Source: Gammaproteobacteria bacterium
Lineage (GTDB): Bacteria > Pseudomonadota > Gammaproteobacteria > DATFLL01
Length of the DNA: 64,000 nt
Direction: 5' to 3'
Assembly (NCBI GenBank): GCA_035267785.1
Contig: DATFLL010000075.1
Location: 41,579 to 105,578 of the forward strand
Translations under genes and position numbers: made by a program
The notes under the pieces: model-generated
What the model was told of the DNA's origin: nothing
What the model saw: only the letters and a program-made list of their open reading frames with translations
The model's database searches: none
Shown here: positions 1 to 64,000 of the stretch, in pieces
Position numbering within the stretch: position 1 is the first letter of the stretch
How the letters are laid out: every line of letters starts with the position of its first letter

Positions 1-994
1 CGTCCCCGCCGACCAGTACAAAACCGGCGACCAGTCCCGTGATCACCGCGTACATGGGTTCCATGGTGGCACAGCCGGCCGTGATGGCGACCAGGCCGCC
101 GATGGAGCCGTTGACCGTGGTCGTCATAAGCACGGGGCGCCGGCTGATCCACATCGTGGTCATGGCCCCGACCGCGCCGGAGGCGGCGGCCAAGTGGGTA
201 TTCAGGTTGATGAGCCCAATACTGGGCACGGCCGCGGCCGTGCTGCCGCCGTTGAAACCGAACCACCCCAGCCACAGGATGAAGCCCCCGAGGGCCACCA
301 GCGTCAGGTTGTGGCCCGGGATGGGACGCGCCTTTCCATCGGCATCGAATCGTCCCAGCCGCGGTCCGAGTACAATGATCCCCGCCAGCGCGACCCAGCC
401 GCCGATCGAATGCACCACGGTCGAGCCGGCAAAATCGATAAAGCCCATCTGCTTGAGCCAGCCCGAACCGGTATACAGGCTGCCCCAGGCCCAGCTGCCG
501 TAAACGGGATAGATGACGGCTGTGATGCCGATAGCCCCGACCAGATAGGACTCGTAGCGCGTGCGTTCGGCCATCGCCCCGGAGGCAATGGTCACGCAGG
601 TCGCGGCGAACATGGTCTGAAAGAGCAGCAGGCTGTAATCCATGTGTTCGGCATTGCCGAGCAGGAAGTGGTCCGTGCCCAGCCAACCGGTGGCATTGAC
701 GCCGAACATCAAACCGTAGCCCACAAGCCAGAACACGATGCTGCCCACGCACGCGTCGACGTAATTCTTCATGATGACGTTGACGGTGTTCTTGGAACGC
801 ACCATGCCACCCTCGAGCAGCGCGAAACCGGCTTGCATAAAGAACACCAGTGCGGCCGCGGTGACCAGCCAGACTGTGTCCATCGAGACCTGGAACGAGC
901 CCGTCCCGTCGGCTGCAAAGGCCGGTGCGGATAACAAAGCGAGGAGAGCCGCCGACGAGAACCTAACTATATTTTTACACCTTGATGCGAACAT
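1..994 (-). CDS. amtB: Ammonium transporter (Amt/MEP family), partial; C-terminus lies beyond the window start
   Basis: Reverse-strand translation reads MFASRCKNIVRFSSAALLALLSAPAFA (signal peptide), then MDTVWLVTAAALVFFMQAGFALLEGGMVRSKNTVNV ... IDFAGSTVVHSIGGWVALAGIIVLGPRLGRF ... GFNGGS, which are hallmark Amt motifs. ATG at 994..992 is in frame with no stops down to position 1. Missing from the ORF track because there is no in-window stop. Confidence 0.85.
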   Translation of the reverse strand, partial: MFASRCKNIVRFSSAALLALLSAPAFAADGTGSFQVSMDTVWLVTAAALVFFMQAGFALLEGGMVRSKNTVNVIMKNYVDACVGSIVFWLVGYGLMFGVNATGWLGTDHFLLGNAEHMDYSLLLFQTMFAATCVTIASGAMAERTRYESYLVGAIGITAVIYPVYGSWAWGSLYTGSGWLKQMGFIDFAGSTVVHSIGGWVALAGIIVLGPRLGRFDADGKARPIPGHNLTLVALGGFILWLGWFGFNGGSTAAAVPSIGLINLNTHLAAASGAVGAMTTMWISRRPVLMTTTVNGSIGGLVAITAGCATMEPMYAVITGLVAGFVLVGGD

Positions 995-1027
995 CGGATG
1001 CCCCTTGTTGTGTTATACGGGGCCTAG

Positions 1028-1043
1028 TGCAAGGGGTGTGCCA
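1028..1043 (-). promoter_or_regulatory. sigma54 (RpoN) -24/-12 promoter for amtB
   Basis: Minus strand reads TGGCACaccccTTGCA, an exact TGGCAC-N5-TTGCA consensus, about 35 nt upstream of the amtB ATG at 994. Confidence 0.6.
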
Positions 1044-1217
1044 TACGCGGAAATACCCCGGGGCCGTGATGTGGAACGCTTAAACGGCGCAGAGCGGTGC
1101 GGCGCGAGCGTACGGGTGCACCAAGGAGCATCGTCGCGGCGACCGCGTCGCGCCATAGTGGTGCGTTGCGGCTGCAGTGCGGCGGTCACGCTCCGCACCC
1201 GTTGGTAGGCCCAGGCC

Positions 1218-1688
1218 TCAGCGTTGGAAGTTGCCGACGAGCTCGGTGTGAGCCAGGATGTGGTCCTTCATCGCCTGTTCGAGCGTATGCTTGTCGGGTG
1301 ATGCCAGATCGGGTAGCACGGTATCCAGCGCGTACAGCTTGTGGAAGTATCGATGGCGGCCGACGGGCGGACAGGGGCCGCCGTAGCCGGTTCGCCCCCA
1401 GTTGTTCTTGCCCTCGCGGGTGCCGTTCGGTAGCTCGGTCGGCGTTACCGCCTCGGGCAGATGCGTCGCGTCAGGGGGCAGGTTGTAGAGCACCCAGTGG
1501 ACCCAGGTCATTCGCGGGGCGGCCGGGTCGGGGGCGTCGGGGTCGTCCACGATCAGCACGAGGCTCCGGGCGTCGGGCGGGACGCCGGTCCAGGCGAGCG
1601 GGGGCGAGATGTTCTCGCCGTCGCAGCTGTAGCGCGTGGGGATGGCCTGTTGGTGCTCGAAGGCGTCGGAGCGCAGTGTCAATGCCAT
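1218..1688 (-). CDS. YbhB/YbcL-family phosphatidylethanolamine-binding (PEBP/Raf-kinase-inhibitor-like) protein
   Basis: Translation MALTLRSDAFEHQQAIPTRYSCDGENISPPLAWTGVPPDARSLVLIVDDPDAP...GGPCPPVGRHRYFHKLYALD is typical of the bacterial PEBP family. Internal ATG chosen over the upstream extension. Confidence 0.8.
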   Translation of the reverse strand: MALTLRSDAFEHQQAIPTRYSCDGENISPPLAWTGVPPDARSLVLIVDDPDAPDPAAPRMTWVHWVLYNLPPDATHLPEAVTPTELPNGTREGKNNWGRTGYGGPCPPVGRHRYFHKLYALDTVLPDLASPDKHTLEQAMKDHILAHTELVGNFQR

Positions 1689-1854
1689 AGGTCCTCCTGG
1701 GGGCGTCGATGAGGCGCCGCGATCGCCCACTGTGCCTTTCCGGTGGGCAATGTCTCCGTGCACTGGGGACGGCGACTCTTATAATGAGCATGTACTGAGC
1801 ATGGTCGACCGGCGGGCGAACGTCGACCATGTTAGCCAAACGAAGGGAGCCGCA

Positions 1855-2706
1855 ATGCCCTACGAGACCCTGATCAGCGCCGAGGAGCTCTACTCCCGCC
1901 TTGGGGAGCCCGGCTGGGTGGTCGTGGACTGCCGTTTCGACCTGGCCGAGCCATCGGCCGGGCGCCGGGCGTACCGGTCCGCCCATCTGCCGGGCGCATA
2001 CTATGCTCACCTGGACGAGGACCTGTCCGGTCCGGTCGGCCGCTTCACCGGACGCCACCCGCTTCCCGCGCCCGAGGTGCTGGCCCGGCGAATCGCTGCG
2101 TGGGGTGTCGACGCCGCGACGCAGGTCGTGGCCTACGACGATCGGGGCGGGGCCTTCGCCGCGCGCCTCTGGTGGCTGCTGCGCTGGCTTGGTCATGACG
2201 CGGTTGCGGTGCTCGACGGCGGCCTGGGGGCGTGGCGCCGCCACGGTTACCCACTTGACGACCAGGTGCCGCCGGCGCGTCGTGCGGACTTCGTGCCCAA
2301 CGTGCGCGAGGCGCTGTGCCTGGACAGCGCGCAGGTCGAGGCCGCGCTGTCGCGCCAGGGGATTGCCCTGGTCGATGCGCGCGAGAGCCCGCGCTTTCGC
2401 GGCGAACACGAACCGATCGACCCCGTCGCCGGCCACATCCCCGGCGCGCGAAATCTGCCTTTTGCGGGCAACCTGGACGACGAAGGATGCTTTCTGGCGC
2501 CGGCGGCGCTGCGCTCGCGCCTGGCCTCGGTCCTGGGCGACCAGGACCCGAGCGCCAGCGTGCATATGTGCGGTTCGGGCGTGACGGCCTGTCATAACCT
2601 GCTGGCCATGGCGGTTGCCGGTTTGGGGGACGGCTGTCTGTATGCCGGTTCCTGGAGCGAGTGGATTCGCGACCCGCACCGGCCCGTGGCACGCGGTGAA
2701 GACTGA
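1855..2706 (+). CDS. sseA: Sulfurtransferase with two tandem rhodanese domains (3-mercaptopyruvate/thiosulfate sulfurtransferase)
   Basis: MPYETLISAEELYSRLGEPGWVVVDCRF ... catalytic loop VHMCGSGVTACH in the second domain. RBS AAGGGAG lies upstream of the ATG at 1855. Confidence 0.85.
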   Translation: MPYETLISAEELYSRLGEPGWVVVDCRFDLAEPSAGRRAYRSAHLPGAYYAHLDEDLSGPVGRFTGRHPLPAPEVLARRIAAWGVDAATQVVAYDDRGGAFAARLWWLLRWLGHDAVAVLDGGLGAWRRHGYPLDDQVPPARRADFVPNVREALCLDSAQVEAALSRQGIALVDARESPRFRGEHEPIDPVAGHIPGARNLPFAGNLDDEGCFLAPAALRSRLASVLGDQDPSASVHMCGSGVTACHNLLAMAVAGLGDGCLYAGSWSEWIRDPHRPVARGED

Positions 2707-2810
2707 GCTGGGGAGTCCGCCGTTAGCGGCGTCCGGGACGATTTCGGTTTGGTGGGGCAGTGAATACTGCTAACATCGTTGGAAAACGATAACGACGCCG
2801 GAGAGGGAGC

Positions 2811-3263
2811 ATGCCGCAGCAAGACACCCTAAAAGAGCGCCGGGGGCAGTCGCTTGATCAGCTGAAGAATCTGCTCAAGACCCGGACGGCGACTCTGGCA
2901 CTGTTCAGCCAGCTCGCTGCCAAGCGTCCCTTCAAGCCCGAGCCGGTGGTCCAGGAACTGCTGCAGGAGTTTTGTGAGTCCCTGGTGGACTATACGGCGA
3001 TCGCGCATTTTCAGCTCTATCGCCATTTCCAGGGTGGCCGGGAGCGCCGCCAGCCTGTGGTCGCGATCGCTGAGCAGGTCTACCACCGCATTGCCGATAC
3101 CACGGCTCAAATCCTGGATTTCAACGACAAGTATGATTGCGGCGACCACTGCGACGACCTGGGGGGCCTTGCCGATGACCTCTCCCGCCTGGGCGAGGTG
3201 CTGGCCGATCGCATCAATCTCGAAGACCGCGTCATCGCCGCATTGCGCGGCGCTCAGCGCTGA
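2811..3263 (+). CDS. rsd: Rsd/AlgQ family regulator of sigma D (anti-sigma70)
   Basis: FCESLVDYTAIAHFQLYRHF aligns to E. coli Rsd FCQSLVDYLSAGHFSIYERI. Length is 150 aa. RBS GGAGAGGGAG. Confidence 0.8.
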   Translation: MPQQDTLKERRGQSLDQLKNLLKTRTATLALFSQLAAKRPFKPEPVVQELLQEFCESLVDYTAIAHFQLYRHFQGGRERRQPVVAIAEQVYHRIADTTAQILDFNDKYDCGDHCDDLGGLADDLSRLGEVLADRINLEDRVIAALRGAQR

Positions 3264-3295
3264 CGTCCCTGCTCAGGCCGGTTGTGGCTCCGGCC

Positions 3296-3460
3296 TTACC
3301 GCGCCTGTACCCAGGGCCGCGCCCAACCCAGTGCATGGGCTCTTTCGGCCTCCTCCTCGTTGACTGTCTCGGTCGCATCATTTTCCGCGGCCAGCGCCTG
3401 CAAGGCCTCCCGGACGCTCAGTTCCTGGACCTCATAGATTGGCAACGGCGAGTCTTCCAT
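3296..3460 (-). CDS. Small hypothetical acidic protein (54 aa), below the ORF-track size cutoff
   Basis: Minus-strand ATG at 3460 is preceded by AAGGGAGG at a 6-7 nt spacing. Translation is MEDSPLPIYEVQELSVREALQALAAENDATETVNEEEAERAHALGWARPWVQAR, with stop TAA at 3298-3296. Convergent with rsd. Confidence 0.4.
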   Translation of the reverse strand: MEDSPLPIYEVQELSVREALQALAAENDATETVNEEEAERAHALGWARPWVQAR

Positions 3461-3483
3461 CGAACTTTTCCTCCCTTGTTTTA

Positions 3484-3600
3484 AGTGGTTATATAGGAAA
3501 AGTTAAAGTGAAATGCAAGTTGTTTTTATATCATACTGATTTAAAATAATAAATATTAGGGTTCCGCCGCCGTGCGGGGCTTGTGTTATGTTGCCGAGAT
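3484..3600. other. AT-rich intergenic tract with strongly atypical composition for this window
   Basis: ttaagtggttatataggaaaagttaaagtgaaatgcaagttgtttttatatcatactgatttaaaataataaatattagg sits inside DNA that is otherwise about two-thirds GC. It is upstream of the vapD-like gene. Confidence 0.6.
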
Positions 3601-3680
3601 CGGGGCCGGCGCCTCACCTCGCGCCCGTGGAGCGTGGGAGACCCGTCGCTCGGTCCGAATCGTTACACCGAGGAACACGC

Positions 3681-4025
3681 ATGACTTACGCAATCGTCGT
3701 GAATATGGACTACGAGAACAATCCGCCCGAAACGTGCGGCGATCTATGGGAGGAGATAAAGCGGCGAATGCTGGCGGCAGGATTTATCCGCGACGGGCGG
3801 ACCTTCACCACTTCCCTGCCGGAAAAGGAGGCGACCCGCCTGGCCCGACGGGTCATGGCCGAACTCGAGGAACAGCTCGAGCGGCACGACCGGGACGTCT
3901 ACCATTACTTGAGAGACTTCTACGGCTACGATCTGGCGTATACCACCAACCTGATGCTGCCGCCCACCGAGGAGATCGAGGTCGAGGAGGAGACGCCGAC
4001 GCGCCCCTCCAAGCCCGGTCAGTAA
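3681..4025 (+). CDS. vapD: VapD-family (Cas2-like endoribonuclease fold) protein, orphan
   Basis: MTYAIVVNMDYENNPPETCGDLWEEIKRRMLAAGFIRDGRTFTT ... DVYHYLRDFYGYDLAYTT parallels VapD MYAIAFDL...LGFEWTQGSVY...DIRAFKVTDFSDFT. RBS GAGGA lies before the ATG at 3681. Confidence 0.5.
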   Translation: MTYAIVVNMDYENNPPETCGDLWEEIKRRMLAAGFIRDGRTFTTSLPEKEATRLARRVMAELEEQLERHDRDVYHYLRDFYGYDLAYTTNLMLPPTEEIEVEEETPTRPSKPGQ

Positions 4026-4058
4026 GCGCCTACCGGAGGATTTGGACCTCGGGCCCTG

Positions 4059-4238
4059 TCAGCGGCCGCTGAAGCCGCTGTGTTCCTGCAGGTCCTCGCC
4101 GGCTCCGTTCGGCCGCCGCTGTCGGGCCTCACGCAGGCGGCGGCGGATCGGTTCGGTGATCCCCATCTGATGGCCGAGGTGGAAACCCAGCCAAAAGGCC
4201 AACATGGAAGCGGCGAGGGCGGCGGCGATGGTCAGCAC
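4059..4238 (-). CDS. Small single-TM membrane protein (59 aa), GTG start
   Basis: GGAGG RBS then GTG. Translation is VLTIAAALAASMLAFWLGFHLGHQMGITEPIRRRLREARQRRPNGAGEDLQEHSGFSGR, a hydrophobic helix followed by a basic tail. Confidence 0.4.
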   Translation of the reverse strand: MLTIAAALAASMLAFWLGFHLGHQMGITEPIRRRLREARQRRPNGAGEDLQEHSGFSGR

Positions 4239-4516
4239 GGCGAATCCTCCTGACAGGCGAAATAAAGGCTCCTTCAAGTGATATCGACCACCCACCCGGC
4301 GTCTTGAACCGGCCCGAGAGATTGAGCACCGGCGTAGCGCCCCTTCACCCGTGGACCGACATCAGAGGTCACAATCTGACACGCCGCGTCACGGGTGCCT
4401 CTGATTATCACGAACTGAAGCGGATTTCCTGCCGTTTTGATTTGGCACGCGGATTGTATGGGTTAAGTGCGAATGTCAAATGGCCGTTACCCGGTCGTCA
4501 CAAAGGCTACCTGCGC

Positions 4517-4921
4517 ATGTCTCAGCCCCAGGATCCCGTCGACAAGCGATCGCCCGGCCGACGGACGTTGCGGCGCGTGCCGTTGACCGACGACGATCTA
4601 CGCCGCCAGACCGCCGAGCGGCGCGGCACGGGCGGTACCAGCGACGACAACCGCGACTGCGGTTTTCTGCCCGCCTTCCGCGACAGCCTGACGGGCAAGA
4701 TCTACCCGTCGCGTTACGCCGACGGCCGCCCGGCCTGCGTCCACCTGCTGGAGGGCCTGCCGGGGGATCTGGTGGTCGAGCGGGGCACGGACGGCCAGCC
4801 GGTCGCCGTCAAAGGTTCCCTGGAGCCGGGATTCACGCGCGAGGGGCGCTTCTACACCCGCGAAGAGGCGGCGGCCTTGGCGGCCGAGACGGGGGCGAGG
4901 GGAGAGCGCGCGACAGGCTGA
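4517..4921 (+). CDS. Hypothetical protein (134 aa)
   Basis: ORF MSQPQDPVDKRSPGRRTLRRVPLTDDDLRRQ...CGFLPAFRDSLTGKIYPSRYADGRPACVHLLEGLPGDLVVERGTDGQPVAVKGSLEPGFTREGRFYTREEAAALAAE. I recognise no family. Internal ATG chosen. Confidence 0.45.
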   Translation: MSQPQDPVDKRSPGRRTLRRVPLTDDDLRRQTAERRGTGGTSDDNRDCGFLPAFRDSLTGKIYPSRYADGRPACVHLLEGLPGDLVVERGTDGQPVAVKGSLEPGFTREGRFYTREEAAALAAETGARGERATG

Positions 4922-4943
4922 GGCTTGGCCCGGCGAGGCCCGC

Positions 4944-6953
4944 CTACAACTCGGTGCCGGCGTCGTCGGCGACAGGCGGCACCGTCTGCATCCGTTGCTG
5001 GAGTGGCTCCGGCGAATATCCCAGCCGCTGCTGGTAGATCACCGTGTAGGCCATGACCCGGCGGAGATAATTGCGGGTCTCGGCATAGGGGACGGTTTCG
5101 ACCCACACGTCCGCCGCCATGGGGCCGCTCTGCGGTTGCCATGCCCGTACCCGTCGGGCTCCGGCATTGTACGCCGCCGTTGCCAGCACGGTGTGGCCCC
5201 CGAAGCGATCCTCGACCCGTTTCAGGTAGCGTACCCCCAATCGGATATTCGTACCTGCATCGAGCAGGGCCGAGCGGTTTCCCAGATGGACCTGCAGGGT
5301 ACGGGCCATCTGGCGCGCGGTGCGCGGCAGCAGCTGCATCAGGCCCATGGCCCCGGCGGACGAATGGGCATCGGGCGTAAAGGCGCTTTCCTGGCGAATG
5401 ACCGCGAAGGCCCAGGCCGGATCGATATCGTGGCTGGCCGCTTCGCTCACGACCTCGTCCTGGTAGGCCAGCGGGAAGCGCAGCTTCAAATCATCCCAGT
5501 AACGCGCGCGCCCGAGAGTGAAAATCGCGCGGTCGTGCCAACCCCATTGATGCGCCAGCTGGGCGGCCTTGAGCAACTGCGGCTCGCTCAATGTCGGCAG
5601 TACGGTGCGCCACTCGCGCCGTGCGTCGACGACGTGGCCGATGTGGAAGAGCTCACGCGCCCGTTGAATACCGGGCAGGTCCGCCACCTCGCGCAGCTCC
5701 TCGGCGCGATAGACCAGGGGGCGCTCGTCGAATCGGTAGGCCGTACCGGCGCGGTCGGCGGCCAGGAACCCGTAATAGCCCCGCTCGGCGGCCAATGACT
5801 TATACAGCGCCTTGGCCGGCGCCTTTCGTCCCATCGCCTCCAGGGCCCGGGCGCGCCAGTAGCGCCAGCGAGCGCTTTGGCGCCGCTCGGGGGCGAGCGC
5901 ATCGATCCAGGTCAATGCCTGTTCCCACTCGCCCTCGCGCAGCGCGGCCACGATATGGGTAGTGCGCAAGCGGCGCAGCGCGGCGGGATCCTTGATGCGT
6001 TGTATCCAGTGGGCGGCGCCGGCATCTCCCGCATCGGCCAGCTCCAGGGCGATGGTCCGCTCGATGGCCGCGCGTTCGATCTTCGTGACTGGGGCGCTGG
6101 CGCCGTGCGTCTGCCAGAAGGCCGCGGCACGCTGCGGGTCCGCGTGGGCAAGGCGGCGCAGCCCGTCGCTCAGGATCCAGCCGGCGAGCCCATTGGGGGT
6201 AGCTGCCGCGGCCAGCAGGCCCGGCTCGGTCAGGACCCGCTGGGGCTCGCGGCGGATCTGGCGCCAGAGGGTGACCTGGCCGCGTTGGGCCTGCGGCAGG
6301 TAGCGGGCCAGGTAGCCCGCCAGGCCGGACTGGCCCGCCTGCATGGCCAGGTGGATGCGCTCCCAGACCAGATCGGGCGTCAGGTTGCCCGCTTCGCGCC
6401 ACGCGCGGAAGACAGGGTCGCAGCTCTTCGGGCGCGACCGGCCGACCAGCCACAGCGAGCGAACGACGGGGCCCGCCTTGTCCTGCTGCATTTGCTCGAG
6501 TAAGGCACGGGCATAGTCGCAACGCAGCGTCTCGCCGGTCCCCGGGACGTAGGCGGCCAGAAATTGTTTCCACTGGCGGCGGCGTGCCAGGGTGTCCAGC
6601 CAATCGCGCTGCAGCCGGGGGGCGAGCGGGGTATCGGCGTAGCGATCGAGGAAGGCCTTGATACGCGCCGCCTTGGCGCCATCGAGTTCCTGTTCGAGGC
6701 GGTCGAAGACGAGGTAAGGATAGAGGGGATAGTCGCGCAGGGTCGCGGCGAGGCGCTCGAAGGTGGCCGTGTCGCCTGCGGCCAGGGCGCGCTCGGCGGC
6801 CACGAAGGCCTGGCGTTCCAGCTGTGGCGGGCGTGCGGGGGCACCTGCGAGCGCTGCCGTGCTCACTGCGGCGGCGGCCAATAGGATTGCGCCCGCGGCG
6901 TGCCGGGCACGGCCTCGCGGCCGGCAGCGGGAATCGGCGGATTGGAATTTCAC
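4944..6953 (-). CDS. slt: Soluble lytic murein transglycosylase (Slt70 family)
   Basis: GTG start VKFQSADSRC... with signal peptide AILLAAAAVSTAALAG. N-terminal superhelical repeats. C-terminal SLT domain with IRQESAFTPDAHSSAGAMGLMQLLPRTA and ATAAYNAG. Confidence 0.85.
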   Translation of the reverse strand: MKFQSADSRCRPRGRARHAAGAILLAAAAVSTAALAGAPARPPQLERQAFVAAERALAAGDTATFERLAATLRDYPLYPYLVFDRLEQELDGAKAARIKAFLDRYADTPLAPRLQRDWLDTLARRRQWKQFLAAYVPGTGETLRCDYARALLEQMQQDKAGPVVRSLWLVGRSRPKSCDPVFRAWREAGNLTPDLVWERIHLAMQAGQSGLAGYLARYLPQAQRGQVTLWRQIRREPQRVLTEPGLLAAAATPNGLAGWILSDGLRRLAHADPQRAAAFWQTHGASAPVTKIERAAIERTIALELADAGDAGAAHWIQRIKDPAALRRLRTTHIVAALREGEWEQALTWIDALAPERRQSARWRYWRARALEAMGRKAPAKALYKSLAAERGYYGFLAADRAGTAYRFDERPLVYRAEELREVADLPGIQRARELFHIGHVVDARREWRTVLPTLSEPQLLKAAQLAHQWGWHDRAIFTLGRARYWDDLKLRFPLAYQDEVVSEAASHDIDPAWAFAVIRQESAFTPDAHSSAGAMGLMQLLPRTARQMARTLQVHLGNRSALLDAGTNIRLGVRYLKRVEDRFGGHTVLATAAYNAGARRVRAWQPQSGPMAADVWVETVPYAETRNYLRRVMAYTVIYQQRLGYSPEPLQQRMQTVPPVADDAGTEL

Positions 6954-7221
6954 GGCCAGCCCCCTGATTTTCGATACCTTTTCCCTACGGGTATCCGATA
7001 GGGTCCCACTATAGTCATCGGCAGGCGCAGAGCAAAGGTTGAGCCGCGTCCAACTGCCCGCAGGCCGGTTGCGGCCGGCCAATCGGAGCAGCCCGATCCG
7101 GGCCCGGTATGGTTTATACTGCGGGTTTTTAGCGTGGCCGCCCCGACATTGCCCACGGGCGGCCCCTGCATGCGTTCCCGCGCGGATGCCTATCCGGCGC
7201 GGCCAGTCCTGGAGTCCGTCG

Positions 7222-8907
7222 ATGACCGAGAAGCTCAACAAATACAGCGCCCGCATCACCCAGCCGAAGTCCCAGGGAGCCTCCCAGGCCATGCTCTACG
7301 GCACCGGCCTGACCGAAAAGGACCTGGACAAGCCCGAGGTCGGCATCTCCTCGGTCTGGTGGGAGGGCAACACCTGCAACATGCACCTCAACGACCTGGC
7401 CGCCAAGGTCAAGGAGGGCGTCGAGGCCGCGGGACTGGTGGGGATGCGCTTCAACACCATCGGTGTCTCCGACGGCATTTCCATGGGCACCGAGGGCATG
7501 AGCTACTCGCTGCAGTCGCGCGACCTCATCGCCGATTCGGTCGAGACGGTCATGAAGGGCCAGTGGTACGACGCGAACATCTCCCTGCCCGGCTGCGACA
7601 AGAACATGCCGGGCGTGCTGATTGCGATGGGGCGCGTCAACCGCCCCTCGCTGATGATCTATGGTGGGACCATCAAGCCCGGCTATACTGACAAGGGGCA
7701 CGAGGTGGTGGATATCGTCTCGGCCTTCCAGAGCTATGGCCAGTTCCTCGCCCAGCGCATCGACGAGACCGAGCGCCAGGACATCGTGCGCCACGCCTGT
7801 CCGGGGGCCGGCGCCTGCGGCGGCATGTATACGGCCAATACCATGGCCTCGGCAATCGAGGCCATGGGCATGTCCCTGCCCTACAGCTCCTCGACGCCGG
7901 CGGTCGATCCCCTGAAGCTCGACGAATGCGTTCGCGCCGGACAGGCCATTCGCCACCTGCTCGAGCGCGATATCAAGCCGCGCGACATCATGACCCGCGA
8001 GGCCTTCGAGAATGCGATGGTGATCGTGATGGCGCTGGGCGGTTCGACCAATGCCGTGCTGCATCTCATCGCCATGGCGCGTTCGGTCGAGGTGGACTTG
8101 ACCATCGACGATTTCCAGGCCGTCTCCGACCGGGTGCCCTTCCTCGCCGACCTCAAGCCCTCGGGCAAGTACGTGATGGAGGACCTGCACAACGTTGGCG
8201 GGACCCCGGCCGTGATGAAGTATCTGATGGAACAGGGCCTGATCAACGGCGATTGCCTGACCGTCACCGGCAAGACGGTCGCAGAGAACCTCGCCGATCT
8301 CCCGGGGCTGAGCGCCGGACAGGAGGTGTTCCGCCCGGTGGAGCGGCCCATCAAGGAGACCGGTCATATTCAGATCCTCAAGGGCAACCTCGCCCCGGGC
8401 GGATCGGTGGCCAAGATCACCGGCAAGGAGGGTCTGCAGTTCTCCGGTCCGGCCCGAGTGTTCGACTGCGAGGAAGACATGCTCAAGGGCCTGGAGGAGG
8501 GCCGCATCCGGAAGGGCGATGTGGTCATCATCCGCTACGAGGGACCGAAGGGTGGTCCGGGCATGCCCGAGATGTTGACGCCGACCTCGGCGATCATGGG
8601 GGCGGGCTTGGGCAGCGATGTGGCCCTGCTGACCGACGGACGCTTCTCCGGCGGTTCACACGGTTTCATCATCGGGCATATCGTACCCGAGGCGCAGGAA
8701 GGCGGACCGCTGGCGCTGGTGCGCGACGGTGACACGGTTACCATCGATGCCGCCCGGCGCGCCATCGAGGTCGATGTCGACGAGCAGGAGATGGCCCGCC
8801 GGCGCGAGGCGTGGCAGATGCCCCCCTATAAGGCGACCCGCGGAACACTGTCCAAGTACATCAAGAACGTCAAGAACGCCTCCGAGGGCTGTGTCACCGA
8901 CGAATAA
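7222..8907 (+). CDS. ilvD: Dihydroxy-acid dehydratase
   Basis: [30 protein letters not shown] ... CDKNMPG ... [16 protein letters not shown]. Full-length IlvD, 561 aa. Confidence 0.95.
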
Positions 8908-8930
8908 GCCTGCCGCCGTCGCCGGCACGC

Positions 8931-8963
8931 GCTCGTTCACGGGCGGTGCCGGCACCCTCTAAA
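8931..8963 (+). terminator. GC-rich hairpin downstream of ilvD (putative terminator)
   Basis: GCCGGCAC gcgctcgttcacgggcg GTGCCGGC is an 8-bp perfect stem. No strong T-tract follows. Confidence 0.35.
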
Positions 8964-9020
8964 GAATCTATGGATTGGCACGATAGAATAATTATATAAG
9001 GTTCCGATCAGGAGGCGGCC

Positions 9021-11666
9021 GTGCGCCGCCAAGGCCCGGGTAAGGGGGGAGCCGTCTGCGAGGGCGGCGCCGACACTCGGCGTATCTGCCAGGGTGGCTG
9101 CGTCTCGACTCTGACGTTGGACGGTTCCATGGCCGGTTCACGCGTTATCCGATTCCTGACCCAGAGCCTGCGGGGGCGCTACCTCGCGGTGGCCATCTCG
9201 CTGGGGCTCATCACTCTCATCACCGCCTGGTCCATGGGCTGGTATGTTTCGCGTGCCAGCCGTTCGAGCACGGCCCATATCGAGCAGCGCTATCGCATCC
9301 TTCAGGAGAGTCGGGGCATCCGCGACGCTGTTTGGCAGGCGGATTTCGCGCTGCAGTCCTATGCTCTGTCGCCGGACAGCGACACGCGCGCCACGGTGCA
9401 CCGAGGCATCGCCGTCGCCATTCAGCGTGTCGAACGCCTGCGCCGCCAGCCCGACCTCGACGACCCGCGCGTGCGCCAAGAGCTTCGTGTGCTCAGGAGC
9501 GAGCTGCAGAAGTTCGACAGTCAGGCGGCGGCGCTCATGCAGACGCGTGTGGATGTGGACGAGCTGTTTCCGGCCATAGGACTGGCCCGAACTTCCATGC
9601 TGCCCAAGCAGATCGGTTTCTATACGGCTGCGAACTTGGCAATGCGCGAGGCGGCCGAGGAGCACGGCCGTGACTCCGCCGACTATCGTCTATTCGAGGC
9701 GGCTCGTTATACCTGGTCGCAGATGATCGCGGCCTACCGCTTGTATCTCATCAATCGACTCGCCTCGCTGGGCGAGGTTAGGTTGACCAATCAGGCCGAG
9801 GACGTCGAACAGCTGTACGCGGTCGTCCAGGACAGGCTGGTGGCACTGCAGCGACTGAAGGCGCGCGGGCGTTTGGGTCTGCAGGGCTCGCAATCGCTGG
9901 AGGAAATGCAGGACCAGGCCGCCGAGTGGCAGCAGGATTTCACCACAGTGGTTGACATCGCGCGTTCGGACCGTTGGCGCACCGACATTCCCTTGTTCCG
10001 GCGTTCGATCGAGCCGCTGCTCGGTTCGATCTGGGAGCACCTGCAGGTCATCGATGAGCACTTGATGGGCGCGGCCGCCGCAGACGTGTCTCGCCTGGCT
10101 GAGGTGGCTGCGTCCATCAGTCACGCATTGTGGGTACTCAGTGGCGTGGCCATGCTGGTAATTGTCTTCGGATTTCGCCACTTCGAGCGTCGGGTACTGC
10201 GCCCGATGACCCAGGTCGCTAGAGCGCTGAAGAACGAGGCCATGGGTCGGTCCGACTTCGATTTGCCCACGCTGCCCGCGGTCAAGACCTGGGAGACGCA
10301 GAACCTGATCGATGCCTTCTCCGAGATGCGTCGCCAGGTGCATTCGCGTCAGCGCGAGCTCGAGCACCAGGCCCTACACGACGCATTGACCAACCTGCCC
10401 AATCGTACGCTGCTGCAGGACCGTCTACAGCAGAGCGTGGTCGTCGCCCAGCGCGAGGGTACCAGCACCGCGCTGCTGATCATGGACCTGGATCGCTTCA
10501 AGGAAATCAACGACACACTCGGCCATCATGTGGGCGACCTCGTGCTGCAGCAGGTCGGCGCCCGTTTGACCGAACTGCTGCGCGAAAGCGACACGGTCGC
10601 GCGCCTCGGCGGCGATGAATTTGCGATCCTGCTGCCCGGAGGCGGCGAAGAGGGTGCCGAGAGGATAGCCCGAAAGACATTGAATGCCCTGGAACGGGTA
10701 TTGCGCGTGGCGCACCACAATCTTTACGTCGGTGGGAGCATCGGCATCGCCCTGTCACCCGAACACGGCACCGATGTCCAGACACTGATGCAGCGCGCCG
10801 ATGTGGCGATGTATGTCGCCAAACGGAAGAACGTCGGTTACAGCGTCTATTCCAGCGCCCAGGACCAATACAGCGTCGGGCGTCTGGCGCTGGTCAGTGA
10901 GCTTCGCAGCGCCATCAATACCGATCAGTTGGAACTGCACTATCAGCCCAAACTCGACGTCAAGACCGGCCGCATGGTCGGTGTCGAGGCCCTGCTGCGC
11001 TGGGATCATCCGGTACGCGGCAACATTACGCCCGAGGAGATCATTCCCGTTGCCGAGCAGACCGGGCTCATCAAGCTCCTCACGCTCTGGGTACTCGAAC
11101 GGGCAATCCGGCAAACCGCTGAGTGGCGCCGTCGGGGACTGGACATTCACGTGGCGGTCAACCTGTCGGTGTGGAACCTCCACGACCCGGACCTCGAGCG
11201 CCAGATCGCCCACAGCCTGGATCAATGGGAGCTGCCTCCCGAGCGCCTCGTGCTGGAGATCACCGAAAGTGCGACCATGGCCGATCCCCATCATGCCCTG
11301 GAAACGCTGCTGCGCTTGGATGCCATGGGGATGCGCCTGTCCATCGACGACTTCGGCACCGGATTTTCATCCCTGGCCTATCTGAAAAAATTTCCCGTCG
11401 ACGAGCTCAAGATAGACAAGTCGTTCGTCATCGACACGTTCGTCGACGAAAACGATGCGGTCATCGTCCGCTCGACCATCGATCTTGCCCACAACCTGGG
11501 CCTGGAAGTGGTCGCCGAAGGGGTGGAGGAAAAGGACGTCTTCGACATGTTGTACGTCCTGGGCTGTGATATCGCCCAAGGACATTATTTCAGCCGGCCG
11601 CTGGCGCCGGCCGAGCTGTTTGAATGGGCGGCACGCCTCGGCGTTACAGGTGTGGAAGCCTATTGA
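9021..11666 (+). CDS. Membrane-anchored sensory diguanylate cyclase/phosphodiesterase (N-terminal sensor domain, TM segments, GGDEF + EAL)
   Basis: GGDEF motif RLGGDEFAILL and EAL motif EALLRWDHP with ELKIDKSFV. GTG at 9021 is preceded by AGGAGG at 5 nt. An alternative ATG at 9129 (MAGSRVIRFL) lies just before the first TM helix. Confidence 0.85.
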   Translation: MRRQGPGKGGAVCEGGADTRRICQGGCVSTLTLDGSMAGSRVIRFLTQSLRGRYLAVAISLGLITLITAWSMGWYVSRASRSSTAHIEQRYRILQESRGIRDAVWQADFALQSYALSPDSDTRATVHRGIAVAIQRVERLRRQPDLDDPRVRQELRVLRSELQKFDSQAAALMQTRVDVDELFPAIGLARTSMLPKQIGFYTAANLAMREAAEEHGRDSADYRLFEAARYTWSQMIAAYRLYLINRLASLGEVRLTNQAEDVEQLYAVVQDRLVALQRLKARGRLGLQGSQSLEEMQDQAAEWQQDFTTVVDIARSDRWRTDIPLFRRSIEPLLGSIWEHLQVIDEHLMGAAAADVSRLAEVAASISHALWVLSGVAMLVIVFGFRHFERRVLRPMTQVARALKNEAMGRSDFDLPTLPAVKTWETQNLIDAFSEMRRQVHSRQRELEHQALHDALTNLPNRTLLQDRLQQSVVVAQREGTSTALLIMDLDRFKEINDTLGHHVGDLVLQQVGARLTELLRESDTVARLGGDEFAILLPGGGEEGAERIARKTLNALERVLRVAHHNLYVGGSIGIALSPEHGTDVQTLMQRADVAMYVAKRKNVGYSVYSSAQDQYSVGRLALVSELRSAINTDQLELHYQPKLDVKTGRMVGVEALLRWDHPVRGNITPEEIIPVAEQTGLIKLLTLWVLERAIRQTAEWRRRGLDIHVAVNLSVWNLHDPDLERQIAHSLDQWELPPERLVLEITESATMADPHHALETLLRLDAMGMRLSIDDFGTGFSSLAYLKKFPVDELKIDKSFVIDTFVDENDAVIVRSTIDLAHNLGLEVVAEGVEEKDVFDMLYVLGCDIAQGHYFSRPLAPAELFEWAARLGVTGVEAY

Positions 11667-11687
11667 GCGCCGGTTGGCGCCAGCGGC

Positions 11688-12953
<1,266 letters not shown>

Positions 12954-13155
12954 GGGGGCCGACACCTTGGAAACGAGACCTCGATGGGATATTCGGATTG
13001 AGGCGATAACGCAGAATGATACCATATCGTCCCCGCACACACCGACCGATTCCGTCTTCGGTCAGGGTGGGCCCGCAAAGTCCGTATAATGGGTGGGATA
13101 TTGCCGGGAGCCTTCGCGCCGGCAGCACCGACGACCACAGAACGAGAGGAATTTC

Positions 13156-14025
13156 ATGGGCAAGCACGCGCAACGCAAGCTGGACAAGCAGTCGGAGCCG
13201 GGCCTTTCGGCCACCCAGGCTGAACGGGCCGACCGTCACCATCTCTACCAGGAGGCGGTGCAGGCGGCCGAGACCGAGGTCGACTTCATGATCGATACGT
13301 ATCGATCGCTGCGCGGGCGCGAGCCTCTCGTGCTGCGGGAAGATTTCTGCGGCACCGCCCTGCTGGCCGCCCAATGGTGCCGCACCGACCCGCAGCGCAC
13401 CGCGCTGGGCGTCGATTTCTGCCCCGAAACCCTTGCCTGGGGCCGCGAGCACAATATCGAGCCGGCGGGCGAGGACGTGGCGAAACGTCTGACGCTGGTC
13501 GAAGCGGATGTGCGCACCGACTCCGATATCAAGGCGGACGTGACCTGTGCGTTCAATTTCAGCTACTGCACCTTCAAGACCCGCGACGAGCTTCGCCATT
13601 ATTTCGAGACCGCGCGCGCTGGCCTGAAGGAGGACGGCATGCTGATGCTCGATCTGTTCGGCGGCACCGAAAGCTACGACACGCTCAAGGAGGAGACCAA
13701 GCTCAAGGGCCAGAAGGCGACCTACATCTGGGAGCACGCCAGCTTCAATCCCATCGACCACCGCATGACCTGCCACATCCACTTCCGCTTCAAGGACGGC
13801 TCGCGCATGGATAAGGCCTTCACGTACGAGTGGCGACTGTGGACGATGCCGGAGGTGCGCGAGTTGCTCGAGGAGGCGGGTTTCAGCAAGGTGCGGGTCT
13901 ATTGGGAGCGCTTCGAGGACAGCGACGACGATGACGAATACCTCGAGGGTACGGGCGAGTATTACGAGGTCACCGAAGTCGAGAACCAGGAGTCCTGGAT
14001 GAGCTATATCGTCGCCGAGGTCTGA
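13156..14025 (+). CDS. Class I SAM-dependent methyltransferase
   Basis: LREDFCGTALLAAQWC and LDLFGGTESYD point to a Rossmann methyltransferase fold. Acidic C-terminal tail. RBS GAGAGGA. Confidence 0.75.
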   Translation: MGKHAQRKLDKQSEPGLSATQAERADRHHLYQEAVQAAETEVDFMIDTYRSLRGREPLVLREDFCGTALLAAQWCRTDPQRTALGVDFCPETLAWGREHNIEPAGEDVAKRLTLVEADVRTDSDIKADVTCAFNFSYCTFKTRDELRHYFETARAGLKEDGMLMLDLFGGTESYDTLKEETKLKGQKATYIWEHASFNPIDHRMTCHIHFRFKDGSRMDKAFTYEWRLWTMPEVRELLEEAGFSKVRVYWERFEDSDDDDEYLEGTGEYYEVTEVENQESWMSYIVAEV

Positions 14026-14072
14026 GGCTCCGCGGTCGTGCCGGCCGCCCGGCCGCAACGCGCGTCATCAGG

Positions 14073-14774
14073 CTACGAGGCGCCGCGCGGTACCGGGTGG
14101 TACGGCGTGTGTCGGATTCGATCGTGGGTGTGCATCCGGTATTCGACGAAGTCCTCGACCTGGTCGAAGTGCATGAAGGGATTTCCGTCGGCCTGTTCTG
14201 CCAGGGTGGAGACCGGTTTCTCCGCGTAGTTGTGGCCCGGGTGGATCACCGTGTCGTCGGGCAGCTCGCTGCCGAGCCGGCGCAGCGTGTCGTACATCTG
14301 TTCGGGGTCGCCGCCGCTCAGGTCGCAGCGCCCGCAGCCGAACACGAACAGCGTATCGCCGGTGATGAGCTGGCCGCCCAGGTGGTAGCAGGCCGAGCCC
14401 GGCGTGTGTCCGGGCGTGTGCAGGACCTGGATTTCGGTCTCTCCCAGCTCGATGACGTCGCCGCCGTGGTGCAGCGTCGGCAGCTCCAGATAATGTCCCC
14501 AGAACTTCGCCTCGGGCTTGAGCAGGTGTAACTGCGCATCGTACTCGGCCAACACGTCCTCGATGCCGTTGATGTGGTCGTGGTGGCTGTGCGTGAGCAG
14601 GATGTCGCTGATGCGCACGCCGCGAGTGCGCGCGAGCTCCAGGACCTTGTCCACCTCCCACGCGGGGTCGACCACCGCGGCGCGGCCGCTGGCATGGTCC
14701 TGAATTAAATAGACGAAATTCTCCATGGGGCCCAGCTCCAGGGCCTCGATGGTGAAGGGGGTGGTATCGGCCAT
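14073..14774 (-). CDS. MBL-fold metallo-hydrolase (hydroxyacylglutathione hydrolase/GloB-like)
   Basis: THSHHDHINGIED ... HTPGHTPGSACYH matches the metallo-beta-lactamase HxHxDH and downstream His motifs. Confidence 0.8.
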   Translation of the reverse strand: MADTTPFTIEALELGPMENFVYLIQDHASGRAAVVDPAWEVDKVLELARTRGVRISDILLTHSHHDHINGIEDVLAEYDAQLHLLKPEAKFWGHYLELPTLHHGGDVIELGETEIQVLHTPGHTPGSACYHLGGQLITGDTLFVFGCGRCDLSGGDPEQMYDTLRRLGSELPDDTVIHPGHNYAEKPVSTLAEQADGNPFMHFDQVEDFVEYRMHTHDRIRHTPYHPVPRGAS

Positions 14775-14813
14775 GGCGGTGTGCCTCCTTCAATGAAGCC
14801 GGATGCGTGACGT

Positions 14814-15515
14814 TCAGCCGAGCGCCTCGATCCAGCGCGTGTACAGGGCGTCGGCGGCGCGGCGCGACGCCACGATGCGCTCGTCCAGGCGGCTTTGTAT
14901 CTGTTCGGCACTCTGGACGGTCGGCGCAGGGTCGTCAAGCTCGTCGGCGTAGAGGTGCGACCATTCGCTGACCATGGGTGCGGTCATCTCGACGTGGCAC
15001 TGCAGGGCGAGGATGTTGTCGAGCACGAAGCCCTGGTGCTCGCAGGCCTCGCTGCGCAGGATATTCGCCGCACCGTCGGGCAGGCTGAAGGTCTCGCCGT
15101 GCCAATGGAAGACCTCGAAGGCCGGCGGCAGTCCGTTCAGCCAGTCACGGGCCGGTGCGCCATCCACGCGCTCGACCGGCAGCCAGCCGATCTCGCGCTG
15201 GCCGTTGGGCCCCACCTGGCCCCCCAAGGCCTTGGCAATGAGCTGGCCGCCCAGGCAGTGACCGAGCACCGGCCGGCCGGCATCGGCGGCACGGCATATC
15301 AGGGCGAACTCCCGCTGCACCCAGGGCAGGGGATCGTTCACGCTCATAGGGCCGCCCATGAAGATGAGCCCCGGAGCGTCGCCGAGTTCGGCGGGCACCG
15401 GCTCGCCCTGATCGACGGCGACGATCCGGTAGGCAACATCGTGACGTTCGAGAAACTCGCCCAGGTAGCCGGGGCCCTCGCAGGCGACGTGGCGAAAGAT
15501 GAGCAGGGGACCCAT
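14814..15515 (-). CDS. Class I glutamine amidotransferase-like protein (GMP synthase N-domain-like)
   Basis: GHCLGGQLIAKALGG is a catalytic Cys elbow. FMGGPMSVND and HWHGETF are typical of GATase1. Confidence 0.75.
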   Translation of the reverse strand: MGPLLIFRHVACEGPGYLGEFLERHDVAYRIVAVDQGEPVPAELGDAPGLIFMGGPMSVNDPLPWVQREFALICRAADAGRPVLGHCLGGQLIAKALGGQVGPNGQREIGWLPVERVDGAPARDWLNGLPPAFEVFHWHGETFSLPDGAANILRSEACEHQGFVLDNILALQCHVEMTAPMVSEWSHLYADELDDPAPTVQSAEQIQSRLDERIVASRRAADALYTRWIEALG

Positions 15516-15533
15516 GAGGCGGGCGCGCGTCGC

Positions 15534-16616
15534 TCAGGCGTTGCCGCTGCCCAGGACCTGGGCCTGTTGATCGCGGGCGAAGTCCAGCATGCGCTGCACC
15601 GAGACCAGGGCACGTCGGCGGATGGACTCTTCGACGTGAATCTCGTTGGCGCCCGTCTCCAGCGTCTCGGCGAGGTTGCGCAGGCCGTTCATGGCCATCC
15701 ACGGGCAGTGCGCGCAGCTGCGACAGGTCGCGCCGACGCCGCCGGTCGGTGCCTCGATGAAGGTCTTGTCGGGGGCGGCCTGTTTCATCTTGTAAAAGAT
15801 GCCGTTGTCGGTGGCCACGATGAACGTCGGCGCATCGAGCTCGGTGACGGCCTTGATGAGCTGCGTGGTGGAACCGACGACGTCGGCCATATCGATGACA
15901 TCGCCCGGGGACTCGGGATGGACGAGCACCGCGGCTTCCGGATGCTGGGTCTTTAGCTTGGCCAACTCGCGGGCCTTGAACTCGTCGTGGACGATGCACG
16001 AGCCTTGCCACAGCAGCATGTCGGCACCAGTGGCCTTTTGGATGTAGCCGCCGAGGAACCGATCCGGGGCCCAGAGGATCTTCTCGCCGCGCTCGGATAG
16101 ATAGCGCGCGACCTTGAGCGCGATGCTCGAGGTGACCACCCAGTCCGCGCGGGCCTTTACCGCCGCGCTGGTGTTGGCGTACACGACCACGGTGCGATCC
16201 GGGTTGGCGTCACAAAAGGCGCCGAAGGCATCGGCGGGGCAGCTCAGGTCGAGCGAGCACTCGGCCTCGAGGGTGGGCATCAGCACCCGTTTTTCGGGAT
16301 TGAGGATCTTGGCGGTCTCGCCCATGAAGCGCACGCCCGCGACCACGAGGGTGCTGGCCGGATGCTCATTGCCGAAGCGTGCCATATCGAGGGAGTCGGA
16401 GACGTAGCCGCCCGTCTCTTCGGCCAGCATCTGCAGGTCCGCGTCGACATAATAGTGCGCAACGAGGGCAGCATCCTGCTCCTTGAGCAGGCGTTTTATG
16501 CGGCCAATCAGGGCCTCGCGCTCTTCGCCCGTGACCGGGGCAGGGCGCTGGGCATGCCATGCACGGTCGCGGATGGCCGCCTCGTCGACGGCGGGAATGG
16601 ATGCAGCCACACTCAT
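15534..16616 (-). CDS. nadA: Quinolinate synthase A
   Basis: [32 protein letters not shown] ... [12 protein letters not shown] ... CIVHDEF ... [22 protein letters not shown] before the ATG at 16616. Confidence 0.9.
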
Positions 16617-16907
16617 CAGATACCTCCCCGGTCCATTGCCCGACCCTTCGTCGGCGGAGCCGGCTCGTGTATTGCAAGAAAAGATATCTAGCTTAGCCAA
16701 TTATGATTGGTGCCGGAAGGGCCAATTCCAAGCCCCGCGCGGTCCCTGACGGGCGGCCCCCGGCGGCGCGGCGCCCCTTCGGGGCAGCGGCGGCATGCTA
16801 TAGTCGCCTATAAAGGGGTGTGGGGCCCGCGACGGTCGCGGCCGACCGCCCGCCGGCCCGTGGCTTGGTGGCGCGTCCTGACCGGGATGCGGCGCGGAGA
16901 GGCGACG

Positions 16908-17834
16908 ATGGGGACCTTGAGCTACAGCGTCGGCGATAAAGAACACAAGGTGCTGTGCAACAGCGTCTTGACCATCGGCCGTGACAAGAGCAACGACGTG
17001 GTGTTGAGCGATCTGATGGTCTCGCGCAACCATGCGGTCATCCGCCGCCTGGGCGATGGCGAGTATTATCTCATCGACAGCGGCAGCTCCAACGGCAGTC
17101 GCCTCAACGACCAACGCGTCGCCGCCCCGACCCGCCTGAGCGATGGCGATACCATCTGCATCGGTCGCACTTGTTTCGTGTTCAAGCAGGACGCCACACC
17201 ACGCCAGTACATCGATTCCCTCTCCTTTCAAGAGACGATTATCCTCGACAGCCCAGAGATCAAGGACATCACAATCCTCGTGGCCGACATTCGGGGGTTC
17301 ACCTCCCTGTCCGAGCAGGTGCCGATTCAGACACTCACCAAAATGATGAGCAAATGGTTTCACGACGTGAGCAACGTTATCTACAAGAACGATGGCGCGG
17401 TGGATAAATTTATCGGCGACTGCGTCTTTGCGCGTTGGGAGGCCGAGCAGGTACCGCGTAACGTCCTCAAGGCCATGAAGACGGCATGGCTAATCGGCGC
17501 GCTCACCGAGCGCCTGTCCGCCCACTTTCCCGAGCTTCCCGGCAAGCTGCGCATCGGCGTGGGTATCAACACGGGCAAGGCCTCGGTGGGAATCGGCGCG
17601 GACAACACGGCCCTGGGTGACGCGGTCAACACCGCCTTCCGGTTGGAGAGCGCGACGAAGGCCATCGGCACCGATGTGGTGATGAGCGCGAGCTCCTATA
17701 AACACCTGCCGGAACAGTTCTGGAAGGACAACGAGAGACGGGTGCGCCTGCGCGGGAAGAAGGAGCCCATGCGCGTCTGTGCGCTGAGCTTCCCCCAGCT
17801 CGAGGCGGTCTTGCAATCGGTGCGTATCGCCTGA
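16908..17834 (+). CDS. FHA domain fused to a class III adenylate/guanylate cyclase domain
   Basis: N-terminal FHA reads TIGRDKSNDVVLSDLMVSRNHAVI...YYLIDSGSSNGSRLN. C-terminal cyclase reads ILVADIRGFTSLSE ... DKFIGDCVFARWE ... LRIGVGINTGKASVG. RBS GGAGA. Confidence 0.8.
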   Translation: MGTLSYSVGDKEHKVLCNSVLTIGRDKSNDVVLSDLMVSRNHAVIRRLGDGEYYLIDSGSSNGSRLNDQRVAAPTRLSDGDTICIGRTCFVFKQDATPRQYIDSLSFQETIILDSPEIKDITILVADIRGFTSLSEQVPIQTLTKMMSKWFHDVSNVIYKNDGAVDKFIGDCVFARWEAEQVPRNVLKAMKTAWLIGALTERLSAHFPELPGKLRIGVGINTGKASVGIGADNTALGDAVNTAFRLESATKAIGTDVVMSASSYKHLPEQFWKDNERRVRLRGKKEPMRVCALSFPQLEAVLQSVRIA

Positions 17835-17868
17835 CTCCCCCGGAGCCCGGCCAATGCGCCGGGACGTT

Positions 17869-18300
17869 TCAGGAGGATGCCGGCGGTTCGTGGTCGTCGT
17901 GGGATTGCAGCAGCGTGATTTCCTGCAGCAGGGCCTCCATGTCCAGCTTGATGCGGTTGGCGATACGGGCGGCTTGATCGGCCTGCTCCCAGTCGTTGGA
18001 TTCGGGGTCCCCGCTGCGCATCACATTCTGGCCGCGGGCGGCGATGGCGGCCTCGTGGTCGGGAATGAACTGGCCGAGAAAGACGTAACCCTGGATCAAC
18101 CCGTCGCGCAGGCGTTCATCGCCGTCGCCCAGCTCCCAGAGCAGCAGTTGGATCGCCTCTTTGATCGTGTCGCGGTCGTGGGGAAGCAGTGATACCGGCA
18201 GTCCCGAGACCGAAGGTTCCACCTCGGAGAGTACGGCGCCGTAGTCGGTGAGAACCTTCTCCGCTGCCCTGACTCTCGCCTCGTATTGCGCCTCGTCCAC
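17869..18300 (-). CDS. Hypothetical protein (143 aa)
   Basis: ORF MDEAQYEARVRAAEKVLTDYGAVLSEV... with coding-like composition. No recognisable motifs. Confidence 0.45.
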   Translation of the reverse strand: MDEAQYEARVRAAEKVLTDYGAVLSEVEPSVSGLPVSLLPHDRDTIKEAIQLLLWELGDGDERLRDGLIQGYVFLGQFIPDHEAAIAARGQNVMRSGDPESNDWEQADQAARIANRIKLDMEALLQEITLLQSHDDHEPPASS

Positions 18301-18398
18301 GGTCTGTCCCCCCTGCAGGTCAATTCCATTATAGGGCAGTGTGCGAGCGTGCGCGCGCCGAGCTGACCCCCGGCGGGTTTCAACGCCGAGGCTTGAGC

Positions 18399-18989
18399 TC
18401 AGTGCGTCCGCGGCAGCAGCCCACCGCCAGGCGCTGCGGCCGGACCAGGGGCGCTCGGGTTCAGGTAGTGTTGCAGGTCGGGCAGGTGATGGCCGTAAAA
18501 CCGAATCACGCCTTGTGGAGAGACCAGGACGATGGTGGGGGTGCCAATGACGCCATAGGCCTTGACGAGCGAGGGCTTCCGGGCGTCGTCGTTGAGTACC
18601 AGATAGTCGATGTCGTGATCTTCGACGTAGGCCTGAACGTCGGGTCGGTCCTCATAGCCGATGTCGATGGCCGCCAGGGTCAGCCCCTGATCGCGATAAC
18701 GCTCGTCGATCGCCTTGAAGTCCGGGATCAGGGCCTGGCAGAACGGACAATGCGTCGACCAAAACACCAGCAGCACGTAGCCCTGTTCGCGTAGCCCGTG
18801 CAGACTGTGGACCGTGCCGTCGAGCGCATCGAGCGTGAAGTCCGGCGCCACTGTGCCGATGCGTTGTCCGGGGAAGGAGGATTGCCGGGCGTCGCGGGCG
18901 GTGTCATCGGGTGTCGCAGCCAGCCCGGGCGGGGCCGCCAGGGCGAGCAGTACGACGAATATTGCTATTTGGTTCACAATACGGGACAT
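18399..18989 (-). CDS. Secreted thioredoxin-fold thiol-disulfide oxidoreductase (TlpA/redoxin family)
   Basis: Signal peptide MSRIVNQIAIFVVLLALAAPPGLAA. Active site FWSTHCPFCQ (CxxC). Confidence 0.8.
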   Translation of the reverse strand: MSRIVNQIAIFVVLLALAAPPGLAATPDDTARDARQSSFPGQRIGTVAPDFTLDALDGTVHSLHGLREQGYVLLVFWSTHCPFCQALIPDFKAIDERYRDQGLTLAAIDIGYEDRPDVQAYVEDHDIDYLVLNDDARKPSLVKAYGVIGTPTIVLVSPQGVIRFYGHHLPDLQHYLNPSAPGPAAAPGGGLLPRTH

Positions 18990-19121
18990 TTGGGCCTCCA
19001 CCCGGTACTGTCATTATTGCCAATGCGTGTGCCGCGCAGTATTGCCGACTCGGGACCTGTGTTAAAGTTCCGCGCGCTTGTGCCCAACGTTAGAGTGCCC
19101 GCCCAATCGGGCGCAGACAAA

Positions 19122-19874
19122 ATGACCGCAGAAATTGCCAATATAATAACGCTTCTCGGTGCGAAGGTCGTGCGCGTCGTCCCATGGCTGGGGCCGGCCG
19201 GAACCGCAACCTTCGCATTGCTGCTGCTTTGGCCGCGGATGCGCGGCAAGGTTCGTGAGCGGCGCATGCGCCGGGTCATCGAACGGTGCGGCCTCGATTT
19301 TGTCAAAGATGTCATGTTGCCCGATGGGATGGATGGCATTACTCACATCGATTATCTGCTGTTGCGGCCCGATACCATCGTCGTTGCCGACTTGAAGAGG
19401 TATCAGGGGATTCTGTTCGGTGCTGAGCACATCGACCAGTGGACGCAGCTCGTCGGTCAAAAAAGCTTCAAGTTCCCCAATCCGCTGTTCAAGAACGAGC
19501 TGGATGTGATGGCGGTGAAGGCCCAGGTGCCGGCGGCGCCGATTACCGGGCGCGTGATCTTCTCCGATGAAGGCAGTTTCCCCAAGGGTATCCCCGCCGG
19601 GGTTTCGATGCTCGGCACGTTGGCGCAGGATCTCGGCGTGAGCGGTTCGAGCGGCCAGGGTTCCGATGCCGCAGGCTCGGCGGCGCCCCGCGAGCCGTCG
19701 GCGGCGGTCGCCAGCGCGTGGCAGGCGCTGCGCAGCGCGCTGGCGCAGGCCAGCGCCGGCGGTGCGAGGGAGCGCGGGCGCGGCGGTGGCAGCGGCATTG
19801 TCATGGCCTCGCTGCTCCTGGCGCTCTCTTGTGCCTGGGCGCTGTGGATGCTGCGCGCCACGCTGTTCGGATAG
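19122..19874 (+). CDS. NERD (nuclease-related domain) protein with C-terminal membrane anchor
   Basis: MTAEIANIITLLGAKVVRVVPWLGPAGTATFALLLLWPRM, then NERD-type core HIDYLLLRPDTIVVADLKRYQGILFG..QW, a Ser/Gly/Ala linker, and a terminal helix IVMASLLLALSCAWALWML. Confidence 0.65.
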   Translation: MTAEIANIITLLGAKVVRVVPWLGPAGTATFALLLLWPRMRGKVRERRMRRVIERCGLDFVKDVMLPDGMDGITHIDYLLLRPDTIVVADLKRYQGILFGAEHIDQWTQLVGQKSFKFPNPLFKNELDVMAVKAQVPAAPITGRVIFSDEGSFPKGIPAGVSMLGTLAQDLGVSGSSGQGSDAAGSAAPREPSAAVASAWQALRSALAQASAGGARERGRGGGSGIVMASLLLALSCAWALWMLRATLFG

Positions 19875-19882
19875 GCACGACC

Positions 19883-20347
19883 ATGCTCGATTCGCTTCAA
19901 AAGCTCTTCGATCGGTATCTCGACCCTCAGGCCCCCGGCGGCGAGCGTGAGCGCCAGCAGGCGCTGCAGGTTGCCGCCGCGGCGCTGCTCATCGAAGTGA
20001 TGCAGGCGGACTATGATGTCAGTGATGACGAGCGCAGGGCGGTCACCCGCGCCGTTCGTCAGACGTTCCGCCTGTCCGAGGCGGAGGCCGGCGAGCTGAT
20101 ACACCGCGCCGAAAGCGAGGCGATGAACGCGACATCCCTCTATCAGTTCACCTCGCTCATCAACGATCGGTTCTCCTACTCGGACAAGGCCGACGTCATC
20201 GAGCAGATGTGGCAGGTGGCCTATGCCGACGGCGAGCTCGACAAATACGAAGAACACCTGATCCGCAAGGTCGCCGACTTGATTTACGTCTCCCACAGCG
20301 ATTTCATTCGCGCCAAGCTCAGGGCAGCGGGCGAGGAGGGCGCCTGA
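19883..20347 (+). CDS. TerB-family (tellurite-resistance TerB-like / DjlA N-domain-like) protein
   Basis: ALLIEVMQADYDVSDDERRAVTRAV ... DKADVIEQMWQVAYADGELDKYEEHLIRKVADLIYVSHSDF fits the TerB fold signature. Starts 9 nt after the NERD stop. Confidence 0.7.
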   Translation: MLDSLQKLFDRYLDPQAPGGERERQQALQVAAAALLIEVMQADYDVSDDERRAVTRAVRQTFRLSEAEAGELIHRAESEAMNATSLYQFTSLINDRFSYSDKADVIEQMWQVAYADGELDKYEEHLIRKVADLIYVSHSDFIRAKLRAAGEEGA

Positions 20348-20695
20348 GCGCGCAACCCCCTCGTCGGCCCGTGTGCCGACGTGCGTAGCAGCCGGTAGAG
20401 GGAACGCGTCATCGACGAACACGGCGCGCCATTCATGCCTCGTTATTGAAGCCGTATCGAATCGCCGGGATTGGAACGGCTGCATCGTCCCGGCCGGGCT
20501 GGCCCGGGGAGGGACACTGGTCCGGCAAATGTGATTCAATACATGACATGCGGTGGTTTGCACAATTATGGTATGAATGGATTAGACCATGAGTGAACCG
20601 GACCACGACCGGCGAAGGCGATCGGCTCAGGGTATGAGTGCATCGGAACCAATACGACGGGGGACGCACCTGTCAGGCGACTTGGGCGCGGGGGA

Positions 20696-21193
20696 ATGAC
20701 GTTGCGGCGTGTGACGCGGCGTTTGCGATTGGCGCTGTTCTGGGGCGCCGCTTTCGGTCTGTTCCTTTCGTGGGCGCCCGCGGCTCCGGCGGCGAGCGAT
20801 TCGGCGCATCCGGCGACCGAAGGGCGCGTGGCGCGCGCCTTGTTTACCACCGACGTGGTCAATCGCGAGCCGGTGGATCGCGTCCTGGTACTCAGTAATG
20901 CCAAGGACGAGATCTACTTCTTCACCGATCTGCGCCACATGCAGGGCAAGACGATCATCCATCGCTGGATGTACAAGGGCAAGGTGGTGGCGAGCGTCCC
21001 CTTCAAGGTCAAGGGCCCGCGTTGGCGGGTCTATTCCAGAAAGCAGCTGGATCCCAAGGAACTGGGCAAGTGGACGGTGATCGTCACCGACAGCAAGGGC
21101 TGGCCGCTGAAGGCGGGGATATTCCGCTATGTCGCCGCGGGTGGTTCGGGCAAGAACGCCCCCGTCATTCTGCCGCCAGACGCCGACGAATAA
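20696..21193 (+). CDS. Secreted protein, DUF2914-like
   Basis: Signal peptide LRLALFWGAAFGLFLSWAPAAPAAS. RWMYKGKVVASVPFKVKGPRWRVYSRKQL resembles the DUF2914 C-terminal domain (from memory). Confidence 0.5.
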   Translation: MTLRRVTRRLRLALFWGAAFGLFLSWAPAAPAASDSAHPATEGRVARALFTTDVVNREPVDRVLVLSNAKDEIYFFTDLRHMQGKTIIHRWMYKGKVVASVPFKVKGPRWRVYSRKQLDPKELGKWTVIVTDSKGWPLKAGIFRYVAAGGSGKNAPVILPPDADE

Positions 21194-21232
21194 CGTCGTC
21201 CCCTGTCTTCGAACGACTCTTTGTGTTGAGCG

Positions 21233-24200
21233 CTATTGGGCGCCGGGGTGGCCGGGTACCGGCGGTGCCGGTGTAGTGGACGTTGTTCCGGCCGGCGCGG
21301 ACGGTTCGGGCGCCGGGGCGGCAACGACCGGCGGGGCCGACGACGGCGCGTTGTCCGCCTCGCTGCGGGTGTCGTTGGCGTTGGGCCGCGCGTCCGGGGA
21401 TCCCTTGAACATCGGCACGCTGTTCAATTTCTTGCGCCACTCGCGCAGCAGCGTTGAGAACTCGCCTTCGGCCTGTTCGACCACCTTGGCTTCCTGGCGC
21501 GAACGCGCCTCGGCCAGGCGCGCTGCGCGTTCACGCCGGGCGGTGGCACTGTCCGCGGACTGTTCGGCCTGTCCGCTGGCGAGTCGCGCTTTCAGGCTGG
21601 ACCAGGGCACCTCACTGATGCCGTAGGCGACTCCGACAGCCACAACGAGCGTGGCGGCAATCGCGACGATGCCGCGCCGGGAGGGGCGGGGCGTCGACCG
21701 CGCCTTGGGGGCCGGCCGGTTCGTGCTGCGCTTGGAGCCGCTGCCGATGCTACCGGCGCCATAGGAGCTCGGCGAGGCCTCGAATACCGCCCGGTTGGCG
21801 CTCGGTGCCTCGGTTACAGTCGGCGCCGCTTCGGCGGCCGGCGGCGGGGCGGGACTGGCGGCAGGGGGCGGCGGGGCGGGTTTGACCTCCGGGGCGGGGG
21901 CCGGCTCCGGCTCCTCAATGCTGATGAATTCGTCTCCGAATCCCTCGTCATCGATCGTGACGGTCGCGGGCTCGGGCGAGGGGGTGGGCGGCGCCGCCGG
22001 CGCAGCCGGTGTCGCCCTTGGCGGGGGGATGTCGTTCAGCTTGCCGCCCGAATTGGGCTCGACAAAGACGAAGATGTCCTCTTCGCCTTCCAGGATCAGC
22101 TTATTATCCACCCGGCGCAGCCCGGTATGGATGGCGTGCTCGGCGCCGCTGCGCTGCTGGCGCCGCTTCTTTTCGACCGTTTGCAGGCGCTTGGCGATGG
22201 TCGCGGCCATTTGGCGCGCCTCTTCGGCTTTTTTGAGGCGCGATTCGGCCGTGGTCAACACGTCGGCTGCGCGAGACTCGGCCTGCTGTCGGGCGGCCTC
22301 GGCGGCCGCGGCTCGGCGCGCCTCCTCTTCGGCCCGTCGCTGGGCCGCCTCGAGCTCGGCCTGGGCACGGCGGGCCGCCTCGGCCTTGTTGCGGGCCGCT
22401 TCACGCATGGCCTCTTCGCGGGCCGCCTCGGCTTCCGCCTTGAGACGTTCGGCCTCTTCGAGGGCTTCGCGCCGCATTCTTTCGGCCTCTTCACGCAGGC
22501 GCCGCGCCTCCTCCTGGGCGGCCTGGCGGGCCGCCTCGGCCGCCTTGGTCTGCTCGGCGGCCTCCATCGCCTGGCGCCGGGCGGCCTCGATCTCGGCCTC
22601 TTTACGCGCGCGCTCCTCGGCCAGGATGCGTTGTGCCTCCTGTTCCGCCTCTCTGCGGGCCGCGTCTGCCTCCTGCTCGGCGCGTCGGCGTGCCGATTCG
22701 GCCTCGGCCTTGAGGCGATTGGCCTCCTCCAGCGCCGCCAGACGCGCGGCCTCCGCGGCCTTGGCCTGCCGTTCGGCCTCAGCGGCCTGACGGCGAGTGG
22801 CCTCGATTTCGGCCTCCTTACGCCCCATCTCCTCGGATCGGACCTTTTCGGCCTCGGCCTGGGCTGCAGCGCGGGTCTTCTCTGCCGCGGCCGAGCGCTG
22901 GGCCTCCTCTTCGGCGCGACGCCGCGCCGCCTCGGCCTCGGCCTTGAGGCGGTCCGCCTCCGCTTGGGCCGCCACACGGGTCTGTTCGGCCGCTTGGGAG
23001 TGTTGGGCGACCTGCTGAGCCGCGGCCTTGCGTGCGGACTCGGCCTCGGCGCGGACCTTTTCCAGCTCCATTTCCGCCGCGCGCAGCGCCGATTCATGGT
23101 TCTTGGCGAGCTTGGTCTGCTCGGCGGCTCGGCGCTTGATATCGCCGATCTCGTCTTTTTGTTCCGCTGCCTGGGCTTGGCGCAGGCGCTCGGCCTCCTG
23201 GTCGGCGGCCTGGCGCGAAGCCTGGGCCTCCGCCTTGAGTCGGTCGGCCTCGGACTCGGCTTGCTTCTGGGCCGATTCGGCCTGTGCCAGTCGTCTTTTC
23301 GCGTCGTCGGAGGAGCCGGCGGCCTTGCTCGGCGCGGCGGATGCGGTAGCGGCGGCCTGCTTGGCGCCCGTTTGCGCGGCGGCGCCCTGCAGCCCCTCCT
23401 CGAGGACGTAGGCGGGCAGACCCTGTTGACTCATCAGGAAGGCGGCGGCGCGGCTGCGTGAGCCGTCGTCGCAGTAGACGATATAACGCTGCTCGGCCTC
23501 GAGGTTGCCGAGCTTGAGCCTGAGCACGGACAGCGGGATATTGACGGCCCCGGGCAGTGCACCTTGATGGAACTCCTCCGGACCGCGTACGTCGACAAGC
23601 ACGGCGCCGCTCTTGGTCAGGGCGGGAAGGTCTTTGGCCGAGATCGAACGCAGCAGCGGGTTGACCAACAGCGCGTTGAAATCATCCTTGCTCAGGCGCA
23701 TCAGAACGCCGTCTTCTAGCATGGTGATGGTGGCGTTGCGCGTACCGCCGGTGATGAGCGCCTCTTCGCCGAAACCGTCGCCCACGCCCAGGGTCGCCAG
23801 GTTGACGTCCTTCATCTTGGGGGCCGGGCGGCGCGAGACCTGGCAGCGGCCCAGCTTGACGATGTAGTAGTACTCGTCCCGGTCGCCCTGGTGGATGATT
23901 ACCGTGCCCTTTTTCGCCGGGACCTCTTCCATGCGCATGATCAGCGCCTGGATGTTCTCGGTGGGCAGGTTGAGGAAGGCCGGCGATTGAAGGAAACGGA
24001 ACATCCAGACGCTGGCGTCGTCGTCGCCCGAGATCTCGGTGACCTCATAGGCCCCCGGCGGGCCGTCGCTCAGCAGGATTTCGAGCAGGTCGGTATCCAC
24101 CGAAAGAATCGTCGCGGCGGTCTTGGTGCGTGCCGTGCAGGTGCGCGGCAGCTCGGGCACCAGGGGCTCGCGGGCCTCGGCGGTCTTGGCCTTGACCACA

Positions 24201-24418
24201 CGGCTGCCCAGCTTGCCGTGGGCGGTCAGCTCGATCTGACCGGACAGGAGGTACAGCGCACGGCGATCGCGTTCGCCCTGGCGGAATAACAGGCGGCCGG
24301 CGGGCATGTCTTCGACTTCCGCCTTTGCGACGAGCTCGTCGAGCTTGTCGTAGCTCAGCGAGCCGAAGGGCTCGAGGGTCTTGACGAGCTTTCTGTCGAT
24401 GCTGGTCTTGGATGCCAT
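21233..24418 (-). CDS. Large multidomain membrane protein: two cyclic-nucleotide-binding domains, a catalytic rhodanese domain, a roughly 400-aa Ala/Glu/Arg-rich coiled-coil repeat region, a TM helix and a Pro-rich C-terminal tail
   Basis: CNB motif FGEEALITGGTRNATITMLEDGVLMRLSKDDF. Rhodanese LVDVRGPEEFHQGALPGAVNIP...YCDDGSRS. Repeats RLKAEAESARRRAEQEA / KEAEIEA(T/A)RRQA. TM RRGIVAIAATLVVAVGVAYGI. Tail rich in PAPxP. ATG at 24418 (MASKTSIDRKLVKTLEPFG). Confidence 0.8.
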   Translation of the reverse strand: MASKTSIDRKLVKTLEPFGSLSYDKLDELVAKAEVEDMPAGRLLFRQGERDRRALYLLSGQIELTAHGKLGSRVVKAKTAEAREPLVPELPRTCTARTKTAATILSVDTDLLEILLSDGPPGAYEVTEISGDDDASVWMFRFLQSPAFLNLPTENIQALIMRMEEVPAKKGTVIIHQGDRDEYYYIVKLGRCQVSRRPAPKMKDVNLATLGVGDGFGEEALITGGTRNATITMLEDGVLMRLSKDDFNALLVNPLLRSISAKDLPALTKSGAVLVDVRGPEEFHQGALPGAVNIPLSVLRLKLGNLEAEQRYIVYCDDGSRSRAAAFLMSQQGLPAYVLEEGLQGAAAQTGAKQAAATASAAPSKAAGSSDDAKRRLAQAESAQKQAESEADRLKAEAQASRQAADQEAERLRQAQAAEQKDEIGDIKRRAAEQTKLAKNHESALRAAEMELEKVRAEAESARKAAAQQVAQHSQAAEQTRVAAQAEADRLKAEAEAARRRAEEEAQRSAAAEKTRAAAQAEAEKVRSEEMGRKEAEIEATRRQAAEAERQAKAAEAARLAALEEANRLKAEAESARRRAEQEADAARREAEQEAQRILAEERARKEAEIEAARRQAMEAAEQTKAAEAARQAAQEEARRLREEAERMRREALEEAERLKAEAEAAREEAMREAARNKAEAARRAQAELEAAQRRAEEEARRAAAAEAARQQAESRAADVLTTAESRLKKAEEARQMAATIAKRLQTVEKKRRQQRSGAEHAIHTGLRRVDNKLILEGEEDIFVFVEPNSGGKLNDIPPPRATPAAPAAPPTPSPEPATVTIDDEGFGDEFISIEEPEPAPAPEVKPAPPPPAASPAPPPAAEAAPTVTEAPSANRAVFEASPSSYGAGSIGSGSKRSTNRPAPKARSTPRPSRRGIVAIAATLVVAVGVAYGISEVPWSSLKARLASGQAEQSADSATARRERAARLAEARSRQEAKVVEQAEGEFSTLLREWRKKLNSVPMFKGSPDARPNANDTRSEADNAPSSAPPVVAAPAPEPSAPAGTTSTTPAPPVPGHPGAQ
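22300..23400. repeat. Imperfect in-frame tandem repeats (about 150-nt periodicity) inside the large protein gene
   Basis: Recurring DNA blocks such as ctcggcctcggccttgaggcg(a/g)t(t/c)(g/c)gcctcc at about 22,690 and 22,930, with a diverged copy near 22,430. Protein-level repeats KEAEIEATRRQAAEAERQAKAAEAARLAALEEANRLKAEAESARRRAEQEA and KEAEIEAARRQAMEAAEQTKAAEAARQAAQEEARRLREEAERMRREA. Confidence 0.5.
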
Positions 24419-24601
24419 GTCGGCCGTGCCTGGTCTTACCGTGCTTGGGGGCGTGGTTCCCGCGACGGTGTGCGGGACGCGGCGCAAGGGCGCCGCTCGC
24501 CGAGCGCCGCGCCTTTTCAAACAAGCTTAGTCGCCCACGTCGGGGCGCATTGTGAAACACCTCACAAATGAATGAGATAGCGGCCCCATCTAAACAGCTT
24601 A

Positions 24602-25306
24602 CTAGAACCTGCGGGCGAAAAACATCTCTGCCCCGCGAAACTGGCCCCCATCGACCCGCAGACCGACGTGGCCGGTGCGGTCCACATTGACGTCCAGCCC
24701 CCCGAAATAGCCGGTCCTGGTGTCCTGGTGGAAGCCGGTTGTCCGGTTGACGCTGCCGCTCAGGCGCTGATCGCCGTTGAGGACGCCATAACGGGCGCCG
24801 GCGAACAGACGCAGCCGCGCGCTGGGGCGAACGCCCGCGACCACCTCGGCCCACGCCTGATGCCAGGTGAGGGTGATGTCCTGGTCGCTCGCCGGAGAGG
24901 TATCCAGGCGGTGGTAGCTGTAATGAACGGACACGGCGGCATCGAACCGGCGCGAGGAGAGCAGATGGCCGCGCAGGGCTATCCCCCCGTAGTAGCCGTT
25001 GGGCGCTTGGCCGGCGAGGTCCGGATTGTCTGCCTGGGTGATGTCTTCGTAACCCGCGCTGAGCAGGCCGTCCAGCCCGGGCCCCAGGCTCTGGGTCAAG
25101 GTCACCCCCAGGCGCTCGACGGTGCTGTCGTAAGTAACGCCGTCGTAACGCAGCCGGGTGTTGCTGCGCTCCAGGTGCAGGGCGAAATCGACCAGTTGAT
25201 CGCCGAGGTCGGGTCCGCGATAGGTGCCGGCCGCGGCGATGTTGGACAGGGCGCCCGACACGAGTATCAGCGCCAGCCAGGCGAATCCGATGGGATGTCG
25301 GTACAT
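24602..25306 (-). CDS. Outer-membrane beta-barrel protein (small OMP, OmpW/OmpA-barrel-like)
   Basis: Signal peptide MYRHPIGFAWLALILVSGALSNIAAA. Alternating amphipathic strands. Terminal aromatic ...FFARRF is typical of OMP C-termini. Lies upstream of, and on the same strand as, the large CNB protein. Confidence 0.65.
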   Translation of the reverse strand: MYRHPIGFAWLALILVSGALSNIAAAGTYRGPDLGDQLVDFALHLERSNTRLRYDGVTYDSTVERLGVTLTQSLGPGLDGLLSAGYEDITQADNPDLAGQAPNGYYGGIALRGHLLSSRRFDAAVSVHYSYHRLDTSPASDQDITLTWHQAWAEVVAGVRPSARLRLFAGARYGVLNGDQRLSGSVNRTTGFHQDTRTGYFGGLDVNVDRTGHVGLRVDGGQFRGAEMFFARRF

Positions 25307-25549
25307 GAGTATCCTCGGGAAAGGCGCGAGGGCTCGCCGCGATGGACGGGTCTGTGAACGGGCGCCGCGCGGCAACGATCCATCATAGCATTCGTGCGAG
25401 CGCGTTGGATCGACGCCCCGGCGGGCCGTGATCGTCGCCACAAAAATTTGTCACTCACGGGGTTTGCTTTTACGATGTACTCGGGCCTTCGGCGCAGATT
25501 GTGCGCGGCGGAGGCCGACCGCGGGTACTTGCGGCAGGAGAGGGAGGAC

Positions 25550-26854
25550 ATGCGCAGAGAAAAGTTTGAGCCGTTGGGTGTGCCGGATATCGCGGACAGA
25601 GGCGCTGACTGGTCCAAGTCAACCGAACAGGAGCCGCGGGGCGGGCGGGTCACCGCCCTGGACCGCCGGCTTGCGCGCCAGCTGTTGGCGGCGGTCGGCT
25701 CGCCCCCGTTTCGCCTTGTGCTTTGGAACGGCGAGACGGTCGCCGGTTCCGACGACAAGAACAGCCTCGTCGTGCGTTTCCGGGATCGCGGCGCGATGTT
25801 GGGCCTGCTTTACGATCCCGAACTGCGCTTCGGGGACCTCTACAGCTCGGGGCGCATCGACGTTGAGGGCGACCTGCTCGAGTTCGTCGAAACAGCCTAC
25901 CGCGCGCTGGATGTGAAGCTCGCCCACAGCCCATGGCACCATCGCCTGTCTCGGCTGCGCAACCGCCCGCGCAGCAACAGCCTGACCGGTTCGCGTAGCA
26001 ACATCCATCACCATTACGACCTGGGTAACGAGTTCTATCGGCTGTGGCTGGATCGCGAGGTGATGCAGTACACCTGCGCCTATTACCCGGACCCGACCAT
26101 GACCCTGGAGCAGGCGCAGGTGGCCAAGCTGCACCACGTCTGCCGCAAGCTGCGCCTGCAGCCGGGGCAGACGGTCGCCGAGGCCGGTTGCGGCTGGGGT
26201 GGTCTGGCGCGCTTCATGGCCAAGCATTACGGCGTCAAGGTACGCGCCTACAATATCTCCCACGAGCAGGTCAGTTTCGCCCGTGAGCGTGCGGCCGAGG
26301 AGGGGCTGGCCGAGCGTGTCGAGTACGTCGAAGACGACTACCGCAACATTCGCGGCGATTTCGATGTCTTCGTCTCGGTGGGTATGCTCGAGCACGTCGG
26401 CACCGACCACTACCGCGAGCTCGGCGGCGTCATCGACCGTTGTCTCAAGGACGACGGCCGCGGCCTTATCCACACCATCGGGCGCAATCAGGCGGGGCTG
26501 ATGAACGCCTGGATCGAGAAGCGCATCTTCCCCGGCGCCTACCCGCCGACCCTGGGTCAGATGATGGAAATCTTCGAGCCCTGGGAATTCTCCGTGCAGG
26601 ATGTGGAGAATCTGCGCCTGCACTATGCCCGCACGTTGACACACTGGCTGGAGCGTTTCGACCAGAACCTCGACAAAATCGAGGACATGTTCGACGAACG
26701 CTTCATCCGGGCGTGGCGCCTGTACCTCGTCGGTTCGATTGCGGCCTTTACCACCGGCTCCCTGCAGCTGTTCCAGGTGGTGTTCGAGCGCCCGCGGACC
26801 AACGAGCTGCCCTGGAGCCGCGCTCACCTGTATGCGGGTGACCACCCGCAATAA
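25550..26854 (+). CDS. Cyclopropane-fatty-acyl-phospholipid synthase family SAM-dependent methyltransferase
   Basis: VAEAGCGWGGLARFMAKHYGVKVRAYNISHEQ ... FDVFVSVGMLEHVG ... IEKRIFPGAYPPTL. Cfa/mycolic-acid-methyltransferase fold, 435 aa. RBS GAGAGGGAGG. Confidence 0.85.
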   Translation: MRREKFEPLGVPDIADRGADWSKSTEQEPRGGRVTALDRRLARQLLAAVGSPPFRLVLWNGETVAGSDDKNSLVVRFRDRGAMLGLLYDPELRFGDLYSSGRIDVEGDLLEFVETAYRALDVKLAHSPWHHRLSRLRNRPRSNSLTGSRSNIHHHYDLGNEFYRLWLDREVMQYTCAYYPDPTMTLEQAQVAKLHHVCRKLRLQPGQTVAEAGCGWGGLARFMAKHYGVKVRAYNISHEQVSFARERAAEEGLAERVEYVEDDYRNIRGDFDVFVSVGMLEHVGTDHYRELGGVIDRCLKDDGRGLIHTIGRNQAGLMNAWIEKRIFPGAYPPTLGQMMEIFEPWEFSVQDVENLRLHYARTLTHWLERFDQNLDKIEDMFDERFIRAWRLYLVGSIAAFTTGSLQLFQVVFERPRTNELPWSRAHLYAGDHPQ

Positions 26855-26878
26855 GCTTTGGAGGTCGCCAGGAGTTCC

Positions 26879-28024
26879 ATGGAAACGACGGATGTCTTGA
26901 TCGTCGGCGGCGGGCCAGCGGGGTCGACCCTGGCCTGGCGCCTGCGCGATGCCGGTCTGCACGTGTCCATCATGGACAAGCGCGAATTTCCGCGCGACAA
27001 GGTCTGCGCAGGCTGGATTACTCCGGCGGTGGTCGAGGAGCTGGCCCTGGATACGGCCGATTACCGCAAGGAGCGGACCTTCCAGCCGATCCACGGCTTT
27101 CGCATCAGCCACCTGGGGGGCAAGGAGGTCGAGAGCCGTTACGACGGCGAGCCCGTGAGCTTCGGCATCCGCCGCTGCGAGTTCGACGAGTACCTGCTGC
27201 GCCGCGCCGCCGCCGAAGCACGCACGGCGCTGCGTCTGGGTGAGGCCTTCAAAGGCATGCGCCGCGAGGACGGCGCGTGGGTGGTGAACGATGACCTGCG
27301 CGCGCGTCTTGTGATTGGGGCCGGCGGGCACTTCTGTCCCGTGGCCCGGGCGCTGGGGGCCAAGCTCGGTTCCAGCGAATCGGTGGTCGCGGCCCAGGAG
27401 ATCGAGTTCGAAATGAGCCCGGCACAGCGCGCCGCCTGTCCGGTCGACGGCGAGGTGCCCGAGCTCTATTTCTGCCGCGACTTGAAGGGTTACGGCTGGG
27501 TCTTTCGCAAGGGCGACTGGCTCAACGTTGGCCTGGGGCGCGAGGACAATCACAAGCTCTCCGAGCATGTGGCGGAATTTCGGCAGTTCCTGATCGACCA
27601 GGGCCGGATCCCGTCGGATACGCCGGTCAAGTTCCACGGCCACGCCTATCTGTTGTACCTGCATGCCCCGCGGCCGGTGGTGGCCGACGGCGCCATGCTC
27701 ATCGGCGATGCTGCGGGCCTGGCCTATCCCCAAAGCGGCGAGGGTATTCGCCCGGCCATCGAATCGGCCCTGATGGCTGCCGAGGTGATCCGGGCCGCCG
27801 ACGGTGACTACGCGCAGGCACGTCTGGCGCCGTATCAGGCTCGTCTGACCGAACGCTTCGGTGATCGGCCGAGCGATGTCGGCATCGCCTCGCTGCTGCC
27901 CGACGGGCTCAAGCAGTTCATCGCCTCCCGCCTGCTTGCCACCCGCTGGTTCACCCGCGGCGTGGTCATGGACCGCTGGTTTCTGCATACCCATCAGCCC
28001 GTTCTGCGCGTCGGTACCGCCTGA
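26879..28024 (+). CDS. FAD-dependent oxidoreductase (geranylgeranyl-reductase-like family)
   Basis: DVLIVGGGPAGSTLAWRLRDAGLHVSIMDKREFPRDKVCAGWI is a GxGxxG dinucleotide fold. Starts 25 nt after the cfa-like stop, suggesting an operon. Confidence 0.8.
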   Translation: METTDVLIVGGGPAGSTLAWRLRDAGLHVSIMDKREFPRDKVCAGWITPAVVEELALDTADYRKERTFQPIHGFRISHLGGKEVESRYDGEPVSFGIRRCEFDEYLLRRAAAEARTALRLGEAFKGMRREDGAWVVNDDLRARLVIGAGGHFCPVARALGAKLGSSESVVAAQEIEFEMSPAQRAACPVDGEVPELYFCRDLKGYGWVFRKGDWLNVGLGREDNHKLSEHVAEFRQFLIDQGRIPSDTPVKFHGHAYLLYLHAPRPVVADGAMLIGDAAGLAYPQSGEGIRPAIESALMAAEVIRAADGDYAQARLAPYQARLTERFGDRPSDVGIASLLPDGLKQFIASRLLATRWFTRGVVMDRWFLHTHQPVLRVGTA

Positions 28025-28153
28025 GGCCCGTCGGTCGCCCCCTCGGGTGCCGCCTGCCGGCGCAATGGCGTAGAATCCTGCCCTGAGTTCCCCACCAGGG
28101 GCCGGCGCCGGACCGCGAGCCAGGCGCCGGCCGAGCGCCGATCCGAAGATTCC

Positions 28154-31100
28154 GTGTCCACTGAGCCCTCCGCCACCACGCCCACCCTCGATGCTATCGC
28201 CCGATCCCTGGACGATGCCCTCGGTCGCGATCGGCACGGCCTGCGCCGTCGTCTGAGCCGCCTGCGCCGCGCAGCCAAACAGGGACAGCCCAAGGCCGGG
28301 GCGGTACGCGCGCTGGCTGCCGACGTCGAAGCCTCGTGCCAGCGCCGCGAGGCGCGCCGGGCCGCAGTCCCGCCCATCCGCTACCCTGAGGCGCTGCCGG
28401 TATGCGAGCGCCGCGAGGAGATCGCCGCGGCCATTCGCGATCATCAGGTCGTCGTGGTCTGCGGTGAGACCGGTTCGGGCAAGACCACACAGCTGCCAAA
28501 GATCTGTCTGGAGTTGGGCCGCGGCGTCGGCGGCTATATCGGCCATACCCAGCCGCGGCGCCTGGCGGCGCGCAGCGTTTGCGCGCGCATCGCCGAGGAG
28601 CTCGGTGCCGGGAGGGATGCCCGTGCGAATTCGGGCGGCGCTGTCGGTTACAAGGTGCGCTTTCACGACACCGTGGGGGAGGGCGCCTATATCAAGCTCA
28701 TGACCGACGGCATCTTGCTCGCCGAGGTCCAGGGCGATCGCTTTCTCGACCAGTACGACACGCTGATCATCGACGAGGCGCACGAGCGCAGCCTCAACAT
28801 CGACTTTCTGCTCGGTTATCTCAAGGATCTGCTGCCGCGTCGGCCCGACCTGAAGCTCATCATCACCTCGGCGACCATCGACCCCGAGCGCTTCTCCCGC
28901 CACTTCGGCGATGCGCCGGTTATCGAGGTCTCGGGGCGTACCTATCCGGTGGATATCCGCTATCGTCCCGTGCGCGGCGAGGACGAGGACGAACGCGATC
29001 GCGACCTGCAACAGGCCATCCTCGACGCCGTGGACGAGGTCTGCGCCATCGGCCCGGGCGATGTGCTGATCTTTCTGCCCGGCCAGCGCGAGATTCGCGA
29101 CACGGCCGAAGCGCTGCGCAAGCACCACCCGCCGCACACGGAGATATTGCCTCTGTACTCGCGCCTGTCGGCCGCCGAGCAGGATCGGGTCTTTCACCCG
29201 CACGGGGGACGGCGCATCGTGCTTGCCACCAACGTCGCCGAGACCTCGCTGACCGTGCCCGGGATCCGCTACGTCATCGACCCGGGTTACGCACGACTCA
29301 ACCGTTACAGCTACCGCAGCAAGGTGCAGCGCCTGCCGGTGGAGAAGATCTCGCAGGCCTCGGCCAATCAGCGTGCCGGGCGCTGCGGGCGCGTCAGTGC
29401 AGGCGTGTGTATACGCCTGTACAGCGAAGAGGATTTCGGCGCACGTGAGGCGTTCACGCCGCCGGAAATTCTGCGCACCAATCTGGCGGGCGTGATCCTG
29501 CAGATGCAGGCCCTGGGTCTGGGCGCGGTCGAGCGCTTTCCCTTTGTCGAAGCGCCCGATACGCGTCATGTCAACGACGGCTACCGTCTGCTGCAGGAGC
29601 TCGGCGCGGTCGACGAACGCCGGCACATCACGGCCATCGGGCGCGAGCTGGCCCGCCTGCCCATCGACGTGCGTCTGGGGCGCATGCTGCTGGCGGCGCG
29701 TGAGGAGCGCTGCCTGGCAGAGGTCCTCATCATCGTCTCGGCGCTGGCGGTGCAGGACCCGCGTGAGCGCCCGCTCGAGGCACAGGCGCAGGCCGATGCG
29801 GCGCACGAGGCCTTTGCGGACGAGCATTCGGACTTCGTCTCCTATTTGAAGCTCTGGACCTTCTACCAGGAGCAAAAGCGCCACCTGTCGCACAGGAAGC
29901 TGCGTGCCCTGTGTCGGGAGCGCTTCCTGTCCTACCTGCGCCTGCGCGAATGGGAGGACATCCACCGCCAGCTGGCCGCGCAGCTGAGTGGAATGGGGAT
30001 GACAATCAACAGAACGCCGGTAGAGGGTGACGAGGGCTATGCGGCGATTCACCGGGCGCTGTTGCACGGGTTGCTCGGAAACGTCGCGATGCGCCGCGAT
30101 GCGCGCAGCCATCTGGGCGCGCGCAATCTCCAGCTCCAGGTCCACCCCGGCTCGGCACTGGCCAAAAAGCCGCCCAAGTGGCTGGTGGCGGCCGAGTTGG
30201 TGGAGACGACGCGACTGTATGCGCGCACGGTGGCGCGGATTGAGCCGGCCTGGATAGAGCCGGTCGCGGGCCACCTGCTCAAGCGCAGCTATTCGGAGCC
30301 GCACTGGGAGCGGCGCGCGGGCCGGGTGGCGGCGTTCGAACGCGCCACGCTCTACGGCCTGCCCGTGGTGGCGCGGCGCAAGGTCAATTACGGCCCGATC
30401 GATCCCGTCGCCGCGCGGGAGTTGTTTATCCGAGGGGCCCTGGTCGAAGGAGACTTTCAGACACGCGGCGGCTTTCTGGTCCACAACCGCGCCCTGCTCG
30501 AGGAGGTCCAGGGACTGGAGCACAAGGCGCGGCGGCGCGACATCGTGGTCGACGAGGACACGCTGTACGCGTTCTACGATCGGCGCTTGCCCGCGGAGGT
30601 CTATGACGGCGTACGCTTCGAACGCTGGCGCAAGCAGGCCGAGGCGCAAACGCCGAATCTGTTATACCTGCGCCGCGAGGACCTGCTGCGCAAGGACGCG
30701 CGGGCGGTCAGCGGCGAGCGTTTCCCCGATACGCTGGCATTGGGCGATGCGGTATTGGCGCTGCATTACCACTTCGAGCCCGGCCATGCGGAAGACGGCG
30801 TGACCGTGGACGTGCCCTTGCCGGTGTTGAATCAACTGTCGGCGGCGAACCTGGACTGGCTGGTGCCCGGGCTGCTCATGGACAAGGCCGTCGCCCTCAT
30901 CAAATCCCTGCCCAAGTCGCTGCGGCGCAACTTCGTGCCGGCCCCGGATTTTGCCGCCGCCGCTTTGGAGGGCGCGACGTCGCGCGAACGGCGGTTGACC
31001 GAGGTGTTGGGCGAGGTGCTCGAGCGTATGACGGGTGTGGCGGTGCCGGCCGAGGCGTGGTGCGTCGAAGAGCTGCCCGAACACCTTCATATGCGTGTGC

Positions 31101-32137
31101 GCGTGATCGATGCCCAGGGCGGCGAACTCGCCAGCGGTCGCGACCTGGACGTTCTGCAGGCGCGGTGGGGCGAACGGGCCCGTGCCGCGTTTGAGTCCGA
31201 AGCCAGTGCCGATACCAATGCCGGTCGCGGTGCCGAGCGGGCGGCGCCCGGGCACGATGGAATTACAAAGTGGGACTTCGGGACCCTGGAGACGGCCGTG
31301 TCGGTCGAGCGCGGCGGGCTGACCCTGCAGGCCTATCCGGCGCTGGAGGATCGGGGCAAGAGCGTGACCCTGCGCCTGCTGGACAGCGCCGAACAGGCGC
31401 GGGCGATGACCCGCGGCGGGCTGCGGCGTCTGTACATGCTGGCCCTGGCGGACAAGGTCAAATATCTGCGCCGCAACCTGCGCGAGATCGACACGATGTG
31501 TCTGCAGTTCTCAGCGGTGGGGCGCTGCGAGGCGCTCAAGGACGATCTGATCGCCTGTGCCTTCGATCGAGTGTTTCTCGACGAGCACACCTGGCCGCGC
31601 ACCGGCGCGGAGTTCGCCGCCCGGGTGGAGGCCGGTCGGGGGCGCGTCATCGAGGTGGCCGACGGGATCGCCGCCCAGGCGGGCGCGGCGCTGGCCGCCT
31701 ACCATGACGTGGCCAAGCGCGTGCGCGGCAGTATTCCGCCCTCGTGGATGCATGCGGTCAAGGACATTCGCGAACAGCTCTCGGGGCTGGTTTATCCGGG
31801 GTTTGTCAGCGCAACCCCGCCGGCGCAGCTCGCTCACCTGGCGCGTTACCTGCACGCCATTTCCCGCCGACTGGACAAGCTCGATCGGAATCCGGCGCGC
31901 GACCGCGAACAGATGCTGGTGCTGCGCCCGCTGTGGGAAGCCTACCGGCAGCGGGCGCAGGCCGCCGAGGGGACCGGGATCGCAGGCGCGGGGGCAAGCG
32001 GCGACTCGGCCCTGGCACAGTTTCATTGGCTGCTGGAGGAGTGGCGCGTCTCGCTGTTCGCCCAGGAGCTCAAAACGGCCCAGCCCGTCTCCGAGCAGCG
32101 GCTGCGTCAGGCGTGGCAGGCGTTGTCGGGCACTTGA
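28154..32137 (+). CDS. hrpA: ATP-dependent RNA helicase HrpA (DEAH-box)
   Basis: VVVCGETGSGKTTQLPK, DEAHERSLNIDFLLGYLK, SATID, the HA2/OB region and a long C-terminal extension (1327 aa) are typical of HrpA. GTG start. Confidence 0.9.
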   Translation: MSTEPSATTPTLDAIARSLDDALGRDRHGLRRRLSRLRRAAKQGQPKAGAVRALAADVEASCQRREARRAAVPPIRYPEALPVCERREEIAAAIRDHQVVVVCGETGSGKTTQLPKICLELGRGVGGYIGHTQPRRLAARSVCARIAEELGAGRDARANSGGAVGYKVRFHDTVGEGAYIKLMTDGILLAEVQGDRFLDQYDTLIIDEAHERSLNIDFLLGYLKDLLPRRPDLKLIITSATIDPERFSRHFGDAPVIEVSGRTYPVDIRYRPVRGEDEDERDRDLQQAILDAVDEVCAIGPGDVLIFLPGQREIRDTAEALRKHHPPHTEILPLYSRLSAAEQDRVFHPHGGRRIVLATNVAETSLTVPGIRYVIDPGYARLNRYSYRSKVQRLPVEKISQASANQRAGRCGRVSAGVCIRLYSEEDFGAREAFTPPEILRTNLAGVILQMQALGLGAVERFPFVEAPDTRHVNDGYRLLQELGAVDERRHITAIGRELARLPIDVRLGRMLLAAREERCLAEVLIIVSALAVQDPRERPLEAQAQADAAHEAFADEHSDFVSYLKLWTFYQEQKRHLSHRKLRALCRERFLSYLRLREWEDIHRQLAAQLSGMGMTINRTPVEGDEGYAAIHRALLHGLLGNVAMRRDARSHLGARNLQLQVHPGSALAKKPPKWLVAAELVETTRLYARTVARIEPAWIEPVAGHLLKRSYSEPHWERRAGRVAAFERATLYGLPVVARRKVNYGPIDPVAARELFIRGALVEGDFQTRGGFLVHNRALLEEVQGLEHKARRRDIVVDEDTLYAFYDRRLPAEVYDGVRFERWRKQAEAQTPNLLYLRREDLLRKDARAVSGERFPDTLALGDAVLALHYHFEPGHAEDGVTVDVPLPVLNQLSAANLDWLVPGLLMDKAVALIKSLPKSLRRNFVPAPDFAAAALEGATSRERRLTEVLGEVLERMTGVAVPAEAWCVEELPEHLHMRVRVIDAQGGELASGRDLDVLQARWGERARAAFESEASADTNAGRGAERAAPGHDGITKWDFGTLETAVSVERGGLTLQAYPALEDRGKSVTLRLLDSAEQARAMTRGGLRRLYMLALADKVKYLRRNLREIDTMCLQFSAVGRCEALKDDLIACAFDRVFLDEHTWPRTGAEFAARVEAGRGRVIEVADGIAAQAGAALAAYHDVAKRVRGSIPPSWMHAVKDIREQLSGLVYPGFVSATPPAQLAHLARYLHAISRRLDKLDRNPARDREQMLVLRPLWEAYRQRAQAAEGTGIAGAGASGDSALAQFHWLLEEWRVSLFAQELKTAQPVSEQRLRQAWQALSGT

Positions 32138-32147
32138 CCGGGTGTCG

Positions 32148-33671
32148 TCACGCCGCGTCCGCGGCGCTGCCGCCCGTGTGGCCGCGGTAGGCCGCGATCA
32201 GGCGCATGGCTTGGGTGCGGCAGCGTGCGTCCAGCGCCATGGCGTGCTCCAACGCGGTAACGCCCGCCGGTTCGCCGCAAGACAGCAGCAGTCGACCGGC
32301 CTCGAGCAGTTGAGCGGCGTCGTCAGGATGTTCGCTCACCAGGCGCTTGAACAGCGGTACGGCGGCGGACTTGTCGAGATGTTTGGCCACAAGGCGTGCG
32401 TGCATCCATGCTTCGCGCGGTTCGAGAGCACCGCGTTGGGCACGTGCATTGAGCGTCTTGAGTACCTGCAGCTCGCGCTGATACTTGGTATGGCGCTGCT
32501 GCCACTCGGCCAGGTGTCCGCGCAGCCAGCTTTTGTCCAGTCGGGCGCACAGATTGGGCAGGGCGGCGCCGAGCAGCGCGGCCGTCGCCGTTTCTCCGCC
32601 GGTCGCCGCGGGTAGGTGACCGTGTTCGTGACCGATGTTGTCGAGCCGCTCGGCCAGGCCGGGCTGCAGCGCATCGCCGTCGCGACGCATGGCCTCGGTC
32701 AGCCACCGCTGGGGCTCGCTGCGCTGCAGCAGCGTGGGCAGCGCCTGGATCAGCCGGCTGTAGGGTCCCATCGGCGGAGTCGCGTGTTTGTATGCCAGGC
32801 GCCAGAAGGGCGGCCAGAATCGCTCCTTGAGCAGACGTGGATAGACGGTCAACGCCGACACGAGCTCGACGACGACGCGATCGTTGACGGTATCCAGTGC
32901 GTATTGATCGCCCTCGAGCTCATCGCGACGCACCGTATAGCGGGCGGCGAACGTGAACAGCCGCGCGTACCAAAGAAAGCACACCTGTAGCAGCCAACGC
33001 ACTTTCGGTGGCTGCAGACGATAGAGCTTCGCGTACTGCAACCAGGCCTCGTGAAGACGATGCAACCAGCCGGTGATGCGGTTGTGGCGCAGACTGGCCT
33101 GGCCGATGGCGCGGGCCAGCGCGCCTTCGGCGTGTTCGGGTGACAGTGCCGCCATCAGCGGCAGGCCGATGCGAAGGTGCAGGCGCGGGGCGAAGGGAAA
33201 TCCGTTCAGCGGGACGTAACCCATGGTTACCGCCATCTCGCCGGTCAAGGTGACGCGGTGGGCCGGGCTTGCCCCGTAGGTGGTGTACAGGGCCGCGAGA
33301 TGTTCGAACAGGGCGGGGCATTCGGACTGCTGAAGCTCGATGCCGCCGGCGTCGCCCCGGTCGGGCTTGAGCCGCAGCAGTGCGACGGTCACTCCAGTGC
33401 CAAACACCGCCGCGACGACCTCGCCCGCAACTGCGGCCCAGCCCAGCGGCCCGTCGGCCGCCATCACGCTGTCGGGCAGGTCGACCAGACAATAGATGGC
33501 CAGTATCGGGAAGGCGAGCAGCCACACATAACCCAGGACGGCGAGCGCCGCGGTCAATGCCAGATACAGGCTCGGCAGATTTCGCGTCAGGCGGGCCAGC
33601 GCCGAGCGGCGGCGCCCGCGCCGTGGTTTACGGCCGGTGCGCTCGAGCAGCTGTTTGAGGGGTTGCCACAT
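32148..33671 (-). CDS. Hypothetical polytopic membrane protein with helical C-terminal region
   Basis: N-terminal TM helices (LYLALTAALAVLGYVWLLAFPILAIYCLV). Contains HEHGH about 370 aa in. The ORF is long and coding-like. Convergent with hrpA, 10 nt apart. Confidence 0.55.
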   Translation of the reverse strand: MWQPLKQLLERTGRKPRRGRRRSALARLTRNLPSLYLALTAALAVLGYVWLLAFPILAIYCLVDLPDSVMAADGPLGWAAVAGEVVAAVFGTGVTVALLRLKPDRGDAGGIELQQSECPALFEHLAALYTTYGASPAHRVTLTGEMAVTMGYVPLNGFPFAPRLHLRIGLPLMAALSPEHAEGALARAIGQASLRHNRITGWLHRLHEAWLQYAKLYRLQPPKVRWLLQVCFLWYARLFTFAARYTVRRDELEGDQYALDTVNDRVVVELVSALTVYPRLLKERFWPPFWRLAYKHATPPMGPYSRLIQALPTLLQRSEPQRWLTEAMRRDGDALQPGLAERLDNIGHEHGHLPAATGGETATAALLGAALPNLCARLDKSWLRGHLAEWQQRHTKYQRELQVLKTLNARAQRGALEPREAWMHARLVAKHLDKSAAVPLFKRLVSEHPDDAAQLLEAGRLLLSCGEPAGVTALEHAMALDARCRTQAMRLIAAYRGHTGGSAADAA

Positions 33672-33815
33672 GGCCGGCCTCCTGCGGCGCGGAGTATGCA
33701 TATCAATATAGCAGCAGACCATACGGCATCAGCGGCTCATCGCCGCGACCAAGGTCACAGTTCGATGCCGCGGCCGGCGTGCCCGGCAGGTCCGGAGCGA
33801 TGCGGGCGGGGCCGC

Positions 33816-34571
33816 TCAGCCTCGCTCGCGTTTGGGCATCAGGGCCTCTATCAGATCGATGGGCAACGGGAAGACGATGGTGGAGGATTTGTCGCCCGCC
33901 ACTTCGGTCAGGGTCTGCATGTAACGCAGCTGGATGGCCTGGGGCTGCGCCGAGAGCCTTTCCGCCGCCTGGACCAGCTTTTCGGCGGCCTGCATTTCGC
34001 CTTCGGCGTGGATCACCTTGGCGCGGCGTACGCGTTCGGCCTCGGCCTGTTTGGCGATGGCCCTGATCATGCTCTCGTCCAGGTCCACGTGTTTGATCTC
34101 GACGTTGGCGACCTTGATGCCCCAGGCATCGGTCTGCATATCGAGGATCGCCTGAATGTCCTGGTTGAGCTTGTCGCGTTCGGCGAGCATCTCGTCGAGC
34201 TCGTGTTGGCCCAGGACCGAGCGCAGGGTGGTCTGGGCGAGCTGACTGGTGGCCGCGTAGAAGTCCTCGACCTGGATGATGGCCTTCTCCGGTTCGATGA
34301 CGCGGAAGTAGACCACGGCGTTGACCTTGACCGAAACGTTGTCGCGCGAAATGACGTCCTGGCTGGGTACGTCCATGACAATGGTGCGCAGGTCGACCTT
34401 TTCCATGGTCTGGACCATGGGGATCACGATGATCAGCCCCGGCCCCTTGACCTTCCAGAACCGGCCGAGCATGAAGATAACGCCGCGTTCGTATTCGCGC
34501 AGAATCTTGATCGCGCTGATGAGAAACAGCGCAATCGCGCCGACGATGATGTACAGGGTGTAGGCCGTCAT
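33816..34571 (-). CDS. SPFH/band-7 (stomatin-like, QmcA family) membrane protein
   Basis: [38 protein letters not shown] ... [33 protein letters not shown], plus a coiled-coil tail. Confidence 0.9.
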
Positions 34572-35962
34572 CGAGTATCCTCCCTCCGTTTATTGTCCGG
34601 TGCCACCGTCAGCGTGAGCCCTTCCCGGCCCGTGACCTTGATCTTTTGCCCGCGTTTGAGCGGTGTGCTGGTCAGCGCGTTCCACAATTCGCTGTGCACG
34701 CGCACGGTCCCGCTGGCGTCGAAGTCGGCGAGTGCCTCGCCCGAGGCACCGATCAGCTCCTCCTCGCCGCTGACCACCGGGCGGTGGCGCGACCGGATGA
34801 CCAGGCCCAGCAGCAGGATGAACAACACGGCGCTGAGCAGCGTGAATGCGCCGATCAGTGCCGGCGAGATGCCGAAGCCCGGGGCCCGGCTGTCGATCAG
34901 AATGACCGAACCGATGGCAAAGGCGATGATCCCGCCGATACCCAGCGCCCCGAAACTCGGCGCAAAGGCCTCGGCCACCATGAGTGCGATACCCAGCAGC
35001 AGAAGACCGACCCCGGCGTAGTTGATCGGCAGCGCCTGAAACGCGAACAAGGCCAGCAGCAGACAGATCGCCCCGACCGTACCGGGCAGAATCGCGCCGG
35101 GGTTGGAGAACTCGAAGACCAGGCCGTAGATGCCGATCAGCATCAGGATGTAGGCCACGTTCGGGTTGGTGATCACACCGAGCAGCCGCGTGCGCCAGTC
35201 GGGCTTGAATGTTTCGACATTCAACTGCCGTGTCTCGAGCGTGCGCGTCCGGCCCAGCACGTTGACCTTGCGGCCGGCAATCTTTGCCAGCAGGCTGTGG
35301 ACGTCGTCGGCCATGAGGTCGACGACGTTCTGCTTGAGCGCTTCGTCGGCGGGCAGGCTGGCCGCTTCGCGGACCGCCTTCTCCGCCCAGTCGGCGTTGC
35401 GCCCGCGCAGCTTGGCCAGTCCCCGGATATAGGCGACGGCGTCGTTGACCATCTTGTGATGCATGGTGTCGCCGCCGTCCTTGGACTGGTCCGTGTCGTC
35501 CCCGCCGCCGGTGGGTCCGCTGAGCTGGACCGGTGTGGCGGCTCCCAGGTTGGTCCCCGGTGCCATCGCCGCGACATGGCTGGCGTACAGAATATAGGTG
35601 CCCGCGCTGGCGGCGCGTGCACCGCTGGGGGCGACGTAGCTGACGACCGGCACGGGGGAGGCCATGATATGCTTGATGATGTCGCGCATGGCGGTGTCCA
35701 GCCCGCCGGGTGTGTCCATGCGCAGGATGACCACCTCGGCGCCGCGCTCGGCGGCTTGCGCCAGACCGCGGTCGACGTAGTCACTGGTCGCCGGGCCGAT
35801 CGGACCGTTGATGTCCAGCAGCAGGGCGATGCCACGGGGGGCACCGTCGGTCGAGCCGGAGTTCGGGGACAACGGTGCGGCGTCGGCGCGGAACTGGCCG
35901 GCCAGGACGGCGACCAACAGGCCGAACACCGGAATCCATTTCAGGTAACGCGCGATGGCCAT
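34568..35962 (-). CDS. NfeD-family membrane-bound serine protease (ClpP-class)
   Basis: [46 protein letters not shown] (ClpP-like), then TM helices and a C-terminal OB domain. Its last 4 nt overlap the start of the SPFH gene, the classic NfeD-SPFH pair. Confidence 0.85.
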
Positions 35963-36010
35963 CGAGGGCTCGCAATCGACCACAGACACCTCAAGCATAG
36001 CGACCGACTA

Positions 36011-36526
36011 ATGCCTTGCCAACTCAGCATTCGCTGCGTTACCGGATCAGGCCGGCCGGGAGTCTCGAACCGCGGCGCTTGGGCGCGGTTGTTCGTCGCC
36101 CTGTGCAGTGCGGCGTTGTTGACGGGTCTGCTGCAGGCCTGCAGCAAGCCACCCGATGAGACGCAGATCCGCACCGCAATCGACGCGATGGCTCAAGCCG
36201 TGCAGGACAAGGACCGCAGTGCTTTCGTTGAACACCTGTCGCCCGAGTTCAAGGCGGGCAATGGCATGGACCAGAACGGCCTTGGGCGGCTGATGCTGTT
36301 CGAGTTTCAGCGCAACAAGAAGATCGGCGTGTACGTCGTCGATACGGACGTGCAGGTCGATGGGCTCTGGGCCAATGCCGTGCTGCACGTGGCCGTTACG
36401 GGTGCCAGCGATTGGCTGCCCGAGCGGGCGCGTTACTATCGCGTGAGCACGCGCTGGCACAAGCGGGACGGACAGTGGCGGGTTCGGCGCGCCCGGTGGG
36501 AGTCGGTGACGGCACCGGCTGGTTGA
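36011..36526 (+). CDS. Putative lipoprotein (NTF2/SnoaL-like fold suspected); start uncertain
   Basis: Lipobox LLTGLLQAC followed by SKPPDETQIRTAIDAMAQAVQDKDRSAFVEHLSPEF. The only in-frame ATG, at 36011, gives a long leader. The true start may be a downstream non-ATG codon. Confidence 0.5.
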   Translation: MPCQLSIRCVTGSGRPGVSNRGAWARLFVALCSAALLTGLLQACSKPPDETQIRTAIDAMAQAVQDKDRSAFVEHLSPEFKAGNGMDQNGLGRLMLFEFQRNKKIGVYVVDTDVQVDGLWANAVLHVAVTGASDWLPERARYYRVSTRWHKRDGQWRVRRARWESVTAPAG

Positions 36527-36557
36527 CGTCTCCGTGGATAATGCGCCGCCGCCGGCC

Positions 36558-37103
36558 TCATGAGGCGCGCGAGGTGGGGGTGATGGTGCCGGTGTGCAGA
36601 CCGTAGTGTCCGCGGTGCCGGTCGCCGAAGAAGTGGCGCAGCGTCTCGTGAATCGTACGAAAGGCGAGCCGCTCCCATGGGATATCGGACTCGGCGAACA
36701 AGGCGACCTCCAGGCTCTCGTCGCCGGCGCGATAGTGCAGGTCCAGCAGGCGCGCCCGGTACATGATATAGACCTGATTGATGTGCGGCAGGTCGAACAT
36801 GGAGTACAGCGAGAGGATCTCGATGTTGGCGTTGGCCTCTTCCTTGGCTTCGCGCGCCGCCCCTTCACCCGTGGTCTCACCGTTTTCCATGAACCCGGCC
36901 GGCAGGGTCCACAGTCCGTAGCGCGGCTCGATGGCGCGCCGACACAGCAGGACCTTGTCTTCCCACACCGGAATTGCGCCCACGACCATCTTCGGGTTCT
37001 GGTAATGCACCGCGTTGCACGCGTCGCAGACGTACCGGGGTAGGTTGTCGCCTTCGGGGATGCGCAGGGTGACGGAGTGGCCGCAGTGGCTGCAAAAATT
37101 CAT
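36558..37103 (-). CDS. NUDIX hydrolase with N-terminal zinc ribbon (NudC-like architecture)
   Basis: CSHCGHS...CDAC zinc ribbon. NUDIX box GFMENGETTGEGAAREAKEEANA. Confidence 0.8.
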   Translation of the reverse strand: MNFCSHCGHSVTLRIPEGDNLPRYVCDACNAVHYQNPKMVVGAIPVWEDKVLLCRRAIEPRYGLWTLPAGFMENGETTGEGAAREAKEEANANIEILSLYSMFDLPHINQVYIMYRARLLDLHYRAGDESLEVALFAESDIPWERLAFRTIHETLRHFFGDRHRGHYGLHTGTITPTSRAS

Positions 37104-37209
37104 GGGCGGATGGCGTGGCGTTGTCGAGCGTTTTCCCGATTCCCGGATCGGACTGCAAAGCGATTACTATGGTGTGCGAACGCCTGGGTACGCGGCGCAC
37201 CGGGGCGTG

Positions 37210-37446
37210 TTATACGCCGCGCAGCGAGACACCGTCATTGAGCCACGCCGCCCATTGAGCGTGCAGGGAGACGTCGACGCCGTCTTCGCGGGCACGTCTC
37301 TGCAGGATGCGCTGCAGATCGTGCATGAGTTCCGAGTCCATCAACTCCATGTGCTCGGGTAACTGTGAGTGTAGAATGCGGTAGACCCGCTTGAGATCCT
37401 CGATCGGATAGTCGGCAAGAGGGCGCATGCTCTGGGCCTCGGTCAT
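37210..37446 (-). CDS. Small hypothetical protein (78 aa) immediately downstream of hspQ
   Basis: MTEAQSMRPLADYPIEDLKRVYRILHSQLPEHMELMDSELMHDLQRILQRRAREDGVDVSLHAQWAAWLNDGVSLRGV. ATG lies 17 nt after the hspQ stop. No strong RBS. Confidence 0.4.
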   Translation of the reverse strand: MTEAQSMRPLADYPIEDLKRVYRILHSQLPEHMELMDSELMHDLQRILQRRAREDGVDVSLHAQWAAWLNDGVSLRGV

Positions 37447-37462
37447 GATGCGTTGCCGCGCT

Positions 37463-37795
37463 TCAATTCCAGCGCTGGCGTGTGACGTAGCCGTCACCTT
37501 TGAACTCGGTGAAGAAGTCGCCGAGCAGCGGATGCTCGATCGGCCGATCGCTGGTGTCGGGCTCCAGGTTGCGTTCGGCCACGTAGGTCGTGTGCTCGGC
37601 GCCGTCGACCAGGACATGGTACCAGGGCCGGTCCTTGGGCGGGCGGCTGCGGGCCACCTGCTCGTACCATTGGTCGCTGCCCTGGAAGACGGGGTCGACA
37701 TCGACCACGACGCCGCGGTAGTCGAACAGGCGGTGGTGGATGAGCTGTCCCGGGGCAAAACGCGCGCCGCCGGAATGCAGGCCTTGCATGCTCAT
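37463..37795 (-). CDS. hspQ: Heat shock protein HspQ (YccV-like hemimethylated-DNA-binding domain)
   Basis: [37 protein letters not shown] ... compare E. coli HspQ ...[25 protein letters not shown]. 110 aa. Confidence 0.8.
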   Translation of the reverse strand: [110 protein letters not shown]

Positions 37796-37805
37796 GATTG
37801 GCAGC

Positions 37806-38090
37806 CTATTTTTTCTGGCCCTGCGGGGTGTAACCCGCCGGCAGTTGGCCGTAGTCGCCCTCGCCGAACAGGAAGCCCCGCATATGCAGCTCGATGACCT
37901 CGAGGCTGCCCGGATCGGCCGTGCTGAGGCGGTTTTCGTTGAGGATGGTGGCCAGGCGCTGCAGCCACTGCTTCCAACCCTCTTCGGAGACTTCTTCGAA
38001 GATGCGCTGTCCGAGCTCACCGGGATAGGGCGGGCGAGGCAGGCCCTCGGCCTCGCGTTTCAGAACCTGACAAAAGACCATACGAGTCAT
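37806..38090 (-). CDS. yggX: Fe(2+)-trafficking protein YggX
   Basis: MTRMVFCQVLKREAEGLPRPPYPGELGQRIFEEVSEEGWKQW aligns to E. coli YggX [42 protein letters not shown]. Confidence 0.85.
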   Translation of the reverse strand: MTRMVFCQVLKREAEGLPRPPYPGELGQRIFEEVSEEGWKQWLQRLATILNENRLSTADPGSLEVIELHMRGFLFGEGDYGQLPAGYTPQGQKK

Positions 38091-38235
38091 ATCAATACCA
38101 ATTCGGTCGTGCGTCTACACGGACGCGGCGTGAACTGCTAAAATACCAAGTAATTAGCTAGGTTATTATTGCCCCCGCGCTACGCGGAGTCAAATGGCAT
38201 ACTGCAGGGCAAATTGTAACAAAGGAGTCGTGATA

Positions 38236-38619
38236 ATGAATGTGAGCGCAGCACAAGCCTTCCCGTCTACCCTGGGCGAGATGGAGATGCGTCTGAGTGG
38301 CGAGGCCCGGAGCAAGATGGCCGAGCTCATGGCACAGGCCGATGAGGAGGTCAGCGCCATTCGGGTGTTCGTCTCCGGCGGCGGCTGCAGCGGCATGACC
38401 TACGGTATGACCTATGCCACGGAGCAGGCGCCGCAGGACAGCGTGTTGGAGGGCGAAGGGTTTCGAATTCTGGTCGACCCGGTCGCGCTGAACTACCTGC
38501 AGGGCTGTGAGATCGATTTTCTCAGCGACGGTTTGAATGCAACCTTCGTGTTCAACAACGTCTTCCAGGCCGTGGGCGGCAGCGGCGGCTGTGCCGGCTG
38601 CGGCGGCGGCGGATTCTGA
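38236..38619 (+). CDS. HesB/IscA-family A-type iron-sulfur carrier protein with a Gly-rich C-terminal tail
   Basis: IRVFVSGGGCSGMTYGMTY ... FRILVDPVALNYLQGCEIDFLSDGLNATFVFNN ... GGCAGCGGGGF parallels IscA LRLGVRTSGCSGMAYVLEF...CGCGESF, with all three ligand Cys present. RBS AAAGGAG 8 nt before the ATG. Confidence 0.8.
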   Translation: MNVSAAQAFPSTLGEMEMRLSGEARSKMAELMAQADEEVSAIRVFVSGGGCSGMTYGMTYATEQAPQDSVLEGEGFRILVDPVALNYLQGCEIDFLSDGLNATFVFNNVFQAVGGSGGCAGCGGGGF

Positions 38620-38641
38620 GCACCGCTTGCCAGCGCCACGA

Positions 38642-39901
38642 ATGCCGTCTCGTCTGTTGGTCGTCGCTCCGCACGGCAGCTATCGTACCGCCCCCTTCAT
38701 CGATGCCGCCCGGCGCCTCGGCGCGCAGGTATTGATCGCCTCTGAGGGCCGCCATTCGGTGGTCAGTGCCTATGCGCAGGGGCTGCATATCCGCTTCGAC
38801 GACCCGGATGGGGCCCTGGCGACGATACTGGCCGAGGCCGAACGCGGCGGTCCGTTCGCCGGTGTCGTCGGCACTGACGACGCGAGCACCGAGCTGGCCG
38901 CACGCGTGGCCGGGCTCTTGGGTTTGCCGCACAACGACCCCACGGCCGTGCGTATCGCCCGACGCAAGGACCTGGCGCGGGGGCGTCTCGCCGAAGCCGG
39001 TGTGCCCGTGCCGGCGCATCGGTGCATATCGCTGGCGGCGGGCGCCGCGGACCCGGCCGAGCAGGTCGCCGGACTGGGCTATCCGGTGGTGGTCAAGCCG
39101 CTGGCGCTGTCGGCCAGCCGCGGCGTCATCCGCGCCGACGACCCGGCACAGCTGCGCGAGGCCTGCCTGCGCGTCGGGCGGCTGCTGCACAGCGAACAGG
39201 GGCTCGAGGCCGAGGCCCGCGATCGGGTCCTGGTCGAGCGCTTCGTGCCCGGCGCCGAGGTCGCCGTGGAGGGAATGCTCCGCGGCGGCGAGCTCGAGGT
39301 GTTGGCCGTGTTCGACAAGCCGGACCCGCTCGAGGGGCCATACTTCGAGGAGACCTATTACATTGCGCCCTCGCGCCTGGGGGCGGACCGCCAGCACCAG
39401 CTGGCCGAAACCGTCGCCGCGGCTTGTCGCGCGTACGGCCTGCGCGAGGGGCCCATCCATGCCGAGTGCCGTCTTAATGAAGAGGGCGTGTGGATATTGG
39501 AGGTCGCCGCGCGCACCATCGGCGGCCTGTGCTCGCGCCTGCTGCGCGTGGGGACGGGGCACGGGCTGGAGGAGTTGGTGCTCGCCCACGCCATGGGCGA
39601 GCCGTTGGCGCACGCGCCCGATGATGGAGCGGCCGGGGTCTTGATGATTCCCATCCCGCAGGCCGGGCTGCTCAAGCGCGTCGAAGGCCTGCTGGAGGCC
39701 CAACGCGTGCCGTACGTGGAGGACATCCAGATCCAGATCCGCGAGGGCAACGAGGTCGTGCCGCTGCCCGAGGGGGCGAGCTATCTCGGCTTCATTTTCG
39801 CCCGTGCGCCCAGCCCCGCCGAGGCCGAACAGGCGCTGCGCCGCGCGCATGCCTGTCTGCGCATCGTGGTCGCGCCCCTGTGGCGGATCCAGGTCGCCTG
39901 A
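38642..39901 (+). CDS. ATP-grasp domain protein (carboxylate-amine ligase superfamily), substrate unknown
   Basis: N-terminal pre-ATP-grasp LLVVAPHGSYRTAPFIDAARRLGAQVLIA. Central GLGYPVVVKPLALSASRGV. C-terminal VLVERFVPGAEVAVEGMLRGGELEVLAVFDK. Starts 22 nt after the iscA-like stop. Confidence 0.75.
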   Translation: MPSRLLVVAPHGSYRTAPFIDAARRLGAQVLIASEGRHSVVSAYAQGLHIRFDDPDGALATILAEAERGGPFAGVVGTDDASTELAARVAGLLGLPHNDPTAVRIARRKDLARGRLAEAGVPVPAHRCISLAAGAADPAEQVAGLGYPVVVKPLALSASRGVIRADDPAQLREACLRVGRLLHSEQGLEAEARDRVLVERFVPGAEVAVEGMLRGGELEVLAVFDKPDPLEGPYFEETYYIAPSRLGADRQHQLAETVAAACRAYGLREGPIHAECRLNEEGVWILEVAARTIGGLCSRLLRVGTGHGLEELVLAHAMGEPLAHAPDDGAAGVLMIPIPQAGLLKRVEGLLEAQRVPYVEDIQIQIREGNEVVPLPEGASYLGFIFARAPSPAEAEQALRRAHACLRIVVAPLWRIQVA

Positions 39902-39954
39902 GCGCCGCGCGACCACCGAATCTTTACACCGAACCGAATTCCAGGAGCATCACC

Positions 39955-41028
39955 ATGGCCGAACAACGCGCCGCACCGCAAGAATATCAACTGGTCGAGA
40001 CCGGATTGCAGGAGCGTCTGTCCGACGGCACGACCCGCTGTCACCTCTGCTTGTGGCGCTGTCGCCTGCGCCACGGTCAACGCGGTTTTTGCCAGGCCCA
40101 CGTCAATCGCAACGGTACGCTGTACAACCTCTCCTACGGCATCATCTCGGCCATCGACGTCGATCCGATCGAGTCCAAGCCCGTGCGCCTGTACCGCCCG
40201 GGCACGCAGGTGATGTCCATCGGCAGCTACGGATGTAACTTCCGCTGCGGCGGCTGCCACAACCTGGAGATCTCCTGGGGCACCGAGGCGCTGGATGCGC
40301 TGGCCCGAGGCGAGTCGACCGCGGCCTATGTCACGCCCGAGGCCATGGTCGCCGCCGCCGTACGCCACGGGGTCGAGGGCATCGCGTTTACCTATTCGGA
40401 ACCGGCCGTGTGGCTCGAATACGTCGAGGACGTCTCGCGTCTGGCGCACGAGGCCGGACTCTACACGGTGTATGTCTCCAACAGCTTCGTGACCGACGAG
40501 GCCCTGGAGCGCATCGCACCCCATACCGATGTCTTGTGCTCGGATATCAAGAGCCTGGACGATGCGTTCTATCGCGATATCTGCGGTCTGGCCAGCGTCG
40601 AGCAGGTGCTCGGTTCCATCGAACGCGCCGCGCGCCTCGGCGTGCACGTCGAGACACGCACCAACATCATCCCCGGGCGCAACGACGACCCCGACATGTT
40701 TCGCGGGATTGCCGAATGGATTCGCGATCACCTCGGCGCCGACAGCCCCTGGCACATCACCAAGTTCTTTCCGGCCTATCGCCTGGAGCATCTGCCTCAG
40801 ACGCCGAGCGAGACGCTGTGGCGTGCCCATGACGCGGCGCGCGCGGCGGGGCTTCGCAACGTCTACGTCTATGACGACAAGGGCTGCGACTGCGCCGAGG
40901 AGAACCTGCCCGTCGACGCCTATCTCGACGACGACCCCACCGCACTGCACGCGGTCAAGAAGTGCGCCGCCTCCTGCTGCGGTTCCGAGGGTATTCTGCT
41001 CAAGAAATACGAACGCGCCGCTGACTGA
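39955..41028 (+). CDS. Radical SAM enzyme of the AmmeMemoRadiSam / PFL-activating-enzyme-like family
   Basis: N-terminal Cys box RCHLCLWRCRLRHGQRGFC (CxLC..CxL..G..GFC pattern characteristic of this family). Radical SAM motif GSYGCNFRCGGCHN (CX3CX2C). RBS AGGAG. Confidence 0.85.
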   Translation: MAEQRAAPQEYQLVETGLQERLSDGTTRCHLCLWRCRLRHGQRGFCQAHVNRNGTLYNLSYGIISAIDVDPIESKPVRLYRPGTQVMSIGSYGCNFRCGGCHNLEISWGTEALDALARGESTAAYVTPEAMVAAAVRHGVEGIAFTYSEPAVWLEYVEDVSRLAHEAGLYTVYVSNSFVTDEALERIAPHTDVLCSDIKSLDDAFYRDICGLASVEQVLGSIERAARLGVHVETRTNIIPGRNDDPDMFRGIAEWIRDHLGADSPWHITKFFPAYRLEHLPQTPSETLWRAHDAARAAGLRNVYVYDDKGCDCAEENLPVDAYLDDDPTALHAVKKCAASCCGSEGILLKKYERAAD

Positions 41029-41135
41029 CGGCGGTGGCCGATCGGCGCGCCGTGTTCGGTGCGCGACGTATGCAAACAGCCACGGCGCCGCGGCCCCGTC
41101 GGCATGCCGCGCGCCTCAACCCCAAGGAGGACGTC

Positions 41136-41651
41136 ATGCGAAATACCAGAGGCCTTACGACCTTCTCCGCGGTCCTGCTGCCCCTGATCCTGGTGTTTGC
41201 CGCCGGGGCGGCGCGGGCGGACGATGTGCCCGCCGTGCCGCTGGACAAGGCGGTGATCAAGATGCGCCTGCACAAGGGCGTGACCATGGACGATGCGATT
41301 TCCTCGATGAAGCTGCGCGCCAACATGCTCAACATGAAGCTGGTGGCCCATCTGCCCCTGTCCAAGCAGATCGAGGCGATGGGCAAGAAGGCCCGGCGCA
41401 TGGAGGTGTTCCAGTTCTGCAACCCCCTCATCGCCCAACAGATGGTCGAGTCGAACATCGACTTCGCGGCCTACCTGCCTTGCCGCATCGCACTGGTCGA
41501 AGACGAACACGGCCAGGGCTGGCTGGTGATGACCAACCTGAACATGATTATCCGCGGCGGACACCTCGAACCGAAGCTCAAGGCCAAGGCCGAGCGGGTG
41601 CGCGATGCGCTGATGAAGATCATGAAGGCCGGCGCGGGCGGCGAATTGTAA
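41136..41651 (+). CDS. Secreted DUF302-domain protein
   Basis: Signal peptide MRNTRGLTTFSAVLLPLILVFAAGAARA. DUF302-like core FQFCNPLIAQQMVESNIDFAAYLPCRIALVED. RBS AAGGAGG. Confidence 0.7.
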   Translation: MRNTRGLTTFSAVLLPLILVFAAGAARADDVPAVPLDKAVIKMRLHKGVTMDDAISSMKLRANMLNMKLVAHLPLSKQIEAMGKKARRMEVFQFCNPLIAQQMVESNIDFAAYLPCRIALVEDEHGQGWLVMTNLNMIIRGGHLEPKLKAKAERVRDALMKIMKAGAGGEL

Positions 41652-41672
41652 CGGCTGCGCTGCGCGCGGACT

Positions 41673-43130
41673 TCAGGACGAGCAGCTGACCTGGATACGC
41701 CCGGCCCATTCCGGTGGTTCGGCGGCATAGTCTTCCATGTCCGGGCGCTCGGCGAAGGGATCGGCGAGCAGGTCGAGCAGCCGGTCGACCTCGGCGAACT
41801 CGCCGCGCTCGGCCTCGACGATCGCCTGCTGGGCGAGATAGTTGCGCAGGATATATTTCGGATTGGTGCGCCGCATGCGCTCGGCGCGTTCGCCGGGCTC
41901 GCCGCCCTCGGTCGCAAGGCGTGCCCGATAGCGGTCGGCCCACGCGTCGAAGGCCTCGCGGTCGTCGAACATCTCGCGCGGGCTGTCGCCGTCGATATCG
42001 AATCGGCACAGGCAGCGGAACAGGCGGGTGTAGTCGACTCGATCCTTACCCATCAGCTCGAGCAGGTCCGTGACCAGCGGGACCACCTCCCGGTCGTGCT
42101 CGCGCAGACCGAGCTTGGCGCGCATGAGATCCAGATAACGGGTGACGAAGGCGGACTCGTACAGGTCCAGCGCTTCGCGCGCGGCGTCGACCTCGATCAG
42201 GGGTGTCAGTGCCTGGGCCAGGCAGGTGAGGTTCCACAGCCCGATCTGGGGCTGCTGGCCGAAGGCGTAGCGGCCGGTGTGGTCGCTGTGGTTGCAGATG
42301 AAGTCGCTGTCGTAGGCGTCGAGAAAGCCGAACGGCCCGTAGTCGATGGTCAGGCCGAGGATGGACATATTGTCGGTGTTCATCACCCCGTGTGCGAACC
42401 CGACGGACTGCCAGTGCGCGATGAGGCGCGCCGTGTCGAGCACGGCTCTGCGCAACAGCTGCAGGTACTTGTCCGGGGCATCGGCGAGATCGGGGAAGTG
42501 TTCGTCGATGACATAATCGGCCAGGCGGCGCAGTGACTCGTGCTGGTCGCGGTAGAAGAAGACCTCGAAGTGACCGAAACGCACGTGCGAGGGCGCCAGG
42601 CGCGCCAGCAGCGCGCCCGTCTCTTCGGTCTCGCGGAAGACCGGCGCTTCGGTACCGATGACGCACAGGGCGCGGGTGGTGGGGATGCCCAGCCCGTGCA
42701 TGGCCTCGCTGCACAGGTATTCGCGGATGCTCGAGCGCAGCACGGCACGCCCGTCGCCGCCGCGCGAGTAGGGCGTCGGTCCGCTGCCTTTGAGTTGAAT
42801 GTCCCATTTCTCGCCGTGCGTGTTGCGCACCTCGCCGAGCAGGATCGCGCGCCCGTCCCCGAGCTGAGGCACGTAGACACCGAACTGGTGCCCGGCATAG
42901 AGCATGGCCAGGGGTTCGCTGCCGGGCAGGGCCTTCCGGCCGGTGAGGTAGTCGATGAATTCCGGGCGCTCCGCCTCGCCGGGGTCGAGGTCGAGCAGGG
43001 CCGCGGCCCGCGGATTGAAGCTGACCACGTGATGGTCGGCATCGAACGGCTGCGGGGCGACGCGCGAATAGTGTGCCTCGGGCAGCCGGGCGAAACTGTT
43101 GTCGAAGCGTAGTTGTTCCAGACTCGGCAT
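41673..43130 (-). CDS. selO: Protein adenylyltransferase SelO (YdiU/UPF0061)
   Basis: LEQLRFDNSFARLP ... YAGHQFGVYVPQLGDGRAILLGEV ... GSGPTPYSRGGDGRAVLRSSIREYLCSEAMHGLGIPTTRAL ... HGVMNTDNMSILGLTIDYGPFGFLD. Confidence 0.9.
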   Translation of the reverse strand: MPSLEQLRFDNSFARLPEAHYSRVAPQPFDADHHVVSFNPRAAALLDLDPGEAERPEFIDYLTGRKALPGSEPLAMLYAGHQFGVYVPQLGDGRAILLGEVRNTHGEKWDIQLKGSGPTPYSRGGDGRAVLRSSIREYLCSEAMHGLGIPTTRALCVIGTEAPVFRETEETGALLARLAPSHVRFGHFEVFFYRDQHESLRRLADYVIDEHFPDLADAPDKYLQLLRRAVLDTARLIAHWQSVGFAHGVMNTDNMSILGLTIDYGPFGFLDAYDSDFICNHSDHTGRYAFGQQPQIGLWNLTCLAQALTPLIEVDAAREALDLYESAFVTRYLDLMRAKLGLREHDREVVPLVTDLLELMGKDRVDYTRLFRCLCRFDIDGDSPREMFDDREAFDAWADRYRARLATEGGEPGERAERMRRTNPKYILRNYLAQQAIVEAERGEFAEVDRLLDLLADPFAERPDMEDYAAEPPEWAGRIQVSCSS

Positions 43131-43230
43131 CGTTGTCTCGGCAGCGGTTATCGATGGCATCGATTGGCGGCCATGATAACGTGTCTGGCGTTGGATATAG
43201 TCGCGGAGTTTATATGGACATCATCAGCGA

Positions 43231-43776
43231 ATGCCTGCACCTGTGTTGGGCGCACGGCCGGGCGGCGGCGAGCGGCGTCGGGGGCGGGTCTTGAATCTCA
43301 GCCGCTGGGGGCGTCGGCTGGGTTTCCTGTCCGAGCGCCGGCGCCTGGAATTGTTTCCGCCGTTTTGGTTGATGCGCGTCAAGGTACTGGAGATCGCCGA
43401 GGACGGGCGGCGCATGCGCCTGCGTCTGCCGCTCAATGCCGCCTCGCGCAATATGGGCGGGGCCATGTTCGGCGGTTATCAGGCCGCGCTGGCCGATCCC
43501 ATCCCCGCCCTGGCCTGCGCACGCGTGTTTCCGGGCTATTCGATCTGGACCCGTGCCCTGCGGCTTGACTTTCGCCGCGAGGGGACCTCGGACCTGGAGC
43601 TGCGCTTTGAATTTCCCGTCGAACTGGAGACCCGCGTTCGGGAGGAGCTGAGCACGCGCGGGCGCAGCACGCCGCATTTCGAGCTGGGTTTCTACCGCGA
43701 CGATGGCGTCCTGTGCACACTCGTGCATAATACCGTCGCCATCCGCCCGCGCGGATACCGCGCCGGCGGGGGCTGA
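43231..43776 (+). CDS. Hotdog-fold thioesterase-like protein (DUF4442/YiiD C-domain-like); start uncertain
   Basis: NMGGAMFGGYQAALADPIPALACARVF ... TRALRLDFRREGTSDLELRFEFP is PaaI/DUF4442-like. Possible starts are 43231 (ATG) or 43372 (ATG, MRVKVLEIAEDG). Confidence 0.55.
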   Translation: MPAPVLGARPGGGERRRGRVLNLSRWGRRLGFLSERRRLELFPPFWLMRVKVLEIAEDGRRMRLRLPLNAASRNMGGAMFGGYQAALADPIPALACARVFPGYSIWTRALRLDFRREGTSDLELRFEFPVELETRVREELSTRGRSTPHFELGFYRDDGVLCTLVHNTVAIRPRGYRAGGG

Positions 43777-43828
43777 GCGACTGGGGCGAGATCGCGGCGA
43801 AGCCGAAGCAATCACATATCGGAGAACA

Positions 43829-44653
43829 ATGAGTACATCCTCGGACAACGATGCCGCCCTGCCAGAGCTCGAGGAGCTCGGTTCGCTCGTAGCAGCGATT
43901 GCCGCCGAGGAGCTGATGCCGCGCTTTGCCCGGGCCGAACGCAGCTTCAAGGCCGACGGGAGCATCGTGACCGAGGCCGACGTCGCAATGCAGCGCCGCC
44001 TCACGGCGGCGCTGTCCGAGCGTTGGCCGGCCTACCGCGTCCTGGGCGAGGAGATGGACGCCGAGGCACAGGCCGCGTTGCTCGAGGAACCGGGCGCCGG
44101 CCTGTGGTGTCTGGACCCGCTGGATGGGACCAGCAATTTTGCGGCGGGTTTGCCTTTTTTTGCCGTGTCGCTTGCGCTGGTGCGTGACGGCGAGCCGGTG
44201 CTGGGTCTGGTCTACGACCCGGTGCGCCGGGAATGCTTCACGGCGCGGCGCGGTCGGGGCGCCCGGCTCAATGGCGTGCCGCTGGGCGAGCGTGTGCCGC
44301 AGCTGGATCTGTCGCGGTGCATTGCGGCGGTGGACTTCAAACGCCTGCCGGCCGAACTGGCCGCGCGCCTGGCGGCGCAGCCGCCGTACAGCTCCCAGCG
44401 CAGCTTCGGTTCGGTCGCGCTCGACTGGTGTTGGCTGGCGGCCGGGCGTTATCACGTGTATCTGCATGGCCGCCAGCGGCTGTGGGACTTCGCTGCGGGA
44501 TGGCTGATACTGGGCGAGGCCGGGGGCCATTCGCGGACACTGGCGGGCGAGACGGTGTTTCGTGCGGCGACGGGGGCGCGCTCGGCGCTGGCGGCCCTGA
44601 GCGAGTCGCTGTTCGAGCAATGGCGCACATGGCTCTCGCGCGACAGTGCATAG
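43829..44653 (+). CDS. Inositol monophosphatase family protein (SuhB/CysQ-like)
   Basis: VLGEEMDAEAQ...WCLDPLDGTSNFAAGLPFFAVSLALV ... WDFAAGWLILGEAGG match IMPase family motifs A/B/C. RBS GGAGA. Confidence 0.8.
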   Translation: MSTSSDNDAALPELEELGSLVAAIAAEELMPRFARAERSFKADGSIVTEADVAMQRRLTAALSERWPAYRVLGEEMDAEAQAALLEEPGAGLWCLDPLDGTSNFAAGLPFFAVSLALVRDGEPVLGLVYDPVRRECFTARRGRGARLNGVPLGERVPQLDLSRCIAAVDFKRLPAELAARLAAQPPYSSQRSFGSVALDWCWLAAGRYHVYLHGRQRLWDFAAGWLILGEAGGHSRTLAGETVFRAATGARSALAALSESLFEQWRTWLSRDSA

Positions 44654-44707
44654 CGCCGGCATCTTGCCGCCGCGGCGCTGGCGCGCGGTCGGTCTGTGAA
44701 GGGAGAC

Positions 44708-45496
44708 GTGAGTTTGGCCAATGAGATTCACCCCACGGCGCTCGTGGCGCCGGGCGCGCGACTCGGCGAGGGTAACCGGATAGGTCCCTTTGCCATCGTC
44801 GAGGACGATGTCGAGCTGGGCGACGGCAACGCGGTCCTGGCCCACGCGGTGCTCAAGGCGGGCTGTCGCATCGGCAATGCCAACCGCATTCACGAGCACG
44901 CGGTGATCGGCGGCCTGCCGCAGGATGTCTCCTTCGAGGACCGGTGGACCTTCGTGACCATCGGCGATCGCAACGTGCTGCGCGAGGGCGTCACCGTGCA
45001 CCGCGCCACCCGTGAAGAGGGCAGCACGCGCCTGGGCAACGACAATTTTCTGATGGTGAACGTGCACCTGGGCCATGACTGCCAGTTCGGCGACCGTATC
45101 ATCGTCGCGACCGGCTCGGGATTCGGCGGTCACGTATCGGTGGCCGATCGTGCCTTTGTGTCGGGTGGGGTCATGGTGCACCAGCACGCCCGGATCGGCC
45201 GGTTCGCCATGATCGGCGGCAACACCAAGCTTACCCAGGACGCCCTGCCGTTTATGATCACCGACGGGGTGCCGGGTACGGTGCGCGGGCTCAACGCGGT
45301 AGGGCTCAAGCGCGGCGGTTTTGCCGCTGCCGACCTGCGCGCGCTCAAGCAGGCCTACCGGACCCTGTTTCGGGCCGGCGGCTCTCTGGAGGGGCACCTC
45401 GCAGAGCTCGCCGCCAGCGAGCATCCCCTGGTCGCAGAGCTGGCCGCCTTCATCGGCGCGTCCAAGCGGGGATTTCACCGCGATCGGGAGCTGTGA
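44708..45496 (+). CDS. lpxA: Acyl-[ACP]--UDP-N-acetylglucosamine O-acyltransferase
   Basis: ANEIHPTALVAPGARLGEGNRIGPFAIV ... hexapeptide repeats ... GLKRGGF (compare E. coli LpxA SAFVHPTAIVEEGASIG...GLKRRGF). Start is ambiguous: GTG 44708 or TTG 44714 after AAGGGAGA. Confidence 0.8.
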   Translation: MSLANEIHPTALVAPGARLGEGNRIGPFAIVEDDVELGDGNAVLAHAVLKAGCRIGNANRIHEHAVIGGLPQDVSFEDRWTFVTIGDRNVLREGVTVHRATREEGSTRLGNDNFLMVNVHLGHDCQFGDRIIVATGSGFGGHVSVADRAFVSGGVMVHQHARIGRFAMIGGNTKLTQDALPFMITDGVPGTVRGLNAVGLKRGGFAAADLRALKQAYRTLFRAGGSLEGHLAELAASEHPLVAELAAFIGASKRGFHRDREL

Positions 45497-45505
45497 GCGG
45501 TTAAG

Positions 45506-45524
45506 TGCAAATTAATTGTTTGCA
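45506..45524. promoter_or_regulatory. Palindrome TGCAAA-N7-TTTGCA in the fabA upstream region (candidate fatty-acid regulator operator)
   Basis: tgcaaattaattgtttgca lies about 200 nt upstream of fabA. A second palindrome GGGCACgtctGTGCCC sits at about 45648-45663. Confidence 0.25.
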
Positions 45525-45730
45525 TCCGACGGACAAAATGCGGTCTAATTTGCCCTTGACTGTCGGTGGCACCCCTCGAATCCGCTGAGATTACAGCACC
45601 TTAAACGCGCAGAGCATCCAAGAGCCTGTTAGAATTTTCGACCCAACAGGGCACGTCTGTGCCCGGTCTGCGGCCTGTACGCCGCGGGTGCCGGCTGGCC
45701 CACGGTTCCGATACTAATTGACTGATATCT

Positions 45731-46246
45731 ATGACCAAAAAGAACAGTTTCGGGTACGACGAATTGTTGCAGTGCGGGCGGGGCGAGCTGTTCGGGCCCG
45801 GCAATGCGCAGCTGCCCCTGCCGCCGATGTTGATGTTCGATCGCATCACCCACATCTCGGACGAAGGGGGCAAGTACGGCAAGGGTGAGATTATCGCCGA
45901 GCTCGACATCAAGCCCGACCTCTGGTTTTTCGATTGCCACTTCCAGGGTGATCCCGTGATGCCGGGCTGTCTGGGGCTCGACGCCATGTGGCAGCTGGTC
46001 GGGTTCTTTCTCGGCTGGATGGGCGGGCCGGGCCACGGACGTGCGCTGGGTTCGGGCGAAGTCAAATTCACCGGTCAGGTAACGCCCAAGATCAAACTCG
46101 TGACCTACAAGGTGGATATCAAGCGCGTTATCATGCGCAAACTCTTCATGGGCATCGCCGAGGCCAGCCTCACCGCCGATGGGAGGGAAATCTATACGGC
46201 GAGCGACCTTCGGGTAGGATTGTTTACGTCGACCGAGAACTTCTAG
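45731..46246 (+). CDS. fabA: 3-hydroxydecanoyl-[ACP] dehydratase/isomerase
   Basis: [34 protein letters not shown] is the FabA active-site signature. Confidence 0.95.
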
Positions 46247-46254
46247 GGGGATTC

Positions 46255-47472
46255 GTGAGACGCGTTGTGATTACCGGACTGGGTATCGTCTCCAGCATCG
46301 GCAACAACCGGCAGGAAGTCATCGATGGCCTGCGCCAGGGGCGCTCGGGCATCGAGTTCCAACAGGAATACGCCGACCTGGGCTTTCGCTCCCATGTGGC
46401 CGGCCCCATCGGCTTGAACCCGGATGAGCTGATCGACCGCAAGATCCGCCGCTTCATGGGTGACGGCGCCGCGTTCAACTATATCGCCATGCAGCAGGCG
46501 ATCGACGACGCCGGTCTGGAGGAGACCGAGGTCTCCAACCCTCGCACGGGCCTCATCATGGGTTCGGGCGGCGCCTCGACCGAAAACCAGCTCCTGGCCA
46601 CCGATACCCTGCGCAGCAAGGGGATCCGGCGCGTCGGTCCGTATATGGTCCCTCGGACCATGTCCAGCACCAACTCCGCGTGTCTGGCGACCCCGTTCAA
46701 GATCAAGGGCGTGAATTACTCGATCAGCTCGGCCTGTTCGACCAGCGCCCATTGCATCGGCAACGCGGCCGAGCTCATCCAGTTCGGCAAGCAGGACATG
46801 GTGTTCGCCGGCGGCGGCGAGGAAGTGCACTGGACACTGTCGCTGCTGTTCGACGCCATGGGCGCGCTGTCCTCCAAGTACAACGATCGGCCTCAGTCCG
46901 CCTCACGGGCCTACGATGTCGATCGCGACGGTTTTGTGATCTCCGGCGGGGGTGGCGTGCTGGTGCTCGAGGAGCTCGAACATGCGAAGGCGCGCGGGGC
47001 CAAGATACATGCCGAGCTCGTCGGCTACGGCGCTACCTCAGACGGCTACGACATGGTGCAGCCCTCCGGCGAGGGTGCCGTGCGCTGCATGCAGCAGGCG
47101 CTGGAGAACGTCGAAGGCCCTATCGACTACATCAATGCCCACGGCACCAGCACACCGGTGGGCGACGTGCGCGAGCTGCAGGCCGTGCGCGAGGTCTTCG
47201 GCGACTCCGTGCCGCCGATCAGCTCCACCAAGTCCCTGACGGGCCATGCCCTGGGCGCCGCGGGTGTCAATGAGGCGATTTACTCGCTGTTGATGATGGA
47301 GCAGGGGTTCATTGCCGCCTCTGCCAATATCGAAAATCTCGACCCCGAGGCCGAAGGCTATCCCATCGCGCGCGAGCGCCAAGACGGCGTGACCCTGGAG
47401 CGAGTCATGTCGAACAGTTTCGGTTTCGGCGGCACCAACGCCTGCCTCGTCTTCCAGCGCTACCACGACTGA
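46255..47472 (+). CDS. fabB: 3-oxoacyl-[ACP] synthase I
   Basis: GTG start [18 protein letters not shown] (E. coli [18 protein letters not shown]). [34 protein letters not shown]. 9 nt after the fabA stop. Confidence 0.95.
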
Positions 47473-47808
47473 CGATCGCGCCCGGTCAAGAGCGGGCGTC
47501 CGCTTGCCTGCAGGTGCAGGGGCCGCCGGGGTCCATTGGGCCGCATGCATCGAGCGGGCGTAGGTGTCGTGTTCCTCTCCCATCGAATCCGGTATCCGGC
47601 TTGAGATTCTCGATCGAGCGGCGGTGCGAGAAGGTCGACGGATTTTGCGACACCGATCGTTTCCATGTATCACACCGAACGCCCGCTGCAAAGGGCGGTG
47701 GTGCGATTGCGCGACGGTGATATCGAATCGCGGCGCCGGCGCTTTCGCGCGAAGGCTCTTTCGCTATACTTTGGATCGGGGAGAGTTATTCGTCCGAGGA
47801 GGTCCCAC

Positions 47809-48648
47809 ATGCCGCCCATCGAACGCCTCAAACGCATCGCCCGGCGCCCCGACTGCGAAATCAACCTGGCCGAGGCAGCACTCATTGTGGCCAGCCAGGC
47901 CTATCCCGAGATCGACATTGAACACTACCTGCGCCGTCTCGACGAACTCGCGGACGGGGTCCGTGGGCATTTACCCGCCTCGCCCAATACGGCGGATCGG
48001 GTGTTTACCCTTAACCGTATCTTGTTCGAGGAGGAGGGATTTTACGGCGTCGAAGACGACTACTACGACCCGCGCAACAGTTTCCTGAACGAGGTGCTGG
48101 ACCGGCGCTGCGGTATCCCGATCACCCTGTCGATTGTCTATCTGGAAATTGGGCGGCGCATCGGCTTGCCCCTCGAGGGCGTTTCCTTTCCCGGTCACTT
48201 CCTGGTCAAGCTGCCCGTGCAGGGCGGCGACATCGTGCTCGATCCGTTCTCCGGGGGTGTGTCGCTGAGCGAAGCGGAACTCGAGCAGCGCCGGGAGTGG
48301 ATAAGCAGCGAAGGGTCGGTGCCGTCGGCCGCGCCGTTGGGGGCGCTGCTGCGCGCGGCACGTAATCGCGACATTCTTGCGCGCATGCTGCGTAACCTGA
48401 AGGGTATCTACTACCAGACCGGCGCGCTGGAGAAGGCGTTGGAGGTGTCCAACTGGATACTGGCGATCACGCCCGATGAGGCAGCCGAGCTGCGCGACCG
48501 CGGCCTGATCCTGGCGCAGCTGGAGTGTGCCGCTGCCGCGTGTGAGGATTTCGAGCACTATCTTCGCTTGGCGCCGCAGGCCGAGGATGCCGACCGGATC
48601 CGCGAACGGCTGATCGACCTTGTCGGCAGTACCGGTCGACTGCACTGA
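47809..48648 (+). CDS. SirB1/YchA-family transglutaminase-like plus TPR protein
   Basis: NLAEAALIVASQAYPEIDIEHYLRRLDELA ... GIPITLSIVYLEIGRRIGLPLEGVSFPGHFLVKL ... C-terminal TPR. RBS GAGGAGG. Confidence 0.75.
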   Translation: MPPIERLKRIARRPDCEINLAEAALIVASQAYPEIDIEHYLRRLDELADGVRGHLPASPNTADRVFTLNRILFEEEGFYGVEDDYYDPRNSFLNEVLDRRCGIPITLSIVYLEIGRRIGLPLEGVSFPGHFLVKLPVQGGDIVLDPFSGGVSLSEAELEQRREWISSEGSVPSAAPLGALLRAARNRDILARMLRNLKGIYYQTGALEKALEVSNWILAITPDEAAELRDRGLILAQLECAAAACEDFEHYLRLAPQAEDADRIRERLIDLVGSTGRLH

Positions 48649-48698
48649 TCGACTGCACTGAGGTTGAGCCCGCGATTGAATCGCCCTGCGTGTTTCGG

Positions 48699-49511
48699 TT
48701 AAGAGGCCGTTGACTTTGGCCGCTCGGTTTTTTTGTGCGGCTTAACACGCTTGAATTGTAGATGGGCATGGCTGAGCGTCACGGCGCCGACGATATCGAT
48801 GCTCTTGGGATCGACGATGGCCACGAGATTGCGATAGCGGCAGGACAGCGGCAGATAGATATAGCGGTCCAGCGGTGCATCGCGTTTGGCCAGAAAGCGC
48901 TGCAACTCCCGCCAGGCGCGGCGATCGGATTTAACGTTTGCCCGTACGTCGATAGGCTCGGCCCGTATCTTTTCCCTGTTCTGGGCGTCGAGCGGACGAT
49001 AGAGTTTGCTCATCAAATACACGGGATGACCGCTCCTGAGCGAGCTCACGAACAAGGCTTCGCGCTTGTCGGGATCGGTTGGCACGTCGACGTAGGCCAT
49101 GGGCAGTACGGAGCCCTGCTCGAATCGTTTAAGGTCCCCAATTGTCAGGCCGGTCTTTTCGAGCTGGTCGGCGGTGACCGTGTAGAATCCGAACTGGGAG
49201 TAGGTGATCAGCACTGGACGCTCACTGTAGGTGATGTGCACGCCCCAGGTCAGGGCCGTCAGTTGCACCAGTGCGATCATGGTCAGATCGAATTTCAGAC
49301 CGGGTTTGCCCTTGCGATAGACGATAAAGGTCAACAAGGGGCCGAGCACGACATCGACGCCGAACACGATGCGAATTCCCTGCCAGCCGCCGTCGGCGGC
49401 GAAAAACGGCTGCGGGTACCAGTGGACGAGGATCAGATACAGCAGGACGGCAAAGATGGTCAAGCTGATGGACAGGTGTATCGAGAATGCCTTTAACCTT
49501 TCTTTGAACAT
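48699..49511 (-). CDS. Membrane protein, tentatively TfpX/TfpZ-like (type IV pilin accessory protein family); lower GC than surroundings
   Basis: MFKERLKAFSIHLSISLTIFAVLLYLILVHWYPQPFFAADGGWQGIRIVFGVDVVLGPLLTFIVY has two N-terminal TM helices followed by a soluble domain. Many A/T-ending codons. Family assignment is from memory and weak. Confidence 0.45.
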   Translation of the reverse strand: MFKERLKAFSIHLSISLTIFAVLLYLILVHWYPQPFFAADGGWQGIRIVFGVDVVLGPLLTFIVYRKGKPGLKFDLTMIALVQLTALTWGVHITYSERPVLITYSQFGFYTVTADQLEKTGLTIGDLKRFEQGSVLPMAYVDVPTDPDKREALFVSSLRSGHPVYLMSKLYRPLDAQNREKIRAEPIDVRANVKSDRRAWRELQRFLAKRDAPLDRYIYLPLSCRYRNLVAIVDPKSIDIVGAVTLSHAHLQFKRVKPHKKTERPKSTAS

Positions 49512-49638
49512 TATGCTTACGACCTCGTGTTCCTGGATGCGGGCTGGTGGCCCCGGTTCGGTGTGCTGTGTCGGTTTTTTACTGCCTTTGCGATTTTGGT
49601 GTCAACCGGCGGGCGTATTGCGCGTGCATTAACAGAGA

Positions 49639-50145
49639 TTGCATATGAAACGTTTGTTCGCTTCGCGCTATGCGCGCTGGCTCCTGGAGGCGCTAGTCGT
49701 GCTCGTCGTCTTGATCGGCGCACACGCGTTCACACAACGCGGCACCGTGCGCGGCACGGCCCCGGCACTGGCCGGGACGCTGCTCGGCGGCGGGCATTTT
49801 GATCTCGCGGACGAACGGGGACGGCCCGTGCTGGTGCATTTTTGGGCGACGTGGTGTCCGGTCTGCCGCCTCGAGCTCTCCTCCATTGCCTCGATTGCCA
49901 AAGACTATCGTGTCATCACCGTGGCGCAGCAGTCGGGTTCGCCCGACGCGATCCGCGCCTACCTGCACAAGCACCAGGTCGATTTTCCGGTGCTCGCCGA
50001 TCCCGACGGCAGCCTGTCGCGGCGCTATGGTGTGCGGGCCGTACCCGCGAGCTTTGTGGTGGGCCCGCGGGGGCGAATACGGTTCGTCGAGGTCGGATAC
50101 ACCACGGAACTCGGGCTGCGGGCCCGTTTGTGGTGGGCCCGGTGA
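49639..50145 (+). CDS. Membrane-anchored thiol-disulfide oxidoreductase (TlpA/ResA/DsbE-like)
   Basis: N-terminal TM anchor. Active site VLVHFWATWCPVCR (WCxxC). Confidence 0.8.
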   Translation: MHMKRLFASRYARWLLEALVVLVVLIGAHAFTQRGTVRGTAPALAGTLLGGGHFDLADERGRPVLVHFWATWCPVCRLELSSIASIAKDYRVITVAQQSGSPDAIRAYLHKHQVDFPVLADPDGSLSRRYGVRAVPASFVVGPRGRIRFVEVGYTTELGLRARLWWAR

Positions 50146-50155
50146 GCAACCTTCG

Positions 50156-51316
50156 TCAGTTCGACGTGTTCAACGCCTTGAGCAGCTTTTGGAGCTCACC
50201 CTTGGCGTGATTGGCCAGAAAGGTCATCAGCGGCGCCATGCGGTGCACCAACGACGCCGCGTACGGTTCGAGCTCGTCCTGGCGTCCTTCCTGGAGCAGG
50301 CTCAGGGCGCCTTCCAGATCGGGTTCGGGATGGGCGCGCTGTTCGGCCGCCGGGGGCGCTGGCTGGGCCGCGGCCGAATCGGAGACGACCCGGTTGCCGC
50401 CGGCATTGACGGCCGCGGCGAGGTTCGCCTCCGCCGCCTGGAGCATGTCGTCGACGGTCGTGTCGTGGCGCAGCGCGGGTTCGGCCAGACCGATGCTGAC
50501 GGTTGTGCGCATCTGGTGTTCGCCATAGACGAATTCTTTGGCCGCGATTTCGTGGCGCACGCGTTCGGCGAGACGCTGCGCGCCTTCCAGCATGGTCGAT
50601 TGCAGCAGGCACGCGAAGCTGGCCAGGCCGACGCGTGCGGCCTTGTCCTCTTGACGAATCGAACCCGAGAAAATCTTGCCGATATGCTCGAGGATGGAAT
50701 TGGCTGCTTCTTTACCGTTCTTGAGGAACAGGGTGTTGAAGTTGTCCACGTCCAGGCGCACGAGGATAAGGCGATGACCGTGGCGTTTGGCGTAGGCGAG
50801 CGTCTCGTTGGCCGACTTCGTGAAGTAGACCTTCGTCCCCAGCCCGGTGACCGAGTCGATGGCCGCTTCCATCTCCAGCGTGGCCGCGGTCTTGGAGAGC
50901 TTGCGCGATGTCTGTTCGAACTTGACGTGCGCCTTGGCGCGCGCCAGTAGCTGAACGGAGTCGAACGGTTTGGTGATGAAGTCGGTCGCGCCCTTGGCCA
51001 GTGCCTCGGTTTTCGCCGCCTCGTCATCTTCCTTGCCGGTGATGATGATGACAGGGATGTCCTGCAGGCGCTCGTCTTCCGCGGAGCGCACCTTGGCGAG
51101 CAGGCCATAGCCGTCCAGATACGGCATGGACAGATCCGAGAAGACGACCTGGATGGTCTCGTCGTTGGTCAACAGTGTCCACGCATCTTCGCCGTGCTCG
51201 GCTTCGATGACGTCGTAATCGTTGCCCAGAATCTTGGTGACGGCGCGTCGCATGACGCGCGAGTCGTCGACCACGAGAATGCGGGGTTTGGTGTCGTTGT
51301 CGTTAGTTGAGCTCAC
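50156..51316 (-). CDS. Response regulator: REC receiver plus degenerate (probably non-catalytic) GGDEF domain
   Basis: REC: RILVVDDSRVMRR...VFSDLSMPYLDGYGLLAKVR...VIIITGKEDDEA. GGDEF-like domain in which the signature position reads RVGLASFA instead of GG[DE]EF. GTG start VSSTNDNDTKPRILVVDD. Confidence 0.7.
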   Translation of the reverse strand: MSSTNDNDTKPRILVVDDSRVMRRAVTKILGNDYDVIEAEHGEDAWTLLTNDETIQVVFSDLSMPYLDGYGLLAKVRSAEDERLQDIPVIIITGKEDDEAAKTEALAKGATDFITKPFDSVQLLARAKAHVKFEQTSRKLSKTAATLEMEAAIDSVTGLGTKVYFTKSANETLAYAKRHGHRLILVRLDVDNFNTLFLKNGKEAANSILEHIGKIFSGSIRQEDKAARVGLASFACLLQSTMLEGAQRLAERVRHEIAAKEFVYGEHQMRTTVSIGLAEPALRHDTTVDDMLQAAEANLAAAVNAGGNRVVSDSAAAQPAPPAAEQRAHPEPDLEGALSLLQEGRQDELEPYAASLVHRMAPLMTFLANHAKGELQKLLKALNTSN

Positions 51317-51610
51317 GCGGGCCCTTGTTATGGAAGCGCCATGTCGGTCGGTCCGCGACCGGACTCCACATTTTCGCCTAGCATAGCCGGTCTGCAAGTC
51401 GCCCGCCAGGGGACCGCGCCGGAGCGCTGACCGGTACGTTGCACGTACGGTTTGGTATCTGTTGTCGGACCGAATCGGCGAGGCTTGAGGGCTGGGGCCG
51501 TCGCGGGCGGGTACAAAGCGCGGCGCGGTTGCATTCCCAAAATGCTTGGCGTAGCGTACTTGGCGTTTGCGAATTCTTTGCGCGAGGCTCACAACGTCGG
51601 AGGGGGCGGT

Positions 51611-52165
51611 ATGTGGCGGAGCATAGTGGCGGGCACTCTGGTGCTGGTCATGGTTACCGGCTGCGGGCATTTCGGCCTGCATTCGGGGCCGGGATACGAC
51701 GCCAGGCATGACGGTGGGCCTGCGGCCGGTGCGCCCAACGTCCCGCAGCCCGTGCGGGCCGAACGGATGAAGGTCTACACCGTCGATGGTACCTTCGATG
51801 ACGTACGCGCCTTCGTGGAGCTGGCAATTACCGGGCGCGGCATGGTGATAAACAACGTCTCGCACATCGGCAACATGCTCCAGCGCACCGGCAAGGACAT
51901 CGGCGCGGACAAGCGGGTCTATGCCAAGGCCGAGGCCCTGGAGTTTTGCAGCGCCACGGTCTCGCGCCGGATGATGGAGGCCGACCCCCGCAACATCGTC
52001 TTCTGCCCGTATATCATCGCTATCTATACGCTGCCCCACGTACCCGGCAAGGTCTTCGTCGCCTACCGCCGTCCCCCGCCGCTCGGCACGCCGGCTTCGC
52101 GCAAGGCCTTGGCCGACGTCGAACATTTGCTCGATGGCATCGTCAAGGAGGCCATCGGGCAATGA
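51611..52165 (+). CDS. DUF302-domain lipoprotein
   Basis: Lipobox LVLVMVTGC. DUF302-like core MKVYTVDGTFDDVRAFVELAITGRGMVINNVSHIG ... NIVFCPYIIAIYTLP. RBS GGAGGGGG. Confidence 0.75.
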   Translation: MWRSIVAGTLVLVMVTGCGHFGLHSGPGYDARHDGGPAAGAPNVPQPVRAERMKVYTVDGTFDDVRAFVELAITGRGMVINNVSHIGNMLQRTGKDIGADKRVYAKAEALEFCSATVSRRMMEADPRNIVFCPYIIAIYTLPHVPGKVFVAYRRPPPLGTPASRKALADVEHLLDGIVKEAIGQ

Positions 52166-52728
52166 ACCGCGACGGCGGTTCGCCCGGGCGGGCCGTGCGC
52201 CTGGTATCCAGGCGCGGCCGGCGGTTTGGCTGGCTGGCGGTCTGTGCGGCCGCGGCCTTGGTGTGGACCGCCGCCTGCGCAGATGAGCTCGATGCGCGGG
52301 TTCGTGCGGCCGCTCATCCGCGCACGCCTGCGGCCTCGCTGGCCAAACTGGCCGGCGATACGGCCTGGCCGGTGCGCCGCGCCGTGGCCGCCAATCGCCG
52401 TACGCCGCCCAAGGTCCTGGCGCGTCTGGCCCGCGATCCCGACCGGCGGGTTCGTATCGCGGTGGCGACCAACCTGAGCACGACCGAGCCGACCTTCCTG
52501 ATGCTTGCCGGCGACGCCGACACCGCCGTGCGCAGTGTCGTCGCCCGCTTCGAATACGTGCCGGTCAGCGCCTTGGATCGTCTGGCCGGCGACCCCGACG
52601 GTGACATTCGCCTCGAGGTGGCCCGCAATCCCAATACCTCCACGCCCACCCTGCGCCGGCTGCGCCGCGACGAGCTTGCGTCGGTGCGCCAACTCGCCGA
52701 AGCGGCACTCGCCCAGCGCAGGCCCTGA
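52162..52728 (+). CDS. Secreted leucine-rich-repeat-variant (LRV) repeat protein
   Basis: Signal peptide RRFGWLAVCAAAALVWTAACA, then about 24-aa repeats: TAWPVRRAVAANRRTPPKVLARLARDPD / RRVRIAVATNLSTTEPTFLMLAGDAD / TAVRSVVARFEYVPVSALDRLAGDPD / GDIRLEVARNPNTSTPTLRRLRRDE. Its ATG overlaps the DUF302 stop (ATGA). Confidence 0.6.
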   Translation: MNRDGGSPGRAVRLVSRRGRRFGWLAVCAAAALVWTAACADELDARVRAAAHPRTPAASLAKLAGDTAWPVRRAVAANRRTPPKVLARLARDPDRRVRIAVATNLSTTEPTFLMLAGDADTAVRSVVARFEYVPVSALDRLAGDPDGDIRLEVARNPNTSTPTLRRLRRDELASVRQLAEAALAQRRP

Positions 52729-52836
52729 CAGCGGCACGTCCCCACTCGGGCCAAGGGACTAAAGTGAGGGGCTGTCGCGGCCGCTACATTGGGTTAAGGC
52801 CGCGCAAGACGGCGGCAAGCGCAGGGTAAGAATAAC

Positions 52837-53694
52837 GTGAATCCAACTGAGCTTGTTCGGGGAGACGTACGACTGGTCTCTCTGCCGGAAGTCTGTCTTC
52901 GTATTGGGGAGATGGTCGACGACCCCAATGTCAGCGCCGGGGAGATCGGTCACGTCATCAGCCAGGACGCCGGTCTCACGGCGCGCCTGCTCAGGGTCGT
53001 TAACGACGCCGGCGAGGCCGGGTCACCGGGGGTGGAGACCGTCTCGCGCGCGGTGGACATCATCGGCTTGAGCGGGCTGCGAGCCCTCGTGCTGGATGCC
53101 TTTGTCACCGACGCCGTCGATCACATTCCCGGCGAGCTGTTGAGCGTTTCGGACTTTTGGCGCCACAGCGTGTACTGCGGCGTGCTCGCGCAGCTGCTGG
53201 CCGAGCATTGTCGGGTATTGCACAGCGAGCGCCTGTTCGTCGCGGGTCTGCTCCACGATATCGGCAGCTTGATTCTGTGCGACCGCCTCCCCGAGCGCAT
53301 GGTCGATGTGTACGATCACCGCGACAAACAGGGCGTATCGAGCCGCGTGGCGGAGCGCGAGGTCCTGGGATTCGATCATGCCGATGTTGGCGGTGCGCTG
53401 CTCGAGGAGTGGAAGGTGCCGGCGGCGCTGCGTGATGCGGTGAGCTTTCATCATTCTCCGTCCGGCGCCGGTGCGGACGGCCTCGACGCCTGCCTGGTCC
53501 ACATCGCCGACGCGCTTGCCGGCGAAGCCGAGCTCGGTCTGAACGACGAGGCGCGAATTCAGGAAATCGACTCCACGGCGTGGGCCACCTCGGGCCTGGA
53601 CCCCTCTGTCGCGCAGGTCGTGCTGCGCGATGCCGGCCCGCGCTTCTCCGAGGCCCTGGAGTTGGTGCTGCCGCGGGCGATACACCCGAACTGA
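52837..53694 (+). CDS. HDOD (HD-related output domain) signalling protein
   Basis: LPEVCLRIGEMVDDPNVSAGEIGHVISQDAGLTARLLRVVN ... FWRHSVYCGVLAQLLA ... AGLLHDIGSLIL ... FDHADVGGALLEEWKVP. GTG start. Confidence 0.75.
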   Translation: MNPTELVRGDVRLVSLPEVCLRIGEMVDDPNVSAGEIGHVISQDAGLTARLLRVVNDAGEAGSPGVETVSRAVDIIGLSGLRALVLDAFVTDAVDHIPGELLSVSDFWRHSVYCGVLAQLLAEHCRVLHSERLFVAGLLHDIGSLILCDRLPERMVDVYDHRDKQGVSSRVAEREVLGFDHADVGGALLEEWKVPAALRDAVSFHHSPSGAGADGLDACLVHIADALAGEAELGLNDEARIQEIDSTAWATSGLDPSVAQVVLRDAGPRFSEALELVLPRAIHPN

Positions 53695-53736
53695 GACGGC
53701 GCCGGGGGCGCCTCGGTCAGGCCGGTCCGGTCGGCC

Positions 53737-54990
53737 TCAGGTCAGCGCGAACCACGCGCCAGCCACCAGCGCCGCCGCAGCCAGTGCCCCGCCCACCCGC
53801 GCCAGCATGGCGCCGCGCGCGATGATTCCCACCAGTACGCCCTTGACCAGGGTATTGACCGTCGCCGCCAGCACGATGCAGTCCACGGCCACGTCGGGCG
53901 ACACCTGATCCTTGGCCAGGCGCGCCATCGACAAGGTGATGGCGTCGACATCGGCGATGCCCGAGGCCGCGGCCAGCGCATACAGGCCCTTGGTTCCCAG
54001 CCACTCGCGTACGCCCGCGGCGAGCAGCATGATCAGGGCAAGGAACAAGCCGAACTGCACGGCGGTCGCCAGCTCGAAGGGGTTGCTCAACGCGACCTCG
54101 GCGCCCAACTCGCCGCGGCGCCGACGCCACAGCCACAACCCGGCGGCGGCGGTGACCCCCGTCATGGCCAGCATGGGCACGGCCAGGGGCCAGACGAGTC
54201 GATGGTTGACCACAGCCACTTCGACCAGGATGCGCGGGAACATCGTGGCCGAGGCGATCAGTATTCCGGCGGCGAGCAGCGGGCGCAGCGCGCTGCGGCC
54301 CCGGGCCAGACGCGAGAACGACAGCGTCACCGCGGTGGATGAGGCCAGTCCGCCGGCCAGCCCGGTAAACAGTGTACCCGCGGCCGGGCCCGCGGCCTTG
54401 ACGGCGAAGTAGCCCACCGAGGACACCCCCGCGATGAGCACCACCATCCACCACAGCGCGAAAGGGTTGAGCGCCTGCCACGGCCCGTAACCCTGGTCAG
54501 GCAGCACGGGCAGCAGTACGACGGAGATGAGCAACAGCTTGAGTACTGCGAACAGCTCTTCGCGCTCGAGGTGCTCCAGCCAGCGGTGCAGTGTGGGTTT
54601 CAGCCCCAACAGCACGGTGGTCACCACGGCCCCGGCTGCCGCCACCGTCTCGAAGCCGAGCAGGGCGAGGGCGCCGAGACTGAAGGCCACCAGGGCCGCG
54701 ACGACGGTCGTCGCGCCATAATCGCGCGTGGCGCGCAGGCTGCCGAGATAGGCACTGGTGACCAGGATCGTCAGCGCGATGAACCCCAGCCCCATGACCA
54801 GCTGGCCGGCCTGTTGGCCGATGAGCCCCCACAATCCCCCGAGCAGTCCGATCAGGCCGAAGGTCCGGATCCCCGCGACCTTGCCGCCTTCGGGCGTGCG
54901 CCGGGTCTGCCAACCCCGCTCCATACCGATGAGCAGTCCGCTGGCGAGCGCGATGCCAAGCCCCTCAAAGACGTCTACGATCGGGGTCAC
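53737..54990 (-). CDS. MgtC/SapB-family plus DUF4010 polytopic membrane protein
   Basis: GLGIALASGLLIGMERGWQTRRTPEGGKVAGIRTFGLIGLLGG is an MgtC N-domain. About 10 further TM helices. Confidence 0.75.
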   Translation of the reverse strand: MTPIVDVFEGLGIALASGLLIGMERGWQTRRTPEGGKVAGIRTFGLIGLLGGLWGLIGQQAGQLVMGLGFIALTILVTSAYLGSLRATRDYGATTVVAALVAFSLGALALLGFETVAAAGAVVTTVLLGLKPTLHRWLEHLEREELFAVLKLLLISVVLLPVLPDQGYGPWQALNPFALWWMVVLIAGVSSVGYFAVKAAGPAAGTLFTGLAGGLASSTAVTLSFSRLARGRSALRPLLAAGILIASATMFPRILVEVAVVNHRLVWPLAVPMLAMTGVTAAAGLWLWRRRRGELGAEVALSNPFELATAVQFGLFLALIMLLAAGVREWLGTKGLYALAAASGIADVDAITLSMARLAKDQVSPDVAVDCIVLAATVNTLVKGVLVGIIARGAMLARVGGALAAAALVAGAWFALT

Positions 54991-55149
54991 GGTGCCGCGG
55001 CCTTCGCAATTGGCCCGATGGGCCGTGACCGGTGTAGCATTTCCAAGTTCGCGCCTTCTGTGCGTGCCTGCCTTGCAGTGTACCCGCGGCCAGGCGCAGA
55101 TTCATCCGAGAGCGACTCATCCGATCGGGCGTTCCGTGGAGGAGAGGGT

Positions 55150-55965
55150 ATGCAGTCAATGGAGCAACTCCTGGAGATCATGCGCCGACTGCGCGACCCG
55201 CAGACCGGTTGTCCCTGGGATCGCGAACAGACCTTCGAGACCATTGTCCCGCATACGCTTGAAGAGGCCTATGAGGTGGCCGACGCTATCGAGCGCGGCG
55301 ACCTGGACGAGCTCGGTGAGGAGCTCGGCGATCTGCTGTTCCAGGTGGTGTTCTATGCGCAGCTGGCCGCCGAACGCGGTGCGTTCGATTTCGCCGACGT
55401 GGCCGCCGGCATCGGCGAGAAACTCATACGCCGCCACCCGCATGTGTTTGGCGAGGAGGCCATCGACTCATCCGCGGCCCAGACCGAGGCCTGGGAGCGC
55501 CACAAAGAGGGCGAGCGCCGCGTGAAGGCCGAGCGACAGGGGTGTGAGCCGAGTGTGCTAGACGGCGTGATCCTGGCGCTGCCCGCGCTGACGCGCGCGG
55601 CCAAGCTGCAGCGCCGCGCCGCGCGGGTCGGTTTCGACTGGTCCGAGGTCGGCGGCGTGCTGGACAAGCTCGACGAGGAGCTCGCCGAGCTGCGGGCGGA
55701 GGTGGCCGACCCCGGCGCGTCGGACGAGCGCCGCGCCGAGGAGCTGGGCGACGTCCTGTTCACGTGCGTCAATTTGGCGCGCCATCTCGGGATCGACCCC
55801 GAGGGTGCGCTGCGCGAGGCGAACGCCAAATTCGAACGCCGCTTCCGTCTGATGGAGCAGGCGCTGCGCCCGCGCGGCGGGGTCGAACGGGTCGACGGCG
55901 AGGCGCGCGAGGCGGCCTGGGCGGCCAGCAAGCTTGCGCCGCGCGACGAGGGAGACGGACTATGA
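55150..55965 (+). CDS. mazG: Nucleoside triphosphate pyrophosphohydrolase MazG
   Basis: LLEIMRRLRDPQTGCPWDREQTFETIVPHTLEEAYEVADAIERGD...ELGDLLFQVVFYAQLA and a second EELGDVLF module. RBS GGAGAGGG. Confidence 0.9.
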   Translation: MQSMEQLLEIMRRLRDPQTGCPWDREQTFETIVPHTLEEAYEVADAIERGDLDELGEELGDLLFQVVFYAQLAAERGAFDFADVAAGIGEKLIRRHPHVFGEEAIDSSAAQTEAWERHKEGERRVKAERQGCEPSVLDGVILALPALTRAAKLQRRAARVGFDWSEVGGVLDKLDEELAELRAEVADPGASDERRAEELGDVLFTCVNLARHLGIDPEGALREANAKFERRFRLMEQALRPRGGVERVDGEAREAAWAASKLAPRDEGDGL

Positions 55966-56444
55966 AACTCTATCTGGTACAGCACGCCCGGGCCCTGACC
56001 AAGGAGCAGAATCCCGAGCGCCCCCTCAGCCCGGGCGGGCGCGAGGACGCGCGGCGCATTGCCGGGGTGCTCCAGCAGGCCGGCGTTCGGCTGTGGCGTA
56101 TCCGACACAGCGGCAAGGCGCGCGCGCAGGAGACCGCCGACATTATCGGCGCCGCGCTGCAAATCGATGAGGACATCGAGGCGATGGCCGGCCTCGCTCC
56201 CAACGATGCGGTGACCGGAGTGGTGCCGGACCTGGCCGGCTGGGACGCCGACGTGATGTTGGTCGGGCACATGCCCTTCGTTGCGCGTCTGGCCGCCTAT
56301 CTCCTGGGCGAGGGCAGCCAGGAGCGGCCGGTATTAGCATTCGAACCGGGCGCGGTGGCGTGCCTGGAACGCACGCCCCCGGATGGCTGGCAGCTGGTCT
56401 GGATGCTCTCGCCCGCCCTGGTTCGGGGCGGGGCCGCTGATTGA
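55962..56444 (+). CDS. sixA: Phosphohistidine phosphatase SixA (histidine phosphatase superfamily)
   Basis: MKLYLVQHARALTKEQNPERPLSPGGREDARRIA ... RIRHSGKARAQETADII ... VMLVGHMPFVARLAAYL. Its ATG overlaps the mazG stop (ATGA). Confidence 0.8.
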   Translation: MKLYLVQHARALTKEQNPERPLSPGGREDARRIAGVLQQAGVRLWRIRHSGKARAQETADIIGAALQIDEDIEAMAGLAPNDAVTGVVPDLAGWDADVMLVGHMPFVARLAAYLLGEGSQERPVLAFEPGAVACLERTPPDGWQLVWMLSPALVRGGAAD

Positions 56445-56453
56445 CTCCTGCCG

Positions 56454-56501
56454 CGCACCATACAGGTGCGCCTTAACGACCATGCGCACCATTAGGATGC
56501 G
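56454..56501. promoter_or_regulatory. Two NtrC-like enhancer palindromes upstream of amt
   Basis: cGCACCAtacAGGTGCg (56454-56470) and tGCGCACCAttaGGATGCg (about 56483-56501) versus the NtrC consensus TGCACCA-N3-TGGTGCA. About 100 bp upstream of the sigma54 element. Confidence 0.45.
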
Positions 56502-56566
56502 TATACAGTCCACATGCATCGTCTTGATTTCATGTAAGCGACTGATTCCTAAATGAACGTCCATTT

Positions 56567-56582
56567 TGGTGCGCTTCTTGCT
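56567..56582 (+). promoter_or_regulatory. Probable sigma54 -24/-12 promoter for amt
   Basis: TGGTGCgcttcTTGCT has GG and GC at the correct 10-nt spacing. About 36 nt upstream of the amt ATG at 56618. Confidence 0.5.
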
Positions 56583-56617
56583 TCCTTTTGCGCCAAATTC
56601 GTTCATAGGGAGCAGTT

Positions 56618-57811
56618 ATGGAGACCTTCAAGACCGCCTCGGACGTCCTGTTCGTCCTGCTCGGCGCCATTATGGTGCTTGCGATGCACGCCGGCTTCGC
56701 CTTCCTGGAGCTGGGGACCGTGCGCAAGAAGAACCAGGTCAACGCGCTGGTCAAGATTATTTCCGACTTTGCCGTCTCGACCATCGCGTATTTCTTTATC
56801 GGTTATGCCGTTGCCTACGGCGTGTCGTTCTTCGGCGGCGCCAACGTCCTGGTGGCCGACAACGGCTACGGGCTGGTCAAGTTCTTCTTCCTGCTGACGT
56901 TCGCGGCGGCCATCCCGGCCATCATCTCGGGCGGTATTGCCGAGCGTGCACGGTTTCTACCGCAGCTGACGGCCACCTTCCTGCTGGTGGCGCTGGTCTA
57001 CCCGCTGTTCGAGGGTATCGCCTGGAACCATCGCTTCGGGATTCAAAGTTGGCTCGCCCACACCTTCGGCGCCGAGTTCCATGACTTCGCCGGTTCGGTG
57101 GTCGTCCACGCCATGGGCGGCTGGATTGGACTGGCCGCGGTGCTGTTGCTGGGGGCCCGCCACGGGCGCTATACCCGCGACGGCGCCGTCGCCGCTCACC
57201 CGCCTTCGAGCATCCCGTTCCTGGCCTTGGGCGCCTGGATACTGACCGTCGGCTGGTTCGGCTTCAACGTCATGTCGGCCCAGCACATCGACGGCATCAG
57301 CGGCCTGGTGGCCGTCAACTCACTGATGGCGATGGTCGGCGGCATCCTCGCCGCCCTGGCCGCCGGGCGCAACGACCCGGGCTTCGTGCACAACGGTCCG
57401 CTGGCCGGCCTCGTGGCCGTGTGCGCCGGGTCCAATGTCATGCACCCCATCGGCGCCCTGATTACCGGCGCGGTGGCGGGGGGGTTGTTCGTCTGGACCT
57501 TCACCCTGGCCCAGAACCGCTGGAAGATCGACGACGTCCTCGGTGTGTGGCCGCTGCACGGCCTGTGCGGGGTGTGGGGCGGCATCGCGGCCGGCATCTT
57601 CGGCCTGAAGGCCCTGGGCGGGCTCGGGGGCGTGAGCTTCATGTCCCAGCTCATCGGCACCGCCCTGGGGGTGGTCATCGCCCTGGCCGGCGGCGTGATC
57701 GTCTACGGGCTGCTGCGCGCGACGGTCGGCATCCGCCTGAGCCAGGAAGAGGAATTCGAGGGCGCGGACCTGAGCATCCACAAGATCGCCGCCGAGCCCA
57801 CCTACGACTGA
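56618..57811 (+). CDS. amt: Ammonium transporter (Amt family), second paralog
   Basis: METFKTASDVLFVLLGAIMVLAMHAGFAFLELGTVRKKN ... DFAGSVVVHAMGGWIGLAAVLLLGARHGRY ... GWFGFN. RBS AGGGAG. Confidence 0.9.
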   Translation: METFKTASDVLFVLLGAIMVLAMHAGFAFLELGTVRKKNQVNALVKIISDFAVSTIAYFFIGYAVAYGVSFFGGANVLVADNGYGLVKFFFLLTFAAAIPAIISGGIAERARFLPQLTATFLLVALVYPLFEGIAWNHRFGIQSWLAHTFGAEFHDFAGSVVVHAMGGWIGLAAVLLLGARHGRYTRDGAVAAHPPSSIPFLALGAWILTVGWFGFNVMSAQHIDGISGLVAVNSLMAMVGGILAALAAGRNDPGFVHNGPLAGLVAVCAGSNVMHPIGALITGAVAGGLFVWTFTLAQNRWKIDDVLGVWPLHGLCGVWGGIAAGIFGLKALGGLGGVSFMSQLIGTALGVVIALAGGVIVYGLLRATVGIRLSQEEEFEGADLSIHKIAAEPTYD

Positions 57812-57852
57812 GCGGCCGAATCGCCGGGGCTTCGGGCCGGCCCGCCCGCACC

Positions 57853-57935
57853 GCCGCCCCTGGGGCCGGGGCGGGGGGGGGCCGGTATCGGCCGGTCCGA
57901 GGGGGCCGGGAGCCAGCCGGCCCTCGCGGGGCTGG
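57853..57935 (+). terminator. Cluster of GC-rich hairpins downstream of amt (putative terminator/structured 3' UTR)
   Basis: CCGCCCCtggGGCCGGGGCGG, GGCCGgtatCGGCC and CCAGCCggccctcgcgGGGCTGG are consecutive stem-loops. No canonical U-tract follows. Confidence 0.35.
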
Positions 57936-58003
57936 AAAACGATTAGCGATAAGGGATATTCTAATGCGTTTGCGCTAGACTTATTTCGAGAACCGATTCG
58001 GGC

Positions 58004-59356
58004 ATGGCTCGCACACTCTACATCAAGACGTTCGGCTGCCAGATGAACGAGTACGATTCCGCCAAGATGGCGGACGTGCTGGCGGCCTCGCACGGCCTGA
58101 CGCCGGTGGACGGCGCCGAGCAGGCCGACGTGCTGCTGCTCAACACCTGCTCGGTGCGGGAAAAGGCACAGGAGAAGGTCTTCTCCCAGCTCGGCATGTG
58201 GCGCGAGCTCAAGGCCGCGCGCCCCGAACTCATCATCGGCGTGGGCGGCTGTGTCGCCAGCCAGGAGGGTGAGGCTATCCGGGCGCGGGCGCCCTACGTG
58301 GACCTGGTGTTCGGGCCGCAAACCCTGCACCGCCTGCCGGCGATGATCGACGAGGTGCGTCGCGCGCGCGCGCCGGTGGTGGATATCTCGTTTCCCGAGA
58401 TCGAAAAGTTCGACCGCCTGCCCGAGCCGCGGGCCGAGGGGCCGACGGCCTTTGTCTCGATCATGGAGGGCTGCAGCAAGTACTGCACGTTCTGTGTGGT
58501 TCCCTACACGCGCGGCGAGGAAGTCAGCCGGCCCTTCGACGACGTGATCGCCGAGGTCGCCCAGCTCGCCGAGCAGGGCGTGCGCGAGGTGACGCTGCTC
58601 GGCCAGAACGTCAACGCCTACCGCGGCCCCATGCACGACGGTGACGTCGCCGATCTCGCCCTGCTGATTCGCTACGTGGCGGCCATCGACGGCATCGATC
58701 GCATCCGCTATACGACCTCGCATCCGATCGAGGTGACCGACAGCCTGATCGAGGTCTATGCCGAGGTCCCCGAGCTGGTCGGTCACCTGCACTTGCCCGT
58801 CCAGAGCGGCTCGGATCGCATCCTCGCCGCCATGAAGCGCGGCCACACGGCATTGGAATACAAGGCCAGCGTGCGCCGCCTGCGCGAGGCGTGTCCCGAC
58901 CTCAGCCTCTCGTCGGACTTCATCGTGGGCTTTCCCGGCGAGACCGATGACGACTTCGAGGCGACCATGGACCTTATCGCGGAGGTCGGCTTCGATCACT
59001 CCTTCAGCTTCGTCTACAGCGCGCGGCCGGGTACGCCGGCCTCGGCCCTGGTCGACGACGTGCCGCTGGACATCAAGAAGCGGCGCCTGGCCCTGCTGCA
59101 GGCGCGGATCGGTCAGCGTGCGGCGGAGTACAGCCGCGCCATGGTCGGTACCGTCCAGCGCATTCTGGTCGAGGGACCCTCGCGCAAGGATCCCACCGAG
59201 TTGGCCGGCCGCACCGAGAACAACCGCGTCGTCAACTTCGCGGGCCCGTCCGATCTCATCGGCCGTTTCGTCGATGTTGCCATCGTCGAGGCGCTGCCCA
59301 ATTCGCTGCGCGGCGAGTTGACGGGCGTTGACGATTCGCTGGTCTCCTGCGCCTGA
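58004..59356 (+). CDS. miaB: tRNA-2-methylthio-N6-dimethylallyladenosine synthase
   Basis: [19 protein letters not shown] ... [10 protein letters not shown] ... radical [20 protein letters not shown] ... TRAM domain. Confidence 0.95.
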
Positions 59357-59376
59357 CATCCGCCCGCCGTACGATT

Positions 59377-60369
59377 TTGAACGACACCGCCGCCTTTTCC
59401 GATTTCCTGCTCGAGCCCGCCGACAATCAGCGGCTGGCGAACCTGTGCGGGGAGTTCGACCAGCACCTGCGTCAAATCGAGCGCCGCCTGGGCGTGGAGA
59501 TCAACAATCGCGGCAATGCCTTTCGTGTCATCGGCGAAACCAGCTCGGTCCAGGCCGCCGGCCAGGTCCTCCAAGGGCTGTATTCCGAGACGGCGAGCGA
59601 GTCGTTGAATCCCTCGCGCGTGCACCTGTTTCTTCAGGAGGCGGGCATCGAGACGCTGCTCGAGACCGAGGACCGAGCTGTCCAGGAGGTCGAGGTTCAG
59701 ACGCGCCGCGGCACCATCCGCGCCCGCGGCAAGAATCAGCAGCGCTATCTGCACAACCTCGCCACGCACGACATCAACTTCGGTATTGGTCCTGCCGGCA
59801 CGGGCAAGACTTACTTGGCCGTGGCCAGCGCCGTGGAGGCGCTCGAGGCCGAGCGGGTACGCCGCCTGGTACTCACGCGCCCGGCGGTCGAGGCGGGTGA
59901 GCGTCTGGGCTTTCTGCCGGGGGACCTGGCGCAGAAGATCGACCCTTACCTGCGCCCGCTCTACGATGCCCTGTACGAAATGCTGGGGTTTGAGCGTGTG
60001 GCCAAGCTCATCGAGCGCAACGTCATCGAGGTGGCACCGCTGGCCTATATGCGCGGGCGCACGCTGAACGAGTCGTTCATCATTCTCGACGAGGCGCAGA
60101 ACACGACGCTGGAGCAGATGAAGATGTTCCTAACGCGCATCGGCTTCGGCTCCACCGCGGTGGTCACCGGCGACGTGACCCAGATCGACCTGCCCCGCGG
60201 CCAGCCCTCGGGGCTGCGCCACGTCATTGAGGTCCTCAAGGACGTCAAGGGCATCAGTTTTACCTTCTTTCTGGCCAAGGACGTCGTGCGCCATCCCATG
60301 GTGCAGCGCATCGTCGAGGCCTACGAGGACTTCGATCGTCAAAACGGCCGGGACGGCGAGACGCGGTGA
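59377..60369 (+). CDS. ybeZ: PhoH-family ATPase YbeZ
   Basis: [22 protein letters not shown] ... [19 protein letters not shown] ... [10 protein letters not shown] ... [11 protein letters not shown]. Near-colinear with E. coli YbeZ. TTG start. Confidence 0.9.
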
Positions 60370-60899
60370 GCGCGCATGTCGAGGTGCAGCGGGCGGCGAA
60401 GGCCCCGGCGGGCATACTGCCCGAGGATGCCGATTTTGCCCGGTGGGTCGAGGTCGCGCTGACCACGGGGCGCGCCGCGGCGGGCGGGCTCGATGCGGCC
60501 GACAAGGCTTCGGGCGACGTGACCGTACGGCTGGTCGATGCCGCCGAGAGCGCCGAGCTCAACGCCAGCTATCGGCACAAGGACGGTCCGACGAATGTGC
60601 TGTCTTTTCCCTTCGAGCTGCCCCCGGGCGTGCCGGCGGCCGAGGCCGGGTTGTCACTGCTCGGCGACTTGGTGATCTGCGTGCCGGTGGTCGAGCGAGA
60701 GGCCAGGGCGCAGGGAAAACCCGAGCGGGCACACTGGGTCCACCTGGTGGTGCACGGCACTTTGCATCTGTTGGGGTTCGACCATATAGAGCCGGCCGAT
60801 GCCGAACGAATGGAAGCGCTTGAAATTGAAATATTGGACGCCTTAGGCTATCCGAATCCCTATCTTGAATCAGACCACGATGAACGACGATCGACCTAG
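60366..60899 (+). CDS. ybeY: Endoribonuclease YbeY (rRNA maturation factor)
   Basis: [15 protein letters not shown] is the metal-binding motif. GTG start overlaps the ybeZ stop (GTGA). Confidence 0.9.
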
Positions 60900-61848
60900 T
60901 CGCGGTTCTGCCGAGGACGGCAGAACACAAGAAGGCAAGTCGTCCGGCCGCACCTGGTTGGAACGGCTTACCCAGGCCCTGCTGGGCGAACCCAAGGACC
61001 GGGAACAGCTAGTCGAACAACTGCGCGAGGCGCAGCAGCGCGACCTCCTCGACTCCGATGCCCTGGGGATGATCGAGGGTGTGCTCCAGGTCTCGGAGAT
61101 GCAGGTGCGCGACATCATGATCCCGCGCTCGCAGATGGTCGTGGTCGAGCGCGACGCGCGTCCCGAGGACATCCTGCCCATCCTGATCGAATCACAGCAT
61201 TCGCGCTTTCCGGTCATCGGCGAGAATCGGGACGAGGTGGTCGGTATTCTGCTCGCCAAGGATCTCTTGGCCTATTTCGCCCAAGGCAGCCCCGGCGGTG
61301 GCAACGGCTCGTTCAATATCCGCGATGTGCTCCGCCCGGCGGCCTTCATCCCCGAGAGCAAGCGGCTCAACGTTCTGCTCAAGGAATTCCGCGCCAGCCG
61401 CAACCACATCGCGATCGTCGTCGACGAGTACGGCGGGGTGGCCGGCCTGGTCACGATCGAGGACGTGCTCGAGCAGATCGTCGGGGAGATCGAGGATGAG
61501 CACGACGTCGAGGAAGACGCCTACATCATGGATCACGGCGGCAACCACTACACGGTCAAGGCGCTGACCCCCATCGAGGATTTCAACGAGTACTTCGGCG
61601 CCGATTTCAGCGACAAGGAGTTCGACACCATCGGCGGTCTGTTGTTGAACGGCTTCGGTCACCTGCCCAAGCGCGGTGAGACCATCGACCTCGGACGGTT
61701 CCATTTCCGCGTGTTGCGTGCCGACAATCGGCGCATCTACCTGCTGGCGGCCTCGGTACGCACGCCCGAGGAGGTCCTGGCGCAGGCCACGGCCGATGCC
61801 GGCGTCGGCGGCGGGGACACGGGTTCGGGCTCGCCCGCCAGTGGTTGA
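60880..61848 (+). CDS. corC: CorC/HlyC-family transporter-associated protein (tandem CBS plus CorC_HlyC domain)
   Basis: [39 protein letters not shown] ... [37 protein letters not shown] at 60880 overlaps the ybeY 3' end. Confidence 0.85.
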
Positions 61849-61849
61849 T

Positions 61850-63454
61850 ATGGAGGGCGCCCGGCCCGGCGCGTCGAATCCGCCCGGGCGGTGGGGACGG
61901 TGGTCTGCCAGTCCCTGGGCCTATCTCTGGGCCCTGCTTGCCGGCGGCGTGGTACCGCTGGCCTTTGCACCGTTCGAGTATTTTCCCCTGGCCGTTCTGG
62001 CCCCGGCGCTGCTGTTCGCCCTGTGGCGCGGGGCCGCGCCGCGTCGGGCGCTGGGTCTGGGTTTCGTCTTCGGCCTGGGCCAGTTCGGCGTCGGTGTCTC
62101 CTGGGTCTTCGTCGCCATCCACGACTTCGGCTACAGCGGCGTGGCCGTGGCCTCGATCATCACCGGTCTGTTCGTTGCGCTGCTGGCGCTGTTTCCGGCG
62201 CTGCTCGGCTATGGGCTGGCGGGGGCGCTGCGCCGGGCCGAGCGCTCGGGCCGGGGCGTCGGCGAGGCCGTCGTGTTCCTGCTGCTCATGCCCGCCGGCT
62301 GGACCCTGGCCGAATGGGTGCGCGGCTGGTTTCTGACCGGTTTCCCCTGGCTGGACCTGGGCTATAGCCAGATCGATGCGCCCCTGGCAGGGCTGGCCCC
62401 GGTGTTCGGCGTCTACGGGGTGTCCTGGGCGGCGGCCTTTACCGCCGGGCTGCTGGTATGGATGGCCACCGCATTGGGTCGGCGCCAGTGGCGGGTTCTG
62501 GTGCCGGGTGTGCTCGGTTTGGCGCTGTTGTGGGCGGGGGCCGCGGCCCTGATGCGCGTCGAGTGGACCCACCCGGTAGGGCAGCCTCTGCGTGTCAGCC
62601 TCATCCAGGGCAACGTCGCCCAGGAGACCAAGTGGGACCCGCTGGCGGTGGCGCACCGGGTCAACGTCTACGGGACACTGACGCGTCAGCACTGGGATTC
62701 GGACCTCATCGTCTGGCCCGAAAACGCGATGACCGACTACTATCGCCGCCTGGCGCCGGGCTTCCTGGACGGGTTGGCGGCCGAGGCCCGTGCGCACGAT
62801 ACCGACATCGTGCTGGGGGTCCCCGTGACGGACCCGGCGACCGGCCGTTACTACGCGGCGATGGTGAGCCTCGGACGCACCCCGGGCGTCTATCGCAAGC
62901 GCCACCTCGTGCCCTTTGGCGAATATGTGCCGCTGCAGTCCGTGCTGCGCGGCCTGATCGCCTTTTTCGATCTGCCGATGTCGAGCTTCAGCCCCGGGCC
63001 CGCCGACCAGCCCCTGCTGCACGCCGCCGGCCAGCCCCTGGCGGTGAGCATCTGCTATGAGGATGCCTTCGGAGAGTTGGTCCGCGGCGACCTGCCGCAG
63101 GCGACCCTGCTGGTCAACGGGAGCAACAACGCCTGGTATGGGGACTCGCTGGCGCCGGCCCAGCATCTGGAGATCGGACGCATGCGTGCCCTGGAGACGG
63201 GACGCGACCTGGCGGGGGCGACTACCAACGGCATTTCGGCCCTAGTCAACTATCGGGGCCGGATATTGGCGCGCTCGCCGCAGTTTCGACGCACCGTTCT
63301 GACGGGGAGGCTCCAGCCGCGCAGCGGGGCCACCCCTTATGTGTGGTGGGGCAACTCGCCGGTGCTGGCGGGTTTGTGGCTGGGTCTGCTGGGGCCGTGG
63401 GCCGCGCGGCGCCCATGGACTCAGGGGCGGCGGACGCGGGGGCGCGCCGACTGA
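61850..63454 (+). CDS. lnt: Apolipoprotein N-acyltransferase
   Basis: N-terminal polytopic domain. C-terminal CN-hydrolase with LIVWPENAM, YRKRHLVPFGEYVP and AVSICYEDAF (catalytic Cys). ATG is 1 nt after the corC stop. Confidence 0.9.
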   Translation: MEGARPGASNPPGRWGRWSASPWAYLWALLAGGVVPLAFAPFEYFPLAVLAPALLFALWRGAAPRRALGLGFVFGLGQFGVGVSWVFVAIHDFGYSGVAVASIITGLFVALLALFPALLGYGLAGALRRAERSGRGVGEAVVFLLLMPAGWTLAEWVRGWFLTGFPWLDLGYSQIDAPLAGLAPVFGVYGVSWAAAFTAGLLVWMATALGRRQWRVLVPGVLGLALLWAGAAALMRVEWTHPVGQPLRVSLIQGNVAQETKWDPLAVAHRVNVYGTLTRQHWDSDLIVWPENAMTDYYRRLAPGFLDGLAAEARAHDTDIVLGVPVTDPATGRYYAAMVSLGRTPGVYRKRHLVPFGEYVPLQSVLRGLIAFFDLPMSSFSPGPADQPLLHAAGQPLAVSICYEDAFGELVRGDLPQATLLVNGSNNAWYGDSLAPAQHLEIGRMRALETGRDLAGATTNGISALVNYRGRILARSPQFRRTVLTGRLQPRSGATPYVWWGNSPVLAGLWLGLLGPWAARRPWTQGRRTRGRAD

Positions 63455-63469
63455 CGCGGCGGGCGGCGC

Positions 63470-63982
63470 CTATTTGCCCGCGTCGAAGCGTTTGTTGAAG
63501 ACGGTACCGCCGCACTTGGGGCACGCCGGGATCTGCCCGGTGTGCTCGAAGTGCAGCTCCTCGCCGCAGTTCTGGCACTCCAGAATGCCGATGCCGGTGA
63601 CCTCGCCGGTGTGGCGTTCGTGGATGCGCCGGTCCCATTGGCCGAGCTCGACCCGGCTTTGATCGACCACCGCGGCGAACAGTTCCGCCAGCCGGCTTTC
63701 GGCGTACTCCAGGTCCAGGCTCAACCAGTCGCCGAGCTGGCGGCCGGATTCGGCCAGATAGTCGCCCGCGTCCTCGAGGTCGCGCTGCAGGTAATCGGCG
63801 ATGCGCGCGGCCTCTTCGCGCGAGAGCTCACCGAGCTCGGAGGCCTTCTCCTGGGCGCGGTCCAGGTTCTCGCGCAGGCTCGGCACGGCGCCCTCTTCGG
63901 CCTTGTGCCAGGCCGCGCGCAGGCGCTCCAGCATCCGGTTGTAGGCCTGGACGAATTTGTCGTTTGTGCCGTTGTCGCTCAT
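63470..63982 (-). CDS. Zinc-ribbon-containing protein (DUF1451-like)
   Basis: Coiled-coil N-terminus. C-terminal ILECQNCGEELHFEHTGQIPACPKCGG is a Cys4 zinc ribbon. Confidence 0.6.
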   Translation of the reverse strand: MSDNGTNDKFVQAYNRMLERLRAAWHKAEEGAVPSLRENLDRAQEKASELGELSREEAARIADYLQRDLEDAGDYLAESGRQLGDWLSLDLEYAESRLAELFAAVVDQSRVELGQWDRRIHERHTGEVTGIGILECQNCGEELHFEHTGQIPACPKCGGTVFNKRFDAGK

Positions 63983-64000
63983 GGCATTCCTTCCCGCTGC

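Follow-up and report, generated by a model that had tools for sequence, protein, structure and literature searches.

An AT-rich tract in the rsd-slt interval as the putative promoter of a conserved small gene, next to a distant VapD/Cas2-like protein with substituted catalytic positions

Within a 64-kb stretch of gammaproteobacterial DNA (hereafter the window), a sharp AT-rich spike lies next to a gene for a small VapD-like protein, between rsd and slt. Does this interval represent foreign DNA that carries a toxin, or a resident part of the chromosome? An earlier note on this DNA favored the first answer: a horizontally acquired islet at 3.48-4.94 kb with an AT-rich edge of foreign origin, perhaps silenced by H-NS, and an orphan VapD toxin or ribonuclease aboard. 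Our analysis leads to a different reading, which we consider probable. Four small genes would form a vertically inherited cluster between rsd and slt, the AT-rich tract would be the promoter of the first of them (s54), and the 114-aa VapD-like protein would belong to a distant, non-toxin branch of the VapD/Cas2 superfamily (Table 1). Three of the four small genes had been rightly described before; s54, on the minus strand, had been missed.

Table 1 Features in and around the rsd-slt interval (positions in the window)
Feature	Position	Strand	Description
rsd (regulator of sigma-70)	2811..3263	+	Pfam PF04353, E 1.4e-31; left flank, anchor of all related loci
s54	3296..3460	-	54 aa, acidic, pI 4.3; gene to which the AT-rich tract is assigned
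AT-rich tract	3470..3562	none	Separates s54 from the divergent VapD-like gene; putative promoter/regulatory region of s54
Proposed -10 of s54, TATATA	3490..3495	-	Placed from conservation and spacing; within the conserved block CTATATAAC (s54 strand)
Proposed -35 of s54, TTGCAT	3513..3518	-	17 bp upstream of the -10; TTGATA/TTGAAT in relatives
Upstream box AAATCAGTATGATA	3529..3542	-	A/T box directly preceding the -35; from the 31-region alignment
Candidate extended -10 of the VapD-like gene, TGtTATGTT	3584..3592	+	Speculative; weakly conserved as TGTGnTAnnTT
VapD-like gene	3681..4025	+	114 aa, acidic, pI 4.7; uncharacterised family, VapD/Cas2-like ferredoxin fold
tm	4059..4238	-	59-aa basic single-pass membrane protein, pI 11.5; GTG start, AGGAGG Shine-Dalgarno
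Candidate sigma-54-type -24/-12 promoter, TTGGCACGCGGATTGTAT	4442..4459	+	58 nt upstream of the 134-aa gene
134-aa conserved hypothetical gene	4517..4921	+	Core motif GFLPAFRD...YPS..ADGRPACVH.LEGLP
slt (soluble lytic transglycosylase)	4944..7292	-	Maximal ORF; right flank, conserved

The AT-rich tract that the earlier note pointed out is real and exceptional. It contains 26% GC over its full length and 19% over its core (3476-3558), and the minimum per 100 bp, 0.24 at 3459-3558, compares with a window mean of 0.66 (SD 0.061). Below 0.42 the tract stands alone among all 100-bp stretches of the 64 kb; the span that had first been singled out, 3484-3593, has 35% GC. An orthologous tract is present in six of six close loci, with 16-19% GC over 80 bp, and all loci that bear s54 have an AT-rich tract with the same motifs, with or without a VapD-like gene.

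s54 begins right at this tract, with an ATG at 3460-3458 and a GGGAGG Shine-Dalgarno sequence ahead of it. Aligning the regions upstream of s54 from 31 distinct loci revealed three motifs whose spacing is the same from locus to locus, and many of these loci have s54 directly followed by tm, with no VapD-like gene. The -10 block CTATATAAC is conserved in the alignment, and the consensus over the 31 loci, CTTGATA-17 nt-CTATATAAC, fits most relatives. The corresponding arrangement in the window, TTGCAT-17 nt-TATATA, occupies 3518-3490 of the minus strand, about 30 nt upstream of the s54 start codon, with a -35 that matches the consensus at three of six positions only. The most conserved element of the tract is the upstream box, which has the consensus AAATCAATAAGTTA in relatives and a degenerate copy in the window. 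The conservation of these motifs reflects selection, since four-fold degenerate sites in the gene adjoining the tract are only 38-55% identical to those of the more distant relatives (L004-L008).

The conserved hexamers and their spacing suggest a sigma-70-type promoter for s54, in which a -10 (TATATA), a -35 (TTGCAT, 17-bp spacer) and an IHF-like A/T box would be packed into about 80 bp. The box consensus AAATCAATAAGTTA fits the IHF consensus, WATCAANNNNTTR, in most relatives, so IHF may bind there, which is uncertain for the degenerate copy of the window; a different AT-binding regulator could also read the box. A strict sigma-70 consensus scan of 3200-5000 returned no promoter, leaving the s54 -10 unreported, and the three terminator-like hairpins from the same scan are no more than expected by chance. 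In a genome of 66% GC, selection on these elements would preserve the low GC content of the tract and thereby make it a compositional outlier. The tract probably also lies upstream of the promoter of the divergent 114-aa gene, whose leader and first codons (3595-3700) show no unusual RNA structure (z = +0.78).

We read the tract as a conserved s54 promoter, judging by its motifs, and not as a scar of foreign DNA or the boundary of an islet. The break in composition, from which a foreign origin had been deduced, needs no such origin, because it amounts to about 90 bp of conserved cis-regulatory DNA of s54 that is present even where the VapD-like gene is absent. The tract composition is likewise accounted for without invoking H-NS-type silencing, the premise of which is weak because the tract is short and not foreign, and each of its motifs is conserved over 31 loci. 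We also considered an attachment site or an IS remnant and rejected both: the motifs are kept across the 31 loci, and no flanking repeats are present.

The genes themselves show a native composition. GC3 values of the four small genes are 0.73, 0.80, 0.83 and 0.87, as against 0.76-0.88 for their neighbors (rsd, slt, ilvD, a rhodanese gene and a PBP gene). The comparison of rsd-slt regions that the earlier note had proposed for detecting an insertion gave the same genes in the same order with the same local composition, in relatives that span 66-97% Rsd identity and 59-69% GC; this is an outcome that the note had itself named as refuting an islet. At 66% Rsd identity and above, every relative keeps s54, the VapD-like gene and tm in this order. 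Absences of the VapD-like gene are confined to more distant clades, and many of these lineages keep s54, tm and slt. Pairwise identities of the VapD-like protein follow those of Rsd (Pearson 0.93), indicating that the two diverged together. A family search for related loci with a narrower alignment found three genomes.

Signs of mobility were not detected: there is no tRNA gene in 1-12000, no repeat above chance length, and no integrase or transposase ORF between rsd and slt, and tblastn of the VapD-like protein matched none of 72,556 plasmids and none of 50,697 phages. The s54-tm slot is variable over larger distances, where it is empty or holds either the VapD-like gene or an Endonuclease_NS gene, a bona fide copy of which occupies it in a sister clade. 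This pattern of absences fits an ancient insertion into the slot as well as it fits repeated loss.

Around this slot, HMM searches outline rsd-s54-tm-slt as a widespread backbone. s54 orthologues of 28-58 aa, with the N-terminal motif (E)LPxYEVxELSxxEA, occupy the equivalent position in all relatives, and s54 adjoins rsd in about 40 loci; the protein has no match in Pfam, NCBIfam, PADLOC or the PDB. tm was found between rsd and slt in many loci without a VapD-like gene. Its product has a hydrophobic N-terminal helix (19-residue Kyte-Doolittle maximum 1.95) and the conserved motif FWxGYxLGxQxGxTExIR. The true start of slt is probably near 6965, and its orthologues carry PF01464, PF14718 and PF27553. 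None of the four small proteins has a defence-system match above noise in PADLOC, and no RNA family was recognized between 2500 and 5500 by Rfam (E <= 1).

The fourth small gene, next to slt, encodes a 134-aa protein without a match in the PDB. Its 101 homologues, including proteins of Competibacteraceae, Burkholderiales and Betaproteobacteria, have no Pfam domain on record, and those found elsewhere lie in unrelated neighborhoods; by these sequence comparisons the protein belongs to a wider family that is not tied to the VapD-like gene. Sigma-54 promoters carry GG and GC dinucleotides 10 bp apart in TGGCAC-N5-TTGC. Upstream of the 134-aa gene, the block TTGG.A.G....TG is invariant in six orthologous loci, with a -12 element that reads GC in four of the six (the more distant relatives) and GT in the window and in L001. 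A sequence similar to TTGGCACGCGGATTGTAT, namely TTGGCGCGCGATTTGCC, precedes a Competibacteraceae homologue. The window contains three matches to the sigma-54 pattern versus 0.97 expected, so that the pattern alone is not significant, and we regard the promoter as a candidate.

We then turn to the VapD-like protein. Its family comprises 84 clusters at 50% identity and has no model in Pfam or NCBIfam; distant members occur singly, in unrelated chromosomal neighborhoods and stable single-copy contexts. N8, D10, Y11, G34, F35, R40, F42, A55 and F80 are near-invariant, and the C-terminal tail is conserved as NL-x-x-P...I-x-V-x-E. The predicted structure (pLDDT 92) has VapD as its best structural match by two programs, first among all PDB chains, and the top six Foldseek matches are all VapD (E 4e-4 to 5e-3). 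Of 122 real VapDs, the family HMM scores 73 at P < 1e-4, the best at 2.7e-7, as compared with a best P of 4.5e-4 among 1,220 shuffled VapDs; in both directions, HMM-to-sequence P-values are about 1000-fold better for real sequences than for shuffled ones. The profile similarity covers the loop, helix 1, strands 2-3 and helix 2. The protein may form a homodimer.

The gene stands alone, as the earlier note had stated. No CRISPR-like array and no second VapD/Cas2-like ORF is present in the 64-kb window, no cas genes were found among the called neighbors in orthologous and more distant loci, and no antitoxin partner (a VapX/VapY SH3-like barrel or VapW) is adjacent, the neighbors being a divergent gene for a 54-aa acidic protein and a convergent gene for a membrane protein.

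Is this protein a toxin? The catalytic Asp of VapD, which is Asp7 in H. influenzae and H. pylori and D11 in C. jejuni, lies in strand 1, and the catalytic Ser (Ser43; S46 in C. jejuni) in the loop between strands 2 and 3. Asp7 and the Ser have been described as putative catalytic residues, and the D7N substitution abolishes toxicity (PMC11980593). In alignments of low identity, from which all these equivalences are drawn, hhalign and hmmsearch agree in placing R40 on VapD S43 and D10 on VapD D12; N8 is placed on VapD D7 by hhalign, which covers strand 1, while the hmmsearch match begins only at D10. Among 74 family members, position 8 is Asn in 63 and Asp in two, and position 40 is Arg in 68 and Ser in one.

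Both VapD nuclease catalytic residues thus appear to be lost, which weakens the ribonuclease or toxin reading of the earlier note; the Cas2/VapD-type fold that the note assigned is supported. Most likely the 114-aa protein is not a VapD-type toxin, and this would explain why no antitoxin is encoded alongside it. The substituted positions are themselves strongly conserved, suggesting that Asn8 and Arg40 have a function of their own. It is conceivable that the remodelled cleft binds a nucleic acid or a nucleotide ligand, or possibly cuts one by a different chemistry.

The strongest alternative, unlikely in our judgement, is that the protein works alone as a nuclease of the Cas2/VapD superfamily and is active through a rewired site formed by D10, Y11 and R40. 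The Cas2 hallmark is an Asp that closes strand 1, and the near-invariant D10 could be in the functional place of Asp7. N8, D10, Y11, R40 and F42, the most conserved residues, lie together on strand 1 and on the hairpin of strands 2 and 3, the site of the catalytic cleft in VapD and Cas2, and the same slot holds an Endonuclease_NS gene in the sister clade. The protein would then be analogous to Burkholderia BPSL1038, which shows that nuclease activity can persist in divergent sub-families that stand alone (PMC10491678). However, the SST motif of BPSL1038 is absent from the family, the aligned catalytic Asp is replaced by the very residue, Asn, that inactivates VapD in D7N, and the aligned Ser is replaced by Arg. 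The acidity of the protein, the lack of an immunity or antitoxin partner and the stable single-copy chromosomal contexts also argue against an active nuclease.

Less probable still is convergence, in which the VapD likeness would reflect a common ferredoxin-like fold and the family would be unrelated to Cas2/VapD, for example a small regulatory or chaperone-like protein. Curated profiles are indeed silent. At E <= 1, the window protein and two relatives had no match to PF09827, NF041506 or TIGR01573, and a single one of 74 family members touched PF09827 (E 0.049), whereas genuine VapDs reach 24-28 bits with PF09827 and 41 bits with NF041506. The hhalign probability against a VapD alignment is 5% with two sequences and 17% with 122, and VapD was not among the results when the PDB was searched by sequence, whether the query was the single protein or the family profile; only a chance match to GT-1 appeared (E 0.04). 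Convergence is difficult to reconcile with the first rank of VapD among all PDB chains in two independent structure searches and with the excess of real over shuffled VapDs in both directions. Moreover, the protein coincides with VapD in its N-terminal M-x-YAI strand, in the GF motif that follows helix 1 and in the overall lengths and order of the secondary structure elements. We read the family as an uncharacterised, distant, stand-alone branch of the VapD/Cas2 superfamily, an assignment that holds as remote homology and fold. The earlier family assignment is upheld in this sense, by fold and by targeted profiles, but fails with the Pfam and NCBIfam models, in the kind of profile search that had been suggested as its check.

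It is also tempting to speculate that s54 and the divergent gene form a functional pair, in which s54 regulates or neutralises a nuclease-type partner, namely the remodelled VapD/Cas2-fold protein here and the non-specific Endonuclease_NS in the sister clade; we give this idea little credence. Were it true, the pair would be a new module, fixed in the chromosome and linked to rsd, and the Cas2 superfamily would gain a new active-site variant (N-x-D-Y ... G-R-x-F). The earlier note had suggested a search for a small antitoxin ORF around 3.5-3.7 kb. We considered s54 as the antitoxin of the VapD-like protein and did not adopt this: the two genes are divergent and not co-transcribed, each occurs without the other, and s54 is widespread in loci that have no VapD-like gene.

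The islet is the least credible of the alternatives and already largely refuted by synteny and composition: a striking outlier tract, a VapD-like fold, a variable s54-tm slot in distant lineages and the stand-alone state of about half of the known VapD homologues (PMC11980593) would suit it, but the AT-rich part is non-coding and belongs to s54, the genes have native GC3, synteny is clade-wide with the VapD-like gene co-diverging with Rsd, neither mobility genes, a tRNA gene and above-chance repeats nor plasmid or phage homologues were found, and both VapD catalytic positions are substituted.

Together, our results suggest that foreign DNA is not the only source of sharp AT-rich spikes in GC-rich genomes, and that the spike described here would be a conserved cis-regulatory block resisting GC pressure. 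The unannotated family extends the VapD/Cas2 superfamily by a stand-alone, non-mobile and vertically inherited branch, in which an Asn and an Arg align with catalytic residues, and it bears on how Cas2-fold nucleases may be repurposed. The practical gain is modest: an annotation of s54, tm and the 134-aa family in uncultured Chromatiales-like Gammaproteobacteria, along with candidate promoter motifs.

Compared with known systems, the proposed s54 promoter resembles sigma-70 promoters with upstream A/T elements of the UP or IHF type in its hexamers spaced by 17 bp and its A/T box above the -35; it differs in that the box and the -35 of the window are degenerate, and it is predicted from sequence. 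The VapD-like protein is distinguished from Cas2 by its genomic setting, which has neither a CRISPR array in the window nor a cas gene among the called neighbors of the related loci, and by the silence of PF09827 and TIGR01573. VapW is a catalytically inactive VapD homologue that acts as an antitoxin, as in C. jejuni VapD-VapW (PDB 9kan), and no other described case of an inactivated VapD is known to us. VapW is encoded beside an active VapD and neutralises it, whereas neither the window nor the related loci that we examined encode a VapD partner for the 114-aa protein.

VapD itself is represented by the structures PDB 6zi0/6zn8 (H. influenzae VapD of VapXD) and 3ui3 (H. pylori HP0315). The 114-aa protein shares with VapD the (M)YAI strand, the GF motif, profile similarity and a stand-alone occurrence. 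It differs in failing the curated models that detect genuine VapDs, in having the conserved Asn8 and Arg40 at the positions of Asp7 and Ser43, in an extra conserved acidic C-terminal tail, in having no VapX, VapY or VapW neighbor, and in its stable chromosomal synteny, with no homologue found on plasmids or phages. BPSL1038 of Burkholderia pseudomallei represents a chromosomal, CRISPR-independent sub-family of small Cas2/VapD-fold nucleases with a motif of its own (PMC10491678). Going by its description, BPSL1038 is set apart by the Cas2-equivalent Asp, which it keeps, and by a D11(X20)SST motif that is absent from the 114-aa family; like BPSL1038, the 114-aa family appears to be a stand-alone chromosomal sub-family of the Cas2/VapD fold with a private motif.

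The interval between rsd and slt contains four small genes, not three. The earlier note described its gene content correctly apart from the 54-aa gene s54, which it overlooked, and it overstated the family assignment of the 114-aa protein. Neither s54 (Pfam, NCBIfam, PADLOC and PDB) nor the membrane-protein gene tm (Pfam and NCBIfam) has known relatives. s54 is convergent to rsd and is kept in many uncultured Gammaproteobacteria, with ~40 related loci, as a protein of 28-58 aa with the motif ELPxYEVEELSxEEA.

Features of the rsd-slt interval and of related loci (L numbers, own coordinates)
Feature	Position	Strand	Remark
rsd	2811-3263	+	PF04353, E 1.4e-31
s54	3296-3460	-	54-aa acidic protein, pI 4.3
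s54 Shine-Dalgarno GGGAGG	directly before ATG at 3460	-
Putative -10 TATATA	3495-3490	-	upstream-region alignment
Putative -35 TTGCAT	3518-3513	-	17-nt spacer to TATATA
Upstream A/T box AAATCAGTATGATA	3542-3529	-	window copy; upstream-region alignment
VapD-like gene	3681-4025	+	114-aa protein
tm	4059-4238	-	59-aa basic single-pass membrane protein, pI 11.5, GTG start
Sigma-54-type -24/-12 element TTGGCACGCGGATTGTAT	4442-4459	+	58 nt upstream of 134-aa gene
134-aa gene	4517-4921	+
slt	4944-7292	-
Sigma-54-type element, relatives	L001 8806-8823; L018 ~3893-3912
Spermine-synthase-like neighbours	L014 4168-5360; L016 4104-5360; L011 376-1624

s54 and the 114-aa gene start divergently on either side of the AT-rich tract, whose GC content is 26% at 3470-3562 and 19% in its core (3476-3558). 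The lowest 100-bp GC in the window is 0.24 (3459-3558), against a mean of 0.66 (SD 0.061), and nowhere else in the 64 kb does a 100-bp stretch fall below 0.42; the composition break seen by the earlier note is thus real and well beyond chance. An AT-rich tract occupies the same position in six of six loci, with an 80-bp GC of 16-19% vs an overall locus GC of 60-69%.

An alignment of the 125-nt regions that precede s54 in 31 distinct loci reveals a common architecture on the s54 strand: AAATCAATAAGTTA, ~9 nt, CTTGATA, 17 nt, CTATATAAC, ~20 nt, GGAGG and ATG. At its four-fold degenerate sites, the adjacent gene shares only 38-55% identity between the window and the more distant relatives L004-L008, so the conservation of these motifs reflects selection. 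From this alignment, we infer that the tract is a sigma-70-type promoter with an upstream A/T box. The IHF consensus is WATCAANNNNTTR, which the box fits in most relatives, and IHF may bind there. A strict consensus promoter scan gave no promoter match, and the -35 element and A/T box of the window itself are degenerate. Three AT-rich cis-elements within ~80 bp, maintained by selection although the genome is GC-rich, would produce the composition spike, and such packed elements are its simplest explanation. We thus read the tract as probably the conserved region that controls s54, and not as the edge of an island. In L004, the tract is separated from the start codon of s54 by an extra ~150-bp insertion (3354-3520) with inverted-repeat-like sequence, TTAGAACCTATCTCAAAATT ... 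AATTTTGAGATAGGTTCTA, which may be a small palindromic or mobile element.

The earlier note read the tract, the VapD-like gene and the two genes after it as a likely horizontally acquired, possibly H-NS-silenced islet. The closest relatives reached via the 114-aa protein share the order PBP, rhodanese, rsd, s54, 114-aa gene, tm, 134-aa gene, slt, ilvD, and this order persists where the 114-aa protein is only 57-63% identical; their tract is likewise AT-rich. The GC3 values of the four genes (0.73, 0.80, 0.83 and 0.87) equal those of their neighbors (0.76-0.88). No tRNA gene, flanking repeats above chance length or integrase-like ORF was found at the locus, and tblastn of the 114-aa protein against 72,556 plasmids and 50,697 phage records returned no match. 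Neighbor-joining of Rsd groups the window into one clade with every locus whose Rsd is at least 66% identical, and s54, the VapD-like gene and tm are present throughout this clade. The pairwise identities of the VapD-like protein and of Rsd co-vary over 11 loci (non-independent pairs; Pearson 0.93, Spearman 0.82). On these grounds, the locus fits long vertical co-inheritance, with losses in other lineages. An ancient insertion into the locus is possible; a recent islet can be excluded, and the islet-and-silencing interpretation of the tract is not supported.

We scanned metagenome contigs for Rsd relatives and annotated the resulting 80 loci with one HMM per gene. A widespread backbone, rsd, s54(-), tm(-), slt(-), ilvD, has two slots that the 114-aa and 134-aa genes occupy optionally. 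Many loci have tm directly after s54, ~170 bp apart, which leaves no space for a VapD-like gene, and the AT-rich tract is present regardless. A second group (L053 and L082, 47% GC) carries the same s54 and VapD-like pair. In L095 and also in L061, L075, L083, L088, L091 and L098, which represent a low-GC sister clade, a gene for a DNA/RNA non-specific endonuclease fills the slot from the s54 promoter to tm (L095 4818-6127; PF01223, E 1e-40). This gene replaces the VapD-like gene and is also divergent from s54, often with a DUF3592 membrane protein after it. Two unrelated nuclease-type genes in the same divergent position beside s54 are suggestive; the arrangement may be a coincidence, because s54 is also found with an empty slot.

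The 134-aa family has 101 matches, including Competibacteraceae, Burkholderiales and Betaproteobacteria, none with a Pfam domain on record, and shares the core GFLPAFRD...YPS..ADGRPACVH.LEGLP. As the family is wide and its homologues elsewhere lie in unrelated neighborhoods, the protein is functionally untied to the VapD-like gene. In the sigma-54-type element upstream, the block TTGG.A.G....TG is invariant in six orthologous loci; the -12 element is GC in four of the six and GT here, with the canonical GC in more distant loci. A similar element, TTGGCGCGCGATTTGCC, lies upstream of a Competibacteraceae homologue, and a conserved GTCAGAAT block lies ~70 bp upstream of the element (window copy GTCACAAT, 4368-4375). 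By itself, the pattern does not reach significance in the window. No enhancer-binding protein or upstream activator site was found for it. The loose pattern TGGCAY-N5-WTGY has two more window matches, at 1029-1043 (-) and 44868-44882 (-).

The VapD/Cas2 assignment of the 114-aa protein holds at the level of fold, not of family. The curated models PF09827, NF041506 and TIGR01573 (cas2) do not match it at E <= 1, nor does PADLOC; genuine VapDs do match PF09827 and NF041506. It has eight close homologues, and its family is a small one of 84 clusters at 50% identity, 82 of them 37-151 aa, with D10, Y11, G34, F35, R40, F42, A55 and F80 near-invariant. An AlphaFold2 model built from a 74-sequence alignment (pLDDT 92.3) has the topology strand-helix-strand-strand-helix-strand, and its best six Foldseek matches are all VapD (E 3.9e-4 to 4.7e-3, probability 1.00). 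With hhalign against 122 aligned VapDs, the probability is only 17% (pairwise P 0.0014). The family HMM recovers 73 of the 122 real VapDs at P < 1e-4 (best 2.7e-7; best of 1,220 shuffled VapDs, 4.5e-4), and the VapD HMM reaches 1.4e-5 for the best member vs a best value of 5.6e-4 among 740 shuffled members. We therefore place the family in the VapD/Cas2 superfamily as a genuine but distant branch, outside the VapD family as currently defined. This undescribed stand-alone branch is the modestly novel element of a mostly ordinary finding, a conserved promoter with lineage-specific small genes.

Distant members are single and lie in unrelated chromosomal contexts. One context recurs: members from three different clusters are divergent from an adjacent spermine/spermidine-synthase-like gene (PF01564). 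Another member is flanked by genes for a glycosyltransferase and a molybdopterin oxidoreductase. In Thioalkalivibrio sulfidiphilus, the gene precedes an hrpB-like helicase gene and follows an ORF that we take to be a putative HDOD-domain gene.

VapD activity requires two residues, a strand 1 Asp and a Ser of the strand 2-3 loop (Asp7/Ser43 in H. influenzae and H. pylori, D11/S46 in C. jejuni), and the D7N mutation abolishes toxicity (PMC11980593). Both hhalign and hmmsearch place VapD Ser43 opposite R40 and VapD D12 opposite D10; the hhalign alignment extends over strand 1 as well and sets Asp7 against N8. Asn occupies position 8 in 63 of 74 sequences and Arg position 40 in 68, so that, by alignment, a conserved Asn and Arg stand at both VapD catalytic positions in this branch. 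Going by the limits of strand 1 and strands 2-3 in the model, these conserved residues fall at the presumed position of the VapD cleft, which seems to be kept but remodelled. With the catalytic positions substituted and no antitoxin-like partner found, a VapD-type toxin is therefore unlikely. VapW, a VapD homologue that has become inactive, offers the nearest precedent. Unlike the 114-aa protein, VapW acts beside an active VapD, and the window has none. It is also possible that the 114-aa protein is an active nuclease with a rewired active site, a view that likens it to BPSL1038, a stand-alone sub-family with its own motif (PMC10491678).

Follow-up and report, generated by a model that had tools for sequence, protein, structure and literature searches.

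What does a protein do that joins two cyclic-nucleotide-binding (CNB) domains, a rhodanese domain and a long charged rod to a single membrane anchor, and where would its ligand come from? This question is raised by a gene, given the working name BIG, in the 64 kb stretch of DNA that was analyzed as a whole (the window). The gene, its domains, residues, topology prediction, family and synteny were computed. The following features are needed for the argument:

21233..24418 (-): BIG, entire gene; membrane-anchored rod protein of 1061 aa with cNMP-binding and rhodanese domains
24014..24418 (-): CNB1, aa 1-135, CNB fold whose phosphate-binding cassette has diverged (..EAREPLVPELPRTCTARTK..); second Pfam stretch
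23654..24013 (-): CNB2, aa 136-255, canonical CNB domain with the intact cassette G215-F-G-E218-E-A-L...R227-N-A-T; best Pfam stretch, 168-251
23369..23653 (-): rhodanese domain, aa 256-350, Cys316 in the six-residue loop CDDGSR(S); Pfam
22169..23293 (-): charged helical rod, aa 376-750, with internal repeats of 72-78 aa; composition, repeat offsets, AF2
22049..22138 (-): conserved beta motif, aa 761-790, GLRRVDNKLILEGEEDIFVFVEP; homologue alignment, AF2
21677..22048 (-): cytoplasmic Pro/Ala-rich disordered linker, aa 791-914; composition, AF2
21608..21676 (-): single C-terminal TM helix, aa 915-937, N-in/C-out; Kyte-Doolittle 2.32
21236..21607 (-): periplasmic tail, aa 938-1061, amphipathic helix (..EAKVVEQAEGEFSTLLREWRKKL..) followed by a Pro-rich extension (1001-1061); AF2, motif alignment
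24602..25306 (-): exported 234-aa protein, probably a small outer-membrane beta-barrel; signal-peptide-like N-terminus, C-terminal ...FFARRF
20696..21193 (+): exported DUF2914 protein, convergent neighbor; Pfam DUF2914 E 2.2e-18, signal-peptide-like N-terminus
16908..17834 (+): FHA domain plus nucleotide cyclase of class III, predicted to be an adenylate cyclase (class IIIb type); Pfam, alignment

Architecture of BIG

The open reading frame 21233..24520 (-) was present, and translation from the ATG at 24418 yielded 1061 aa, a start that was matched by the homologue N-termini at the equivalent residue. The GC3 value of 0.83 in a window of 65% GC is typical of coding sequence. Two cNMP_binding matches (E 1.9e-24) and one Rhodanese match (261-345, E 3.9e-14) were obtained with Pfam, all above the gathering scores, and thus the gene length and the three domains proposed in the initial annotation were verified. 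The order of the parts is CNB1, CNB2, rhodanese, rod, beta motif, Pro-rich linker, TM helix, periplasmic helix and Pro-rich tail.

The N-terminal head was modeled by AF2 with pLDDT values above 90, and Foldseek ranked the CNB-A/B tandem of PKG I-beta (E 5.5e-19) and the R subunits of PKA as its best matches. CNB2 aligned with CNB-B of PKG I (domain E 1e-12). All canonical ligand-contact residues are present, the FGE..R.AT pattern is intact, and F216, G217, E218, R227, N228 and A229 were invariant in 60 homologues. The ligand of CNB2 is most likely cAMP, although the choice between cAMP, cGMP or another ligand cannot be read from the sequence. CNB1 was also modeled with a pLDDT above 90, and its PDB matches, CNB domains of PKG and of the CRP family, were weak. 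In the alignment to these matches, Ala82-Arg83 stand in place of the canonical Gly-Glu; Pro91-Arg92 are kept, and in homologue alignments P91 was invariant and R92 at least 90% conserved. Having lost Gly-Glu, CNB1 is probably an allosteric partner or has a different binding mode. A canonical phosphate-binding cassette is thus present in CNB2 only. CNB2 retains the cassette Glu and Arg, so that the original reading is not refuted by a lack of these residues, which had been named as an argument against it.

The catalytic Cys of the rhodanese was indeed found in the predicted YCDDGSRS motif. Cys316 was invariant in 14 sequences with 33-65% identity and at least 90% conserved in 60 homologues. The active-site loop could be parsed in 66 of 120 sequences; Ser replaced Cys316 in three of these, including the named Thiohalophilus sequence, and the other loop residues varied freely. 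The NCBIfam matches of the domain (GlpE, PspE, MoeB-rhodanese) were sub-threshold.

The head had an identity of 52-67% in 120 homologues, and the rod was variable, with a length of 375 aa in BIG and of 270-615 aa across the family. The rod is composed of 31% Ala, 20% Glu, 15% Arg and 4% Leu, 30 of 40 residues are identical at an offset of 72, and AF2 predicted helices at 376-436, 445-588 and 603-750. A TolA-like coiled coil of about 400 residues had been claimed for this region. Heptad periodicity was detected neither in BIG nor in 119 homologues, and therefore "coiled coil" is a doubtful term; the rod resembles a single charged helix or a TolA-domain-II-like spacer.

Downstream of the rod, L776, D781, F783, F785 and P788 of the beta motif were invariant in 60 homologues, and three short strands were modeled at 766-786 (pLDDT 64-79). 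The following linker contains 24% Pro, has pLDDT values below 50 and ends with eight Lys/Arg within the 21 residues that precede the TM helix. It represents a second Pro-rich stretch, on the cytoplasmic side of the membrane, in addition to the Pro-rich tail described before. Residues 915-937 are the only segment of BIG with a Kyte-Doolittle value of at least 1.8. An equivalent single TM segment was present in 56 of the 59 homologues listed, and the motif '(I/L)A(A/I/L)AA(S/T)' is conserved; the AF2 model of BIG did not reproduce the TM helix. The N-in/C-out orientation was assigned by inspection with the positive-inside rule, in agreement with the proposed topology of a cytoplasmic sensor, one TM helix and a periplasmic tail. 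In the tail, the helix at 959-999 was modeled with a pLDDT of 67-84 and contains W994 (at least 90% conserved), and the extension (25% Pro) is lineage-specific. The tail has 124 aa in BIG, 255 aa in one homologue (P0001) and 58-97 aa in most others. Because the periplasmic part is so short in most relatives, an envelope-spanning tether formed by BIG alone is unlikely as a property of the family.

Family and conserved neighbors

At least 1271 clusters (50% identity) share the N-terminal head, and PF00027 plus PF00581 were present in all 510 homologues with E<1e-10. The family is large, catalogued, unnamed, gammaproteobacterial and uncharacterized, and the architecture is not rare. Pfam and NCBIfam yielded only domain-level matches for BIG, consistent with the statement that the architecture belongs to no named family. 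FimV, TolA and TonB models were not matched, and a paralog of one of these proteins was therefore rejected. A literature search did not reveal a paper characterizing this architecture by title or abstract. Named hosts of BIG relatives are Thiohalophilus, Thioalkalispiraceae, Chromatiales, Chromatiaceae, Sedimenticolaceae and Ectothiorhodospiraceae, which are sulfur-oxidizer lineages. A class of paralogues shares the head-rod-TM plan and adds a periplasmic FGE-sulfatase domain, which shows that a cytoplasmic head linked through rod and TM to a periplasmic module is a general design.

The gene for the 234-aa protein lies 183 nt upstream of BIG on the same strand, as described before, and the N-terminus is of the exported type. 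The protein is probably a small outer-membrane barrel, as judged from its ends and a weak OMP_b-brl match that stayed below the cut-off (E 0.0025, 18.4 bits versus 28.7). The match was also weak and sub-threshold in seven of eight members of the barrel-like group (best E 1.6e-4), the homologues' C-termini are of the type F-x-R-x-F, and the AF2 model had a pLDDT of 31. A protein with 100% identity from a Gammaproteobacteria MAG (P0121) is annotated as a hypothetical protein. The conservation of this neighborhood was verified: the barrel-like gene was directly upstream of BIG in eight loci, and it adjoined BIG in both of the upstream arrangements described below, including locus L016. The most persistently linked neighbor is the DUF2914 gene; in 13 loci (ten, including L024, plus L029-L031) it immediately follows BIG in convergent orientation. 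In L024 it was still adjacent at a head identity of only 43-45%.

The FHA-adenylate cyclase that had been noticed about 3.4 kb away was confirmed (Pfam FHA E 6.7e-21, Guanylate_cyc E 9.6e-14). In an alignment with P. aeruginosa CyaB and Spirulina CyaC, to which it is closest, it keeps the Lys (DKFIGD), the Thr (NTALGD), the metal-binding Asp residues and the Asn/Arg (NTAFRLES). It is separated from BIG by five genes of mixed orientation and belongs to a different operon. Wherever a related locus extends far enough (13 of 13), the cyclase was syntenic. In a distant lineage (L025), a stand-alone CNB-CNB-rhodanese head is encoded in one operon with a cyclase; this one-strand set comprises a CHASE2-kinase, PP2C, FHA, a CHASE2-cyclase, a class-II-PDE-like protein, the head and an MshE-like ATPase. 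Synteny and the L025 operon give comparative support to the earlier idea that the cyclase supplies the ligand, and it is likely the source of the BIG ligand.

The same syntenic block also holds the housekeeping genes NadA and PepN, and GATase and MBL are likewise retained. NadA is about 74% identical among the fairly related genomes that were compared, and synteny alone is thus weak evidence. More distant relatives of the head (L002-L011) had no neighbors in common.

The upstream side of BIG has been rearranged at least once, resulting in a motor-type and a CFA-synthase-type arrangement. In seven of 13 related loci, BIG ends a TPR / TolQ / TolR / TolR / GltG-like cluster on the same strand, with a small OMP-like or a GspC/PDZ-like protein before BIG. 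The ExbB-like member of the cluster is TolQ-like and is followed by two TolR-like genes. The TonB-like member carries a GltG/GltJ-type C-terminal domain (AgmX/PglI C-terminal domain 80.6 bits versus a cut-off of 40; GltG E 3e-12). This cluster in sister lineages, which is absent from the initial annotation, is the strongest context clue. It did not adjoin BIG in the window and in five other loci, and it was absent from the whole 64 kb of the window, where only the small OMP-like gene of the upstream set adjoins BIG. Therefore, BIG must be able to work without adjacency or without the motor.

Proposed role and alternatives

We tentatively interpret BIG as a second-messenger receptor that is anchored in the inner membrane and serves an envelope machine, from its cytoplasmic face, as a cAMP-gated scaffold or regulator, a reading that is quite possible but falls short of probable. 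We infer the ligand, the gating mechanism and the motor partnership as follows. The head (N-terminal 345 residues) is a cytoplasmic, PKA-R/PKG-like CNB tandem packed with the rhodanese. CNB2 would bind cAMP from the syntenic FHA-adenylate cyclase, whose FHA domain would place cAMP synthesis under phospho-threonine control, and CNB1 would act as allosteric partner or bind differently. Cys316 may serve in persulfide/redox sensing or in regulated sulfur transfer. The rigid charged rod joins the head to the beta motif, the Pro-rich linker, the TM helix and the short periplasmic helix, and binding of the ligand in the head would alter what is recruited to the membrane, or kept there, by the rod, the beta motif and the anchor. 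In the sister lineages, the envelope machine would be the upstream TPR/TolQ/TolR/TolR/GltG-like cluster.

Several other explanations were weighed. BIG could be a cAMP-regulated, membrane-tethered sulfurtransferase or a persulfide relay or sensor, with Cys316 as the business end, the CNB domains as its switch, and rod and anchor merely positioning it near the membrane. Sulfur handling would then be tied to the second-messenger state in sulfur-oxidizing Gammaproteobacteria. The above-threshold rhodanese match, the six-residue, sulfurtransferase-type Cys loop, the conservation of Cys316, the hosts and an exported AhpC/TSA-type thiol oxidoreductase in the syntenic block fit this explanation. It is nevertheless unlikely: Ser occurs in place of Cys in three of the parsed loops and the remaining loop is free to vary, sulfur-metabolism genes (sox, dsr, tusA-like) were not found among the conserved neighbors, and an enzyme as sole output leaves the 270-615-aa rod, the beta motif, the TM helix and the periplasmic helix unexplained. 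Somewhat more doubtful is a scaffold that stands alone as a cytoskeletal element or polar landmark, in the manner of FimV/HubP/TspA or PopZ; it would be a membrane-anchored rod that recruits clients to a cell site under cAMP control of its localization and independently of a Tol-like motor. CbpA, a soluble cAMP-binding protein of P. aeruginosa, is a precedent. BIG is long and charged, its rod is repetitive in part, its Pro-rich linkers are disordered and one TM helix anchors it, all of which would suit such a role; so would the free variation of rod length, a trait shared with landmark proteins, and the retention of BIG where the motor cluster is not adjacent. However, neither a LysM domain nor the FimV core or C-terminal motif was found with Pfam/NCBIfam, FimV/HubP have their N-terminus in the periplasm, opposite to the N-in topology of BIG, and pilus, flagellar or chemotaxis genes showed no conserved linkage to the family proper.

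The synteny might also be purely historical, with BIG as an orphan cNMP-binding membrane protein, e.g., a cAMP buffer or sink, to which the OMP-like gene, DUF2914, the cyclase and the motor cluster are all functionally unconnected. The retained housekeeping genes, the upstream rearrangement and the unrelated neighbors of distant relatives agree with this explanation. It is still a little less credible than a landmark, because L025 pairs the head with cyclase, PDE-like and FHA genes in another arrangement and a distant lineage, and the adjacencies of DUF2914 in L024 and of the OMP-like gene in both upstream arrangements, including L016, persist. Lastly, a Pycsar-like anti-phage pair, in which a class III cyclase signals to a CNB membrane effector that kills the cell, is highly improbable. 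The cyclase is generically similar to PycC models (best E 6.6e-17), CNB1 weakly matched the PycTIR CNB domain (E 0.003), and NERD and TerB genes are nearby. But the PADLOC effector models matched neither BIG nor its neighbors, the cyclase has purine (Lys/Thr) adenylate-cyclase signatures with CyaB/CyaC as nearest proteins and is not adjacent to BIG, and the locus is a stable chromosomal block, adjoining NadA and further housekeeping genes, that is conserved in many genomes, not a variable island.

The preferred reading of a cAMP-gated scaffold at an envelope machine can be compared with Myxococcus. By one above-threshold domain model and by gene order, the relatives' TPR/TolQ/TolR/TolR/GltG-like cluster resembles the Agl/Glt core complex; the equivalog models GltG and GltE were far below their cut-offs in this cluster. 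The core complex has been reported to be clustered in Gammaproteobacteria, with unknown function (PMC3169522). BIG can be likened to AglZ of the Myxococcus machine, a cytoplasmic protein that combines a sensor domain with Pro-rich and coiled-coil regions (PMC11135422).

Gene, family and sensor head

BIG is the protein with two cyclic nucleotide-binding (CNB) domains, a rhodanese domain, a rod and one transmembrane (TM) helix. Its ORF spans 21233-24520 (-), and translation from the first Met at 24418 yields 1061 aa. The initial annotation had given the correct length and start, because the homologues begin at the equivalent residue. The GC3 of the gene is 0.83, in a window with a GC content of 65%. 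The two CNB domains and the rhodanese domain that had been recognized by eye pass the curated Pfam thresholds, i.e., PF00027 was detected in two stretches (E 1.9e-24, 85.9 bits versus a cut-off of 27.5) and PF00581 with an E-value of 3.9e-14 (53.4 bits versus a cut-off of 22.2). As annotated, BIG lies outside the named families: in NCBIfam the rhodanese and CNB matches all stayed below threshold, and none of the TolA, TonB and FimV models was hit, so that the possibility of a FimV or TolA paralogue, which had been raised at the outset, received no model match. An exact-sequence look-up of the protein returned no match. The gene is real, and it is neither an artefact nor a FimV/TolA decoy; BIG is very probably a genuine inner-membrane cNMP-binding protein, as predicted.

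A word-indexed search with BIG retrieved 510 proteins at E<1e-10. The 120 listed homologues have lengths of 734-1302 aa (most 930-1300 aa), all contain PF00027 and PF00581, and their heads (about aa 1-350 in BIG, comprising CNB1, CNB2 and rhodanese) are 52-67% identical. They stem from Gammaproteobacteria MAGs, Thiohalophilus and Thioalkalispiraceae, and they are named just 'cyclic nucleotide-binding domain-containing protein'. When the head was used as query in an exhaustive phmmer search, at least 1271 cluster representatives (50% identity) were retrieved at E<1e-30. In the best 150 of these, which are about 300-1795 aa long, the head match was always at the protein's own N-terminus, and thus the CNB-CNB-rhodanese head constitutes an N-terminal module that is widespread. 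There are stand-alone forms (~350 aa), a class of 1000-1300 aa, to which BIG belongs, and a class of 1500-1800 aa, which has many representatives in the exhaustive search. Two loci, L004:9971-15025 (a Sedimenticolaceae chromosome, OZ245051.1) and L009, encode such long paralogues of 1674-1684 aa, in which the head is followed by a coiled coil of heptad-like appearance, then by a TM helix and, at the periplasmic C-terminus, by an FGE-sulfatase (SUMF1-like) domain; they have no neighbours in common with the BIG family. Based on L004, the family seems to follow a general plan in which a rod and a TM helix connect the cytoplasmic head with a variable periplasmic module. At L006:8342-11005 and L008:85-2768, two adjacent head-plus-rod paralogues are transcribed divergently; both lack a TM helix and share a conserved acidic C-terminus (..LINELAARLDRPED and ..LLDELANRLRDPDEDD). 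Judged by the titles and abstracts of the papers retrieved, none was apparent that deals with the BIG architecture or with DUF2914. The BIG family is large, catalogued, unnamed and unstudied, and it has no characterised counterpart in the tools and the literature searched. The combination of a PKA-R-like tandem CNB with a rhodanese, a charged rod and an anchor at the C-terminus was rated as a new architecture of a cyclic nucleotide effector.

An AlphaFold2 model of BIG was built on a 60-sequence alignment, and it contains the following features.

Features of the AlphaFold2 model of BIG
aa 10-345: head (CNB1, CNB2, rhodanese), pLDDT >90
aa 376-436, 445-588 and 603-750: three long helices (rod), pLDDT 55-84
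aa 766-786: three short strands, pLDDT 64-79
aa 789-958: disordered stretch, TM helix unmodelled, pLDDT <50
aa 959-999: periplasmic helix, pLDDT 67-84

A Foldseek search with the head detected CNB-A/B of PKG I-beta (4z07, E 5.5e-19) and PKA R subunits (E 1e-16 to 1e-17, about 250-280 columns). The TM-score versus 4z07 was 0.43 (target-normalised) and the rmsd was high, indicating that the orientation of the CNB domains differs from that in 4z07 or is uncertain. The phosphate-site Glu and Arg, which the initial annotation had singled out for alignment, are present in full in CNB2, but in CNB1 Ala-Arg replaces Gly-Glu. The CNB2 cassette F216-G-E218-E-A-L...R227-N-A-T could be aligned with the PKG cassette, and its residues are invariant across 60 homologues. 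CNB1 has retained Pro91-Arg92, of which Arg92 is conserved; the canonical Gly-Glu positions are occupied by Ala82-Arg83, and the Glu is not conserved in the family. Judged by these residues, the ligand site of CNB1 is diverged. The rhodanese loop is C316-D-D-G-S-R(-S322), with the Cys as the first residue of a sulfurtransferase-type loop of six residues. Cys316 is invariant in 14 sequences, down to 33% identity, and at least 90% conserved in 60; a Ser takes its place in three of the 66 sequences with a parsable loop (of 120). The loop positions besides Cys and Ser322 vary in the family.

Rod, membrane anchor and periplasmic part

The rod (aa 376-750) had been annotated as a coiled coil. This description is doubtful, as BIG and the rods of 119 homologues gave no heptad signal. 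The median z of the heptad test was 1.1, and z = 3 was exceeded in 3% of the cases; the test for a hydrophobic periodicity of 3.5 residues, which was negative for these rods, is crude, and cores based on Ala are possible. Large hydrophobic residues make up just 10-15% of the rod, and, without a heptad signal, a classical coiled coil was not supported by this crude test. The composition of the BIG rod is Ala 31%, Glu 20%, Arg 15% and Leu only 4%. Based on this composition and the lack of heptad periodicity, the rod is described as a probable charged helical spacer, either a single alpha-helix or in the style of TolA domain II. It contains internal protein repeats of 72-78 aa, and at the DNA level there are no tandem repeats besides one 27-bp doublet. 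Across the family the length of the rod is 270-615 aa.

Conserved elements that were missing from the initial annotation are the motif ..K(L/T)ILEGEEDIF(V/I)F..P at aa 771-788, the TM motif (I/L)A(A/I/L)AA(S/T), and a periplasmic amphipathic helix, ..EAE.EF..LL..W(R/K)... The one TM helix that had been proposed was found at aa 915-937, the sole candidate hydrophobic segment, and the eight Lys/Arg in the 21 residues ahead of it indicate an N-in/C-out orientation. The Pro-rich tail is also present, but this extension (aa 1001-1061) is lineage-specific, and in most relatives the part behind the TM helix has only 58-97 aa. The beta motif, the TM helix and the periplasmic helix, taken together as the C-terminal module, were used in a profile search for other heads, which yielded only seven short fragments.

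Genomic neighbourhood of the family

The following features of the window are relevant for the neighbourhood.

9000-11666 (+): 888-aa GGDEF-EAL protein, ~450-aa N-terminal region without a Pfam domain
16908-17834 (+): FHA-cyclase, a protein with FHA and class III cyclase domains
17854-18192 (+): ORF after the cyclase, probably spurious
17869-18300 (-): ~137-143-aa protein, convergent with the cyclase, in 9 syntenic loci
18798-21193 (+): NERD membrane protein, TerB (about 19718-20347) and exported DUF2914 protein, on the strand opposite BIG
21233-24418 (-): BIG
24602-25306 (-): OMP-like protein, 234 aa
32148-33728 (-): 526-aa ORF, GC3 0.79, no Pfam match, beside HrpA and Band7/NfeD

The neighbourhoods of 15 loci were tallied (the window, L001, L012, L014-L022 and L029-L031). 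L019 and L022 end early downstream, L019 and L020 lack a view upstream of the OMP-like gene, and thus 13 loci are informative for each side. A genome scan with a single protein as query returned 13 loci. The closest relative, L018 on a 173-kb metagenome contig, has a head that is 87% identical, and the synteny is full from Band7 to a methyltransferase; the 526-aa ORF has 62% identity in this locus. The distant relatives L002-L011 have no neighbours in common with the family proper and neither support nor refute a link to a motor. The gene of one further relative, P0179, lies on a 1.8-kb contig.

The downstream side is constant across the informative loci. The order is a convergent gene for an exported DUF2914 protein, TerB, NERD, AhpC/TSA-like, the 137-aa protein, the FHA-cyclase, DUF2786/DUF7168 and NadA, with TerB and AhpC/TSA-like present in some loci only. 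The NERD and TerB ORFs of the window overlap as listed, and their starts are uncertain; the trio of NERD, TerB and DUF2914 matched no PADLOC defence model. The FHA-cyclase was found in all 13 loci that reach far enough. GGDEF proteins recur beside the loci L014, L016, L017 and L030, and thus genes for c-di-GMP and cAMP share a chromosomal region.

The gene with FHA and class III cyclase domains, 3.4 kb from the BIG gene, is present as annotated. The Guanylate_cyc domain scored 51.8 bits versus a Pfam cut-off of 21.9. The protein was aligned with CyaB of P. aeruginosa (3r5g) and CyaC of Spirulina (1wc0), and it has the adenine-specifying Lys (DKFIGD), a Thr (NTALGD), both metal-binding Asp and the Asn/Arg pair. 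As the catalytic and the adenine-specifying residues are intact, adenylate cyclase activity is predicted for this protein. A Thr instead of Asp at the second substrate-specifying position is a mark of class IIIb (CyaB, CyaC, soluble AC), and characterised class IIIb cyclases are stimulated by bicarbonate/CO2. If class IIIb behaviour holds, a bicarbonate/CO2 input would be interesting for an autotroph.

A different arrangement was observed at L025:1665-12202 (metagenome contig ERZ724516 NODE-1504), which is a complete signalling array on a single strand. The order is a CHASE2-Ser/Thr kinase, PP2C, FHA, a CHASE2-class III cyclase, an MBL protein similar to class-II cAMP phosphodiesterases, the head, and a GAF-MshEN-T2SSE ATPase. 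In this distant relative the head is a stand-alone CNB-CNB-rhodanese protein of 374 aa with 35% identity, which suggests that the head may also work as a soluble effector beside a type IV pilus/T2SS-type ATPase (MshE/PilB-like). For the link with the cyclase, synteny taken by itself is weak evidence, because NadA and PepN share the same block, and L025 provides independent support. FHA, class III cyclase and head thus occur together in two unrelated arrangements, which is good evidence for the head as a cyclase-fed cNMP effector under phospho-threonine control.

The small gene that had been noted upstream of BIG, on the same strand and 183 nt away, has an ORF with a signal-peptide-like start, and the neighbourhood is conserved: members of this OMP-like family are the immediate upstream neighbours of the BIG gene in eight loci. 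By inspection, the protein has a hydrophobic N-terminus resembling a signal peptide (...LILVSGALSNIAAAG) and ends with ...FFARRF, and all eight homologues terminate in F-x-R-x-F, an aromatic beta-signal. The score versus PF13505 was 18.4 bits, below the cut-off of 28.7, and seven of the eight homologues had a weak match (best E 1.6e-4). A PDB profile search gave no match, and an AlphaFold2 model from four sequences had a pLDDT of 31. A scan of the minus strand of the gap (24419-24601) revealed neither a sigma-70-like promoter nor an intrinsic terminator, and the OMP-like gene and the BIG gene may be co-transcribed. A GC-rich inverted repeat (GGCGCGGCGC...GCGCCGCG) is present in the gap, but no T-run accompanies it.

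The upstream side has two forms. In six loci (the window, L015, L018, L022, L029 and L031) divergent genes for a CFA-synthase and an FAD-oxidoreductase are followed by the OMP-like gene. In the other seven (L001, L012, L014, L016, L017, L021 and L030) the BIG gene ends a same-strand motor cluster, which has the order x182, TPR (~626 aa), TPR (~933 aa), TPR (~211 aa), a ~89-aa protein, MotA/ExbB-like, two ExbD-like and TonB-like. In four of these seven, one small gene lies between the cluster and the BIG gene; it is OMP-like in L016 and GspC/PDZ-like in L014, L017 and L030. The latter encodes an exported protein (L014:9081-9734, L017:9049-9660 and L030:8858-9550; NCBIfam GspC E 8e-22, sub-cut-off), which is unrelated to the OMP-like protein and uses the same slot.

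The ExbB-like protein scored best as TolQ-like in NCBIfam (E 5e-22), and both ExbD-like proteins are TolR-like, so that the order in L017 reads TPR626-TPR933-TPR211-x89-TolQ-like-TolR-like-TolR-like-TonB-like. The TonB-like protein has an 'AgmX/PglI C-terminal domain' (80.6 bits versus a cut-off of 40). It also matched GltG (E 3e-12), with 45.9 bits versus an equivalog cut-off of 650, and GltJ was also far below its cut-off; a GltE match in the L017 cluster reached 45.4 versus 225. In Myxococcus xanthus, GltJ and GltG were formerly called AgmX and PglI (PMC3169522, Table 1). The core complex, as defined by Luciano et al. in 2011, is formed by gltD, gltE, gltG and gltC (TPR, TonB-like) together with aglR, aglQ and aglS, i.e., one TolQ-like and two TolR-like proteins; several Gammaproteobacteria have these genes in a cluster of unknown function (PMC3169522). 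The Myxococcus G1 cluster comprises gltD, gltE, gltF (89 aa), gltG, which has a cytoplasmic FHA domain, and gltH, a 209-aa outer-membrane barrel (PMC3169522). The order in the relatives of BIG, i.e., large TPR, small TPR, ~89-aa protein, motor, TonB-like protein and small outer-membrane protein, parallels G1, and by sequence and order their cluster likely belongs to the Agl/Glt core family.

Possible function and comparison with known systems

BIG is linked computationally with the FHA-adenylate cyclase, the periplasmic DUF2914 protein and the OMP-like protein, and with the motor cluster in seven of the 13 informative loci. In the proposed mechanism, cAMP made by the FHA-cyclase would bind to CNB2. 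The head, perhaps also sensing persulfide or redox at Cys316, would alter the state of the rod, the beta motif and the anchor, and this would gate or scaffold an envelope machine. We infer this chain as a whole with slightly less than even confidence. A more specific version, drawn by analogy and of low probability, is that BIG might be the cytoplasmic control platform of a gammaproteobacterial Agl/Glt-type core complex, a membrane-anchored analogue of AglZ with cAMP and persulfide/redox input. cAMP from the FHA-gated, possibly bicarbonate-responsive class IIIb cyclase would replace phosphorylation and MglA, the rhodanese Cys would supply a persulfide/redox signal, and BIG would transmit both to a TolQ/TolR/GltG-like motor driven by protons and to small partners in the outer membrane. 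The OMP-like neighbour would hold the slot of GltH, the small outer-membrane barrel in Myxococcus.

The conservation of Cys316 in a sulfurtransferase-type loop would also fit a main function as cAMP-regulated, membrane-tethered sulfurtransferase or persulfide sensor; with the Ser variants and the variable remainder of the loop, this is regarded as rather unlikely. A landmark or cytoskeletal scaffold that is independent of a motor would be consistent with the window, in whose 64 kb phmmer detected no ExbB, ExbD, TonB or TPR-cluster homologue (E<1e-4); its probability is lower still. Lower again stands an orphan cAMP-binding protein with a purely historical synteny. A defence pair similar to Pycsar would bring together a cyclase and its effector, and PADLOC did report a generic similarity of the cyclase as its only match; BIG as a Pycsar effector was rejected, because PycTM and PycTIR were not matched and the cyclase is 3.4 kb away and has adenylate-cyclase signatures, which makes this explanation highly improbable.

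CRP-type transcription factors are the dominant theme of cAMP biology in bacteria, and to our knowledge very few non-transcriptional effectors of cAMP are understood. The BIG family would act post-transcriptionally and be widespread, and it would join a PKA-R-like sensor and a conserved thiol to a long, membrane-anchored mechanical spacer. It would offer a handle on the role of the Agl/Glt-like core complex in non-gliding Gammaproteobacteria, and on the connection of FHA/phospho-threonine, cAMP and the envelope in sulfur-oxidising autotrophs. The architecture is moderately surprising, and the links to the FHA-cyclase and the Agl/Glt-like cluster make an old question approachable by experiment, with a window that has no motor cluster and a function that we infer throughout. 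Should the motor link prove to be mistaken, a well-defined new architecture of cyclic nucleotide signalling remains, which deserves a family name.

Several known systems share parts of this architecture. As in PKA-R and PKG, BIG has two CNB domains of the same order and fold, which are superposable on CNB-A/B, and CNB2 carries the FGE...R.A(T) cassette. In contrast to these, the bacterial protein begins directly at CNB1, apparently without a dimerisation/docking domain or an inhibitor sequence, CNB1 has no Gly-Glu, and a rhodanese, a rod of 375 aa and a membrane anchor follow the tandem in the same chain; there is no kinase gene among the annotated neighbours in the window. With GlpE, PspE and YgaP the rhodanese shares the fold and the six-residue Cys loop (PDB and NCBIfam matches to these and to other rhodaneses), but every match was below the equivalog cut-off, the domain sits inside a sensor head, and a few members are without the Cys.

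TolA and TonB are similar in that BIG spans the membrane once, with an N-in/C-out orientation, has a helical region rich in Ala, Glu and Lys(Arg) that resembles TolA domain II as well as Pro-rich segments as in TonB, and has relatives associated with genes of the TolQ/ExbB-TolR/ExbD type. The differences are that the rod is cytoplasmic rather than periplasmic, the TM helix is C-terminal and without a His or an SHLS-type motif, and the periplasmic part has only about 60-125 aa, without TonB_C (PF03544) or TolA-III. BIG was thus rejected as a TolA paralogue (no model match, C-terminal TM helix, rod on the cytoplasmic side) and as a TonB paralogue (no TonB_C match, no His in the TM helix). FimV, HubP and TspA are also large, acidic or charged, repetitive, single-span membrane scaffolds. 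However, their N-terminus is periplasmic, with a LysM domain, and their C-terminus is cytoplasmic, opposite to BIG; they also carry FimV-specific motifs of their own, and neither CNB nor rhodanese. LysM and FimV matches were absent in Pfam and NCBIfam at E<=0.1 and the topology is wrong, so that FimV/HubP was also rejected.

The last system is AglZ, the cytoplasmic platform of the Agl-Glt gliding machine in Myxococcus xanthus. Its parts are a receiver domain, a sequence rich in Pro and a long coiled coil (PMC11135422), and it acts at the cytoplasmic side of a motor of the TolQ/TolR type that includes the TonB-like GltG/GltJ (PMC11135422, PMC3169522). AglZ has a receiver domain, in contrast to CNB and rhodanese in BIG, and it is soluble and filament-forming without a TM helix, whereas BIG is anchored; furthermore, the BIG rod has no heptads and the window has no motor cluster. 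Sequence similarity between AglZ and BIG was neither detected nor expected, and the likeness is an analogy, not a homology. AglZ (and FrzS) and BIG have in common that a domain for signal reception at the N-terminus is combined with a Pro-rich segment and a helical region of great length, and the genes of BIG relatives lie at the end of a cluster of the TolQ/TolR motor type.

Follow-up and report, generated by a model that had tools for sequence, protein, structure and literature searches.

A tmpBA-type gene pair of an uncultured gammaproteobacterium and its predicted role in 10-methyl-branched fatty acid synthesis

Introduction

A methyltransferase of the cyclopropane fatty acid (CFA) synthase family that is followed at once by an FAD-binding oxidoreductase raises the question of which lipid the two enzymes make together. 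A first-pass annotation of the window, which is the whole 64,000-nucleotide stretch of DNA that was analyzed, read such a pair as a candidate "BfaB/BfaA-like" operon in which an unsaturated acyl chain is methylenated and then reduced to a mid-chain methyl branch. This two-step logic is known from the actinomycete bfaAB system (Machida et al. 2017, PMC5660069; Rv3720/Rv3719), where a SAM-dependent enzyme of the CMAS family methylenates a Δ9 acyl chain and reduction by a flavoprotein gives a 10-methyl branch.

A second system, the tmpBA ("ten-methyl palmitate") operon, was described by Blitzblau et al. 2021 (Biotechnol Biofuels 14:12, PMC7791843), according to whom tmpBA and bfaAB have opposite gene order and arose independently. 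When introduced into E. coli, TmpB turns 16:1-Δ9 into 10-methylene-16:0; the conversion of palmitoleate to 10-methylene-palmitate reached 70% with tmpBA of Thiohalospira halophila and 45% with that of Marinobacter hydrocarbonoclasticus. Chains of C14–C16 are preferred by TmpB, as opposed to C18 for bfaAB. Both source species themselves contain 10Me16:0, and the tmpBA species were picked because of their saturated 10-methyl product. With TmpA, neither E. coli nor yeast formed a 10-methyl product (PMC7791843). A literature search for later TmpA activity or another name for the pair returned only the 2021 paper.

The window pair is an ordinary new copy of the known tmpBA system. Orthology follows from an identity of 57–66%, the same gene order and the same tight spacing. 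From these sequence comparisons, the pair most probably forms a tmpBA operon that makes 10-methyl-branched membrane fatty acids, chiefly 10-methyl-palmitate. To lipid specialists who know the 2021 paper, this will come as no surprise.

The gene pair and its surroundings

The features of the locus are collected in Table 1. The first-pass annotation had placed the oxidoreductase 25 nt after the methyltransferase, and both this distance and its gene coordinates proved exact.

Table 1. Features of the tmpBA locus in window coordinates.
Feature	Coordinates	Strand	Description
tmpB orthologue	25550..26854	+	CFA-synthase-family SAM methyltransferase, 434 aa; DUF7884 and CMAS domains
tmpA orthologue	26879..28024	+	381-aa FAD flavoprotein, geranylgeranyl-reductase family; putative 10-methylene acyl reductase
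Intergenic spacer, operon junction	26855..26878	+	24 nt; holds the tmpA Shine-Dalgarno AGGAG
Sigma-70-like promoter candidate, TTGTCA-17-TACGAT	25448..25476	+	Consensus scan, 9/12 matches

The tmpB reading frame extends from an ATG at 25550 to a TAA at 26852–26854, with a strong Shine-Dalgarno sequence (GGAGAGGGAGG) directly 5′ of the start. The start codon is a predicted one, and the N-terminal 30–50 residues vary among TmpB proteins. For tmpA, the Shine-Dalgarno sequence lies 5 nt 5′ of the ATG at 26879. The promoter candidate, the sole site found by a consensus scan of positions 25200–28400 and weak evidence in itself, falls inside a 108-nt gap that separates tmpB from a divergently oriented upstream gene. 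On the 3′ side, tmpA is followed by hrpA with no clear terminator between them; the only terminator-like match (27962–27976) is located inside tmpA and scores no better than shuffled sequences. An Rfam search of both strands from 24500 to 28300 (E ≤ 1) gave no match to a SAM riboswitch or any other known RNA, and a repeat search at the locus gave just short matches at chance level.

Since the profile E-values are strong and the pair is conserved in other genomes, chance open reading frames are excluded as an explanation for the two genes. The GC content here is 65%, and a 1676 aa antisense reading frame (25619–30649, minus strand) opposite tmpB, tmpA and hrpA is taken to be an artefact of GC-rich DNA. 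The source of the window is a metagenome-assembled genome of an uncultured gammaproteobacterium, and the flanking synteny resembles that of Thiohalophilus.

The methyltransferase

The architecture of the methyltransferase is that of a complete CFA synthase, with a Pfam CMAS domain (E = 9.5e-85) preceded by the N-terminal domain of CFA synthases, DUF7884, which is of a lipid-binding type. Over approximately 400 aa, it is 66% identical to TmpB of T. halophila and 57% identical to TmpB of M. hydrocarbonoclasticus by blastp; identity to E. coli Cfa (44%) and BfaB (36–37%) is restricted to the catalytic domain. The top PDB matches are cyclopropane synthases. However, the protein misses every NCBIfam cutoff for a Cfa equivalog (PRK11705, 288 against 400; CPFASynBruc, 341 against 600; CfaB, 291 against 650), as does the validated TmpB of T. 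halophila.

The first-pass annotation had suggested a phylogeny against Cfa and BfaB. In a neighbor-joining tree, calculated without bootstrap support values, the window protein is placed inside a clade bracketed by both validated gamma-type TmpB enzymes and apart from E. coli Cfa, with BfaB as the outgroup. TmpB of the Desulfobacter type clusters with E. coli Cfa in this tree. The Desulfobacter and Desulfobacula operons also consist of a CFA-like methyltransferase and then a flavoprotein of the geranylgeranyl reductase (GGR) family, and their methyltransferase gives 10-methylene-16:0 in E. coli (PMC7791843). They form a separate lineage; the window proteins are just 36–38% (TmpB) and 32–33% (TmpA) identical to theirs, and their TmpA is shorter by approximately 60 aa at the C-terminus.

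The bicarbonate site of E. coli Cfa (C139, E239, H266, I268 and Y317) aligns with C176, E281, H308, I310 and Y359 of the window protein. As a means of discriminating cyclopropane-forming from methylene-forming enzymes, these residues are uninformative: all five are identical across Cfa, BfaB and TmpB, and thus a methylene or a cyclopropane product is unreadable from the sequence.

The first step of the pathway has been shown for close orthologues. By analogy, the window TmpB would engage a membrane phospholipid and transfer the methyl carbon of SAM to C10 of a cis-Δ9 monounsaturated acyl chain, with C14–C16 chains preferred and Δ9–Δ11 double bonds accepted. The chemistry would pass through a bicarbonate-assisted carbocation, as in cyclopropane synthase. 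A bona fide Cfa likewise has two domains, a SAM site, a bicarbonate site and a phospholipid-bound unsaturated acyl substrate, but it closes a cyclopropane ring where TmpB orthologues release a methylene olefin. In the window enzyme, the new methyl group is predicted to lose a proton, which would resolve the cation into a 10-methylene (exo-methylene) chain with no cyclopropane ring.

The flavoprotein

Across 377 aa, the flavoprotein is 62% identical to TmpA of T. halophila and 58% identical to TmpA of M. hydrocarbonoclasticus (blastp). It carries the GxGxxG fingerprint as GGGPAG at residues 10–15 and matches the Pfam families FAD_binding_3 and DAO, and none of its matches are to PF01565. The general description in the first-pass annotation, a Cfa-family methyltransferase followed by a GxGxxG-containing FAD oxidoreductase, is borne out by these results.

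With a score of 178 bits (cutoff, 158.8), the flavoprotein is a member of the geranylgeranyl reductase family TIGR02032, to which TmpA of T. halophila scores 163 bits. The first-pass annotation had counted a grouping with geranylgeranyl reductases against the idea of a methyl-branched product. That reasoning is flawed: the flavoprotein does belong there, and the idea would be wrongly rejected because TmpA itself is a GGR-family protein. The scores for equivalogs that act as isoprenoid reductases are far below their cutoffs (BchP-ChlP, 106 of 343; MenJ, 80 of 700; digeranylgeranylglycerophospholipid (DGGGPL) reductase, 70 of 580). In both the Cfa and GGR score patterns, as well as in the bicarbonate-site residues, the protein families, the order of methyltransferase then reductase and the tight spacing, the window pair is the same as the T. 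halophila and M. hydrocarbonoclasticus operons. It differs in that lipids and enzymes were studied in those species, whereas the window copy is known from the sequence of an uncultured host.

The best PDB sequence match (E = 1e-20) and the best PDB fold match (TM = 0.70) are one and the same structure, the Thermoplasma acidophilum GGR Ta0516 (PDB: 3oz2); the fold search was made with an AF2 model (pLDDT = 85). Cys43 of the flavoprotein shows no variation among 21 homologues, and its counterpart in the alignment with 3oz2 is the active-site Cys47. Geranylgeranyl reductases are characterized by the motif YxWxFPx7-8GxG. In the window flavoprotein the corresponding stretch reads GYGWVFRKGDWLNVGLG, with an Arg where archaeal GGRs have Pro. 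The archaeal enzymes (3oz2 and the Sulfolobus structure 3atq) share with it a fold and an FAD-binding GxGxxG, and apparently also a flavin-facing Cys and the YxWxF..GxG pattern; they act on membrane lipids to leave a methyl-branched saturated carbon. They differ in identity, which is approximately 26%, and in reducing a trisubstituted isoprenoid double bond rather than the 1,1-disubstituted exo-methylene on an acyl chain that is presumed for TmpA.

In the proposed second step, TmpA would be a membrane-peripheral FAD enzyme in which reduced FAD and the conserved Cys43 supply the hydride and the proton that saturate the C=CH2 bond. This would leave a saturated methyl-branched carbon with the same local structure that GGRs make from isoprenoid double bonds. 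Since neither E. coli nor yeast showed TmpA activity, we infer this reduction from gene linkage, the lipid phenotype of the hosts and the chemistry of the family. Of the methylenation-then-reduction logic put forward by the first-pass annotation, the core is therefore supported by the 57–66% orthology to tmpBA and the reduction by TmpA stands as a prediction. No gene for an electron donor is found beside the operon. It is somewhat more likely than not that TmpA is the first GGR-family enzyme with a non-isoprenoid natural substrate, a phospholipid-bound 10-methylene acyl chain, and that its dedicated donor is encoded elsewhere; a donor gene at another site in the genome would account for the silence of TmpA in E. 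coli and yeast.

The alternative that fares best, albeit an unlikely one, accepts that TmpB makes 10-methylene chains and holds that TmpA isomerizes, oxygenates or otherwise modifies the methylene lipid, or acts on another lipid altogether. The operon's real product would then be a 10-methylene fatty acid or another derivative. The inactivity in both heterologous hosts and the Arg in place of the archaeal Pro are compatible with this possibility, as is the fold, since flavin monooxygenases and halogenases have it too and come close to GGRs in their fold-search scores. Against it, species that bear tmpBA contain the saturated 10-methyl product and were chosen for it. By sequence and by fold, the flavoprotein is matched best by GGR-family reductases, its TIGR02032 score is above the cutoff and the catalytic-site Cys is conserved, and the pair is accompanied by no other linked reductase.

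Conservation of the pair

Relatives of the window flavoprotein were identified in more than 555 species representatives. Of the 78 informative loci, 75 have a gene for a TmpB-type methyltransferase (54–68% identity) immediately 5′ of the flavoprotein gene and in the same orientation, and the linked pair spans the gamma- and betaproteobacteria. The gap between the two genes has a median of 9 nt, being at most 35 nt or an overlap in 68 of 72 related loci. The carriers include Thiohalophilus, Ectothiorhodospiraceae, Thioalkalivibrio, Gallionella, Rhodocyclaceae, Burkholderiales, Steroidobacteraceae, Lysobacterales and Marinobacter, with sulfur-oxidizing, iron-oxidizing and heterotrophic lifestyles among them. 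Steroidobacter agaridevorans SA29-B and Thiohalophilus thiocyanatoxydans DSM 16326 are two strains that have the pair. The original paper dealt with five species, and the distribution of tmpBA goes far beyond these.

The surroundings of the pair were surveyed by an all-against-all blastp comparison and clustering of the open reading frames from 80 related loci and the window. No conserved third gene emerged, the commonest real neighbor being present in just 12 of the 81 loci, and none of the neighbors being a ferredoxin, flavodoxin or reductase. Three large neighbor clusters (2, 3 and 9) were set aside as antisense or overlapping reading frames typical of high-GC DNA.

This pattern bears on a further explanation, by which an ordinary Cfa lies by chance beside an unrelated GGR-type reductase that saturates an isoprenoid, for instance a polyprenol or the side chain of a quinone. 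The complete CFA-synthase architecture with all five bicarbonate residues would suit it, as would the cyclopropane synthases at the top of the PDB matches and the weak, sub-threshold matches of the flavoprotein to the BchP, MenJ and DGGGPL reductase models. Yet the methyltransferase, at 66% identity, is far closer to a TmpB validated as methylene-forming than to E. coli Cfa, with which it shares 44%, and falls short of each Cfa equivalog cutoff, and the flavoprotein misses all of the isoprenoid-reductase cutoffs widely. Unrelated neighbors would not be expected to stay together with almost no spacing in 75 of 78 loci from two classes of proteobacteria, and a chance pairing is accordingly quite improbable.

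Least tenable is membership in the actinomycete bfaAB family, as in the "BfaB/BfaA-like" label of the first-pass annotation: the overall two-step logic and a CMAS-family methyltransferase are shared, but BfaB is 36–37% identical and takes the outgroup position in the tree, the gene order is reversed, and the NADPH-dependent BfaA is a non-homologous reductase that matches PF01565 (FAD_binding_4; M. smegmatis protein) and has no blastp similarity to the window flavoprotein. By these sequence comparisons family membership is refuted, and functional analogy alone stands.

Implications

The link to tmpBA predicts a membrane phenotype, the presence of 10-methyl-palmitate, for an uncultured gammaproteobacterium. 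The wide distribution of the operon also bears on 10Me16:0 as a phospholipid fatty acid (PLFA) biomarker. If the tmpBA reading is true, 10Me16:0 would not mark Desulfobacter or actinomycetes specifically, since the pair is found in more than 555 gamma- and betaproteobacterial species representatives. Many carrier taxa have been reported to contain the MIDI "summed feature 9", and 10-methyl-16:0 could account for part of it. A working TmpA would be useful for the engineering of saturated mid-chain-branched lipids.

Identification of a tmpBA operon

The Cfa-like methyltransferase and the flavin-dependent oxidoreductase of the window constitute a member of the tmpBA (ten-methyl-palmitate) family from its gamma-proteobacterial lineage, a kind of operon already published in 2021, of which this copy is uncharacterised. 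Blitzblau et al. (PMC7791843) described two routes to 10-methyl fatty acids, the actinomycete bfaAB operon and tmpBA, the latter from Marinobacter hydrocarbonoclasticus, Thiohalospira halophila and Desulfobacter/Desulfobacula. TmpB is Cfa-like, while TmpA was likened to archaeal geranylgeranyl reductases (GGRs) and is non-homologous to BfaA (PMC7791843).

The first-pass annotation was exact in its coordinates and in the short interval between the two genes, which are co-directional on the plus strand, and Pfam domains confirm both. The first protein matches CMAS (E = 9.5e-85) together with DUF7884, the N-terminal domain of CFA synthases; the second has GGGPAG at residues 10–15 with FAD_binding_3 and DAO matches. 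Given these matches, the pair is not a chance pair of ORFs in the surrounding 65% GC DNA. The sequence GGAGAGGGAGG lies upstream of the methyltransferase ATG.

Features of the tmpBA region and its flanks
Feature	Position	Strand	Details
1095-aa ORF	21233-24520	-	two cyclic-nucleotide-binding domains and a rhodanese domain
279-aa ORF	24602-25441	-	divergent from tmpB; no Pfam match
Sigma-70-like promoter candidate	25448-25476		TTGTCA-17-TACGAT, between tmpB and the divergent gene upstream; weak evidence
tmpB-type methyltransferase gene	25550-26854	+	ATG 25550, TAA 26852-26854, 434 aa
Intergenic spacer	between the two genes	+	24 nt, AGGAG within
tmpA-type oxidoreductase gene	26879-28024	+	ATG 26879, 381 aa
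hrpA helicase gene	28154-32137		separates tmpA from the 524-aa ORF
524-aa ORF	32148-33722	-	membrane-protein-like; no Pfam match

The closest PDB matches of the methyltransferase are cyclopropane synthases (7qos at 7e-79, 5z9o and 6bqc). All NCBIfam Cfa equivalog cutoffs were missed (341 vs. 600, 291 vs. 650 and 288 vs. 400), a score pattern shared with T. halophila TmpB. In blastp comparisons with the reference sequences in Additional file 3 of PMC7791843, the enzyme was 66% identical to TmpB from T. halophila, 57% to TmpB from M. hydrocarbonoclasticus, 36–38% to the Desulfobacter type and 36–37% to BfaB; the 44% identity to E. coli Cfa covers the catalytic domain only. A neighbor-joining tree of 70 locus methyltransferases and references, calculated without bootstrap values, placed it in the clade holding both validated gamma-type TmpB enzymes. 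It is separated there from both E. coli Cfa and BfaB, the latter being the outgroup. Within the same tree, the methylene-forming Desulfobacter-type TmpB shares a separate branch with the cyclopropane-forming E. coli Cfa, apart from gamma-type TmpB. Methylene-forming enzymes therefore appear to be polyphyletic in the CMAS family, product specificity having switched more than once.

The oxidoreductase scored above the cutoff of the geranylgeranyl reductase family TIGR02032 (178 vs. 158.8) and fell far under those of the isoprenoid-specific equivalogs BchP/ChlP, MenJ and DGGGPL reductase, again a pattern shared with its T. halophila counterpart. The first-pass annotation had counted a grouping with chlorophyll or menaquinone geranylgeranyl reductases among the conditions that would speak against its proposal; this was misdirected, TmpA being itself GGR-like. 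By blastp, the protein is 62% identical to TmpA from T. halophila, 58% to TmpA from M. hydrocarbonoclasticus and 32–33% to the Desulfobacter type, with no similarity to BfaA, a FAD_binding_4 protein in Pfam. Membership of the pair in bfaAB is thus refuted at the reductase, and the earlier BfaB/BfaA-like label has to be replaced by tmpBA.

Thermoplasma GGR (PDB: 3oz2) is the closest solved relative by sequence (1e-20) and the top fold match (E = 7.6e-26, TM 0.70) of the AlphaFold model (pLDDT = 85.4, pTM = 0.88); general PHBH-fold monooxygenases and halogenases follow. A profile alignment pairs the invariant Cys43 with Cys47 of 3oz2, and the apparent retention of the GGR flavin-site cysteine in TmpA is an addition of the present analysis. 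The segment GYGWVFRKGDWLNVGLG is the probable counterpart of the GGR signature YxWxFPx7GxG, with arginine replacing proline. A further addition is a C-terminal helical extension of ~60 aa in gamma/beta-type TmpA, modeled at residues ~313–368, in which W357, F358, W367 and F368 are invariant; the Desulfobacter type is without it.

Proposed mechanism

When expressed in E. coli, tmpBA from T. halophila and M. hydrocarbonoclasticus converted 70% and 45% of palmitoleate, respectively, to 10-methylene-palmitate (PMC7791843). Chains of C14–C18 with Δ9 to Δ11 double bonds were accepted and C14–C16 preferred (PMC7791843). From its orthology and the conservation of five bicarbonate-site residues (C176, E281, H308, I310 and Y359), the window TmpB would carry out the same 10-methylene-forming reaction. 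It is a caveat for all sequence-based calls that these known active-site residues cannot predict a cyclopropane or a methylene outcome.

All TmpA proteins, including that of the window, would then turn the exo-methylene group into a methyl branch by FAD-dependent reduction. GGRs convert a methyl-substituted C=C bond to a methyl-branched saturated carbon, and this role fits the family since the GGR product is exactly the local structure needed. The first-pass idea of methylenation followed by reduction, by which the pair would work much as bfaAB does, is probably right given the orthology to tmpBA. Chemistry other than reduction by TmpA is conceivable, but we consider it improbable. The donor species contain 10-methyl-palmitate (10Me16:0) (PMC7791843). 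Against the reduction step, neither E. coli nor yeast formed a 10-methyl product with any tmpA, for which oxygen sensitivity or an absent electron carrier was suggested (PMC7791843). Since aerobic or microaerophilic carriers are numerous among the loci listed (Marinobacter, Steroidobacter, Gallionella), an absent electron donor seems the likelier cause. No electron donor gene was found beside the operon in the neighborhoods of 81 loci.

Distribution and linkage

Close homologs of the oxidoreductase number in the thousands; most of them either are unnamed or bear the label "NAD(P)/FAD-dependent oxidoreductase" or "geranylgeranyl reductase family protein". When each GTDB species was represented by a single genome, at least 555 relatives were confirmed. 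The present analysis thereby extends the operon to several hundred species of gamma- and betaproteobacteria at the least. The best 80 of these loci come from Thiohalophilus, Ectothiorhodospiraceae, Thioalkalivibrio, Gallionella, Rhodocyclaceae, Burkholderiales, Steroidobacteraceae, Lysobacterales and Marinobacter. Upstream room was available in 78 of them, and tblastn with the window methyltransferase found a same-strand ortholog (54–68% identity) directly upstream of tmpA in 75. A Gallionella MAG (locus L020) had no adjacent methyltransferase in this search, and two loci carry a divergent CMAS-family enzyme, 29–35% identical to that of the window, beside a TmpA ortholog of ~61% identity (L014:2169-3467 and L037:5-1045). 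From the methyltransferase stop to the first aligned oxidoreductase residue, the median gap was 9 nt, with 68 of 72 loci at ≤35 nt or overlapping. A plain Cfa adjoining an unrelated isoprenoid reductase is contradicted by this tight co-conservation, by the Cfa and isoprenoid-reductase cutoffs not being reached and by the closer identity to validated TmpB. Clustering of all ORFs from the 81 loci gave no third conserved neighbor, the next commonest occurring in 12. That tmpBA is a self-contained, strictly two-gene module is likewise added by this analysis.

What remains of interest is the unproven TmpA step, together with the consequences for the use of 10Me16:0 as a biomarker. The pair is present in the cultured strain Steroidobacter agaridevorans SA29-B (L061, NZ_BLJO01000012.1), for which 7.6% of "summed feature 9" was reported, a MIDI category that cannot separate iso-C17:1ω9c from 10-methyl C16:0 (PMC7966939). 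Given the gene pair, 10Me16:0 may account for some of this feature; the value is compatible with the prediction and is no proof of it.

Flanking genes

The TerB-domain, DUF2914 and SPFH/Band 7 membrane proteins at 19718-21193 (+) and 33816-34571 (-) look ordinary, with no visible link to the operon. The architecture of the 1095-aa ORF is unusual: after its domains come ~450 aa of repeats rich in Ala, Glu, Arg and Gln, then a Pro-rich tail, and AT skew is strong at 22–24 kb (-0.357). The N-terminus of the 279-aa ORF resembles a signal peptide, and its C-terminal FFARRF is typical for outer-membrane β-barrels; the ORF occupies the same position in five other Thiohalophilus-group loci (cluster 17). 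In 11 loci (L001–L010 and L019), a homolog of the 524-aa ORF follows tmpA at a distance of 27–208 nt, encoded on the other strand.

In 10 loci from Gallionella and others (L013, L021, L024, L029, L043, L044, L049, L066, L070 and L072), a PmtA-like phospholipid N-methyltransferase of ~220 aa (196 bits against NF045882, whose cutoff of 390 is not reached) is encoded on the same strand directly upstream of tmpB, about 1.3–1.4 kb upstream of tmpA. This placement suggests a larger membrane-lipid remodeling operon in these taxa.
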